64,000 nucleotides of DNA, taken from NCBI RefSeq assembly GCF_902713615.1, contig NC_052158.1, positions 13,388,546 through 13,452,545 of the forward strand, given 5' to 3'. Under the pieces are notes generated by a model. It searched no databases. It had not been told where the DNA came from and worked only from the letters and a program-made list of their open reading frames with translations. This document shows positions 1 through 64,000 of the stretch, one piece after another (positions within the stretch are counted from its first letter, which is position 1; every line of letters begins with the position of its first letter). The DNA is from Scyliorhinus canicula (lineage: Eukaryota). Both the position numbers and the translations under genes were made by a program.

Positions 1-945
1 GCAGGGCTGCCTCGGTCGTGCTAGCCCACCATCGGTGTGAGGTAGGGACGATCAGCCCTGGGCTGGTGGGATGGGTGTCTCAATGGATGCGGGTCCGCCA
101 TGCCATCCCCTGGACCGTGTATACCAATAACGGGGTCAACCCCAGCTCCTGCCTGTCTGTCCCACCGATTACCCATAATTCCCATTGACCGTGGAGGTCT
201 CCAGTCGCGCAGCTGAAGCCAAATGCTAATAGGGAATTGCCAATCGTAGTTGAGTGAGGACATGACAGCTTCCAAGCCAATTCCCATGGGTAGGTGTGCC
301 ATGTAGCATATGGATGTTATTGCCTGGCACCCCAATCAGGCGTTGCTGCCTTCACAATGTGCCTGAACACTGCTAGAAGAAACAACACCGATATAGCAAC
401 CAACGTCGAATACCCAGGGGCTGGACCCCAGCATCAGGGACAAGTCCACGACCAGAGGGTGGGTGTGTACACCGGGGAGGGGACGGGAGCCCGGTCCAGA
501 TAACGTTGCATGCGGGTGCCTATGGTACAGTGTATAGGCTCTGGTGAACAGGTATGGGCATGTTGGATGGTAGAGATGTAAGGGGACTAGAATGGGAGCC
601 ACAGGGGAACGAAAGGCCCAGGATGGAAGACACCACTGGTTGTTAGTCTCAACCCCTCTTCAATTCCTTTCAGATGTTACATGGGTTGAATGATATCGTG
701 GACCCCGGGGAGGTTGCCCTCGTGATGCTGCTGGCAGGCCAGGTGGCAAGACGCCAGAGAAGGCAGAGACAGCAGCAGCGACAGAGGCCCATGTACATGG
801 CCCCACCTAACACCCCGGGGGCCCGGCTGCCCATCAGGCCAGTGAGGGACACACAGGGGGAGGCCAGCGATGGTCCGAGATGTACAGGTATCGCTCCGCC
901 TCAACAAGGGGATGCTGTGCCACCTGGTTTGGCAGGGGTGCTCGA
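1..945 (+). mobile_element. Degenerate PIF/Harbinger DNA transposon fragment (N-terminus of nuclease ORF)
   Basis: GC-rich. ORF 674-961 has a hydrophobic stretch then RRQRRQRQQQRQR, and 873-930 gives PRxYRYR/LRLNKGxLCHL across frameshifts, resembling the Harbinger nuclease N-terminus. Truncated by the RTE element. Confidence 0.55.
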
Positions 946-949
946 TGAG

Positions 950-3020
950 GTGCGTGAGTGAGACACTCTGGATTCTGTACTCTCCTTCCTCTCTTTATGC
1001 TTCGCCTCCATGTGCTCCTCTGTACGATGTTCGAAGGGATTGGTGCCTCGTGGATGCTTTTTCTGCAGGTTGTGTGTTCTAAGGCAAGCAATCCCCATTT
1101 GTCGGTGGGGATGTTACATTTATTTAGGGAGGCGTTCGGAGTGTCCTTTCAGAATTTCCCCTGCCCTTCCAGTGATTGCTTGCCATTGTGGAGCTCTGGG
1201 TAGAACACTCGTTTCAGGGGTCTTGTGTGGTGCATGTGGTTAATGTGGCCCATTGAAGCTGATCGAGTGTGACGAGTGCCGTCACAGTACAGGGGATATT
1301 GGCCTGCAACGCCTATCCTGGAAATGGATATGCTGGATTTTGTAGAGGCAGCATTGTTGATATCTCGCCAACAATTTAAGGCGTTGCTCTACATTGTCGC
1401 TTTTTCTTATGCATACAGTAGGGCAGGGACCATGGCTGCTCTATAGACCGAGCTTGGTGCTGGTTTTGACCTCTCGGATTTCGAATATTCTGTTCTTCAG
1501 GCGTCCGAAGACTGCACAGGTGCATTGGAGTCGATATTAGATTTCGTCATCAATGCCTGTTTGCAGCGAGTGGAAGCATCCATGGTAGGGAAATGATCAA
1601 TATTGTCCAAGGCCTCACCGTGGCTCTTGATGGTTGGAGGGCAGTTTTGTTTGTCAGGTGGGCTGGCAGAGGACCTTTGTTTTCCAGATGTTTAGTCTGA
1701 TGCCATTCTGTCCTATGCCTCGGTAAACGCATCGCTGTTGGCTTGTAGCGTGGCCTCTGAACGTGCGGACACACATGCAATATTTCTAATAATAATAATC
1801 GCTTATTGTCACAAGTAGGCTTCAATGAAGTTACTGTGAAAAGCCCCTTCTCGCCACATTCCGACCCCTGTTCAAGGAGGCCGGTACGGGAATTGAACCC
1901 GCGCTGCTGGTATTGTTCTGACAGAGTTTGGGGTCATCCTGATTCTAGCCTGGATGCGTCGGAAGTTGAACAGTTTCCCGCTTCTCCGGTAGGGTAGTGT
2001 TAGCTCCACCTCAGAAGCGAGCTTCAGGGTGATGGGGTGCAGTGTTGCTACGAGAAAGGTGGAGACGTGCATCAGAGCGATGATGCAGCCTGTTTGACCT
2101 CTGTTTTCGCACATATTGGGTCTATGGTGGTTCCGTTGGTGAGGATCACGGTTTTTATGTCACCGTGAAGCAGACGGAGGATGCTTCACAATCTCTCATA
2201 CTTGAAAATGTCAACGGCCTTCGCGATATCAAAGAAGGACATTCACTGCGGTTGAAGCTCCCTGCACTTTTGCTGGATTTGTCACGCCCTGAAGATCATT
2301 TTCATTGAGCCTCTTGATGGGCAGAGGCGCACTGAGACTCAGGAATGAGCTGTTCAGATTCTGTGAGGAGGCGGTTGAGGAGTACTCTTGCAATCACCTT
2401 TCCCCTGCTGGAGAGTGGGGATTACCTCTGTAATTTCTGCAATTGCACCTGTCTCCTTTCTTGAAGAGCGTCACAATTAAGACATCTCTGAGATCATCTG
2501 GCATGCTCTCTTCCTTACAGACAAGGGTGATTAGGTTGGGGATTATTGTTAAGTGTGCATCACGGCTGCAGTTTAGTACTTCTGTCGGGATTCCATCTGC
2601 ACCAGAGACCTTGTTGTTCTTCAGCCATCAGATGGCTTTTTCGACCCCACGGTGAGCTGGCATCGCGCTGACGTGGCGGCAGGTAGCATGTTGCGGATTA
2701 GTGTCCAGAATGTTTCTGTTAAAAGCTGTGTCTTGGATGAGGAGGACCTTGAAGTGCTCTCTCCAGCGACGAGCGCCTCTCCGTTTTTGGCTCTCGTTGG
2801 GGTGGATACCTGCGCACTTTGACAGGAGATGGTTTTGATGGTGCTGAATAAGCCGCGCACATTGTCGTTGTCGGCGAGTTGCTGAGACCCCTGTGCTCTT
2901 TGCACCCATCACCTGTTCTTAAGGTGGCGTGTTCTTTGTTGCAACTCGGTCTTCAGTTGCGTGGGGGTTTATTTCTTCTCACTGGAGTTTTGTTATTAAT
3001 ATCGATAGCTGAGTCCCCAG
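950..3020 (-). mobile_element. Degenerate RTE-clade (BovB-like) LINE, RT and C-terminal region
   Basis: Minus-strand translation near 1950-2110 gives (G)VKQGCII...YRRSGKLFNFRRIQAR. QQLADNDNVRGLFSTIKTI lies in ORF 2621-2905, and an Arg/Lys-rich C-terminus lies at 960-1200. Many stops and frameshifts. Confidence 0.85.
1789..1920 (-). mobile_element. tRNA-derived SINE fragment inserted in the RTE
   Basis: ggtacgggaattgaaccc is the reverse complement of a B-box. It shares the body gaagttactgtgaaaagcccc with copies at 7100, 18605 and 36300. Confidence 0.8.
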
Positions 3021-3659
3021 CTCTCGTCCTTGTCATACTCCACTACTTATAGCCTTCTGTGAGAAGATACACCATTTTTCCGGACTTTCCGTTTCCTGTC
3101 CGCTAACCTACCCTCTACCTAGTTCATAGATTACCCCAACCCCTTGTGTAATGACCTTTGACACCGCGCTTTACCGGACAACGTTTGGAAAACACGATGT
3201 ATAAATCCACCCTCGAAGTTACCTCCTCAAATTTTACTGATGCATTTGATACAGTATTTCTTTTTTGGAAACCGTGCTAGCCTGGCTAATCGTTCTAACA
3301 TTTTCCAAGTACCTCGTTTATCTACCGTATACCGCATTATATTCACGACTGTTAGCAGACTAACCGGCTTGAAGGTTCAGGATTGCTCTCTTCCGCCTTT
3401 CTTAAGTAATTATGAAGCTTTGCCCTCTGCCTACGTGCAGTTGTGACAGAATCTGGGGGATTTTGGAAGATCACAGCCAGTTTACCTACTATTCTTGCAG
3501 CCACGTCTTTCACAACCCTTGGAGTTTGACCACCAGGTCCAGGAGATATTCTGATGTGTAATGTTTTAAAGTTATTTGACTCGACTGATGTTAACGACTA
3601 TAGGTTCCTCACTCGTCCATATTTCCCTGTGTTTTGATACATGTTTTTGATGAGTTACA

Positions 3660-3982
3660 TACAACATAGAGCATACAGTGCAAAAGGATGCTGTTTAGCC
3701 CATCAAGCCTTCAACGATACACTTAAGCCCTCACTTCCACCCTATGCCCGTAACCCAATAACCCCTCCAAACCTTTTGGACACTAAGGGCAATTTAGCAT
3801 GTCTAATCTACCTAACCTGCACTTCTTTGGCCTGTGGGAGGAAATCGGAGCACTCGGAGGAAACCCACGCAGACACGGAGAGAACCTGCAGGCTCGCACA
3901 AACAGTGACCCAGTGGGGAATCGAACCTGGGACCCTAGAGCTGTGAAGCCACAGTGATAGCCACTGTGCTACCGCGCTGCCT
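3660..3982 (-). mobile_element. HE1-type (V-SINE) element
   Basis: Reverse complement of the tRNA-like head (ggggaatcgaacc), the conserved core gaggaaacccacgcagacacgg, and a catagag tail. Similar to the copy at 63742. Confidence 0.9.
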
Positions 3983-4519
3983 TATATGGTGAAGACGATT
4001 CAGACCACTTATGCTAATTCCTTGCTCCCCATTAAAATGTCTGTCTTACATTCTCCCCGTGTCTGCTTGGGTCACACTCCCACAAGCCAAAATATGTGTA
4101 GGGTAGTTGGATTGACCACGGGAAATTGCCGCTTAATTTGAAATATAAAGAAAAAAATCTCCCCACCTCTCGGACGCTTGTTTCCGCTTCTTGCTTTCTT
4201 TATACAATCTTACAACCTGGGTAAAAATACCGGAGCTCCTTTTCTAACAGAATTTCGGTGTTCCTAGAACGCGTCATCACCACCTCAAGGGCAGTTAGGA
4301 ATTGGTACAAATACTAGCGTAACCAGCGATGGTCCATCAACGATTTAAAAATTACATTTTATATTTCCTGATAGTTACACTCATCTCTTCTATTTGTTCC
4401 TTTTGAAAACATTGTGGTCGTTGTTTACCAGTTTTTAAAACTTCCAAAATCCACAGGCTTCGTATTCTTCGTCCGCCCTCGACGAGTTAATGATCAATAT
4501 AGTTGTTAAAGTGATATTT

Positions 4520-4847
4520 CATAGAATCCATAGAATCCCTATAGTGCAAAAGGCGCCCTTTCGACCCATCGTGTCTGTGCTGTCACTTGCTCAGAAAGAG
4601 CACCCTACCTAGGCCTGCTCTCCCACCCCTATTCCAGTAACCCCACCTAATCTTTGGGCAATTGATCATGGCCCATCCACCTAACCTGCACATCTTTGGG
4701 CTGTGGGAGTAAACTGGAGGAAACCCACGCAGACGCAGGGGTCCTCCTGTGTGCAAACTGCACACAACCAGTCACCCAAGGTCAGAATATAACCGGGAAG
4801 ATCGGCGCTATGAGGCAACGGTGCTGACCACTGAGCCACCGCGGCGT
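4520..4847 (-). mobile_element. HE1-type SINE
   Basis: Same core (gaggaaacccacgcagacgc) with a catagaat tail. Confidence 0.85.
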
Positions 4848-5159
4848 AACCTTAGAAAAAATAACTATTCAAATTCCAGGCACGAATGCCAACGACAAGC
4901 CGTCTGGGACTAAAGAACAGACCAGCTGTCTGTAATGGAAATCTAGGTTCACGCATTTGCCTCACTCCTAAAGTTAGATGCAGATTTTGGCCTGAATTCC
5001 AATTTATTGTGAAGCTAACAGCCAGGCTCAGTTGGCAGTGACTCAGTTGACGTCTGAGTCACTAGGCTGTGAGTTTCACGTGTGTACAGAATCTGGGCTA
5101 ACTCTCTCAGGACAGTAGTCAGAGATTGTTAGACCTTTCTTCTTTTCAATGAAAAACTG

Positions 5160-6175
5160 AGACCCTACTTGCCCTTTCCGATGAACGGAAACGATCCCCA
5201 AACCCCACCTATCATTTGGACACTACGGGACTGTTAGTCTGCCCAATCCACCTAGCCCGCACTTTTTGAAGAGTGGGTGAGTTCCCCTGAGGTCCACGTC
5301 AATATTTGTCGTTCAACCCAATATTCAGAAAGTAGATCATCTGCTTTTTATTACATTTCATCTTCCAAAACGACATCTGCAGGAGATTTAGAGGGGTATG
5401 AAGAAAAGTTTTTCACCCAAAGGGGGTGGTCACAGAACAGTGAGTTCAGGCAATGGAACTCAGTGTTGAGGCGGGAACCCACAAAACATTTAAGAAACAA
5501 TTGGATGAACAGTTGAGACGCCATTGCATAAAAGACTACCGACCATGTTCTAGAAATTGGATTAAAATAGGTGCTTGATGGCCGACGCAGGGGATGGGCC
5601 GGAGGGCATCCTTTTGTGCTTTTACGACTCTTGGCAGAGTAGAGGCGGACGTGTTTTCTACATTACACAAAGCTAAACAGAAAAGTATATAACTGGCGGC
5701 AAAGATCTTTGGGGCGGTCTGAGTCGTGGTGGCGCTATATAAACGCACACATTTTCCATTTCAATTTCTCATTTCAGCAACTCCATGCCGTATCACAGAA
5801 TCATAGAATTTACAGAGCAGAAGGAGGCTATTTGGTCCATCGAGTATACACAGGCCCTTAAAAGAGCACCCTACTTAAGCCCACACCTCCACCCTATTAC
5901 GGTAACCAAGTAACCCCACCAAACCTTTGGACACTACGGGGAATTTAGTCTGGCCAATCCACCTAGCCCGCACATCTTTGGACTGCAATCGGTCTGGAAA
6001 TAACTGGAAGTACTTAATGCATTGTGGTGGAGGCAGGTGCAACTGAAGCATTCAAAAGGGTTACGGGGAGAATGCGGCAATATAGAACTGGCTGACTTGC
6101 GTATTCGGAGAGGCAGTGCAAAACATGCTGGGCCAAATAGGCTCCTTCTGCGCCGTTATATTCCTGTGATTATGC
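5160..6175. mobile_element. Cluster of short HE1 and CR1 3'-end fragments
   Basis: HE1 3' parts on - at about 5160-5290 and 5795-5985. CR1 3' tails on + at about 5385-5560 and 6000-6170. Confidence 0.65.
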
Positions 6176-6318
6176 GTTCTTTTTTCCCTTTACAAATTGT
6201 ATTTACCAGAATAGGGAAACATTGGTTCCAGCTTTACCCACCGGATTTCCCTGTGGCCAAGGTATTAGGAGGAACTTAATAGTTTTAGTAATTACAACCT
6301 GCGTTTTCAATTCACCAG

Positions 6319-6416
6319 GAACTCATTGGCTACATTTGGATGTCTCCTTCCTGGTGCTATTTACGGCTGCATTTGCCCCGTCATGGAGCAGTGCCAGCCG
6401 ACGCTCACCGTATTGA
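6319..6416 (+). other. Candidate orphan terminal coding exon (GTHWLHLDVSFLVLFTAAFAPSWSSASRRSPY*)
   Basis: Acceptor ttttcaattcaccAG at 6317-6318 in phase 1, a hydrophobic core, TGA at 6414-6416 and AATAAA near 6938. No partner exon was identified. Confidence 0.25.
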
Positions 6417-8340
6417 TCTGCCAGCGAAGTAATTCGCACGACGGTTGTCCGGTCGTGTTGCACTCGCCATTTCTACCTTACTGTCACCCCCCATCACAGG
6501 TACCCCCCCCCCCCCCCCCTCAAGCAACCAGTAAAGGCGACACGATGGGAATTTTCCCGCGGAGTTGCTGCATCCGCTTTTTGTAGCTTTCGATTTGACC
6601 TGGCTGAAAGTAACTTTTTCATAATTTAACTACGGGTGACTGACATTGTTTTGTGTGCTGGGGTCCGGGGTGGAGACTGCTCGATCGAACTTTCGGATGG
6701 TAAGTGACACTATTATTATTTTTATACAGCTGAAGTCAAGTCTCTTCCATTAATGATTGTCCATTATTCGATATGACTGGTAGCAGTGAAAGCAACCAAG
6801 GCGGACGTTACCTGTGCGCCCTCCGAGCCATTTTGAGTGCTGCATCAGTGCATTGCAGCTTCAGTTGTGTTCGCTTTGAGCTTAAAACTCGATGTTTGTT
6901 AAAAGTACGCCTGAGATGAAGCCTCGGTCATCAACCGAATAAATATGTTATAAACTTTATTGCTAGAAGCTATTCTATATTAAAGTAATTATTAGTGTGT
7001 CGCATACGGACTAAACAATGAATGGCTTCGCGCTACAGGTGGCTATGTTCAATTTACTTTCTGTGTAGCAAATACGTAAAATATGCAAATAACGTTTATA
7101 TAATCTTTATTAGTGTCACACGTAGGCTTACATTAATACTGCAATGAAGTTACTATGAAAATCCCCTATTCGCCACACTCCGGCGCCTGTTCGGGTATCT
7201 TGTCTGTAATAGACGCTCTAGATTGGGTAAATGGATTCCACGCAGGAGAATCTGTAGAGGGGAAGATGGTGTGTTATGTAAGACCTGAGGAGACTAAGCA
7301 GAAGACCGGTCATCAGGTGGACGGTAGTGGGACAGGAAAAAAAACAATACATTAGAAGCCAGTCAGTATTGCGTCTATATTTATTGCCGCAAATATAGAC
7401 ACCTATTTTACATCCTTTCGTTCCAGGTAAACGAATGGAAGCGATTATCAGTGGTAAACAAGAGTGTAGTTTGTGCAATAGCCACCTACCTAACAGGAGT
7501 GAACACTCAATGTAGAAGGGGAATTTTATTAGTAATCGACCTCCCGGCGTAAATGAGGCACTGGGAGGCCAACAGAATAGCTATAAATTTTGTTGTGTAT
7601 TAAGCTGGTCTCCTAAATAACTTGATTAAAATACAATGCTAAAATATATTAAATTAAATCAAAGTTGTGAGGATTCAGGTTAAATAGTGGGAATAGGGAA
7701 GGCGTTACATAGTTAAATCGAAGCTGAAGATTAGATCTGGCCAATGGATAGGCCGCTCATGATGGGCCGAATGTCCACCTTCTGTTCTGTATTATCCCAT
7801 AATGCTGTAACTTAAATGAGGAAATCGTTGTTGATTTTCCAGCATTGGATTAACTGTCGCTCTGTCATTGCTTACAAGTTGCCCTTCAAACGCTGTCAAT
7901 GGCAAGTTCAGCTATTCCCAATCCCCACATCGAAACATTTGTTCATGCAGCAGCACGTTGTTATTCCCTGGATATTTACCAATTAATTTAATGATTGCAA
8001 TTTTCTAGAATATGAAAGTGGAACATTTGTCGCGCCGTTCTAAGTGTTTTCTTTGAGCGACTTTTAGTGACTCGTTCAGACTGACAATCCTCTTTGGTAT
8101 ATTTTTTTTAAAAAAACAATCCTGTGGTTTAATTCGGACTTTATGTTCCTTTCAGATTTCTGATACATGAAACGATCTCTCCTGGAATTATTCTACGAAT
8201 TATAGCTGCAAATTAAATAATCACAGGGATTAAAACGATTTATGTGTGCAAATGGAAGGGCTCTTAAAAGTCAAGTTAATTTAATAGTTACAGGGCTTTC
8301 GATTCACGTTAGACTTGCTCGTGTGCGTTTGTCTCACTGG

Positions 8341-8430
8341 ACAGAGATTACTGTGGCCCTGGGAAAACCCTAGCGTGTCAGGGTCGGTAAGGAAAGCAAT
8401 ACGCAGGGGAACGTCGGGAGCTTTACGCAT
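8341..8430 (+). other. Probable non-coding 5' exon of the NCR3-like gene (start undefined)
   Basis: Two donor-like sites (TCG|gtaagg at 8387, CAT|gtaagt at 8431) lie upstream of the strong acceptor tttttgattcctAG at 8510-8511. Confidence 0.45.
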
Positions 8431-8519
8431 GTAAGTCTTGTACTATGAACTACCCATTGTAAATCATGATTAGAACGTAGATTTCCAATATATATATTTT
8501 TTGATTCCTAGATGAAGCA

Positions 8520-8562
8520 ATGAATCCCTCTACCCTGCTGTGGATCACAATGTTACTCTTCA
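8520..8562 (+). CDS. NCR3: NKp30/NCR3-like receptor, leader exon (MNPSTLLWITMLLF)
   Basis: ATG at 8520, hydrophobic signal-peptide core, and a phase-1 donor A|gtaaga at 8563. It splices in frame to 9350 (A+CG = Thr). Confidence 0.85.
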
Positions 8563-8614
8563 GTAAGACTTTGCTTTCTTTTTTTTAACTGCACCATAAC
8601 GTATTGTGCTGTTT

Positions 8615-9225
8615 AGCAAAGTAAAGTAGCTGAGGTCTTAAACATAGGAAATTTGGAGCAGCAGTAGGCCACTCGGCCCCTCGAGTCTGCTCTGCCATTC
8701 AATGAGCTCATGGCTGATCTGATTCTAACTTCAATCCCTGCCCATCCCCGAAAGCCTCACGCCCCCTTGCTAATCAATAATCCATATCACTCTTAAATAT
8801 AGCCGAAGGCTCTGCTTACACTTTCCATTTAGGCAGTGGGCGGAACGGTGGCACAATGGTTAGTACTGCTGTCTCACAACTCCAGGGATCCGGTTCAATT
8901 CCAGCCTCGGTTGACTGTGTGGAGTTTGCACTTTCTCCCCGTATTTGCATGCGTTTCCTCCGAGAGCTCCGGTTTCCACCTACAGTCCAAAGGTGTGCAA
9001 ATTTAGCCATGCTAAATTAGCACTTGGTTTCCAAAAGGTTAGGTTGGATTATGGGGATAGGCTGGAGGCGTGGGCCTAAGTAGGACGCTGTTTCCAAGGG
9101 CCTCCTTTTGCATTGTAAATTCTTTCATTCCATAATTTCATAATTTCAGAGACTCACAGCGCTCCTGGAGAAAATATTTTCCTGATCTCCGTCTTAAATG
9201 AGCGATCCCTTATTTTAAAACAGTG
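8615..9225. mobile_element. CR1 3' fragment (-) interrupted by an HE1 SINE (+, about 8842-9115) in intron 1
   Basis: CR1 tail cagcagtaggccactcggcccctcgagtctgctctgcc. HE1 head ggtggcacaatggttagtactgctgtctcac. Confidence 0.75.
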
Positions 9226-9349
9226 ATAGGCCTATGACGAAATCGAGAGAAAGTTGATATATTTGTGACATTCCAGTTATTATAGTAAACCAAACAGGGA
9301 AGAATAATCTTGATTTTTATATCAACGGGCATGGGCGTTTATCTTACAG

Positions 9350-9703
9350 CGCCAACAGCTAGCAAGATCAAAGTGTTTCAAAAGCCGTCCTCCATTGTGA
9401 CTACCGAGGGAAACACAGTCCATCTTCTCTGCACTTACAAAACATCTCACGCTCAACAGAACGGTGCTTTCTCCTGGCACAAAAACGTCAGAAATGGATC
9501 AGGAGATTCGAGAGTGACAAATAAATCCAAAAGATACACGGGCAGGATTATGGAGGTGGACAGATCATCTTTCAAAGCCAATCAAAACGCTTCGATCGCG
9601 ATCAAAAACGTGAAACAGGAGGACTCAGGCACCTACTACTGTCATGTGGAAATATTATTCGGCGAGAAACAGTTTGGACCTGGAACAATATTAACAGTTG
9701 AAC
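9350..9703 (+). CDS. NCR3: NKp30/NCR3-like receptor, Ig V-set exon with J-like G strand
   Basis: Acceptor atcttacAG at 9348-9349 and donor C|gtaagt at 9704, phase 1-1, 118 codons. Has the B-strand Cys (HLLC), C-strand Trp (FSWHK), GR..F..ASIAI..V..EDSGTYYC and FGPGTILTVE. The motif pattern (YTGR, YYCHVEIL) parallels NKp30 (FRGR, YVCRVEVL). Confidence 0.9.
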
Positions 9704-9739
9704 GTAAGTTTACAGGTCTGGAACTAGAGAAAGAATGAA

Positions 9740-10172
9740 TGTCTGGGAGAGAGCGCGAGTGAGCGAGAGTGGGCGAGAGAGAGAGACATCGGAGAATTTT
9801 TATCAGAGACACAGATGACGAGATATACGAATGATTCACAGGTAGAAAGGTAGACAGCTGGACCGGCACATAGATAGACAGGCAGATCGACAGGCGCACA
9901 GACANNNNNNNNNNNNNNNNNNNNNNNNNNNNNNNNNNNNNNNNNNNNNNNNNNNNNNNNNNNNNNNNNNNNNNNNNNNNNNNNNNNNNNNNNNNNNNNN
10001 NNNNNNNNNNNNNNNNNNNNNNNNNNNNNNNNNNNNNNNNNNNNNNNNNNNNNNNNNNNNNNNNNNNNNNNNNNNNNNNNNNNNNNNNNNNNNNNNNNNN
10101 NNNNNNNNNNNNNNNNNNNNNNNNNNNNNNNNNNNNNNNNNNNNNNNNNNNNNNNNNNNNNNNNNACAGATA
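9740..10172. repeat. GA/GACA/GATA-type simple repeat flanking an assembly gap (N 9905-10165)
   Basis: gagagagcgcgagtgag and gatagacaggcagatcgacag directly precede 261 Ns. Confidence 0.85.
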
Positions 10173-10910
10173 ATGAAGCCCAAGAAACCTACCCCTCATT
10201 CGCACATTACAAGGTTAAAAAGCTTAAGTGTTACTATCCCGCTATCCCTCATTCGCACATTACAAAAAGCCTAACGGTTATAATATTTCAACGGTTATGA
10301 TATATCAATTTATACATGAAGATTACTATCCTGGAAACTGTTTGGGGTTCAAGGCACAATTCCCAGTTTCATGTGATAGGTTTGAGTCAGTGAATTAAGA
10401 TATCCATGCCACAAGGTACACAGCTGTCATATATGTAGTGCAACGAGTAGCCAACCATTATTTAAATTAAGCAATGAAGCAAACGTCCCATGATGTTACC
10501 ATACACATGCTAGAGAACAGTTGGCATTTATTTACTTGCCCAATGGCAACCTGAACGAATTGTAAAACAAAACACAATCTAGTCAGAACTCTGATAGGGT
10601 CTCTCTGTTAAACCAGATCGAATCATTGTTCAATGTGTTGGATGTTAATGTTTGCGCAGAAGGAGTGTGTACATTATTGAGTAAAAAGGGAGAATGGAAA
10701 CGCTAGCATTCAAGTCGAACTAGGTGGACGTAAAAACAGGATCATTAGTACGACGTAGATGTATATAATACCACTGCGGAACCATAGATATCCACTCTGG
10801 ACAGCCGTCCTGCGCGAGTACACAAGGGAATGGGGAACAAACTTAGTGAATATTGCGGTGAGTTGCGATGAGAGACTATTTGCTGAATTTGATTGCTACC
10901 TTCTCCATAG

Positions 10911-11113
10911 ACCAGAAGCAACGCAATAACAGCGGAAGTTCAATACTTTGGGAGCTGATTATGATGGGAGTGAAGCTTGCAGTGTTTGCTATGTTTATCA
11001 TTGTAACAATATCTCTCGTACATTGCTACGATTCTCGAGGTTCTGCTATGACCTTCACTTCAGTTGGAGAGGAAGTTGATTCATCCCGCAAATGCTCCAT
11101 GGAACATGGGTAA
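10911..11113 (+). CDS. NCR3: NKp30/NCR3-like receptor, stalk/TM/cytoplasmic terminal exon
   Basis: Acceptor ttctccatAG at 10909-10910, phase 1 (C+AC = His). TM is LIMMGVKLAVFAMFIIVTISLV with one Lys. Stop TAA at 11111-11113. Confidence 0.85.
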
Positions 11114-11172
11114 AATAAACCGATGGACATTTTGAGCAGTTTGATTTACAATTGATTATTGAGTGAAATAAA
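11114..11172 (+). promoter_or_regulatory. Candidate polyadenylation signals
   Basis: AATAAA immediately after the stop codon (about 11114-11119) and again near 11167-11172. Confidence 0.5.
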
Positions 11173-11624
11173 AAGTGTATTAATTGTAGTTGTCGGAACG
11201 TTATCTGTGTTCAAGTATGTTTATACGTTCATCTTTTCTTCGTGCAGTTTTCTGAGTGTTTTAATGTTCGAATTTGCGTTCCGTGTTCTCAAAGTAATTA
11301 AAGCGGATGGCTGAAATGAAATGAAATGAAAAAAGCATTTATAGAGAATTGCATATGTCCCAGGTGCCCACTTTGAACAATTTTACCTATTACATGGTGA
11401 ATCAGCAAAGGGGAACATGCCAAGATGCTAAGATATTCATAATGTACCATATTTTCACGGAGAGACAGGGGCCGGATAGGTGTTTGATAGAAGTGGAGTG
11501 TGACTTAAATGTTCAGGAAACATAAAGCAACCGTAAACGCGGAACAGACCATTTATCATTATAAGCGATCATTTTTTGTGCTCTCTATTTCATAACCATT
11601 GAATACACATGCAATATATAAGCA

Positions 11625-12030
11625 CAAATGGCGGCACAGTGGTTAACATTGTTGCCTCACAGTACCGGGTTCAATTGTGTCCTTGGGAAACTGTCGGTGT
11701 GGAGTTTGCACGCTCTCCCCATTCCTGCGTGGGTTTACTTATGGTGCTCCGGTTTCCTCACACATTCCAAAGGTATGCAGGTTAATAGGGTTGGCCATGA
11801 CAAATTGCCCCTTAGCGTTCCAAAATGTGCAAGTTAGTTGGGGTTGAGGGGAGAGGATGGGGGAGTGGGCCTAGTCAGGGAGCTCAGGGGCCTTCCCCTC
11901 CCAGGGAGGGTGGGGGGCGTCTCCCGCTCTTTCGGAGGATCGGTATTGACTCGACGGGGCCGAAAAGCTTCTTTCTACAAAGTAGGGATCCTATGAAATG
12001 TGTGCTGCATAATTTATATGTATTCCGATT
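11625..12030 (+). mobile_element. HE1-type SINE
   Basis: Head ggcggcacagtggttaac, core gtgtggagtttgcacgctctcccc...gggtttacttatggtgctccggtttcc. Confidence 0.85.
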
Positions 12031-14549
12031 CTAGTCTGCCGTCTTTGGGAGGTGTTTGTTTCGTTGCGAAAGACTCGATTTAATGGCGAAAGCATCCCTT
12101 GAACTCCAATTACAAGTCTGACGGAAAGAAAATGTCGATATATCGGTTTACCGAAGAAGTATGAGAACTCATGCATTTATTTGCACTTTTTTGATTGTCC
12201 GATTTCACTGATTATGCATTTGGGGCAATGCAGTAGAGCATTGAAACGTTACAGCTTTGTACATTTACTGTGCAAAAAAAATATGTGTGAGGCGCAGTTC
12301 CAGCCTATGGGCAACATAAGAAACGTAACAGTGGAGCGTAGCCACACCCTCGTAAGTCACAGTCGTCTGCTGGTGTTGCATTATGTTTCATGATGTGGTT
12401 CAAGACGGTCGACGGGGTCGATACTGTAATCATTTCCGCCGTTACTCCCTACCTCTTATTATTTTGACTTCTGAAATGAACATTGCAGACTTACTTCTTC
12501 AAAGTGAAAAAGGTATTTTATTGGACAATGCAAAGATCCTATGGGAAGCATGCCAAATCTATAGCTTAAATCAAAACCATGCAAGGCATAAGTGGCCGAT
12601 ATATACTTGAACCATATTGTGACGATTGCTGAAAGGTTATCCAGGGTAGGTAGTAATGTGGGGTTGAGGTAAAGGCGGAGCAGGCTCGAATGGCCTACTC
12701 CTGCTCCTAATTGCTATGTAAAATTTGATTTAAATGATAATTATAACATACTTTTTACGTGAACACATATTAAAGGTAGACAATGCTATAATGACTCAAG
12801 TTTAATGCAAAGATCGAAAGCGTAATGAATTCAATCCGGCAATATATAAACTACGGATGACAAAATAATATGCCGAGTGCAACAGATATTTCATTTCTAT
12901 TCTGTAACTTAAGGGTGCTTAAATTTTGCAACGTATTGTAATTTATTTGCCTTTATAGAAATAATTACGATATACTTTCATTATTGTTAACTTTTTTTGC
13001 ATTTCTTTTAAAATTACCGTTTGAAGCTGTTATGAATTGGATGATTACTTGCTCTATTTGCATTGTCGTCACAAATGGGCATCTGTCCCATTTGGATTTC
13101 TATTTAAATTAATCACTAATCTCCTTAAGGTATATTGAAAGTCAATTTTAAAAATTCGTCGTGAAGATTGGAGAAACAAGGCGTGTATCGGTTGCGCCTC
13201 ATCGTTTGATCGCCTTTGCAGTTGTTCCTGGAAAGTGGACACCATCTTACTTACACCAGGCTTGTCTCGAATGCATTGCAAACAGATTGTGTTTCTTGTT
13301 GCTACCCACGTGGCACCCGAGCCACACTGCGTCCAGACTTGGAAATTGTAGCTGTTTGCCCTCCCTTGTGCGTTTTAGCGCACAACGTGGAACCTTCCGT
13401 GCTCTTCGGTTTCCCTATAACAGCACAGAAACCTCTGATTTACTCCGTCCAGTTGAATAGTTTCCCCTGCTGGGATAGGGGTTTGGGGATCGTCAGCAAC
13501 ATTCGGCACCCGCCGCCTTGCTGATTGCTGAGTAAACCACGTTTCTAGATATGTCTCGATCACTATACCAGGGTGGCAGTCGAAGGCTACAAACTAATTA
13601 TGATAAATGTTCCACTTCTGATCGACAGGACACTTGTTTTGCCATTTTATTAACTCGCTGTATTTGCACCTAAAATACCAACAATTATGGAAAATTGAAC
13701 ATTACTCCTCGCAGCAACTTCCCAATATCTGAAAATGTGTCCTCGGTTCTGTTACGGGTAGGCCAGATATGGGCACACAGCCTCTTTCCTAGTCACCTTA
13801 GCCAATGGAAACATTGATAAATAGTCCTTCGGCAGTTTTCTTCATTATTTACAGTGCAGATTTGTGGCGATCCATGATACCAGTCAACCTAAAACAAACT
13901 AAGCATGGGTCAAACCTATCTTGCCAAATTGTACACCCAGCCAGTTTAACTGTTTGGCCCCTTGTTCCGCACTGTAAACAATTACTGTTTGTCGATGTGC
14001 AATTTGTCAATGTACTCTGTCGATTATTCTTTTTTTGACCACTATGTATGTACTGTCTACGGCCCCTTGGCCGCAGAAAAATAATTTTCACTGTACATCG
14101 GTACATGTGGCAATAAATCAAATCATATCTAATCAAATCAACCCTTTGGCACTAAACATCCCTGTTCCTCCACAAAGGTGGGCGTATTCAAAATGCAGCA
14201 GGTGTGACCCTTTGGTTAATACTCATTTCAGCTGGTAGGTTTGCCGGATCCAGTCCACCAGAATTTACAGAAGGCGTTGAAAACCCTTTAGGAGTACGTA
14301 ACTGTCCGAAAAGGAGATTCATTGGGTGCAATGTCGCTTTCAGATACCGTACAAGGAAGTTCCGCTCAACTGTTTTCGTTTTATGTCATGTTGGTTGATC
14401 GTGCTGCTGAAAGGGTAGTGAAACTAAATGGTGGGGAAGTCCAGCCGGTACTAAATGACTCATCATTCCGTGTTCATGTACATGTCGTGCATTATGGTAA
14501 AGTGTGGACACGCACGTCATTGCTAACTGTTATATAGTCTGTTTTTCTG

Positions 14550-14815
14550 CCAAGCACAGTGGTTACTTCACAGCGCCAGGATCCCAGGTTCGATTCTCGC
14601 TTGGGTCACTGTCTGTGCGGAGTCTGCACGTTCTCCCCGTGTCTGCGTGGGTTTCCTCCGGGTGCTCCAGCTCCCAGAAGACGTGCTGTGAGGTGAATTG
14701 GATATTCCGAATTCTCCCTCTGTGTACCGAAAATGCGCCGGAATGTGGCGATTAGGGGATTTTCACAGTAACTTCATTGCAGTGTTAATGCACGCCTATT
14801 TGTGACATTCAACAT
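14550..14815 (+). mobile_element. HE1-related SINE with the alternative cacagtaacttcatt tail
   Basis: tRNA head, V-core, and the tail shared with the 18605 family. Confidence 0.8.
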
Positions 14816-14984
14816 TGTTATAAAGATTATGATAAATGTTCCCTGAATAAACATGAGCGGATATTTGTCACCTGCTATTTCCCCGTAGCCAAATTTTCTG
14901 ATATGCATGGTGAACCCTTGAAGCAAATATAACAATTGTAAATGATACATTCAAGGTTAATATTTATCTATTTTGTTGGCTGAA

Positions 14985-17655
14985 CATAGAAAACATGGAA
15001 AACAATAGGATCACGAGGAAGCCATTCGGCCCTTCAAGCCCGCTCCGCCATTCACTATGATCATGGTTGATCTTCCAACTCCATAGCCTAATGCCGCTTC
15101 CCCTGTATCCTTTTGATCCCCTTCGCCCTAAGTGGTGTATATAACTGCGTCTTGAAACCATACAATGTTTTGGACTCAACGACTTCCTGTGGTAACGAAT
15201 TCCACCGGCTCACCACTCTCGGGGTGAAGGAATTTCTCCTAATCTCTGTCCTAAATTATCTTCCCCATATCCTCAGCCTGTGACCTCTGGCTCTGGACAC
15301 ACCCACCACCGGGTACATCCTTCCTCTCCAGTCCTGTTATAATTTTATAGGTCTGTATGAGATCCCCCCTCATTCTTCTGAGCACCAGCGAATACAATCC
15401 TAACCGATTCAGTCTCTCCTCGTATGTTAGTACTGCCATTCCAAGAATCAGTCTGGTAAACCCTTGCTGCACTCACTCTACAGCTAGAACATCATTCTTG
15501 AGATAAAGAGACCAAAACGGCACACAATATTCCAGCTGCGACCTCACTAGGCCCTGTAAAATTGCAGCAAGACATCCCTGCTCCTGCACTCGAAGCCTCT
15601 CACAATGAAGTTCAGCATACCATTTGCCTTCTTTAGCGCCTGCTGCACCTGCATGCGCACCTTCAGTGACTGGTGTACGTGGATATACATGCCTCGTTGC
15701 ATGTTCCCCTCTCCTAATTTATGGTCATTCAGATAATAGTCTGCCTTCTTGATTTTCCTACCAAAGTGGTAAACTCACATTTATGCAAATCATACTGCAT
15801 CTGCCATTCATTTGCCCACATACTCAACTTGTCCAAATCATACTGACGGATTTCTGCATCCTCCTCACCGCTCACCCTCCTATTCAACTTCGTATCATCT
15901 GCAAATTTGAAGATTTGCCATTTTGTTCCCTCATCTAAATCATTACTATATATATTGTGAGTAGCTGAGATCCTAGCACCGATCCCTGTGGTATCCCACA
16001 AGTGACTGCCTGACAATTTGAAAAAGATGCGTCAATTCCTACCGTTTGTTTGCTGCCTGTCAACCAGCTTTCTAACCATCTCAACACATTACCCTCAATC
16101 CCATGTGCTTTAATGCGACACACTTCTTTTATGTCGCATTTTGTCAAAAGCCTTCTGAAAGTCCAAATACACCACATCAATTGGTTCCCCTTCATCAATT
16201 CTATTAGTTATATCCTCGAAGAATTTCAGTAGATCTTTTAAACATGATTTCCCCTTCATAAATCCATGCTGATGCTGTATGATTCTGACAGTTTTCTCAG
16301 CCTTTGAGAATGGATTCTAGAATTTTCCTGCTACTGACGTCAGGCTTCCTGGTGTGTAATTGCCTGATTTCTCTCTACCTCCCTTTTTTAAATGGTACAA
16401 TCTGCAGGAACTGATCCGCAGTCATTAGAATTCTGGATGATGACCACCAATGCACCCACTATTTACCAAACGACCTCCTTCAGTACCCTGGGATGTAGCT
16501 TTTCAGGCCCTGTGGATTTATCAGCCTTCAGTCCCATCAATTTCCCCATCACCATTTCTCTACTGACATTGATCACCTTCAGTTCCTCCTTCTCAATAAA
16601 CCCTCCACGCCCCAACATTTCCAGTATCTTATTTGTGTCCAGATTTGTGAAGACAGAAGCAAAGTACGTATTTAGTTGCTCAGTCGTTTCTTTGTCCCCT
16701 ATAATACATTACCCTGTTTCTGACTGTAAGCGAACTACATTTGTCTTCGCCAATCTTTTTCTCATCACGTCCCTTTAGAAACTTTTACTGTCAATTTTTA
16801 TGTTCGCCGCAAGCTTACTTTCGTACTCTATTAACCTCTTCTTAATCAATCCCTTGGTCATTCTTTGCTGAATTCTGAACAACTCCTAACCCACAGACCT
16901 GTTGCTTTTCTTGATCAATATATATGCTATTTCCTTGGATTGTGTACTATATCTAATTTTTCTTGCAAGCCATCCATTGGCCACCTTTCCCATTTTACAT
17001 TTGTGACAGACAGAATAAACAATTTTTGTAGCTCCTCTATGCGCTCTTTGACTGTTTTCCATTGTCTATTCACTGTCATCCCTCCAAGTAACGTTCTCCA
17101 ATCGGTTATAGCCACCTCACGCCTCATTTTATCGCAGTTTCCTTTGTTGAGATTCAGGACCCTAGTCTCAGCATCAAATATTTCACTCTCCATCTTGATG
17201 AAACATTCTTTCATATTATGGTCGTTCAGCTCCAAAGGGTCTATCGCAACTAGGTTGCCAATGACTCCATTCTCATTACACAGTTCCCAGTATAGGATAA
17301 TGTTTTCTCCAGTTGGCTCCTCAACATATTGATCCAGAAAATCATCCGGCATACAGTAAGAATTCCTCCTTTATGTTATTGTGGCTAATTTGATTTTCCC
17401 AAACTATATCCATATTAAAATCACCCATAATTACAGTTGTTCCTTTGTCACATGCGTCTCTAATTTCCTGTTCAATGCGATTCTGAACAACATTACTGTA
17501 GTTTGTGGGTCTATAAATGATGCCCACTAATGTTTTTTGCTTCATGCTGTTTCTGAGCTCTACCCATAAAGATTCTGCATTGTGGTGCTAATGTCCTCCC
17601 TCAGTATTGAGTTAATTTTCTCCTTGACCATCAATGCAACCCCACAGCCCTTTCC
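14985..17655 (-). mobile_element. CR1-clade LINE, degenerate ORF2 (EN+RT)
   Basis: ORF fragments GIPQGSVLGSQL, KFADDTKL, LVGIIYRPTN, MGDFN and RRMRGDLIQTYKII. Typical 3' tail at the left end. Confidence 0.92.
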
Positions 17656-17659
17656 CTGT

Positions 17660-20600
17660 TTACAGAATCACAGAAATTACAGTGCAGAAGAGGCGTTTCA
17701 GCCCATCTTGGCTGAACCGCCACATGAAAAGCACCTGATGATCCTAATCTCATTTTCCAGCATTTGGCCCATAGCTCCGAATGTTAAGACGTGCCAAGTG
17801 ATCATCCAGGTATTTGTTAAAGGATGAGACGCAATCCGCATCTACCACCCTACCAGGCACTGTGTTACAGACCGTCACCATCCTCTGGGGAAAAAAGCTT
17901 TGCCTCAAATCGCGTCTGAACCTCCCATCCCTCAACTTGAACTTGTGTCAGCTCGTCACTGACCCTTCAACTAAGGGAACAGCTGTTACTTATCCACCCT
18001 GGCCATGCCCCTCAGATCACCCCTCAACCTTCTCTGCTCCAGCGATAACAACCCAAGCCTATCCAACCTCTCTTCATAACTTAGATGTTCCATTTCAGGC
18101 AGCATCCTGGTGAAACGCCTCTGCAACCTCTCCAGTGCAATCACATCCTTCCTATAATATGGCCAGAACTACACACAGAACTGCAGCTGTGGCCCCACCA
18201 ATGTTCTACATAACTCCAACACGACGTCCTTGATTTTGTAATGTATGCCAAGATTGATAAAGGCAGGTGTACCATATGCCCTTTTCACCACCCTATTAAC
18301 CTGCACTTTTGCCTTCAGATATCTACTTACAAACACACAGAAGTCTCTTTGTTCCTCAGGACTTCCCAGTGTGGTGCCATTCATTGAATATTTCCTTGCC
18401 AAATTGTTCCTTCCAAAGTGTAACACATCACACTTTTCAGGATGAAATTCCATCTGACACTTTTCTGCCAATTTAACCATCCCGTCTATGTCTTCCTGAA
18501 ACCCAAGTCTCGCAACCTCACTGTTAACCACCGGGCAATATTTGTGTTATACGCAAACTTACTGATCCTACCCCACATAATCATCGAAGTAATTTATATA
18601 AATGACGGGGCTGTTTAGCTCACAGGGCTAAATCGCTGGCTTTGAAAGCAGACCAAGGCAAGCCAGCAGCACGGTTCGATTCCCGTAACAGCCTCCCCGA
18701 ACAGGCGCCGGAATGTGTCGACTAGGGGCTTTTCACAGTAACTTCATTTGAAGCCTACTCGTGACAATAAGCGATTTTCATTTTTCATTTCAGAATAGAG
18801 GAACAAGCACTGTGGTACACCTTGGGCACTGGCTCCCAGTCACTAAAGCAACCACCTGTCACCACCCTCTATTTGCTAAAGCTCAGACAGATTTGAATCA
18901 CCTTATCAAGATTCTCTGCATCTTATGTGCATTTGCCTTCTTTATAAATCTCCCATGTGGGACCTTGTCAAATGCTTTGCTGTAAGTCATGTAAACTGCA
19001 GCAACTGCATTATCTTCATCGATACACTTAGTCACATGCTCAGAATATACAATCATATTTGTAAGTCATGACCTCCCTCTGACAAAGCCATGCTGATTAT
19101 TCCTGATCAAACCTTTTCTCTCCAAGTGGAGATAGAGTCCCTCCTTCAGAATTATCTCCATTAGTTTCCCGACCACTGACGTGAGACTGCCTGGCCTGTA
19201 GTTCCCTGGCTTATCCCTACAGCCTTTCTTAAATAGTGGGACCACATTAGTTGTTCTTCAGTCCTCTGCAATCTTCCCGTGACCAGAGAAGAATTAACAA
19301 ATTGGATCAGGGCCCCTGAAATCTCCGCCCTCGCCTCCCACAGCAATCTGGGACACAATTTGTCCAGTCCTGGTGATTTCTCCACTTTTAAGCTTGCCAA
19401 CACCTCTAATACCTTGTCCCGAAGACAATTTGCTCAATAAACTCACAGTCTCTCTCCCCGAGTTCCATATCTGCCTCCTCATTCCTTTGGCTGAAGACAG
19501 ATGTGAAATATTAATTTAACACACTACCAATGTCCTCTGGCCCCACCAACAGCGTCCCCCTTGGTCCATAATGGGCCCTACTTTTCCGGAGTTATCTTCT
19601 TACCATTGATAAACTTATACAATTCACTGGGATGCTCCCTACTTTTACCAGCTAGAGATTCATCATATTCCCTCTTTGCTCTCCTAGTTGCTTCTTAAGC
19701 TCCACCCTGCACCTTCTGTACTCCAGAAATGCCTCTGTTGATTTGTTCCCTTTGTACTTACTAAAAGCGTCTCTCTTTCTTCTCGTTGAATCCTGAATAT
19801 CTCTACTCATCCATGGTTCTCTGGGCTCTTACCTCCTTCCCAATTCACTAGACGGAACATATTGGGCCTGTACGCTCCTCATATCCTCTTTGAACACCCA
19901 CCACTACTCTTCTGTAGATCTCCCCACCAGTAACTTGTTCCAATCTACCTTGTCCGGATCATGCCTTATTTTACTAAAGTCTGCTCTCCCCCAATCCAAG
20001 ACCTTATTCTGCCACTTGTGTATTTCCTTGTCCATAACAAACTTAAATTGCACCAGGTTGTGGTCGCTATCACTAAAATGTTCCGCCAACATCACATCAA
20101 CCATCTGTCTGGCTTCACTCCAGAATTATGTGCAGCAATGCGCCATCCCTTGTTGGGCACATATTAATCTAAAAGGTTCTCTTGTGTACATTTTACGAGC
20201 TCTGCTCCATCTAAGCCCTCAACACAATGACTATCCCAGTTCATATTGGCTAAGTTGAATTCACCCACTATAATTACACTATTATTTTTCTTACACGCTT
20301 CTGAAAATTACGCACATAACATCTGTCTATGGTGCTTTTCGCCATCTGCATGCTCTTAAGCGCATCCAACTGCTCCTCAATCGAACTATGCTTGACCCTA
20401 GCATCAAGGAGCCAACATACCATCTTGGAGTCTTGTTTGCGGCTACAGAAATGCCTATTTATTTGCCTCACAGCTGAATACCCTATAGATATTGCATTCT
20501 CACGTGTTTTATTCTTTTCCTCTGCAGCAGAACCAGCGTGGTGTAACGAATTTCTCTGCTGCTGCTTTCCCTTGTGAGTTCTTTCCTCTCAACAGTATTG

Positions 20601-21530
20601 ACAGCGGTATATCTGTTTTGCACGTGAATGGCCACAGGAGATTCCTGCACTGCCTGCCTAGCTCTCTTGTTCTGCCTGGTGGTCACCCATTCCCTTCCTG
20701 CCCATGGAGTTTGAGCCTGCGGTGTGTCCACCTCTATACGTGCTATCCACGACACTATCGGTTTCACCGATGCTCCACAGTGTCTCCAGCCTCCACTCCA
20801 GCTCCGAATCCCGGGATTCCAGGAGCTGGAGACTCTTCCTGCATACATTCTGGTCCCGGCCACTGGGAATGTTCCTGGCTTCCCACATGCAGCAGGAGGA
20901 GCAAACCATGGCTTTGGGATCCCCTGCCATTTGTAACCCTTCAAATTAAACCTTTAGAAAATACTTAATAGCAGATTATATCTAGTTCACAAGGCCCCTA
21001 CTTTTCTTTCCTTGATAACTACCAATTGGAGCCCTTGAAAATTATGAACCACAAGACGGATTTTCAAACCATTAAAGTGATAGAAGTTGTAAAGACTTTC
21101 CGACCTTTCCCACTACTTACCAATCAGTTCACTCTCTTGCAGCTTCTTCTCCCAGTTCAATCTAACTCCCTAATTTCGCCTAACTCGGAAGCACTCTCAC
21201 TCAGCCACCCAGCACTCAGTGCAGACAAGTAAGCTTTAGACAGCTCTGCTTTTATAGGTTTCAAATTACAATGCTCTGCAAGTGGTTTGAACCAGTTGCA
21301 CAATTAACCTGCCAGAGCTAAAGTTGAGTGTAACTCAGCTGACAACTGTTTCAGGAATGCAACTAACTAAAGTGCAGCTTTCAATGACCCAAATAAAGAA
21401 CTAATTGAACTAACCCTGAAAGCAAATTCAATTACTACTTACCTTCTTATAACCCACCACTTGAACTCACTGTTTCCAGCCAAGCCCGAAAGCACTCTCA
21501 CTCAGCCAAACAGCACTCAGTGCAGATGAT
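17660..21530 (-). mobile_element. CR1-clade LINE, near full length (5'UTR, ORF1, ORF2), degenerate
   Basis: ORF1 N-terminus VCSSCCMWE (20658-20930), esterase-like MVCWLLDARVK, EN SDSDHNLVQF, RT KSPGLD and FHPEKCDVLHFGR. Confidence 0.9.
18605..18792 (+). mobile_element. Complete young tRNA-derived SINE inserted in CR1
   Basis: A-box-like ggggctgtttagctcac, B-box ggttcgattccc and a (tttca)n tail. Confidence 0.9.
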
Positions 21531-22379
21531 TCTGACCAATATGAGATCATGGTAATGAATTTAAATTAATGCTCTTCCCTACAAGATTTTTCAACACATG
21601 TTCTTTAATTTTCAAAATTAAACCGAGTTCAATATATGTTATTTTTTGAACATTAGCTGGCCTGCACGGGTGTTTAGACCAACAGCGTACCAACACTGGG
21701 CTTTTATTTCTCCCCACCGAATGGTGCACAGGGCATCTGTTCCCATAAGAAGGTATTTTTTTCTCCCGGAACATGTCACTCGACTGGTCATTGATGTTGA
21801 GGGGCTCCAATTCTCATGAAGCATGATAAAAGATTGAACAAAAAGAAAATTATTTGTTCAAACGTACATTTGAAGCATGGCTGACCAGGCACCTCTCCTT
21901 CTCCGATTGCTTCATTGGAAAAGACACATAAATGCAAACTCCTTAACCATCGTGGCGTATGTCAGACTCGAATGCAGCACTCCTGGATCAAAGGAACGGG
22001 CGCTACACACTACACCATAAGATCTTGAAAACGCTCGCGGTTCATTGCACTTATATTGTTCATCCTCCCAAAATGCACTTACACGCTTGTCCTCGGGCTT
22101 GCTATCGGGCTTTGTCGTCGAACTGTCAGTGATTAGAATTTGAAAAGAGACACAGTTCGGCTTATGACGTGCAACACCTTGTATGGTTGCCCTCTCTGTT
22201 TGGGAATTGTAAATACACTTTTCTAGCATGGCTGCTGAAAGTGATTCTGTATTGTGAGTTTTCTATTAGTGACCGGCAATGGATATTGAACCACTGTGAA
22301 CATGGAAACCAAACGAGTATCTTCTTAATCCATCAATCTGAAGAATCTTTACTGGGATGCCGAGTCTGAATCAGGGAGC

Positions 22380-25300
22380 GTAAAGTCATAAAGACATTTG
22401 CAGCACGTATTCGGTGCATCATGTATGCGCCGATCATTCAACACCTATCTATTCTAATCCCATTTTCCAGCACTTGGCCCGTAGCTTTGTATGCTGTGGA
22501 GTTTCAAGTGCTGAAGGAAATGCTTCCATAATGTGAGGGTTCCCAACTTTACCATACTTTCACGCAGTGAATTCCAAGCTCCCGTCACCCTCTGGGTTGA
22601 AACGTTTTCTCTCAAATCCCCAGTAAATATTCTGCCCTGTACCTTAAATCTATGCCCCTGGTTGTTAACCCCTCACCTAAGGGGGAAAGTTTATTCCTAT
22701 CTACGCTATCTATCACCCTCATGATTTTGTACATCTCAATCAGGTCCCCCTTTAGATTTCTCTGTTCTGAGGAGAACAACCCCTGTCTATCCAACCGTTA
22801 TTGATAGCGGAAACGTTCAGCCCTGGTAACATTTTGGTGCATCTCCTCTGCAACCTTTCTCGTGCAATCACATCCTTCCTCTAGTGTGGCGAACAGAACT
22901 GTACACATTATTCCAGTTATTGCCTATCCTGCATTTTATTCAGCTATATCATAATCTCCATGCTCTTATATTCCATGCCTCTGCTAATAAAGTCAAGTAT
23001 CCTAATTGCCTTCTTAACCATATTATCTACCAGTCCTGCTGCCTTCATGGACCTCGGGTCAAACACCCTCACGTCCCTCCGTCATCTGTACATCCGAGCG
23101 TCCTACCGTTCATTATTCACACCCCCCCCCCCCCCCCATAATCTATCACCTCAAACATTTTCAGGGTTAAATTTTATTTCCAACAGCCCTGCCCATCTGA
23201 CCAGCCCATCTACATCGCCATGTAATCTAAGACTTTCCTCCTCACCAGCATTTTAGTGCCACCTGGAATTTACCAATCCCGCCACCTAATTGCCTAGATC
23301 ACTAACGTGCGCTACAAACATCTAGGATGCCTGCGGAACACCACTGATACTGGCTTCCAATAACAACAACATTCGACCATTTCCCACTGCTCCTTAGCAC
23401 TCAGCCAATTTTGGATCGAATTTTCCTCATTCTTCTCCCAATTCAGAACCTTTATTTCCGGTCTATCATTGTCCTTTTTCCATAACTGCTTTAAATCTTA
23501 CTGAGTTATGGTCACTATCGCCGTAATACTTCCCCGCTGACATGTCTACCACCTTCCCGGCTTCGTTCCCTGAAACATGGTCAACTACTCCCCGTTCTTT
23601 TGTAGGAATACCTATTAGCTGGCTCAAAGCCTCTCCTGTATGCACTTTAAAAATTCTGCCCCCTCTAAGACTTTCACATACTGACTATATCGATTAATAT
23701 TGGGGAAGTTGAAATCTAAATTATTAATTGAGAAGCTTGCTAACATATCATCTCTCCCCATTGCAGTAATTGTCTCCTTGATCAATATTGCAAAACCAAC
23801 TCCTGTTTCATACCTCCATCCCAGTCTCTATACCCTGGATATTGAGCTGTCAACCCTGCCCCTCCCTCTTCCATGTCTTTGTGACAGCAATAATATAATT
23901 CTCTCAAGTGTTAATCAACGGCCTCAATTCGTTGGTCTTACCCATACGACTCCTTGCATTAAAAATTCTATCCTGCCTTGCCATAGTGTCTTGTGCTAAA
24001 TTAGGTTTAAACCGTAGTGTCCACCCATCTCACCCGCAACAGAACCAGCAAACCTCTCCACAAGGACAATGTTCCCGTTCAGATTCGGGTGAAACCCGTC
24101 CAAGCTAGTCAGGTCCCACCTTCCTCATAAAGGAACCCAGTAGTTCAGGAAACTAAAGCCCTAGCTCAGATTCCATCGATTCAGCCACGATCCATGTGCT
24201 CGGTTCTATTCCAGAACTCACTAGTAGGTGGCACCGGGAATATTCCAAAGATGGCAACCTTGCATAGCTCCGTAAATATTTGCTGCAGGACCTCATGGCT
24301 CTTTCTGTCTATGTCGTTGGTAACAGTGTTAACCACATATCTGACTGGTCACCGCCCCTCCCTCTCACACACACCCTTCAGATACCCTGCAGCAGTTAAG
24401 TGACATTCTTGAGACTGACACCAAGGAGGCCGCACACCACCCTGGAGTCATGTCTGCAGCCACCGAAATGCACGTCTGCACCCCTCATTATTGAACCGCC
24501 TACTATTATTGCTCTTGCACTCTTCCCCTTCCTCCCTTGCGCAATTGAGCCACCGATAATTTTGTGAATTTAGCTCTGGCTGCACTCCTCAGAGGTACCG
24601 TCACTTTCACCGTTTTCAAACACAGAATGTTGCAGTCGCATGGTCAGCTCTCAACAGTGCCTCAGGGGCTGAACCACAGCAATACACATTTTGAAGTTTA
24701 AAATAGTGCCGAACGATCGATTCATTCCAGAAGTGATAATATAAGAAACAGGGCTTGGTTAATTTACAAACAAACTTCATTGATAGAAAAGAAAACAATA
24801 TTTAAACATGCAATCGTCAACCCTAATAATAACACATCACAAGCAGTGTCTTCAGTTTCTTAACCTTAACACACTAGTTCTCATTAGACAACAGTGTAAC
24901 AGAACATGCAGCTTTCATGCCACTTCCACGGGTAGACACAGGCAATATTTGAATTTACGAAGCAATTTCTTTCTGGTAGCGACATTGATGAACCTTTTAC
25001 CCAAAGCTTGCCTCGCTGCCAAAGTCAATGGCCTTCTCGGTCAATTTCCAAAGCCACCTTTCAGTAATTGTTCAAAACAGCATCCCGTCTCTCTCTCAGT
25101 TTCTAAGCTCCTTCCAGCCCCTCAAACAAAGGCTCACTCTCCTGCAGTGCCAAGATTCTGATGCATCACGGTTCTGTTGGTTATTTGATTTCCCGCTCTT
25201 GTTTTTACACAGAACACAACTATGCTATTGATATGCAAGTAATCTCTCATTGGCTGACAAAGATTCTATCAGACTATGGGCTAATAGCTGCTCAGCCAAG

Positions 25301-25660
25301 TGTCCCGAAAGACAATTGATCTCGAGTGAAACACCCTTGCTGATCAGGGCCATCCTGTGTATTCCCACGAGCGAGTTTGGGTCTCGATGGGTCAATGTAA
25401 TCCAGCCAGGTGTGGGCGCAGCCCTGTGAATCTGTGCCAGCAGTGTTTTCCTCCTCAGTCTGTTTACCTCAGTAAGTTACCTGCTGCATGGTGACATACG
25501 TATGCACGCAATTTCCTAAAATCTCCCTTGCGTGACACGAATAACAGTTCATGAGTAAGATACACTCTGGGACTTTCCTGATTGCATCCTTGCCTCCTTT
25601 TCCTGACTGATGGTCACCAATTTCTTCTCTGACTGCACTTCCTTAAGACCAGGTCTAAAG
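22380..25660 (-). mobile_element. Internally deleted CR1 LINE, split by a putative solo LTR
   Basis: CR1 3' RT motifs (LKGDLIEMYKIMRVID, ORF 22612-22794). EN/ORF1-like remnants at 23400-24620, and an ORF1-like piece resumes at about 25550-25660. Confidence 0.75.
24735..25546 (-). mobile_element. Putative solo LTR
   Basis: About 0.8 kb non-coding block interrupting CR1. It reads TGTTA at its start on the minus strand and has a polyA-like signal near the other end. Confidence 0.45.
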
Positions 25661-25674
25661 ATAGGTTATCAAAA

Positions 25675-26467
25675 TGTGAGATAATGCATTTTGGAAGGGC
25701 TAATGCAGGTAGGGAATGTACAGTGAATGGTAGAACCCTCAAGAGTATTGAAAGTCAGAGAGATCTAGGTGTACAGTTCCACAGGTCACTGAAAGGAGCA
25801 GCACAGGCGGAGAAGGTAGTCAAGAAGGCATACGGCATGCTTGCCTTAATTGGCCGGGGCATTGAGTATAAGAATTGGCAAGTCATGTTGCAGCTGTATA
25901 GAACCTTAGTTAGGCGACACTTGGAGTATAGTGTTCAATTCTGGTCGCCACTCTACAGAAGGATGTGGAGGCTTTAGAGAGGGTGCAGAAGAGATTTCCC
26001 AGGATGTTGCCTGGTATGGAGGGCATTAGCTATGAGGAACGGTTGAATAAACTCGGTTTGTTCTCATTGGAATGACGGAGTTTGAGGGGCGACCTGATAG
26101 AGGTCTACAAAATTATGAGGGGCATAGACAGAGTGGATAGTCAGAGGCTTTTCCCCAGGAGAGAGGGGTCAATTACTAGGGGGAATAGTTTTAAGGTGCG
26201 AGGGGCAAGGTTTAGAGGAGATGTACGAGGCAAGTTTTTTACACAGAGGGTAGTGGGTGCCTGGAACTCGCTGCCGGAGGAGGTGGTGGAAGCAGGGACG
26301 ATAGTGACATATAATGGGCAGCTTGACAAATACATGAATAGGATGGGAATAGAGGGATACGGACCCAGGAAGTGTAGAAGATTTTAGTTTAGTCGGGCAG
26401 CACGGTCGGCACGGGCTTGGAGGGCCGAAGGGCCTGTTCCTGTGCTGTACTTTTCTTTGTTCTTTGT
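25675..26467 (+). mobile_element. Young 5'-truncated CR1 3' fragment
   Basis: ORFs 25684-25977 (MHFGRAN...HLEYSVQFWSP) and 26082-26387 (RGDLIEVYKIMRGID...FFTQRVVGAWN), with a tttgttc tail. Confidence 0.95.
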
Positions 26468-26783
26468 AACTCCCAGTCTCACAGATGCATTTCAGTGCGT
26501 CCAGTCGACGTTCAAGCTCCGAAACCAGGCTCTGAAGCTAGTCAAATTGATGGCATATCCGGAAAATGTGGTCATCCTGACTGCTCGGAGAGTCTGGGCG
26601 AGTCTTCAGTTAAGATTGGAGTTCCTACCTGCTTCAGGCCATGCAGAACACTGGGGTGAGCTCCCCAGTCATGCTTTAATTTCATAGATGAAAAATTATT
26701 AAAGTTTAAAAAAAATCTACAGCTCTTACATTTCCTTAATGAGGCCTTATTTGGGAGAAAAATAACGTATGCACTACTTACCA

Positions 26784-26938
26784 TGATGTGGAGATGCCGG
26801 CGTTGGACTGGGGTGAGCATAGTAAGAAGTCTTACAACACCAGCTTAAAGTCCAACAGATTTGTTTCAAACACGAGCTTTCGGAGCACTGCTCCTTCCTC
26901 AGGTGAATCCTTAACCTAGTGTTGTAAGACTTCTTACT
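26784..26938 (-). mobile_element. Short Penelope-type insert with inverted arms and a 13-bp flanking duplication
   Basis: Perfect 20-bp inverted repeat (26821-26840 / 26919-26938), flanked by gcactacttacca at 26771-26783 and 26939-26951. Confidence 0.7.
26871..26907 (-). ncRNA. Putative minimal type I hammerhead ribozyme motif
   Basis: The minus strand reads uu-CAC-CUGAGGA-a-GGAGC-agu-GCUCC-GAAA-gc-UC-GUG: core boxes, a 5-bp stem II, a palindromic AGCU loop III and a 3-bp stem I. Confidence 0.6.
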
Positions 26939-27054
26939 GCACTACTTACCAATCAGCTCTCTCCCCGATAGCCTCTTCTCCAGCTCTGGATGCTGCTGAT
27001 TGTCTGTCCCAGTGTTCCACTCTTGCACTCTCCTGTAGCACTATCCAATACTAT

Positions 27055-27275
27055 GCTTCTCCGCTATTTATTGAAGACGCCTCGCCCTCTACACTCATTG
27101 TTGAAACCTTGTCTTCCACTCTGCGCTCTTTATTGAAACCGCGCGTCCCTCTCTCCATGCTTTACTGAAGTCTTACCGCGATCGGTCCGTGCTCTTTACT
27201 AAAGTCTTGCCTCACTGTCTCCACGCTCTGTATTAAATTTTGTCTCTCTCTGCACTTTTTATTGACATCTCCCCT
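27055..27275. repeat. Degenerate ~32-bp tandem repeat (7 units)
   Basis: The core (t/c)t(g/a)aa recurs at 27071, 27101, 27133, 27165, 27199, 27233 and 27262 in pyrimidine-rich units. Confidence 0.7.
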
Positions 27276-28539
27276 CTCTGTGGCTACTTATACAAGTAGA
27301 ACATTTTATCCAAAGCAAAATCAGGTAGAGAAAAGGAAAGGAAAGGCGAGTGGAATTAAGAGAGGAGAGATAAAATGCAAAAAGAATACGGAAAACACTC
27401 AACAATAATCAGATTGTGATGGAGTCATCATCCACACTTGGAAAAGTAAGGTCACAGTGTAAGTGACTTTCTAAGACAGTAATCAAGACTTATTACACGA
27501 TTAAAAGTGAAATCACAATTGAATTAAATCTCTATTCTTGACGTGTTTAGTCTGGAATCTTGAATCTGACAGACCTTAACGAAGTTGGTGTCGATATTTC
27601 TCGGATTCTGCATGTGATATTCAAACTGTGCAGTCATTGTTTTGGCAGGTACGAGTCAATTTCCTTACGTCTCCACTTTGAAGTTACCACCTCTGTTGCC
27701 CCATTGTTTTCTCTCATCACATGGAAAATATTTGCTTTGCACCTCACCTCAACATTCTCATTAATCAACTTTCCTGTTTTACTTTGTTCTTTAATCTTAA
27801 TTTTCGCCATTCTTGACACTTGTCATAAACTATCGTTGCACAATTTCTGATGAAATAGGAACAAGGATTCTCACAATATTTATTTCCGTTTCAGATTGAG
27901 TTTCTGGCCATTTTAGTCTTTTCACAAATAATCTTCGTAAATCTTTGTTTTAACACCTTCATGGCAAACGTTTGGAGAATGCCACTCAGCAGGAATGGCA
28001 TTCCCTCTGATTATCCTACTTAAGTAGTCCAGTAAGAATGTACCATTCAGTGGCACAAATGGTGCACATGGTGGCATATTTACCCAATACAAATGTACTT
28101 GGCAAATTTTTAACAGTTCTGCAAGATTCTGTTCCTACTTTAGTATTTGCACTGGTCTTTCACAGTGAGGTATTGTATAAGACAGGAGTTGCAGTTTCTA
28201 ATCCTCTTATTCTTCAAGAAAATGCTGACAAAACCCTTTAAAACATGGTGCTTCCCGATTGCGTTCCACGAATGATTTTGTTACAGCCAAAACAACAGGA
28301 AAATGCAGAGATCTAACTGAAAATAACACACTTCGTTGACAGATAAAATTAGGTGAATCTTTATCTTTCTATTCTTTAATAAAGCAGTGATCATGTTCAG
28401 TGTTCCCCTGCCCAACGTTCAACTGTTCTTTTTGTAACATAGGAGTGGAATTGGTAAGGTAAAATTGAAGGTCAACCCTTTTGTGAAAAAAAAGATTGGT
28501 TGCAATTTAACTGTCGCTGGCAAGGGTAACATTTGTTAC

Positions 28540-28920
28540 TGATCCCGGGAAAGACGAGATTTTATTTGGAGGAGAGTTTGAGTAGGTAGTCCTGGACTCA
28601 CTTGAATTTAAAAGAATGAGAGGCGACGTTATTGAGGCATATAGCATTCTCGGGGATTTGACAGGGTAGACGCTGAAAGGCTGTTTCCTCTTTTCGAAGA
28701 GTCCAGGATAAGAGGCCATAATATCAGAGGAAGGAATCACCCATTTCAGACGGAGATAAGAAGAAATTTCTTCTCTCAGAGGCTATCGCAACTGTTAAAT
28801 TATTTAACCCTGAGAGCTATAGAGGCTGGGTTGTTATTACGTTCAAGGTTGAGATAGACAGATTTGTAATCGTTGTGGGAATCAAGGGTTATGGAGATAA
28901 TGCGAGAAAGTGGTTCAGGA
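28540..28920 (+). mobile_element. CR1 3' fragment, left part (continues at 34372-34460)
   Basis: KRMRGDVIEAYSILGG-like sequence and FFSQR motif. The tail resumes after the L1. Confidence 0.85.
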
Positions 28921-31900
28921 TTTACTTAAAAAAACGTTTTATTAAGGCGTTGATGATTTTATAACAATAAACAAATATATATGTACACATAGATCACTGC
29001 GTAGCACATCCCTCAATCTCCCACTGTTCCCGCCTGTGTAAAATTGCCTAACTCCCCCTCCCCCCTAACCCCCCCCCCCCCCCACCCCCCCCCCCCCCAC
29101 CCTCCATTGAATCTGCTGACAGTTTAGTTTTCTGTGAAGAAGTCGATAAACGGCTGCCTCCTCTGGAAGAACCCTAACACTGGCCATCGCAGGGGAAACT
29201 TAATTTTCTCAAGTCTGAGAAACCTAGCCATGTCACTAGCCCAAAATTCCTGATTTCGGGGGCTTCGAGTCCCTCCATGCTAATAAGATCCATCTCCGGG
29301 CTACCAAGGAGTCAAAGGCCAAACCTTCAGCCTCTCTCACCCCCTGGACTCCCGGATCGTCTGACACCCCAAAGGTCGCCACCTCTGGACTCCTGTTTTT
29401 AGTACTGTGGACATGACATCCGCAAATTGCTGCCAGTATCCCCAAAGCTTCGGGAATGCCTAAAACAAATGGACATGGTTTTCTGACACTCACGCACACT
29501 CACACACTTGTCCACTATCCCAAAATACTTGTTCATCCGGGCCACTGTCATGTGTGCTCGGTGAACCACCTTGAATTGTATCAAGCTGAGCCTGGCACAT
29601 GATGAGGACGTGTTGACTCTGCTCAGAGAATCCTCCCACTGACCCGCCTCTAACTCCTTTCCAAACTCATCCTCCCATTTATGCTTTAGCTCACCTCTCT
29701 GAGTTTCCTCCCATTCCATTGGTTCTTTATAGTTATCCGAATGACCCTCCCCCCCCCCCGTTCTGGAAGCTACCTTGTCCTCCACCACCTGTGGCGGTAG
29801 AAGTAGAAAGGTCGAAACTTGCCTTTGCCCAAAATCCCTTATCTGCAGATATCGAATCCCATTCCCTCCCGGAAATTCAAACTCTTCCTCCACACCCTCA
29901 AAAAATGGAGAGCTCCCATCAATAAATTTGTCCCCCAGCCTCTCAGGTCCTGCTCTCTGCCACCTCCGAAACTACCCATCCAGCCCCCGCAGGACAAACC
30001 GGTGATTACCACAAATCGGAGCACACACTGACGCTCCCTCCTCTCCCATATGCTTCTGCCACTGTCACCAAACTCTGAGGGCCGTCACTACCACCGGGCT
30101 GGTGGAGTACCAGGCTGGCGAGAACGGCAGAGGAGCCGTAACCAATTCCCACCAACGTGCCTTTATTCGCTCCCACACGGACACTCTCTCCCCCCCCCCC
30201 CCCCCATTACTCACTTCGTGATCATGGCTATATTTAGCGCCCAATAGTAATTACTAAAGTTCGGCAGGGCCAGCCACACGCCCCCCCCCTCCCCCACTTC
30301 ACGGCTCCACTCAAACAGCACTTTGTGTACTCGCGGGTTTTACCCGCCCACACAAAACCAGAGATCATTCACCCGCTTAAAAAAGGCCTTTGGTATGAAA
30401 ATGGAGAGGCACTGGAAAACAAACAGAAATCTGGAGAGGGCTGTCATTTTTACGATCTGCGCCCTCCTCGCCAGTGACAACGGGAGCATGTCCAACCTCC
30501 GAAAGTCCTCCTTCCTTTGTTCAACTAGTCGGGTCAAATTTAATTGATGTAACTGCTCCCATCCCCATGCCACATGAATTCCCATGCGACGAAAACTCCC
30601 TCCCACCACTTTAAATGGCAATTCCCCCAGTCTGCTCCCCTGCCCCCTCAGCTGGATCACAAAAACCTCACTTTGACCCACATTCAATTTATACCCCGAG
30701 AATCGGCCAAATTCCCATAATCTCCCCCATTCCCCCAACGGGTCAGAAACATATTGGAGTAGGTCGTTTGCATATAAGGAAGCCCTGTGTTCCACCAATT
30801 CCCCCCCCCCACCCCACCCCCACGGACTAGCACCTTCCAATCCTTTGATGACCTCAGCGACAACGCCGATGGCTCTACGGCCAACGCAAACAACAGTGGG
30901 GCGAGAGGACATCATTGCCTTGTCCCCCAGTGCAATTTAAAATAGTCCAAACTCAAACGGTTCGTCCACACACTCGCCACAGGTGCCTGGTATAGCAACC
31001 AATCCCATTCAATAAAGCCCTGCCCAAACCCGAACCATCCCAGGATCTCCCACAGATAATCTCATTCTGCGTCCATAGCGACCATTATCTCCACCTCCCT
31101 TCGGACGGCATCATATTATTAGGAGCCTTCTAACATTGGCCGTTAGCTGCCTGCCTTTATCAAACCTCGTCTGCTCTTCCCCTATCACCTCCGGAACACA
31201 GTCCTCCATCCTTGAAGCCAGAATTTTGGCCAGCAATTTGGCATCGATATTCAATAGGGGGATTAGTCTGCATGACTCACATTGCTCTGGGTCCTTCCCC
31301 CGCTGCAGGGTCAATGATATCGAAGCATGCAACATTGGGGATGGTCAACTCTCTCCCTAGCCTCATTAAATTCCCTCACCAGCAGTGCGCCCAGCATCCC
31401 AGAAAACATTTTGCAGAATTCCATAGGGTAGCCACCCAGACCCAGGGCCTTGCCTGACTGCATGGCCTCCAAACCCTCTACTACTTCTACAATCCCATTC
31501 TGGGCTCCCAACCCCTCCACTAACCATTCCTCCACCTTCGGACACTCCAACCCCTCTAAAACCTGCCTCCTCCCTTCCATCCCAGCTGGGGGTTGCGACT
31601 TATAAAGCCGAATATAAAACTCCTTAAACATCCCATTCACCCCTGCTGGGTCCAATACCGTATTCCCTCCTCTGTCCTTCACTCTTCCTATCTCCCTGGC
31701 CGCCTCCCTCTTCCTTAGCAGGTGTGTTAGGATCCTACTGGCCTTCACTCCAGACTCATATTCTACCCCCGTCACCTTCCTCAACTGCCCCACCATTTTT
31801 CCTCTGGATAACAGATCAAGCTCCATCTGCAGCTTCTGCCGCTCCTTCAGCAACCCCACCTCTGAAGCTTCAGAATCCCTTCTATCAACCTGGAGTATTT

Positions 31901-34367
31901 CCCTCACTAGCCTATCCGTCTCTATCCGCTCCACCTTCTCCCTATGAGCCCGTATCGAAATTAGCTCACCTCTATTCACTGCCTTCAGTGCTTCCCAAAC
32001 CGTTGCTGACAAAACTTCCACTGTATCATTTATCTCCAAATAATTCTGGAGGATCTCCCTCAACTGCCCGCACACCCCATCATCCACTAACAGTCCTACA
32101 TCCAATCTCCATTGCGAGCACTGACCCCCCCCCCCCCTCCTCGCTCACCCGTAGATCCACCCAGTGTGGGACATGATCTGGCACAACAATCACCAAATAC
32201 TCGATATCCAGCACCCCCACCAGTAAAGCCCTGCATTAAATGAAAACAAATCAATCCGGGACTATACTTTGTGCATATAGGAAAAAATAGAAACTTTTTC
32301 GCTCCTGGCCGCCCAAACCTCCACGGGTTAGCCCCCCACCGACCCCGCATCTGTTCCATAAACCCCTTTAGCTGCTTCGCCGCAGATTGCACCTTCCCTG
32401 TCCTTCAACCCGGCCAATACAACCTTGGATCAATCACCATATTAAAGTCCCCCCCCCCGCCCCCGGCCCATGATCATTTTATGTGAGTCCAGGTCCGGGA
32501 TGTTCCCTCACACCCGCCTCATCAACTCTGTGTGGTCCCACTTCGGTGTGTAAATATTCACTAATACCACCGGCATCCACTCCAGCTTCCAACTCACCAT
32601 GAGATACCTAACCCCGTGTGCACCATTATATTCCCTACCTCAAATGACACCCGCTTATTGGTCAGGATCGCAAGCTTCTAGTTTTTGAGTCTAGCCCCGA
32701 GTGAAATACCTGCCTGACCCACTCCTGCCTCAGTCTAGTCTGATCTGATCTTCAGGTCTGTCTATTGTAGCATTTCCACATTCCCCTTCAACCTCCTCAA
32801 ATGTTCGAACACGTGAGCCCTTTTGACTGGCCCATCCAGCCCTATCACGTTTCATGTGATCAGCCAGGTTGGAGTCACCCCCCCCCCTTCGCCGATCAAT
32901 CATCACCCTTATTATGCCAGCCTCCAACTCGCATCCCACGCCTCTTTGGGCCCACAGCTCGGGAGTCCAACGTCATCGACCTCCAGTTTGTCTCCCAATG
33001 CTAGCCCCTCCCCTGTCAACAGAATAATTCCTCCACCCACCCCGTTCCCCCCACTAAGAAAACAACAATTCCAACCCCCCATATCAAACTGGTCACCTGC
33101 TTGCCCCCAACTGCGCTTCCGTGAGCTAACTCGCCCAACTAGCCGAGCAGCCCCCGCCCAGGGTGCCAAGCATCATATCCCCTAGTGTTCTCTCTCCCCC
33201 CCGCTCGATCATACATATACAAAGTATCACAATCCCCAACAAACACAAGGAAGAAAATAGCACCCACCATTCCCCCACAGGAACAAAGTTGACCGCATAC
33301 AAAACTAAGCAACTGGCCAAAGATTGGTACAAAAGCACTGCATACACAGCTCAAAAAGAAAATGAATTTAGCAGCACAGGTGCAGAATTACTCTCCCCCA
33401 TGTTCAATGTCCTCAATCACCTTCCAGTCTCCTGCCCTTGACAAATTTCATCACCTCATCCGGCAATCAGAAATAAAGTTATTGGCCCTTGTAAGTGCCC
33501 CACAAGCCAGCTGGGTACAACATGCCGAACTTCACCCCCTTTTTGAAGAGGGCCAATTCAACCTTGTTAAAGCTCGCTCTTCTTTTGGCCAGTTCTGCAC
33601 CCAAGTCCTGGTAAATGTGCAGCTCATTGCCTTCCCATTTGCAGCTCCACGTCTGCCCGGCATACCTCCAAATCTGTTCCTTACCCAGAAACCGATGCAT
33701 TCATACCACCATCGCCATCGGCGGCTCATTCATGTGCGGCATTCTCGCGAGCACTCTTCCACTTCCAAGGGTCGAGCAAATGCACAGTTGCCAAGCAACT
33801 TCTCAAACATAAGTGCCACGTATGCCCCTGCGTATGATCCCTTAATGCCCTCCAGGAGGCAAACAATCTTAAAATTCTGCCTGCGTGACCTGTTCTCCAA
33901 ATGCTCCACCTCCTCCTGCACCCTTTTCTGATGGTCCCTGATCAGATCCATCTCTATGGCTATCGCTGTTAGCTGGTCCTCGTGCTCAGCCATCTTCTCT
34001 TCCACCTTCTGGATCGCCAGTCCCTGGGCTTCCAATATTTGCTCAACCCGATCACTCTCCGTCTTAATCGGGTCCAGGTATCCTGCCTTTGCGTGGCGAA
34101 ATTCTCCTGGAGGAATTTCACCAGCTGTTCCATCGACGACTGGGCCGGCAATCCCAACTCCTGAACCTCCGCCATATTTTCATATGCTGCAGGCTCCACT
34201 CTCTTCTTTTGCCAATAACCTCTGCTTTGCAGAACACTTCTGGGCCACGACTCCACCGGTAGGGTATTCCTGTTCTCTGCTTCACCAGTCTCCAATTTGT
34301 ACCAGTCAAATCCCCCATAAATAGGGGGAATAAGTGACATCTCACATCATGGCCGCCACCGGAAGTC
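28921..34367 (-). mobile_element. Near full-length L1-clade LINE (ORF1 and ORF2 both disrupted)
   Basis: 5' end gacttccggtggcggccatg. ORF1 coiled coil plus HIYQDLGAELAKRRASF...LYPA. ORF2 motifs RLIPLLNIDAKLLAKILA, FALAVEP, LYANDLL, SGYKLN and YLQIRDF. TSD gttcagga(t) at 28913-28921 and 34372-34380. Confidence 0.95.
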
Positions 34368-34459
34368 AGGAGTTCAGGATTATCATATCAGATCAGTCAT
34401 GATCTCACGGATTGATGGAGTAGACTCGATGGATTGGATGTCCTACTTCTGCTCCTTTT

Positions 34460-35370
34460 TAAAATCGTTTTATTTCTTTCGGTAAAGGACATCAGTGAAA
34501 CAGATACGTTTTTACAACAATTTATGATAGTTTCACGGTCACAATAATTGAGCCTACTTTTCAAATTCAGATTTTTAAAATTGGGAATTGAGTTGAAACT
34601 CATGTATTTTAAATTATTCTTTCGTGGTATGTTGGTGTTGCTAACAAGGACATCCCTAATGGCTTTTGAACAGAGTGGTTTGCTAGACCATTTCAGAGGA
34701 CACATGATTTAAACTATCCTGCTGTGGGTCTGGCGTCACATAGAGGGCAGATCGCATAAGGACGGCAAATTTCCTTCCCTTAGAACAATTAGTGAAACAG
34801 ATGGACTTTCACAAGTTACGATGATAGTTTCATGGTCAACACTCTTGATATGTCTTTCAATTCCTGCTTTATCAATGTCTCCAGAGCAATAGCCGGAGTC
34901 TCTGTATTACTCGCCCAACCAGATTAAAACGAAGCCAAAGTCTTGACTAAAGTATTGCTGCAAATCGCGATTCCATTTAGAAGTGTATTAACTTGTTACA
35001 CATATCAACCCTGATTGGAAGGGCTGGATTCTCGTGAGTATAGGAGCACAATTAAACTAAAATAAATTAATTTAACTGAGAATGTCATTGTCCTTTAGAG
35101 ACTCTCGGTTTGCTAAAGACCCCCTCCCTCCGCCCCCGATTTTACATCGGTCCATAGCGTAATTCTGCAATACCACCCGCTCAAACATTCGTTCATGTGA
35201 TGTGGCTCTCACTGGCTCTGCCGATATTTATTGACCAGTTAAGTGTCAAACACATTGCTGTGTTTTTGCAGTCTGATGCAAACCAAGTGAGGGCAACAAA
35301 TTTCCTTCCCTCAAAGTTATTAGTCAGTTGCAATTTACGACAATCATCACATGGTCATCATTACCTCAGC
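34460..35370 (+). mobile_element. Three old copies of a shared short repeat (SINE/LINE tail type)
   Basis: atttccttcc...ggacattagtgaaacag...tttcatggtca-like blocks at about 34480, 34765 and 35295; a similar block lies near 59890. Confidence 0.5.
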
Positions 35371-36299
35371 AGGTCTGGAAGCATCCATGGAAAGAGAAGT
35401 AAAGTTAACATTTCCAGTTGTAGAGGATACTTTTTCATAACTGTTCCCCAGTCTCTGTGCTCCATTCGCTTCCGGTACAGCATTCCGCGTTTGATAATGC
35501 TGTTAAAACTCACTCTTTGCTCAAGCTCACCCAAACGTTTGGGAGCCTGCAGCTCATTCTGTGTTTGCTTTCGAGTCCAGCTCATCGAGCTTCTGTAATG
35601 TGTCATAGGTCATGATTCAACACTAACGAGGTGCAATTGTCCACAGGTTGGGGAAAAAAGCACACGAAATTGCATTTCTGCAGCAACCTGAGTTGGTTTC
35701 ACTGACTTCACTGGGACTGAATCGGTCCCTTCCCCGTCCTTGCCGCATCAGAAGGTGAAGGGGAAAAGTCGCAGTTGAGCACACGGTTGAGATTGTCATC
35801 GCAGGGTAGTAAGAAAGGGGTGCTGCATTGCCGGAAGTGCCAACTTTTGGATGGGATGTTAAAGAACGTTCTTGTCTGCACATTGAGGTAGCTTTAAGAA
35901 AATACATAACAATTTTCAAAAGAAGAGAAATTCCTGGTGTCCTGCATAATATTTACCCATGAAAGCCCGGCATCATTATCTGACTAGGCCAATATTCCTG
36001 TGTTTACTAAATTACAATATGCTCGGCATTTTCGGGAGTCACCTGATGTGAGCGCGGGTGCTTCCGCGTTTTCGAGATCTGGCTCTCCTAGGCTTTTAAT
36101 CCTTATCTTATCCCAGTGCACATTTCATTATTATCATTCTTTGGGACACATGTCCTGGAGAATCCTGGAGTTTTGAAGTCGAGTTAAATTATAGAGATTC
36201 TTCGTTTAACTGAGGCGACCGTAGTTGGCAGGGGTGGGCCCCAACTTGCAGTTGTGTTGTTGCGATCGGCGGTGCTGTGTGCATCGGGCTGATGGCAGC

Positions 36300-39200
36300 C
36301 ATTAAAAAAAAAGAATAATAATCTTTTATTGTTGCAAGTATGAAGTTACTGTGAAAAGCCTCTAGTCGCCACATTCCGGCGCCTGTTAACATAGAACATT
36401 GGACATAGAACAGTACAGCACAGAACAGGCCCTTCGGCCCTCGATGTTGTTCCGAGCATTGTCCGAAACCAACACCAAGCGATCCCACTCCCTGTCATTC
36501 TGTTGTGCTCCATGTGCCCTTCCAATAACCGCTTGAAAGTTCCGAAAGTGTTGGACTCCACTATCACAGCAGGCAGTCCATTCCACACCCTAACCACTTT
36601 CTGAGTAAAGAACCTACCTCGGACATCCCTCCTATATATCCCACCCTGAACCCTATAGTTATGCCCCCTTGTAACAGCTACATCCACCCGAGGAAATAGT
36701 CTCTGAACGTCCACTCTATCTATCCCCCTCATCGTCTTATAAACCTCCATTAAGTCGCCTCTCATCCTCCTCCTCTCCAAAGAGAAAAGCCCTAGCTCCC
36801 TCAACTTTCCTCATAAGACCTATCTTGCAAACCAGGCAGCATCCTGGTTAATCTCCTTTGCACCCTTTGCAATGCTTCCACATCCTTCCTATAGTGAGGT
36901 GACCAGAACTGCACACAATACTCCAAATGTGGTCTCACCAGGATCATGCATAGTTCCAGCAGAACCCCGCGGCTCTTAAACTCAAGCCCCATTTTAATAA
37001 ACGCTAACACACTATACGCCTTCTTCACAGCTCTATCCACTTGAGTGGCAACCTTCAGAGATCTGTGGACATGAACCCCAAGATCTCTCTGTTCTTCCAC
37101 ATTCCTCAGAACCCTGCCGTTGACCCTGTAATCCGCATTCAAATTTTTTCTACCAAAATGAATCACCTCGTATTATTCAGGGTTAAACTCCATCTGCCAT
37201 TTTTCGGCCCAGTTCTGCATCCTATTAATGTCTCTTTGCAGCCTACAACAGCCCTCCACCCCATGTACTACTCCACCAATCTTGGTGTCATCAGCAAATT
37301 TACTGACCCACCCTTCAGCCCGCTCCTCCAATTGATTGATTAAAAATCACAAATAGCAGAGGACCCAGCACTGATCCCTGTGGTACACCGGTGGTAACTG
37401 CTCTCCAGTCTGAAAATTTTCCATCCACCACCACCATCTGTCTTCTATGTGATAGCTAGTTACTTATCGAATTGGCCAAATTTATCTCTATCCCACGCCT
37501 CCTTACTTTGTTCATGAGCCGAACATGGGGAACTTTATCAAACGCTTTAGCAAAATCCATGTATATACATCAACTGCTCTACCTTCATCTACACACTTAG
37601 TTACCTCCTCAAAGAACTCAATCAAATTTGTGAGGCAAGACTTACCCTTCACGAATCCGTGTTGACTATCCCGGAATAAGTTGCATCTTTCCAAATGCTC
37701 ATAAATCCTATCGTTCAGGAGCTTTTCCATTAACTTACCGACCACCGAAGTTAGTCTAACCAGCTTATAATTACCAAGGTCATTCCTATTCCCTTTCTTG
37801 AACGGAGGAACAACATTCGCCACTCTCCAGTCTTCTGGCACTATCCCCGTGGACAGTGAGGACCCAAATATCAAAGCCAAAGGCTCTGCAATCTCATCCC
37901 TGGCCCCCCAAAGAGTCCTTGGATATATCCCATCTGTCCCAGGGGACTTGTCGACCCTTGGAATTTTCAAAATTGCTACTACATCCTTCCCCAGAACATC
38001 TACATCCTCCAGCCTACCCGCCTAAATCACAATCTCATCGTTAAAAACATGGTCCCTCTCCTTGATGAACACTGAAAAAAGTATTCATTCAACGCTCTCC
38101 TATTTCTTCTGACTCCAGGCACAATTTCCTTGACCGGCCCTAGCCTCACCTTGGTCATTCTTTTATTTCGCACATAAGAGTAAAAAGCCTTGGGGTTTTC
38201 CTTGATCCGACCTGCCAAGGACTTCTCATACCCCCTCCTAGCTCTCCTAAGACCTTTTTTTTTTAGCTCATTCCTTGCTACCTTGTAACCTTCAAACGAC
38301 CCAACTGAACCTTGATTTCTCATTATTACATATGCTTCCTTTTTTCCTCTTGACAAGACATTCAACCTCTTTTGTGAACCATGGTTCCCTCACACGGCCA
38401 TTTCATCCCTGTCTGACAGGGACATACCTATCAAGGACACACAGTACTTGCTCCTTGAACAGGCTCGACTTTTCATTTGTGCCTTTGCCTGACAGTTCCA
38501 GTTCCCATCCTATGCTTCCTAATTGTTGCCTAATCGCATCATAATTACCCGTCCCTCAATTATAAACCTTGCCCTGCCGTATGGCCACATCCCTCTCCAT
38601 TGCAATAGTGAAAGACACCGAATTGTGGTCACTATCTCCAAAGTGCTCTCCCACAAACAAATCTAATACTTGACCCGGTTCATTACCCAGTACCAAATCC
38701 AATGTGCCCCCCCCCCCCTTTTGTCGGCCTATCCACATATTGTGTCAGGAGACCCTCCTGCCAACACTGTACAAAAACTTCCCCATCCGAACTGTTCGAC
38801 CTATAGAGGTTCCAATCAATATTTGGAAAGTTAAAGTCAACCATGACAACTACCCTGAGACCTCCACACCTATCCATCATCTGTTTTGCAATTTCTTCCT
38901 CCACATTTCTATTACTATTTGGGGCCTATAGAAAACTCCTAACAATGTGACCGCGCCTTTCCTATTTCTAACTTCGGCCCATATTACCCCAGTAGGCAGA
39001 TCCCCTTCGAACTGCCTTTCTGCAGCCGTTAAATTATCCTTGAGTAACAATGCTACTCCTCCACCTCTTTTACCACCTTCCTTTCTCTCACTGAAACGTC
39101 TATACCCCAGAACATCCAACAACCATTCCTGTCCCTGTTCTAACCATGTCCCCGTAATGGCCACAACATCGTAGTCCCAAATACCAATCCACGCTCCAAG

Positions 39201-39606
39201 TTCACCTACCTTATTCTGGATGCTCCTTGCATTGATGTTGACACACTTCAACCCACCTTTCTGTCTGCCGGTACACTCCTGCGACCTTGATACCCTCCTG
39301 AGTACCTCACTAGTCTCAACACTGGCTTCTGGACTGCAGCTCATATTCCCATCCCCCTGACAAATTGGCTCCAATTATCTACGTAACTGGAACCCTCTCT
39401 CCTGCACCATCCCTGCCACGTGTTTATCTGCACTCTCTCCCTTTTCCTCACCTCGCTAGCACGTGGCACCGGCAACAAACCAGAGATGACAACATGGTTC
39501 GTCCTGGCTCTCAGCTTCGGGTAAGCCGGTACAGGAATTGAACCCGCGCTGCTGGCCTTGTTCTGCATTACAAACCAGCTGTCTAGCCCATTGAGCTAAA
39601 CCGGCT
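36300..39606 (-). mobile_element. tRNA SINE (36300-36387 plus 39518-39606) split by a 3.1-kb CR1 (36388-39517)
   Basis: The SINE halves join as ggcgcctgtt|cgggtaagccggtacaggaattgaaccc, matching the copy at 1789. The CR1 gives INARSIQNKVGEL, VFYRP, GDFNFP-like, FVKGKSCLTNLIEFFE and RRMRGDL. Confidence 0.92.
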
Positions 39607-39619
39607 CAGAATGCTGTCT

Positions 39620-42306
39620 TGGATGATATTCTCCACTCTTTGATGCAGTTCTTCCTTGCTCAATTTGTCGAACTTCAAGGTACGCTTAGGAAAATAGTGG
39701 ATGCACGGCAGATAATCCTCATATTCCATAGAACACTTCACTGGTAACGGTCTGCCTTTGATTCAGCTTGCCTTTGATTCCTCGAGATCCTGCAGCATGC
39801 TGTGGCATCTATCTTACGGGCTGGGGAGATGGGGGCCAGACAAGGGTTCTCGGCGATCCCAGTCACTGGCAAGAGGAAGAAGGCGAATTTGCAAATTGGC
39901 TGTTATAATTCAGTAACCTTGACGTGGAGGCTGAGGGCATCAGTTTCGTTGCAAGACAATGTGTCCAGCCTTAGAAGCCTACGGTCAGTTGGGGCCCACG
40001 ACCACTGGAGTTATTTCCCCTGGAGGGTTGGAGTAGGCTGTTCACGTTTTGCCATCCATCAAGCCGCGGACTATGCTGTGTACAGCTTGGACATCAGGCT
40101 AACAACATACTGGAAGTGAAGGTACTTCGTTGGTTGGATTTTTCAAAACGTCCAGAGGACCGTCTGATGATCCGGTTATGGTTTGGACTTTTCAAATCAC
40201 ACATGTGGTATTCCTATACTGCTGTTCTTCAATGATTCTTGATGTTGTTCCCTTGTGATTATGCTATTGATAATTTGATCTTGTATGTTGTCCTGGAAAG
40301 GGCATGCAAGATGCGAGAACCAGTGCGGAGGTCACCTGTTCTAACAAAGACAATATTGAGTCGATTATGTGATATGCGGTCTGTACACTTTTACTTGTCT
40401 TTTTGGTACCGTACTCATTGTTGCTATGGGCAGAGAGTGCATTTTGGAGACCCCTTATCTCTTTCATGGTGAGGAGGAATGGACCTGTGGCAGTGTGACG
40501 GGTGGATGGTTGGGGAGGAGTTGCAGTTAATGTTAGTTTAATCCTCAGAAAGATGGAAGATAGCCCTCCAGTTTGAGCTAACCATATCGGGGTTTCTGTT
40601 TGTGTTTTGTTATTTTGAATTTAAGAATTTGTACCTATCCTTTTCGATGGCACGGGTAGATTATTCATGCTGGGGAGGATTGGATTCCCTCTGATTCCTC
40701 CTTGATGTTGGCTGGTCTTTTTTCTTTCGAGCAATTAGAATAGGGTGAAATGACTGGTGGCAGACGTTGAGGTGAGTTCGGTTAATCCTAGATTGATTTG
40801 TTGAAGAGACAGTCTCTATGCCATGCCTCTACGCTGTTGGAGCCCTTCCTTCGTGCAATAGCGGGCCGTGCTGGGCAGTGGCTATTATATCTAATACTGC
40901 TCGAGAATTATTATTTTAGGGTTGTTTTTCCTTCTTCTCTGACCAGGGTGGGCAGTGGGCTGTTATGATTTCTGGTCTGGTCCGGTAGTCTATGCAGGGG
41001 GGGGGGTGCGGGTCCGCTTGTTGTCTGGCGGGGGGGGAGGGGGGGGGTTGGGCGGAGGGGGGGGGGAGATCTAGCCCTCCTACATGGCACCCAGTTTTTG
41101 CTCGTCTTCTCGATTCGTCTTCACCTTTTACCGCGGTATCTCCAGCTGGGTCGGCATAATCGTTTTTCGTTTCGGGGGCGGTGTGAGGGATATGTGGTTG
41201 ACATCCGTGGGCGTGGTTTTTGAGGTGCACTACCAGGTGGAGTGTAGGTTTTGGGGTGTACTAAAGGTCCTACGGGTATCAACTGTGTGCCAGAGGGTGC
41301 TGGGCTAGGAAGGTCTGGTGCTGCGGATTGTATCCTGTTGCCCCCTCGAGCTTGGGATATCCCTTCTTCCAGACATTTATTATGGACCTCCTGAGAGGCT
41401 GTGTAATGCTTTAGAGCTGTTTGAATACCCTTGGCCGATGGACCCTGCACACAGGCCTGGAGTTGATCTGAGTCCTTTACTTAGGCTGATATTCCCGTGC
41501 CACCCCCCCCCCCCCCCCCCTCCCCACCACCTCCCCATCCGCATCCCTCTTTATTACCAGGACGTTTCCCTGTTTGAATGAGCAGATTATTCCCTTCATA
41601 AACGCGTGGCGGACGTGCGCCAGGGGAATCTGGACGCATAGTTGGGTCCGGATCCTCTTTTATCCTGTGATCCGCTACTGATAGTCCCCTTTTCATTTAT
41701 CTTGTTGTGAAACGTTGACGGCGTTGATTACAACAAATATGCAGCTGCTAGGCCTCTCTGTATAAAAGTGTGGAATGATGTCGGTTCTCAGATTGTGGTT
41801 ATCTTGCCTGGTGTTTATCTTGCTTGTGCTTTATTTTTAAGGGTGGATATCAAGTATCCGTCATTGGTTCCTGCAGGAGTGCAGACCAGTCTGTTACCTT
41901 GGGGGGGGGGGGGGGGGGGGGGGGAGTTGCCGTGATGTGTCGCTAACGCCTCTGGTGGCGCTGAAGCTCAGGAGTGTGTCATTGGTGTCCACCAAAATAT
42001 GGCGTGAAAATGTTACGCTGAACATTTGGTAGTTACGAGCAGTGGCTGCATTGGAAGGCGTGCACTACTATACGATGTTTAATGGCCTTATCTTGTTTTT
42101 GTCTTACTCTCCTCTGGGGCTTAAAGGCATCTAATATGCCTAATGATTGTATTAAAGCAGTTGTGTTGCTGTTCTCCTATCCCCTGTTCCTCTCTGTATT
42201 CATAATGTTGAACATTTTTTCCTTGCTTGCTGTGCTGTAATACTCCTGTGGTTTTGTTGCGTTGTTTGTTCATATGCAAAACTTAAACAAATATACTTAA
42301 AAAACA
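39620..42306 (+). mobile_element. Old, heavily degraded L1-like LINE 3' half
   Basis: Remnants resembling RQG-PLSP (about 39835) and RYLQL (about 41135), with an A-rich 3' end aaaacttaaacaaatatacttaaaaaa at about 42280-42306. Confidence 0.5.
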
Positions 42307-43155
42307 CACTTCCGTTGGGACATCCAGTGGTCACGAGCAGTACAAAGAAATACAAGATTTTTTTGATCAACGCTATACCGCGAACTTTCCTTCCGCTGAT
42401 ATGCAATTTAATCTGTGCTATAAAGATGTGTTGGTGTTGAAGTAAATAGTATGACACATAATAATAGACATTATTTAAATTAAGCTGGTGTCAGTTTATT
42501 TGATGATACATCTTGGGAAATAATTGAAAAGGGATCACTAATGCTATGGCAGCGCCTAGTGCAAGCCAATCTGACTCACAATGAGGAGATAACGCGAGGT
42601 AAATACTTGGAGTGCAATATTCTACCAAATCAAACGCCGTCCTGGTTAACATTTCATGGCAATCACCTAAGATTTATAATTTCCATTTGTAATGTCCGTC
42701 ACGTTAAATAAATATTGAGTTTCACGGTCAAGAAGCTGACAGTTGGATATCATAGAAAACAGATAGGGTTAAGTTGAGTGTGAACATTTTATTTAGTCAT
42801 CTTAACTGCAGCCAAAGAACCAGAAAACGCAGTTCATCGACTAAATTCAGAGAGGTCACGGTCAAGACGCAGGCTATTCCGTCCAACCGGTTAATTTTAG
42901 ATTTTTCCCTGCATTTGAGTTCGCGCTGTTCCCTAGATTTCGGCAGTTTCCCCCCTAATGTTGGAAGGCCCAGTGTATTTCATTTCCATATATTTAAAAA
43001 GAAACTCTGTGCGGATGCGAGACACCAATGTTGAGATCTGTCAGTGAGCAGCAGGTCGCTGTCACGAAGAAGACAAATGCCAGATTAGAAGAGGTTGCAA
43101 TTACATTACACGTCAATTAAATGTTTGGTTACAGATCGCTTATTTGCCTTCACAG

Positions 43156-43209
43156 ACGAAAATAGAAAAATGTATCCAGATACGATAATCGGTGTACTGC
43201 TGATATCTG
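43156..43209 (+). CDS. Candidate second leader exon (MYPDTIIGVLLIS, ATG at 43170); downstream exons not visible
   Basis: Acceptor tttgccttcacAG at 43154-43155, ATG in aaaATG context, a hydrophobic core and a phase-1 consensus donor G|gtgagt at 43210. Confidence 0.55.
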
Positions 43210-43900
43210 GTGAGTATTAAGCTTGTTTGCAACATTTATTTACATTCGGTAATCGGATGTGAATATCACTGGTTAGGTGAGCAATTACTGGACGCCAGTT
43301 GTCCTTGAGACGTTGGTGATGAGGCGCCATTATTATCCGGTCCAATCCTTGTGATGGAGCTACACCTACAACGTTGTTGGGAGGGCGTTCCACAATTTAG
43401 ACCCAGCATAGTGACGGAAGGAGAACATTGCTTCAAATCGGGATGATATGTAGGTGCTGGTTTTGTCATACATCTGCTGCCATGTATCTCTGAGTTGGTA
43501 GCTGTTGGGGATTTGGAAAGTGCAGTAAAAGGAAGCTTGGATAGTTGCTTTTCTTTATCTAGCATATAGAACACACGGATTTCACTGTGCAGCAATGGTA
43601 ACAGGAACCAAAGCATCCAGCAGTGTACTTTTTCTCAAATGGTGGAAAATATGTGAGCCAGGTTTTGCCGACTCACCTATGCAATTGGGACATATTCTAT
43701 CGCACTCCTGAGTTCTGAATTACAGATGTTATATTTCAGAGGGTCGGTGCAGACTCAGTTGGCCGTTAAAGTCTTACAATATAACATTATTATATTGTTA
43801 CTTCGGGGCTGAATTATTTTTTTTCTTTTAAACTTGGTTATGAATTATGCTTACTTCCTTTTTCTCCTCATCTCCTTTTGGAATATATGGCAGGATATTT

Positions 43901-44345
43901 NNNNNNNNNNNNNNNNNNNNNNNNNNNNNNNNNNNNNNNNNNNNNNNNNNNNNNNNNNNNNNNNNNNNNNNNNNNNNNNNNNNNNNNNNNNNNNNNNNNN
44001 NNNNNNNNNNNNNNNNNNNNNNNNNNNNNNNNNNNNNNNNNNNNNNNNNNNNNNNNNNNNNNNNNNNNNNNNNNNNNNNNNNNNNNNNNNNNNNNNNNNN
44101 NNNNNNNNNNNNNNNNNNNNNNNNNNNNNNNNNNNNNNNNNNNNNNNNNNNNNNNNNNNNNNNNNNNNNNNNNNNNNNNNNNNNNNNNNNNNNNNNNNNN
44201 NNNNNNNNNNNNNNNNNNNNNNNNNNNNNNNNNNNNNNNNNNNNNNNNNNNNNNNNNNNNNNNNNNNNNNNNNNNNNNNNNNNNATCTATCGATCTATCG
44301 ATCTATCTATCTATTAATCCAATCTATCCATCTATCTATTTATCT
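43901..44345. repeat. Assembly gap (384 N, 43901-44284) followed by a (CTAT)n-type microsatellite
   Basis: Seen directly in the sequence. Confidence 0.95.
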
Positions 44346-44759
44346 AATCATTCTAAGGGTCCGACTGTTTCAACCCTGATTGTCCCTGTTTCTCCTCTAA
44401 CTTTTTTGCCATTACGATGTTTATCCGTGGATATTTAATGGGCCTGCGACTTTAATGCTGGCGTTGCTTTTAATTCAAGCAGTAGAGATCAATGATGACT
44501 CAATTTGACTGACTTAGCTGGCCGCCTATGAACTGGCTCCCAATGCTGGATTTTACCGATACCCAGTGGTGGTTGGGTTGGATTTCTCTGCAAATGTTTT
44601 TCACTCGAACAAGGCTTGTTTTCGCTTCAACTTTGATTCAGAAACGTGGATGAAGGAACTCTCTCAATGATCTGAAGAGCTTCCGACAAATATCCAGTGG
44701 AATAACTCTTCACTTTCTCCAGTGAGGCTGGATGTCGTTTTATTGAAACGAGAAAGTAT

Positions 44760-45940
44760 TGAGATTAAAACTCGGGATGTAAGCTGGGTTTGATACGGGA
44801 CAAAGAGTCTTAAGAGAGACATAGATTCAGAGTGGATCTAAGAGCTGCAGGCCCACTTTAATCAGAGCTAACGTGACTCTCCAGAAGAAATCACACTGCC
44901 TGTGAATATTGAATGCATATGTATGCAAGAAGAAAATCACCAACTGCACACCGGTAGCTTCGCTCAAACAGTATGCTGGGAGGACACATGCTGCAAAGAA
45001 TTCAACATAGAAACCAAATACTCTTATCTTTCTTTTATCTTAATGCGTATTGCTGTTATTTTCTTACTCCCTTCTACGCCTCTGTGCTTTTATGTATTGT
45101 GTATGTGTGGTCGAGGTGGGACATTAAAAGGGAAGGGTCTGGTAGGTTAGCTTGCCGTTATTCCGTTGTAATTGCTGCATATGTTATCTCTATTGCTGAA
45201 ATAAATAAACAGTAGTTGTGCTTCAACTTGAAACCTGGTGCCTGTAAACTATTAAGCAGCCAAGGACCAAATATTTCGAGAATCTTCATACGAATTATGG
45301 GTTAATTCACATGTGTTGAGACCCCGGGGCCTGTAGGCCTTGAATTGACTGCGCAATAGCTCGGGGTGCCATAATATAAATTGGGGGCTCATCCAGGATT
45401 TTCCAACGTCAGCTGGCAGAGTTTGAGTTAGAGCGTGAATTAAAAAAGGACTCTAGGTTTGCTGTAATATAACAAGATGGTTCTGGGAGCTGCTTAGTGT
45501 TTTCTTCCAGTAGAAAACTTGAATCTAGACAATTTAAAGGAGCTCTGCAAAGACATACTAGTCAAATTGGTAGGTTAATTAAAATAGATGTAGCAGCTAG
45601 AGCTAGGCAGGCAATTGAAGTGATTGCTCAGAATTTAAATTTGAATGAGTGCAAGTACGTCAACAGTCAAGTAGAATTGGTTAAAATCGAGATACAAATG
45701 AAACAATTGGAGAAGCAGCAAAAATAAAAACAAATGAAGCTGAGGCAGAAATAAAGAATCAATAAATAGAGATGAAGCAAAAATGAAAGGAAATTATGCA
45801 GAAAGAAATGGTAATGGAAATGAGGAGAGAGGAAAAAGAAGAAACAGAAAGGAAAAAGAAAATGAGAGAAAGAGCAAGAGGACGAGAGACAGAAGAAAAC
45901 AGAGAGAGAGAGGAAAAATAAAGAGAGAGAGAGCCGTCCA
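44760..45940 (+). mobile_element. Gypsy-type LTR retrotransposon 5' part: LTR, PBS (tRNA-Pro) and gag N-terminus
   Basis: LTR-like block with AATAAA at about 45201. tgggggctcatccaggat at 45382-45399 matches the tRNA-Pro PBS TGGGGGCTCGTCCGGGAT with 2 mismatches. A gag-like helix IAQNLNLNE...VELVKIEIQMKQLE is followed by an E/K/R-rich coiled coil. Confidence 0.8.
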
Positions 45941-45949
45941 GCTTAAGGC

Positions 45950-48900
45950 AATACAAATGATTGGGAACATAGGAATTAAGAACAGAAAACGGCAATTCAG
46001 CACTTCAATCCTCCTCCTCCATTCAATTAAACCATGGCTGATCTATTTCTGGTCTCAACTCCATCTGCCGACCTTTTCTACATATTCCTTTAACTCGTGC
46101 TTTGTCAGATGTATATCTGTCTTTTTCTTGAAACTATTGAATGACTAAGATTCCACAACTCTATGGGGCAGCTAATCCCACAAATTCACCACCCTCTGCG
46201 AGAAGTTGTTCTTCCTCATCTCAGGCTTAAATCCACCTACTGTCAAACTATATCCCTGACGTCTCGTTCTAGATTTCCCCACAAGGTGGAACATTTGGGC
46301 CACATTTACTTTCCCTTTTAGTAATTTATAAACCTCGGTCAGGTATCCTCTCATCCTTCTGAACTCCAGCGAGTATAAGCCGAAACTGTTTAATCTCTCC
46401 TCAGACGTCAAATATTCAGCCCGGAATCAATCTGGTGAACCTCTTCTAAACTGCCTCTAATGCCACCACATCTTTACTCAACTAAGGGGACCGAAACTGG
46501 ACATAATACTCCAGATGTGGTCTCATCAACAAAGTATACAATTGCAACAACACTTCTCCACTTTAAAACTCCAATCCTTTAGCAATAAATGCTAACACTC
46601 ATTTTATCTTTTTAATGACAGGCTGAACCTGCGATTCATGAACAGACACCCAGATTCCTCTGTCACTTGGACCATGAATCTGCTTTCCATTTGGATAATA
46701 ATTTCCCTTTCTACTTTTTTGGCCAGAATGGATAACCTCACACGTATCTACATTAAACTCTATCTGCCATATTTTGGCCCAGTCTCTACACCCGGTATTT
46801 TAAAAAATCTCTTCTCCACCGCCTATGTTCCCAGCAACTTTAGTATCATCCACAAATTTAGCTATGTTACACGCTGTCCCTGCTTCCAGATCATTTATAT
46901 TAATTGTAAACAGTTGAGGTCTGAGGACTGACCCCTGCAGCACCCCTCTAGTTACAGTTTGCCAGCCAGAGAAGAATCCATTTATCCCAACCCTCTACTT
47001 TCTGTTTCTAAGCCACCGGGAGCTTTCCAGAATCCAGAAAATTCTGAAATATCAAAACCAATGCATCCACTATTTCTGCTGACACCTCCCTTTTTTACGC
47101 TAGGGTGCAGGCCACTGCGTCCCGGAGACTTCCCTGCCCTTAATCACATAGGTTTATTCAAACCATCCGCTTAACGATGGTTATTGCAGCAAATTCCTCG
47201 ACATTAACTTTCGTTTTTGGATTTTTGAAATTATATTCCACCGTGAAGACAGAAGCAAAATATTTGTTCAGTGCCTCCACCATCTCTATGTTCCCTATTA
47301 TTACCTCACCAGTATCTTTCTCCAAAGGACCACATTTAATTCAGCTACTCTCTTCCTTTCTACATATTTACATACGCTTTTCGTATTAGTGTTTATATTA
47401 TATGCTAGTTTCCTTTCGTAGTTTATCTTGGATTTTTCGATTTTATCTAGTTTATCTAGTGTAGTTTTTTGCTGAACCATAAGGCTCTCCCAATCCTACC
47501 GCTTAGTACTAGCTTTTGCAATATGGTATGCCCTGGTTGTTGCCTTTATGCCTTCCTTGACTTCCTTGTTTAGCCAAGGAACGTTATTCTTCCTTTTACT
47601 ATTCCACTTCGTCTCAGGAATGTACATTAATTGAGTATTATTTAGTATCTTCCTGAACATCCACCACTGTACCTAAATTGTTCTACCTTGAATTATCTGT
47701 GCCCAATCTACTTGGGACAATATTTTCCTCTGCCCAACGTTAAAACTCTGGTATGGTACATTGTCGCACAATCTAAACTTGAATTCAAGCATGCTGTGAT
47801 CACTACTTCCAAGAGGATCCTTAATGACAAGACTATTTATCAAATCTTCTTTGTTATAGCACACTAAATCTAAAATACCCTGCTGCCTTGTTGGCTCCAG
47901 AACACATTCCTCTAAGAAACAACCCTTCGTACATGAAAGTTCCCTCCAGGCTGCCCTTGCCAATTTGATTAATCCAGTGAATATGCATATCACAATCAAT
48001 CTTTACTCATTATTAACGCTATGGCCTTTTCACAAGCGTTCACTGTTTCTTGGTTTATATTGTGCCCCAGTTAGGAAGAATTGCTTGACGACCTGTAAAT
48101 TATTCCAACCAAATGTTTTTCCCGTTGTCTTTTATTCCCATCCATTTCGATTCAACATTTTGGCCCTTGGTGCGCATATTATTTCTCAATACTGCCTTGT
48201 TGTCACCTTTAACCAATAAAGCAACTCCATCCTGTCTATCCTTTCGGAATACTGAGTACCCGTGGACATTCAACTCCTACGCCTGTTCCTGCTGCAACAT
48301 GTGTCGGTAAATCTCTCCAAATGATACCCATTTGTCTCTATTTGTGCTGTCAGCTCATTGACCTTATTCCGAACACTGAGTGCACTGTAGATTTACCCCC
48401 CCCCCCCCCTCACCCCCGCACATTTGCTCGTTTAAAGTCCTTGTGACGACCCTATTTATCCTTTCCACAAGAAATTTTGTCCCAGGTCAGTTCAGGTGGT
48501 ACAGATCCCTTGTGTCCCAATACTGATGCTAGTGCCCCATGAAATGGAACCCCTCTTTCGAGCACCACTCTTTTAGCCACGTTTTGCACTCCTAATTTTA
48601 TTACCTCTATGCCAATGTGCACGTGGCTCCGGTAGCAATCCAGAGATCATAACCCTTGAGGACCTGTTTTTTAATTATGTTCCTAGTTCCTAATAATTCG
48701 CAAACAGGTCCACTTTCCTAGTCTTGCCTATGCTGTTTCTCCCAACGTGGACCACAACAGCCGGATCCTCTCTGTCACACTCCAGTATTCCATAATACCG
48801 GTTATAGTTGTCCTTCACCCTGGCACCAGGCAGGCAACATGCCATGCGGGACTCTTGGTCCAGCTTGCAAAGGATGTTATCAGTTCCCAATGAAATAATC

Positions 48901-49500
48901 ACCTACAACTACCATTTGTCTTTTTGCTCACCCTACCGGCACTTAAATGCGGCCCTGTACCCGTGCAGTGGTCACCTTGCTCACCCCCTACAGCCTTATG
49001 CTCCATTCATACAGAGAGCAAGTACCTCGTACCTGTTCCACAAGGTCAAGGGCTAAGTCTCATCCAATTCTGAATTCAGGATCACCTTAACTGCCTGACT
49101 TGCAGTCACACCCTTCTGTCCCTGACCACTGATCGAATTTGAGGTACTTAATCTACGGGGAGTGACCGCCTTCTGAAACAAAGAGTCCAGTTAACTCTCG
49201 CCCTCCCAGATATGCTGCAGTGTCTGAACCTCAGACTCCAGCTCAACTTCTGAGCCAGAATTACTTGAGCAACAAACACTTGCTCCACAAGTGGTTTTTG
49301 CAGTTCACAATGGCTTCTGCAAGTTCCCACATGATGCAACTACGGCACATCGTGTGCCCAGCAATCTCCGGTTGTTAATTAATTAGATTTGCAGTGCTTT
49401 ATTTTCAATTTATCGCCGATTTCCTGTCAGCGAATTAGCTCACAGCTTTCCGGAGACGTCAGATTTTTCAGCTTCTTTGGAATCCCCGATATTCACCGCT
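45950..49500 (-). mobile_element. Degenerate CR1 LINE with ORF1 remnants, nested in the Gypsy
   Basis: FRRMRGYLTEVYKLL, ILDLVCYNKEDL, CCLPGARVKD and VVHVGRNSIG motifs. Confidence 0.88.
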
Positions 49501-49559
49501 CCAATGCTCCGCCGTCCTTTAATATCCCGGTTCCTCTTGTCCCATAAGAGCATAATACC

Positions 49560-52500
49560 AAACGACATAGGAGCAGAATTAGACCACTAGCTGCATCGAA
49601 TCTGCTCCGCTATTCTATCATGGCTGATATTTATCTCATCCCAATTCTTGTGCCTTCTTCCCACAACCCCTGATTCCCTGATTAATCAAGAACATATATA
49701 TCTCTCTCCCTCTGTCTTAAAGACATTCAGTGATTTGGCGTCCATTGCCTTCTCTCATAGATTTTCATATAATTTACAGAGCAAAAGAAGGCCCATCGAT
49801 TGTGCACTGGCCGTTAGAGAGTGCACCCTACTTAGGCCAACACCTCCATCCTATCCCCATAATACAGTAACCCTACCTAATCTTTTTGGGACACTAAGGG
49901 CAATTTAGCATGGACAATCCACATAACCTCCACACCTTTGGACTGTGGGAGTAAACCGGAGGTCTCGGAGGAAAGCCACGCAGACACGGAGTTCCACAGA
50001 TTCACCACCCTCTGGTTGAAGAAATTCCTCCTCATCTCTGGAATATTCTTGTCGGATGGCCTGATTTATATTGCAAGAACACTTGCAGATAATAAATGGT
50101 TTATTAACATTAACTGTGGATAAACAATATACAAAACAATAGACGAATAACATTAAGATCAAGCACAAGCAATCTCTCTCTTCCTGCTCTCCAGTCCGTC
50201 TGAGGTTGCCAGACTCGGACATTCACTTATATACTAATGAGTCTCCTACTGGTCAGTCGATGAATTACAACAAACCCATGCTATCACCATAATCCTTATT
50301 TTAAAGGATCGTCCCTTCAGTCTGAGGCTGTGCCCTCAGTTTGTAGTTTTTCCTACTAATGGAAACGTTCTCTCCACGTCCACTCTATGCAGGCCTTGCA
50401 GTATCCTGTAAGGTTCAATGAGATCCCCCCTCATCCTTCTGAACTATGAGTACCGACACAGATGCATAAACAGCTCCTCATAATACAAGCTCTTCATTCC
50501 AGCGAACATTCCTCTGAACCTCCTCCGGACCCTCTCCAAGGGCAACACGTTCTTCCTAAAAACTGCTCACGATACTCCAAATGGAGTCTGACCAGATTGT
50601 ACATCCCTACCCTTGTGATCTAGCCCTCTCGACAAGAAGCTAACATTGCATTTGCCTACCTGACTGCCGACTGAACCCTTCACGTTAACCTTAAGAGAAT
50701 CTTGAACTAGGATTCCTAAGTCCCTTTGTGCTTCTCATTTCCTGACCATTTTACCATTTTGAAAATAGTCGATGCCTCCATTATTCCTTCAAAAGTCAGA
50801 TTCTCACATCTTTCCACATTGTATTCTGTCTGCCACTTTTTTGCCCAATCATCTAGCCTGTCCAAGACGTTCTGCACAACCCCTACTTCCGCAACACTAT
50901 CTGTCCCTCTGCATATCTTTGTATCCTCTGCAACCTGATCAACAGTGCCCTCAGTTGAATCTTCCAGATCGTTAACGTATATTGTGAAACGTTGTGGTCC
51001 CAACAGCAACCCCTGAGGCACACCACTAATCACCAGCTGCGTCCTGAAAAAGACTCTTTATCCCCACTCTCTGCCTTTTGTCAGTCAACCAAACCTTCAT
51101 ACATGCTAGTATCTTAATATTAACACCATGGGCTCTTAACTTATTCAACAGTCTCATATGCGGCACCTTATCAAACGCCTTCTGGAAATCTACATAAATC
51201 ACATCCTCTGATTCTCTTTGTCTAACGTCCTTATTACCTCCTCAAAGAACTCTAACAGATTGGTCAGACATGACCTCCCTTTGACAAAGCTGTGCTGATT
51301 CAGTCCTGTTTTATCATGCACTTTCACGTATTTCACAATTTCATTTTCAATTATGGACTCTAAAATCTTACCAATGATCGCCGTCAGGCTAACTGGCATC
51401 TAATTTCTCATCTTCTGCCTCTCTCCCGTCTTAACAGGCGTATTACATTAGCCGTCTTCCAGTCCTCTGCGACTCTTCCTACCTCCAGTGATTCCTGAAA
51501 GGTCATCACCAATATCTCTACAATCCCCTCCGTTGTGTCCTTCAGAACCCTGTTTTTTAGTCCATCCGGTCCGGGTGAGTTTTCCATCTTCAAACCTTTC
51601 AGTTTTGCTAGAAAGTTCTCGGAGTGATGGCCACGACACTCACCTCTGCCCCTTGATTCTCGTGGAGTTCTGGTATCCCACTGGTGTCCTCCACCGTGGA
51701 GACTGATGCAAAAAAACTATTCAGTTCCTCTGAGATTTCTGTGCTTCTTATTACTACTTCTCCAGCCCTATGGCCAGTTGTCCGTTGTCTATTCTTGCCT
51801 CTCTCATACCTATTAAAAAAAACCTCTTGCTATCTTCTTTTATATTGCTAGCTAGCTTGCTCTAATACTTTATCTTCTCCCCCCTTATTGTTTCTTAAGT
51901 TATTTGCTTGCTTTTTAAAGCTTCCCAATCCTTCGAATTCACTCGAATCCTCGCCAGTTTGCGTGTTTTTGTTTTTGTGCTGTCCTTGACTTCCCTGGTC
52001 AGCCATTAGTTACTGGCCCTCTCCTTGGCATATTTCCTCCTCCTTGGGATACATTTCTGTTGTGCCCCCCGAATTAATCCCCAAACCCCTGCCATTGCTG
52101 TTCCACTGTCTTCCTTGCAATGCTCCTCTTCCAATCAACCCTGGTCAGCTCCTCCCTCATGTCTTTGTAGTAACCTTTATTTAATTGTAATACCGTCACA
52201 TCTGATTCCAGCTTCTCCCTCTTAAACTGCAGGGTAAATTCTACCACATTGTCGTCACGATCCCCTAAGGATTCCTTCACCCTTAGCTCCCTAATCAAGT
52301 CTGCCTCATTGCACATCACCAAATCCAGAATTGCCCGTCCCCTCGCAGGCTCTGACACAATCTACTCCAAAAACCATTTCTTAGACATTCCACAATTTCC
52401 TTTTCTTGGGACCCATACCAACCTAGTTTTCCCAGTACATCTGAATGTCGAAGTACACCATGATTCTTGTGATATTGCCTTTCTTACATTTTTTTATGTC

Positions 52501-53700
52501 TCCTGATTTATTTTCTGCAGCAGATCTTGACTATTGCTAGCGGACCGGTACATAACTCCCACCATGGTCCTTTTACCTTTTCAATTCCTCAACTCTACCC
52601 ACAGAGATTCTATGCCTTTTTATCCTATATCGCTTCCTGCTGTCGCTTTAATTTTATTAATTACTAACAATGCAACCCGTTCCTCTCTGCCCATATGCCT
52701 GTCCTTTTGATACGTCCCAGCCATGATCCCCTTGCAGCTACGTCTCCGGGATGTCCACAACATCTACCAGTCAATTTTAATATGCGCAACAAGCCCATTT
52801 ACCTTGTTCCATACACTGCATGCATTTAGGTACAGCACCCTCAGCCCTGCATTGACTACCATCCTTTTCATATTTGTCACTTTGTTTGCTCTGGCTGAAG
52901 TCGAATTCTTGTCACTATGTAAACTCACCGTTTTGTTACATGTTCTGGAAACATTGCTAGCTTCACCTGAGCCCGTGGCTCATTTAACTAGTTTGAAGTC
53001 CTTGTCATTCACCAACACATGTACCTTCTCCTTTAGCATTGATTTCCTAATTTTGCATGCAACTGAACCCTCCATCCACTATTTAGCTTTAAGCCCCACC
53101 TACAGCCCGAGCTATGTGATTCACCAGGAATCTGATCCCATGATTCACATGAAGACAGTCTCATCGTATCGGGTCCCCTCTTCCCCAGTACAGGTGCCAA
53201 TGTCCCGTGAATTCAAAACCATTTCTCCCAAACCAATGTTTGAGGCACAAATTTACTTTGTTAATCCTATTCATCCGATGCCAATTAGCTGGTGGCTCAG
53301 GTAATAATCCGGAGATTATTACCTTTTTGTTTCTGCTTTTTAATTTAGCTCCTAGCATTTCATACTCTCTTAGCAAAACATCTGTCCTGTTCTACCTCTG
53401 TCGTTGGTACCTATGTGGACCACGACAACTGGATATTTACCCTCCCACTCCAAGTTCCTCGACAACCCAGGTGAAAAATCCCGAACCCGAGCACAAGGCA
53501 GGCAACACAACCTTCCGAATTCTCGATCCTGGTCACATAGAAGTGTCAATGCCCCTAATTATACTGTCCCTAAGTACCACTCCATTTCTTTTCTCACCCC
53601 CACTTGAATGGCTCCCTGTACCACGGTGCTGTGGTCAGTTTGCTCATCCTCCTTGCAGTCCCCGTTCCTGTCCACAAAGGAACAAACATCTACAACCTGT
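49560..53700 (-). mobile_element. Second degenerate CR1 LINE nested in the Gypsy; contains an HE1 fragment (about 49775-49990) and a short LTR-like insert (about 50070-50290)
   Basis: SGVPQGLLLGP, FVKGRSCLTNLLEFFE, NSPGPDG, ILDLVMCNEAD and ORF1 esterase-like VIISGLLPEP motifs. Confidence 0.88.
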
Positions 53701-53858
53701 TGGACCTCCTTGAATGTCCCATTTCCTCCTGCGCTCTTTGAATCTCCGGCTCCTCTCGCCCTCCTTGAATCTTCCAGCTCCTCTCACCCTGCTTGAATCT
53801 CTCCACCCCTCTCGCACCCTTTGAATCCCCGGCTCCTCTCGCACTCTTTGTATCTCCC
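53700..53858. repeat. 27-28-bp tandem repeat, about 6 units
   Basis: ttgaat recurs at 53710, 53738, 53765, 53793 and 53821, with ttgtat at 53848. The unit is approximately ctcctctcgcaccctttgaatccccgg. Confidence 0.85.
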
Positions 53859-53864
53859 AGAGAG

Positions 53865-54270
53865 CTAGGTGAAAGCTGAGGTATTAGTGACTGGTATATG
53901 TGGAGGCTGTAGCCCAGTCCTACTGTATAAAGTGCAATTTGGGTGCGGTTTCGTGTCAGGTCCAGTAGTTGTCAGAGTGGTAAAATAATTCCCAGTGGAA
54001 GGAGTAGACTTAGTTTTTGGGAATGATTTGGCGAGACTGGAGGTTGTAGCTTCACCCATGATTACAGAGAGTTAAGAGGAAGTACTGCAGATAGCACATG
54101 GCACGTCAAACGTAGGGCAGGTGAGAGTTGAGGAAACCCATTGGGCAGGGAATGACTCAAAGAAAGAAATGTTAACAGACGCTGTTCACATATCAGACGA
54201 CAGTAGTATTGAACCAGATTCTGACAATTCTAAGACTGAAGGTGACCATCCGAAAGAGGAATCCGAATTT
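53865..54270 (+). mobile_element. Gypsy retrotransposon continuation (protease-adjacent region)
   Basis: Translation across frameshifts resembles VLVTGICGG..VLLYKV..VSGPVVV.V..PVEGVDLVFGNDLA, a Gypsy protease C-terminal motif. Confidence 0.75.
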
Positions 54271-54279
54271 TAGTGTGAA

Positions 54280-54802
54280 AGTGTCCAATATCTCCATAAT
54301 TTGCTGACAGTCGTGCCACTGACCGAGGGCTTCTGTCAGGGCCTGGGGGATTAGTGGGGGTGGCTCGGCATTGGGCTGTGAGGTCTGAGTGGATAGGCAT
54401 GGACCATTGCCACGACCTTCAAGGCAGCCATACAGCTGCGTACTCCCCACTAAGAACCAAGCACCACAGGTTGCATGGGTCCCCCACAGGGCCCCTCCCC
54501 TCCTCCTTAGGTATGCACAGGACCCAACCACCCCATCAGTGTGTTTGGTGCGCTCTAGCGCAACATGTGCCATCGTGTTGGCTGGGATGAGTGAGTGGAG
54601 TGTCGGGAGTGAGGTGTGTACATGTGGCTGAAGATTGTCAGGCTCCCGAATGTCAATCATGTATCAGGAAAATCCCGCACCATTTTTCATTGGAATGGAC
54701 TCTGTTCCACGTGGCGCCGGTGCTAGCCCCCCCCCCCCCCACCTCCCACACTCCCGTCACCCCCCGGTTGCTGGATTAGTCCCAGGAGCAGAGAATCCAG
54801 CC
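54280..54802 (-). mobile_element. Harbinger-type element 5' end (minus orientation)
   Basis: TIR-like gagaatccagcc at 54791-54802. 54570-54802 is an imperfect reverse complement of 54819-55025. Confidence 0.7.
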
Positions 54803-54818
54803 ACAAGTGTTGAAGTCG

Positions 54819-56608
54819 GGGCAGGATTCGTGGACTTCTACAATAGCAAAACGGACACCCCTCGTGAACCGATTCACTGATTGTTAAGTGGCCAGCGCCA
54901 AGTGGAACACAATTTATTCCAATAGAAAACAGTGCGGGATTTTCCAGGTTGACACTCAGGAGGCTGACAAGCCACATATAGGCACTTCACTCCCCACACA
55001 CCCCATTCCCGGCCAACAAAATGGCTGCAAGAAGAGGGGCATCCCATTTTACGGATGTCGAGCTCGAGACCTTGATAGACACCATAGAGGAGAGTTGGGC
55101 GAGTCTGTATCCCGGGCTGGGAAGGATGCTGGCAGCCACCGCCATTCACCAGGCCTGTGTGCAGATGGCAGAAGTCATCAACACCATTTTCAGTTGCTTC
55201 ATCAATGACCTTCATCAATCATCAGTTCAGAAGTGGAAATGTTTGCGGATGACTGCACAATGTTCAGCTCCATTTGCGACTCCTCAGCTAGTGTTATAGT
55301 CCACGTCCAAATGCTGCAAGACCTGGCTAATATTCGGGCTTGGCTGACAAGAGGCAATTTACATTTGCACCACACAAGTGCCAGGGCAATGGCCATCTCC
55401 TATAAGTGAGGATCTAACCACCGCCCCTTGACATTCAATGGCATTACCATCACTGAATTCCCCCACAATCAACATCCTGGGGGTTATCATTTAACAGAAA
55501 CTGAATTGGACTGGCCATATTAATACTATGGCTAACAGGGCAGGTCAAAAGCGAGGAACCCTACATCGAGAAACTCACATCCTGACTCCTCCAAAGGATG
55601 TCCATTATCTATATGGCAAAAGTCAGGACTGTAATGGAATACTTTCCATTTGCCTGGATGAGTGCAACTCCATCAACACTCCAGAATCTCGCAGCAATCC
55701 AGGATAAAGCAGCCCGTTTGAATGCTACCCCTTCCACAAACAATCAAACCGTCCATCACTGATGAACCGTGGCAGCCATGTGCACTACAAAATGCATTGC
55801 AGTAAATCACCAAGCTTCCTTAGACACCACCTTCGAAACCGACGACCACTACCACCTAGAAGGACAAGAGCAGCATACACCTGGAAACCCCAGCACCTGG
55901 AAGTTCCACTCCAAGTCACTCACCACCTGGACTTGGAAATATATCGCTGTTTTACCACTGTCGCTGGGGCAACATCTTGGAACTTCATCTGTAACAGCAG
56001 ACTGGGTGTCCCTACACCTCAATATATTCAGTGCATCAAAGCGGCCACTGACTGCCACCTTCTGAAGGGCAACTAAGAATGGGCAATGAATGCTGCCCGG
56101 AACAGCAGAGTCCATATCCTGTAAATTAATTGTTCAAGAACGCCCCTTCTGGGGCTTCACCTGACCTCTGCCCCACGGCCCGTCATCCTGTCAGCCTCCC
56201 TCCCCCCTTGCCCTAGACCCCCCCGCCAGGCCCCACCGACGCAGCCAGCTTGGCCAGTGTCAGGACTGATAGCCCACTATATTGCCACTGCATGTCCTCG
56301 GTCCTCCCTCTCACTTATCATCCAGGACACATGTTTCTCGACTTTTAATAGCACAAGTGAACTTCGCCATTGGGAGTTCCCGTCACTAGGTGAAAGGTGA
56401 AGAAACAGTAGGCCTCGCGGAATGCCGGGTCAGGTCCGTTAATGATATGCAAATTGGTTTGGTGCACAGATGGGGTGGAATGCATTGACGCACCGCAGAA
56501 TTGCAATTCAGCATGAATCCGGCGTCTGCCATGAATTCAGCATGAACACTGATTCTCAGTCAAATCGCCTTTCCGAATTTCGGTGTGGGCCGAAAGAGAA
56601 TCCTGCCC
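54819..56608 (+). mobile_element. Harbinger-type element with a Myb/SANT-like ORF start, interrupted by a LINE 3' fragment (about 55190-56110)
   Basis: TIRs gggcaggattc (54819) and gagaatcctgccc (56596-56608). ORF 55021 begins MAARRGASHFTDVELETLIDTIEE...LYP, a Myb/SANT-like first helix. Confidence 0.72.
55190..56110 (+). mobile_element. CR1/L2-group LINE 3' fragment (second family)
   Basis: FSCFINDL and LRMTAQCSAPF (degenerate FADD) motifs, tail caccttctgaagggcaactaagaatgggcaatgaatgc. Related fragments on - at 43280-43630 and 62750-63170. Confidence 0.75.
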
Positions 56609-56804
56609 AAAGATCTAAAACTGGAAACGTAAAGTCGACTATTTATTCAAAACCAAAGCAAGTATCGTACGTGATGAAAAGAGGAGAATGGGAATTAGAG
56701 AACTGGAAATATAAACGGCAGGAAGTATAAGAAAAACACCTCAAACAAAAGGGGTGGCACGTCAACACAGTGTTATCTACTGCTGCTCACCGCGCCAGGG
56801 TCAT

Positions 56805-57458
56805 GGGGCAGGATTCTCCCAAAGGGAGTCTAAGTGCCGGCGCCGGAGTGAAAACCGGAGTGTTCCACTCCGGCATCGGAGCCCGCTCCCAGCCCCCTCT
56901 TCTCCTGCCCCCAGGGGGCTAGGAGCTGCAACGTGTACTTTACGTGCGCTGGGCCTGGCGCTGCGTAAAAAGCGGCGCTGCATAAATGACACAGCCGGCA
57001 TCATGCAAATGACGTCACCTGCGCATGCGTGGTTGCCATCCTCCCCAAGGCCGCCCCGAAAGAGGATGGCGGATGGATTTTGATGGGCGGAAATGAGGTC
57101 CTCCTTTAGAGAGGCGGTCTCGCCGATCGGTGGGCCAGACCCATTGGAGGTCCCCGCATGCAGGATCCCCCTCCTCTCCTCCCACAAGCCACCCCCAGCA
57201 TTCCCACGCAGTTCCCGGCCGGAGCGACCAGGTGTGGGACGGCGCCGGCGGAAACCTGTCATGTTCGTGCGGATGCTCGGCCCATCTGGGCCAGAGAATT
57301 GCCGCTCGCCTTTGCAAACGGCGAGCGGATTCTCCGTGCGGCCAGGCATGATTCTCGGGGCACTGGTTTGGGGGGAGGTGAGAGGAGTGGGCGGGACTCA
57401 CGCAGCGCCCTGGCGATTTTTCCCACCTGGCGTGGGGGGGGGGGGGGGGATTCCACCC
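56805..57458. mobile_element. Non-autonomous Harbinger-like MITE
   Basis: Left end gggcaggattctccc, right end gggggattccaccc, and a 3-bp ATG on both flanks (56802-56804 and 57459-57461). GC-rich with internal hairpins. Confidence 0.7.
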
Positions 57459-57539
57459 ATGGATTCCGACCTTAGGTGTCTGTTTGGTGGTCCAATGATC
57501 TCCCCATGTGGATTTCCTCCAGGTGCTCTGGTCTCCTCC

Positions 57540-57725
57540 CTCAGTCCAAAGGAGTGCAGAAAAGGTGATGGGCCGCACTAAATTGCCCCTTTGTTTTCAA
57601 AGATTAGGTGGGGTTATGGAAATAGGGCGGGGATGTGGGGCATGAGTAGGGTGCTGTTTTGGAGGGACGGTACTGACTCGATGAGCCAAATGACATTGTT
57701 CTGTACTGTATGGATTCTATGTCTT
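57540..57725 (+). mobile_element. HE1 SINE 3' part
   Basis: agtccaaag...ctaaattgcccc...gactcgatgagccaaatg...ctgtatggattctat. Confidence 0.75.
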
Positions 57726-58639
57726 AGCGTCTGTAATATTTATCGTCCTCAGGCGAAATGTGATGAAACAACACGAGATAATTGGCTCAGAATGCTCAAG
57801 GTTAAAGTTTTATTGCAATTTTTCCTTTCATTATATTTACCATCGCACATTAAGATTAATTGCAAATGCATAATATCTATTTCGGCATTAAAGATAAATG
57901 AAACAATATATGAGAACAAAGCTTTATTCATGATTGAAACTGTTCGCAGGTCAAAAGATGGAAGTACGAGGCGCGTCTGTCATACCATGTTACACAGAGT
58001 GGGATGTGACTCCGTTTAACTGCCGTAAATTGTTACAACAAGTCAAAAAGAATATTGGTTGTGTGACAGTAGCATTTTCCTGTCATTTTCAGACAGGAGC
58101 CTTAACTAGATGAGCTAGCAAATGTAATCAGCTTGCAATATTGAATGGCCGCGTGGTTTCCAAGCTACGCAGCTAAAATTCCTTTGGAAGGTTAAACTGT
58201 ACTTGTCACATTGTTCGAAAAAGATGACACATGCAGAGAATCAAAATTTAGCACGATGCGATCCTAGAGCCTGGAGCTTCAGCCTGCAACAGGCAGCGGA
58301 TTGTGTCTGTAAACACAGTTCACGAAAGTGAATGTTGCAATGCTTACTACTGCGCAAGTATACACGATATAATATACATTTATTGACATCTTTACTGGAT
58401 GTTTTAATTTCGTGGAAACAGTCGGTAGGGATGCAGGGAAGAATTACGGCGTACTTTTTCTTCCACTTTTGCAATGGAACTATCTGTGTCAACCAAGAAA
58501 GCCTTTCATTCACATCTCCATTCATTTGACAAGATTTATGTTCAGGCTTCTTTGCCTGTTTTATTGGTCACATAAAACTGGTCCATAAAAATGGTCCATA
58601 CGTTTCTAAAATACCTCTCATGCCAGTAGCCTTGGGCAG

Positions 58640-59130
58640 GTTAGAGTGTGGATGATTGGGAATTTCCGTGTCTCAGAGTAATGTTACATATAAAGCAGGA
58701 CGAAGCAATCTAGGATCTAAGAATGGAATAATAGAAACGGAACTCTTCGAATTTAAAAGATTGAGAAGTGGCCTTAAAGAAACATACAAGGGGGTCTTAA
58801 CAGAATGGAGGACTGAAAGGATGTTCCTTTGTGGGAGAGACCGGCAACTAGGGGATACAGTATAAGAAAAGGGGTTTGCATTCCAGGTGGAGTAGAGAAG
58901 ATTTATTGTTTTTCTCCCAGAGAGTCGTGAGCTCCTGGAACTCTTTTACAGGAAGAACAGTGGAGACGGCGTGAATTAATATACTGAAGGCTGATTTAAG
59001 ATAGATGGTTGACTAACAAGGGAGTCTAAGGTTATCGATGGTCGGTGGACTGTGGAATTGGGACCATAGACAGATAAGCACTGATCAAATCTAGTGGTGG
59101 AGCAAGCTCGAGGGGCTGAATGGCCCCTCG
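58640..59130 (+). mobile_element. Old CR1 3' fragment
   Basis: KRLRSGLKETYK motif and the tail ggagcaagctcgaggggctgaatggcc. Confidence 0.75.
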
Positions 59131-59147
59131 AGCTTGTATAGAAATTA

Positions 59148-59295
59148 ATTTATATATATGTATACACACATTTCTATATATACAATATATAATATATACA
59201 TTTATATATATATTATATATATATATATTTGACTACTTAAGTCCTCTTTTTAAAATGTCAGTCTCCATATATACTATATATATATAGAGAGAGAC
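59148..59295. repeat. (AT)n-rich low-complexity tract ending in (AG)n
   Basis: Seen directly in the sequence. Confidence 0.9.
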
Positions 59296-59491
59296 AGCAG
59301 CAAGAGAATGAACAAAATGAGCGCCACATATACCCAAAATAAATATCATGTATTACTTGGAATGCTATTAACAAGCCTGCAAGATTCGGTCTTACGTTAT
59401 TATCTTCAGTACTTCCTTTATATGGAGATATTATGCTGTTCTCTGTAGAAGTCGCCCGGTTCAGTTTCTAATCCTCTTTTTTGTTCTTCAG

Positions 59492-59581
59492 GGAAATGCT
59501 GACGTGCCTCTTAAATGGCTGTAAAACAGCATGGTTCCCTACTGTGTTCCACAAATAACTTTGTTGCAGAACAGGCAGGGG
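59492..59581 (+). other. Candidate 90-nt exon with strong splice sites
   Basis: Acceptor ctcttttttgttcttcAG (59490-59491) and donor GGG|gtaagt (59582). All three read-through frames contain stops. An internal ATG at 59515 gives MAVKQHGSLLCSTNNFVAEQAG ending in phase 1. Confidence 0.35.
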
Positions 59582-60149
59582 GTAAGTGCAGTGGCGTATT
59601 GCAAATTTCGCTGTCAAGTTCAACGAAGTGGATTTTTATATTTCTGTTCCTTAGTAATGCAGAAGTCATACTCTGTGTTTATTTGCACATTTTAACTGTT
59701 CTTATTGTTTAATTTGAAGAAAAATGTTGAATGTTGTTAATTGATACATGGCATGTGAGCATCGCTGGCAATTTCAGCATTTGTTGTCCACCCCCGAACA
59801 TTCCTTGAACTTAGAGGTCCATTAGACCATTTAAGAGGGTCAGGTACATCACTGCAGGTCTCAACGCATATGTAGGCCAGGCTGGGTTAGGCTGGCAGAT
59901 TTAACTTGCTAAAGGACATTCGTGAAACAGAATTGTGTTTAGGTCAATTGACGAGAGTTTTGTGAGCTTCATTACTGAGATAGCTTGATATTCCAGATGC
60001 TATTAATTAGTTAACCGCATGTAGTTTAACTTATATGCCCAGTGCAATAATGTTAAGGTAGAATACTACGGATGTTGGAAATATGAAACAGAAACAGAAT
60101 GCTGCAAAAACGCAGCAGGCCAGACAACAGCTGAGGAGTGATAAATAGA

Positions 60150-60440
60150 GGGCGGCAAGGTGGCAAAAGACTTAGCGCTGCTGCCTTACAGCGTCAGGAC
60201 CAGAGTTAATTCCGGCCGTGGGTGACTGGGCGCAGTTCAAACATTCTCGCCCTGTCTGCACGGTTTTCATCCGGCTGCTCCGCTTTCCTCCCACGGTGCT
60301 AAATGTGCAGATTGGGTGTTTAGGCCATGATAAATTGCACCTTAGTACACAGTTTTCTTTACGGGTTCTGGATCTAGAGCCGGGTGGACGGGCAAGGGTG
60401 GAGTGTTCAACGACTCTTTCTGCACTGTATGATTCTATGA
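60150..60440 (+). mobile_element. HE1 SINE inserted in a Penelope-type fragment (about 60065-60149 plus 60441-60480)
   Basis: HE1 head gggcggcaaggtggc and tail ctgtatgattctatga. The flanks join into a gcagcaggccagac...gagttaacgtttcgagtc repeat. Confidence 0.7.
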
Positions 60441-61529
60441 GAGTTAACGTTTCGAGTCCTTGTGCCTGCTCTTTAGCTCTTTTTTATTCTGGGAGTAAGC
60501 CACCGCCTTCATTAATGCGTTTCTGTAAATAGTGCTTACATTTAATAGACTATTAACTTGCAATATATGTCAACGGTAAATGCTCATGAATATATTGGAA
60601 GATTAATCCTACCTAGGGCAAATAAAACCTGATCTTGTCAGCAACGCCCAATCCCTTAAAGGAATAAAATATATGTATTAAGCAACAATTTTATTACAGC
60701 CTATTCGTCTCCGCTCTTTATTGATGCTCGATTCGTCAATGACTCAATGCTTCCTCGTGCTAACCCAACACCGCCTGACAGCTCGTTCAGCTGGCCATTC
60801 CATCATTACCTGTCTCTAATCTGTACCACAGTCCACCTAAACACAGATTTGAGTCAGAATTTTGGTACATTCCTCCTTAACTTCGAAATCCCACTCATGA
60901 AACCCTTCCCCTTTCAGGTTTGTTACTCTCTGTTCGACCCCTGCTAAAACTGACCGTACAAGGTATTAGTCAATTCGCGATCTTCTGTGTTCGGTTCAGA
61001 GAGCGTCCCACAAAACATCTCTGATGCGCCCTTGGACTGGAATGTACAATAAATGGGTGCAATGGCCATCAGGGACACAGAGCACACGGAATTACGTCTG
61101 AATACTCGTGTATTGCATGCCTGATTGTCCGTCTATCCGAAATGAATATTCGCCGCATTATTTTGAAAGCTTCTCATCGCTGATGGGAAAGGTGATAGGT
61201 TTAAGTCCCAATTGGTCACAGTATTCAAAGCATTGCTCCAGGCAGAAACAGGGTTCCTTGTTAGAGAGGCTATTTTGTGGACAGAGGCTGAAGCGGTACC
61301 TCTTGGCCCTTTCGGGCGGAAGAATGGTTGGTAAGCACAATTTCTGATTAACTGGCAAGTATGTGCCCCGAATCTGTCCATTGTCACTGAGTTCTCTACA
61401 CTGAAACAATCACTGTACTTCAGAACGTACGTATAAGCTCAATCGGAACTTGTGTGATATAAAAGGTGCTTTGAAGTGCAAGCCTATTTTTAGAGCCATG
61501 GCAGTCATCACGTATATATGTAATGTCTG

Positions 61530-61990
61530 TACAATGCATAGGCACACAGAAACGTAGGAGTCGGAATAGACTATGCAGTCCTTCTAACATCTTTGGCCAT
61601 TCAATAAGATCATGGCTAGAATCTTGTGGGCTCAATTCTCGCCGCCTAGTCTCCAATAAATCTTGATTCTCTTATTCATCTGAAACCGGTCCAATCCGTC
61701 TTGATAAATCCAATCCAAGACTCAGCCTCCATTGATTTTCGGGAAGAAAATTTCACATCCCAACGACACTCCGGGGGAAAGATTCTCCTAATTACCATCT
61801 TCAAGACCCCGTATTCTGAAACTGTGTTCCCATGGCTCTAATTTCTCCCAAAAGTGAAAACATCCTCCCGGTTATAAAAGCGAAAGAAACACCCCCAGGA
61901 TTCTGCATGTATCAATTAGGTGACCTTTTACCCATCTAAATTCCAGTAAGTATAGGCTCAAACTGTCCAACCTCATTACATTGAACTTGC
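61530..61990 (-). mobile_element. Old CR1 3' fragment
   Basis: The tail gtaggagtcggaatagactatgcagtcc...ggccattcaataagatcatggct. Confidence 0.7.
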
Positions 61991-62429
61991 GGGTCAACAT
62001 CCCGAAAGTGGGTTATCAAAAATATATAGGAATAATGTTAAGTATATGGTTTTCCGATCACCGTAACTGTGACAGATATCCACAAAAAGGCTGAGTATCG
62101 CCGAAGTATGTCGAAATTAATAGTACAACATGGTCAGTGACCCCTACAAGTTCATCATGGGTTATTCATCCTAGAGTGGTTCAACTTTTATGCCCGGGGT
62201 GTCTGCAGCTTTTCACTGACCTATGGCCATCGAGTGGGCGAAAGCCACGGAATTTCTCCTGCACTTATGCAAAACAAATGACAACCTCAATTATAGATTG
62301 CCTTTTCAGAAAGTAAAGTTCCGGTGTGAAGAACTTTCGGTTAAAGCGGCAGAACTAAATGCAATTAAATTTGTAGTTGAAAATCTTGTCGTTCATTATT
62401 GCATTCACAGGAAAGAATAGAATCATGTA

Positions 62430-63170
62430 CTCAGAGATATCATCCGTGTATTGCTGATATCTGGTAAGTCGTGGAATTTGTGGAACAACCTCTTTACATT
62501 CGTTGATGAGATGCTGGTTGTAATGTCTCAGGCAAGTAAGCATTCAGCAGCGATGTCTGGAGCAAGTTTATTCAGTTTACGATACACTCCGGCACTCCCC
62601 GAAGACTGTCCCACCCTCGCGCTCGTCCACCTGGGCCAAGGGTGTTTAGAACAGAGGGCTTAGCTCTACACCTCATCTGGGTAGATCATATCCAGGTGAT
62701 GTCGCAGGGAATCGGATGACTGCAGATCCCTGGCCTTCTGTATGATTATAAACACGGGCCTCACAGGTAAGGCCCGCATTTATTGCATTCTTCTTGAGAA
62801 AGTGGCAGTGTGCCGCCATCCCGAATTGCTGCAGTCCTTCTCATTAAGGTATATCTTTGTACTGTTCAGTGGAGTTCCAAGATTCCCATGCAGTGATATG
62901 GAGGGGTCGACATATAGTTCCAAGTCCGGATGCTGTGCATCCAGGAGGTTAGATATATATGTGCTGCAGTTACTCTGCATCTGGTGCCCTTTTCTCTGGA
63001 GGTGTGAGAGGTCGCAGGTTCAAAAGGTGCAGTTGAAGGACGCTCGGAGAGTTGTTTCAATAGATACTACTCACTGCTGTAGCGATGTGCCAATGGTAAA
63101 GGGACTGAATGTTTAAGGTGATGGATAAGGGTGCCGATATAGCAGGGTGCTTCGTCCCCAATGGTTCCAA
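62430..63170 (-). mobile_element. LINE 3' fragments
   Basis: 62750-63170 is a reverse-complement relative of 55700-56110. Confidence 0.65.
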
Positions 63171-63741
63171 TCTTCGACAGTGTTCTTCAGCCGCATTCAT
63201 TTAGATAAGTAGGGATTGTTCCATCCCTCTTCTGACTTGTTTATTTCAAATGTTTTGGGAAATGGGGGGTTTGTTACGCACTGCAGAATCCGAAGCCTTT
63301 GACACTCCCCTGTAAACACAGCACTTGTTTTATGAATTCATGGGATGTGATCGTCTGGCCACGCCAGAATTTATTGCTCAACCCCAATAGCATTGGAGAA
63401 GGATTTGATTAGCTGCCTTCCTGAGATACGAAGGAGAAAAGGAAATGTGCAGTTGAGCCCACAGTTATATCAGACATGATATAGTCTTACGGCAGAGGTA
63501 TTTCCTTCTGTTCCTAATTCCTGTTCTTGTGGAATGATCAGTTATGGTGCCGACGTAATCAGCCGCCTGAATGTTATCAGACCTCACACCCCTGTCCCTA
63601 TTCAATGTTTTCAGAAATTTCTCGATAACAGGTAGATTGAATCGAGTTAGCTGAAGTAACATGTGCGATTGCTTGGACATTAGCAATTCGTTGATGGATC
63701 ATCCATTCTGCACAGCTGGCTGAATATGGTCAGACATATTT

Positions 63742-64000
63742 GGGGCAGCAGGGTAGCATGGTGGTTAGCATAAATGCTTCACAGCTCCAGGGTCCCAGGT
63801 TCGATTCCCGGCTGGGTCACTGTCTGTGTGGAGTCTGCACGTCCTCCCCCTAAGTGCGTGGGTTTCCTCCGGGTGCTCCGGTTTCCTCCCACAGTCCAAA
63901 GATGTGCGGGTTAGGTGGATTGGCCATGCTAAATTGCCCGTAGTGTCCTAATAAAAGTAAGGTTAAGGGGGGGGGGGGGGTGTTCTATGTTCTATGTTCT
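63742..64000 (+). mobile_element. Young HE1 SINE
   Basis: Head ggggcagcagggtagcatggtggttagc, B-box ggttcgattccc, intact V-core and a (tctatgt)n tail. Confidence 0.93.

Follow-up and report, generated by a model that had tools for sequence, protein, structure and literature searches.

An exon at positions 9350-9703 (forward strand) of a 64-kb stretch of Scyliorhinus canicula DNA (64,000 nt of contig NC_052158.1; the whole stretch analysed is called the window below) encodes a V-set immunoglobulin (Ig) domain to which a J-like strand is already joined in the germline. Such an exon raises the question of whether it belongs to a receptor that has never undergone rearrangement, of which family this receptor would be a member, and of whether the gene is intact and able to produce a receptor. 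We consider it quite probable that the exon is part of an intact and transcribed gene of the activating type of natural cytotoxicity triggering receptor 3 (NCR3, or NKp30), for which a mechanism using a membrane lysine and an adaptor is proposed by analogy. The VJ domain of NKp30 is a remnant of receptors that did not rearrange and that came before antibodies and T-cell receptors (TCRs), and to our knowledge NKp30 is the sole NK-cell receptor traceable across jawed vertebrates. The gene in the window is a further member of the published shark NCR3 family and represents no new kind of receptor.

The VJ exon and the transcribed gene

The exon at 9350-9703 (+) is bounded by an acceptor (...cttacag|CG at 9350) that follows a polypyrimidine tract and by a donor (GAAC|gtaagt) after 9703, and its boundaries are in phase 1 at either end. 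The translation of 9352-9702 covers 108 of the 109 positions of the Pfam V-set profile (E=2.6e-19) and is therefore a complete domain, with the canonical Cys-Trp-Cys core and three N-x-S/T sites. Its C-terminal end reads ...DSGTYYC-HVEILFGEKQ-FGPGTILTVE; the J-like G strand, FGPGTILTV, is contiguous with V, and a CDR3-like loop of ten residues separates the Cys from the F of FGPG. No heptamer (CACAGTG or CACTGTG) of a recombination signal sequence (RSS) occurs within the exon, and a relaxed scan for heptamer, 12/23 spacer and nonamer between 8000 and 11500 gave a single weak match (10637, minus strand, 1+3 mismatches); the same scan of the whole 64-kb window gave 15 such matches, which is the chance level. 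The initial annotation had described a germline-joined V-J domain in one exon, having a ten-residue CDR3-like loop and lacking an RSS. The splice sites, the Pfam match and spliced contigs without mismatches confirm the first part of this description, and the translation and the two RSS scans confirm the rest.

Transcript evidence was taken from contigs of public runs of the same organism. These runs had been labelled as RNA by guess, and we regard the contigs as derived from mRNA because they are spliced and carry a poly(A) tail. Contigs of two runs, X1 and X4, carry the VJ exon with 0 mismatches and with GT..AG joints on both sides, and the downstream joint (9703>10911, GT..AG) is present in both runs. 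Record 9 of X4 (depth 9.3) connects 8511-8562, 9350-9703 and 10911-11100 and includes the leader (signal-peptide) exon at about 8512-8562 (+), which has its ATG at 8520, contributes 14 codons plus one base and ends with the donor A|gtaag; the joint 8562>9350 is again GT..AG. Record 1 of X1 (687 nt, depth 72) connects a non-coding 5' exon at 8200-8430 (+), which extends at least about 72 nt further upstream, with 9350-9703 and with 30 nt from 10911, the joint 8430>9350 also being GT..AG. The terminal exon at 10911-11188 (+), found in contigs of both X1 and X4, encodes the stalk with an NNS site, the transmembrane helix, the tail and the stop codon (TAA, 11111-11113), and contains AATAAA at 11167-11172. 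We place the poly(A) site at 11188, because in record 5 of X1, which covers 10911-11188, an A-rich tail with no counterpart in the genome begins there, 16 nt past AATAAA. The coding sequence composed of 8520-8562, 9350-9703 and 10911-11113 is an open frame of 199 codons distributed over three coding exons. The exon structure, splicing and polyadenylation of the gene are thus established.

Two 5' splice forms of this gene were found in the contigs: one without the signal-peptide exon in X1 (depth 72) and one with it in X4 (depth 9). In X1 the bin depth of the leader exon is 0.05, and the only 5' form assembled from this run skips that exon. The leader-skipping form has an in-frame TAA at 8388-8390 in the 5' exon and no ATG thereafter, and therefore cannot encode a membrane protein; the productive, leader-containing form was assembled in one run only, X4, at a depth of about 9. 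These two forms may reflect regulated unproductive splicing or may be an artefact of what the contigs retain.

The same observations lead to the alternative that deserves the most attention, namely that the gene is transcribed yet silent or decaying, its RNA being mostly non-productive for want of a signal peptide and yielding little or no receptor. It is in X1, the run of the highest depth, that 8430 is joined directly to 9350, and the 5' exon used there contains the stop and offers no downstream ATG. Against this reading, all three coding exons are open and have canonical splice sites, and orthologues in six species share the core residues, the glycosylation sites and the membrane motif. Moreover, the leader-containing form was assembled in X4, and contigs drop minor variants, so that the X1 contigs do not demonstrate its absence from that run. 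We therefore regard a silent or decaying member as improbable and keep to an intact gene.

Several minor observations concern the same transcripts. Two positions of the terminal exon read differently in the X1 contig and in the window: G>T at 11101 replaces Met by Ile in the cytoplasmic tail, and G>C at 11143 falls in the 3' UTR; both differences are probably allelic. Raw reads of an oligo-dT run, X8, were placed only on a SINE in intron 1 and none on the exons, a result that comes from one third of a run of unspecified tissue and says nothing on silence of the gene. Copies of this very abundant shark SINE lie at 8650-9060 (intron 1) and at 11620-11830 (downstream of the gene), where contig depths reach into the thousands, and they were the source of all spurious long joints in the read placement. 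Concerning the existing annotation, neither of two protein searches, one with the V domain and one with nurse-shark NCR3, found a catshark product of compatible size; the latter returned three proteins, none of them from catshark, and the former returned no match at all and so missed even the nurse-shark NCR3 of 170 aa, to which the identity is 64%. The gene may therefore be absent from the existing annotation, as the initial annotation had proposed, and these searches indicate this weakly.

Placement of the gene in the NCR3 family

The most direct evidence for the family of the gene is its full-length similarity to published shark NCR3. A homologue search of 1.84 billion representative proteins gave, among its top matches, the nurse-shark protein QTT61904.1 (170 aa), which was deposited as natural cytotoxicity triggering receptor 3. 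The full product of the window gene is 57% identical to this protein from residue 1 through the membrane segment (E=2e-70) and 58% identical to a sawshark homologue, and for the V domain alone the identity with QTT61904.1 is 62-64%. When ten further single-V matches were sampled for their names, nine were NCR3 or NCR3-like (nurse shark, zebra shark, lungfish, Xenopus, two salamanders and three frogs), and a stingray match from a separate name look-up was also NCR3-like. The names of the amphibian matches can be trusted, because a salamander NCR3 searched against the PDB finds human NKp30 first (E=1e-14).

We constructed a maximum-likelihood tree of 96 V domains, using 117 columns and rows picked by similarity to the query. 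The V domain of the window is sister to nurse-shark NCR3 and the bamboo-shark orthologue of that protein (SH-aLRT 93), and this group is nested in a clade of five rows (98) and then in an elasmobranch clade of 13 rows (98). A set of 60 NCR3 rows (85) adds the other elasmobranch NCR3-like sequences and the NCR3 of amphibians and lungfish; SIRP, the teleost VJ receptors and Ig lambda lie outside this set. The V domain thus groups with NCR3 and apart from Ig lambda, in a tree that samples Ig lambda by a single row, lacks TCR and mammalian NKp30 and has deep nodes of moderate support (80-86). In AU tests, placing the window V domain with SIRP gave p=0.2 and placing it with the single Ig lambda gave p=0.45, so that neither placement was rejected; these tests have low power in that the constraint can be satisfied by moving a long outgroup branch beside the window V domain. 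Judged from the sequence comparisons, membership in the published shark NCR3 family is secure.

For the link with mammals, a profile of amphibian and lungfish NCR3 used in a protein search returned mostly amphibian proteins and no mammalian ones. As this search had brought in no mammalian sequence for the tree, human NKp30 was compared through the PDB and Swiss-Prot. When a profile built from the 22 nearest V domains was searched against the PDB, human NKp30 was the best single-domain chain, with 82.8 bits in one stretch covering 105 of 114 positions, as against 62-66 bits for domain 1 of SIRPalpha and about 33 bits per domain for antibody V domains; the entries ranked over NKp30 are multi-domain chains whose totals sum several domains. 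The AlphaFold2 (AF2) model of the VJ domain (pLDDT 92) was compared with known structures using Foldseek. Among PDB entries NKp30 occupied ranks 1-4 (TM 0.79-0.83, rmsd 2.3-2.9 A, about 30% identity), and the next best was SIRPalpha (TM 0.66-0.73, rmsd 4-5 A). Among Swiss-Prot entries all five of the NCR3 entries took ranks 1-5 (TM 0.84-0.85), followed by CD79B (TM 0.72). Because the tree is limited in its columns, sampling, deep nodes and AU results, the profile and the fold bear most of the weight for the link with mammalian NKp30. With the predicted fold, the profile, the tree and the full-length identity to published shark NCR3 all in agreement, the fold and the family placement are established, and the proposal that this is a non-rearranging receptor gene of the NKp30/NCR3 family is upheld.

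The names given to homologues by automatic annotation, such as 'pIgR-like', 'SIRP beta-2-like', 'cd79b' and 'IgSF11-like', suggest that the gene could belong to another non-rearranging VJ-type family (SIRP, CD79b, pIgR-like or NITR-like), and chains of pIgR and SIRP do rank high in the PDB sequence lists; the AU test for SIRP is also too weak to rule out an affinity with that family. The pIgR totals, however, belong to chains of five domains and in no case include the J strand, domain 1 of SIRPalpha scores 16-20 bits under NKp30 by profile, and the fold matches of SIRP and CD79B are clearly worse than that of NKp30. The window protein has a single V domain, without the C1-set domains of SIRP and without the ITAM of CD79b, and in the tree the teleost VJ receptors stand apart as a clade of their own. 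We consider membership in any of these families very unlikely, and NCR3 remains the preferred assignment.

That the gene is instead a germline-joined V-J gene of Ig or TCR can practically be dismissed: pre-joined Ig clusters exist in cartilaginous fish, the domain has a canonical FGxGT J motif, and in a single-sequence PDB search lambda light-chain V-J domains were among the best matches (38-40 bits, against 35.6 bits for human NKp30, which gives no separation), but the VJ exon is spliced directly to the stalk/transmembrane exon with no C1-set constant exon present or used, no RSS remnant was found in the scans described above, the profile, the fold and the tree all favour NKp30, and the match to NCR3 extends over the full length and takes in the membrane segment.

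The J-like motif itself was also reexamined within the NCR3 family. In an alignment to 3NOI, the equivalent place in human NKp30 reads GTGNGTRLV, and the contrast drawn in the initial annotation between FGxG here and TGNG in human NKp30 is correct. The first position of FGPG is variable across the NCR3 family (F, Y, T, C, S or R), and the F of the window domain is nothing special within the family.

Membrane segment and proposed function

The product is a type I membrane protein of 199 aa composed of a leader, one VJ domain, a short stalk, a transmembrane helix and a tail of 30 residues; the NNS site of the stalk is one further N-x-S/T site. According to hydropathy, the transmembrane helix spans about residues 144-169 with a hydrophobic peak at 148-166, and Lys154 lies within the most hydrophobic 19-mer, in the context G-V-K-L-A-V-F. 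A motif scan of the 30-aa tail found no ITIM, ITAM or YxxM. The combination of a membrane-buried basic residue and a short, motif-free tail is the signature of receptors coupled to ITAM-bearing adaptors that have an acidic residue in the membrane.

The stalk and the membrane segment follow one pattern, S-x-x-W-[EQ]...G-[VL]-K-L-x-[VI]-F, in the window gene as well as in its relatives from nurse shark, bamboo shark, sawshark, horn shark and a stingray. In the sister subtypes the membrane segment is uncharged, and a long tail carries ITIM-like V-x-Y-x-x-[LV] motifs. On the strength of this shared motif, the activating-type lineage with the membrane lysine predates the split of sharks and rays. 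The initial annotation had suggested a lineage-specific paralog; we instead regard the gene as part of an old lineage, because the same subtype with its lysine-bearing membrane segment has been kept from catshark to stingray.

On this basis a mechanism can be proposed by analogy with the transmembrane arginine of human NKp30. The VJ domain would presumably bind a cell-surface ligand, and the buried Lys154 would pair with an acidic membrane residue of an ITAM-bearing adaptor (CD3zeta, FcRgamma or a DAP12-like chain), so that ligand binding would lead through the adaptor to lymphocyte activation. The ligand of mammalian NKp30 is B7-H6, and no B7H6 homologue was found in the 64-kb window. In human NKp30 the transmembrane charge binds CD3zeta/FcRgamma (PMC12272517), and by this analogy the catshark receptor probably signals through a partner chain. 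The window gene would then serve as the activating counterpart to the ITIM-tailed members of the NCR3 family.

A broader proposal, which we offer tentatively as a possibility that is less likely than its converse, is that the lysine-bearing, short-tailed lineage is the functional counterpart, and possibly the orthologue, of the activating NKp30 of mammals and forms a paired set with an ITIM-tailed gene. If this were true, adaptor-coupled NKp30 signalling and paired NK-type receptors would have existed at the base of jawed vertebrates. Independently of this proposal, the present analysis adds a complete and RNA-supported gene model of an activating-type NCR3 in another shark and leaves unchanged the picture drawn by the published work on shark NCR3. 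The conservation of the membrane lysine from sharks to rays helps annotation and the selection of candidates for studies of adaptor pairing and ligand binding in cartilaginous fish.

Comparison with known receptors and other features of the window

The shark NCR3 family, with eight named nurse-shark subtypes, was described by Kinlein et al. (2021, Immunogenetics 73:333; GenBank MT914154-MT914161), as that work is cited in PMC10450919 and PMC12227049, and the latter calls shark NCR3 MHC-linked. The nurse-shark protein QTT61904.1 and the window gene agree in architecture: a leader is followed by a single germline VJ domain, a short stalk and a transmembrane helix whose Lys lies in G-[VL]-K-L-A-V-F. 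They differ in that the window gene has a complete tail of 30 aa, whereas the deposited nurse-shark sequence ends with the membrane segment. Mammalian NKp30 (human O14931; 3NOI, 3PV6 and 6YJP) likewise combines a single VJ domain from one exon with a short stalk, a basic membrane residue and a short tail, and is the best structural match over both structure collections (TM 0.79-0.85, rmsd 2.3-2.9 A, 27-31% identity). The two products are similar in size (199 aa in the window and 201 aa in human) and differ in the membrane residue, which is Lys in the window product and Arg in human NKp30, and in the start of the G strand, FGPG as against TGNG. Human NCR3 has four coding exons with alternative tail exons, as compared with the three coding exons of the window gene.

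Two other groups of receptors resemble the window gene in part. UrIg and UrIg2, non-rearranging VJ-C genes of elasmobranchs, likewise have a germline VJ domain in one exon and a split leader and have been discussed as relics of pre-RAG receptors, but they carry 3 to 11 C1-type domains and are expressed mainly in liver or gill, whereas the window gene has no C domain (PMC12227049). According to the same work, UrIg/UrIg2 are nearer to Ig/TCR than NCR3 is, and NCR3 serves as the root of the tree. The view in the initial annotation that a receptor of this kind stands close to the pre-RAG ancestor is therefore dated, and another NCR3 copy has limited interest in that respect because UrIg/UrIg2 are nearer to Ig/TCR. 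Domain 1 of SIRP alpha/beta and the teleost VJ receptors (NITR-like) share the J-like GxGT strand, and these families comprise activating members with a charged membrane segment and inhibitory members with an ITIM; they differ from the window gene by their lower profile and fold scores, separate clades and extra Ig domains.

Outside the gene described above, a six-frame motif scan and tblastn with 157 related proteins found no further V, transmembrane or ITIM-tail exon anywhere in the 64 kb, even at E=5. A second NCR3-like gene is represented at 43171-43210 (+) by an orphan leader exon, which has an ATG, 13 codons plus one base and the donor G|gtgagt. It agrees at 13 of 14 positions with residues 1-14 of the Scyliorhinus canicula protein XP_038644574.1 ('IgSF11-like') and, less closely, with an ITIM-tailed subtype. 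In the readable sequence it is not followed by any V, transmembrane or tail exon, and a run of 384 N (43901-44284) starts 690 bases downstream.

Much of the sequence between the receptor exons is filled by LINE fragments. One group lies at 36346-39374 (-), with matches to reverse transcriptase (RT) and to endonuclease/exonuclease/phosphatase at 37512-39374, and RT-like ORF pieces lie at about 15.7-18.5 kb, 25.7-26.4 kb and 50.7-52.4 kb; a scan of ten long ORFs gave one RT match and one endonuclease match. The two runs of N, at 9905-10165 and 43901-44284, are located in introns or downstream sequence beside simple repeats, which are of the GA/CAGA type before the former and of the ATCT type after the latter.
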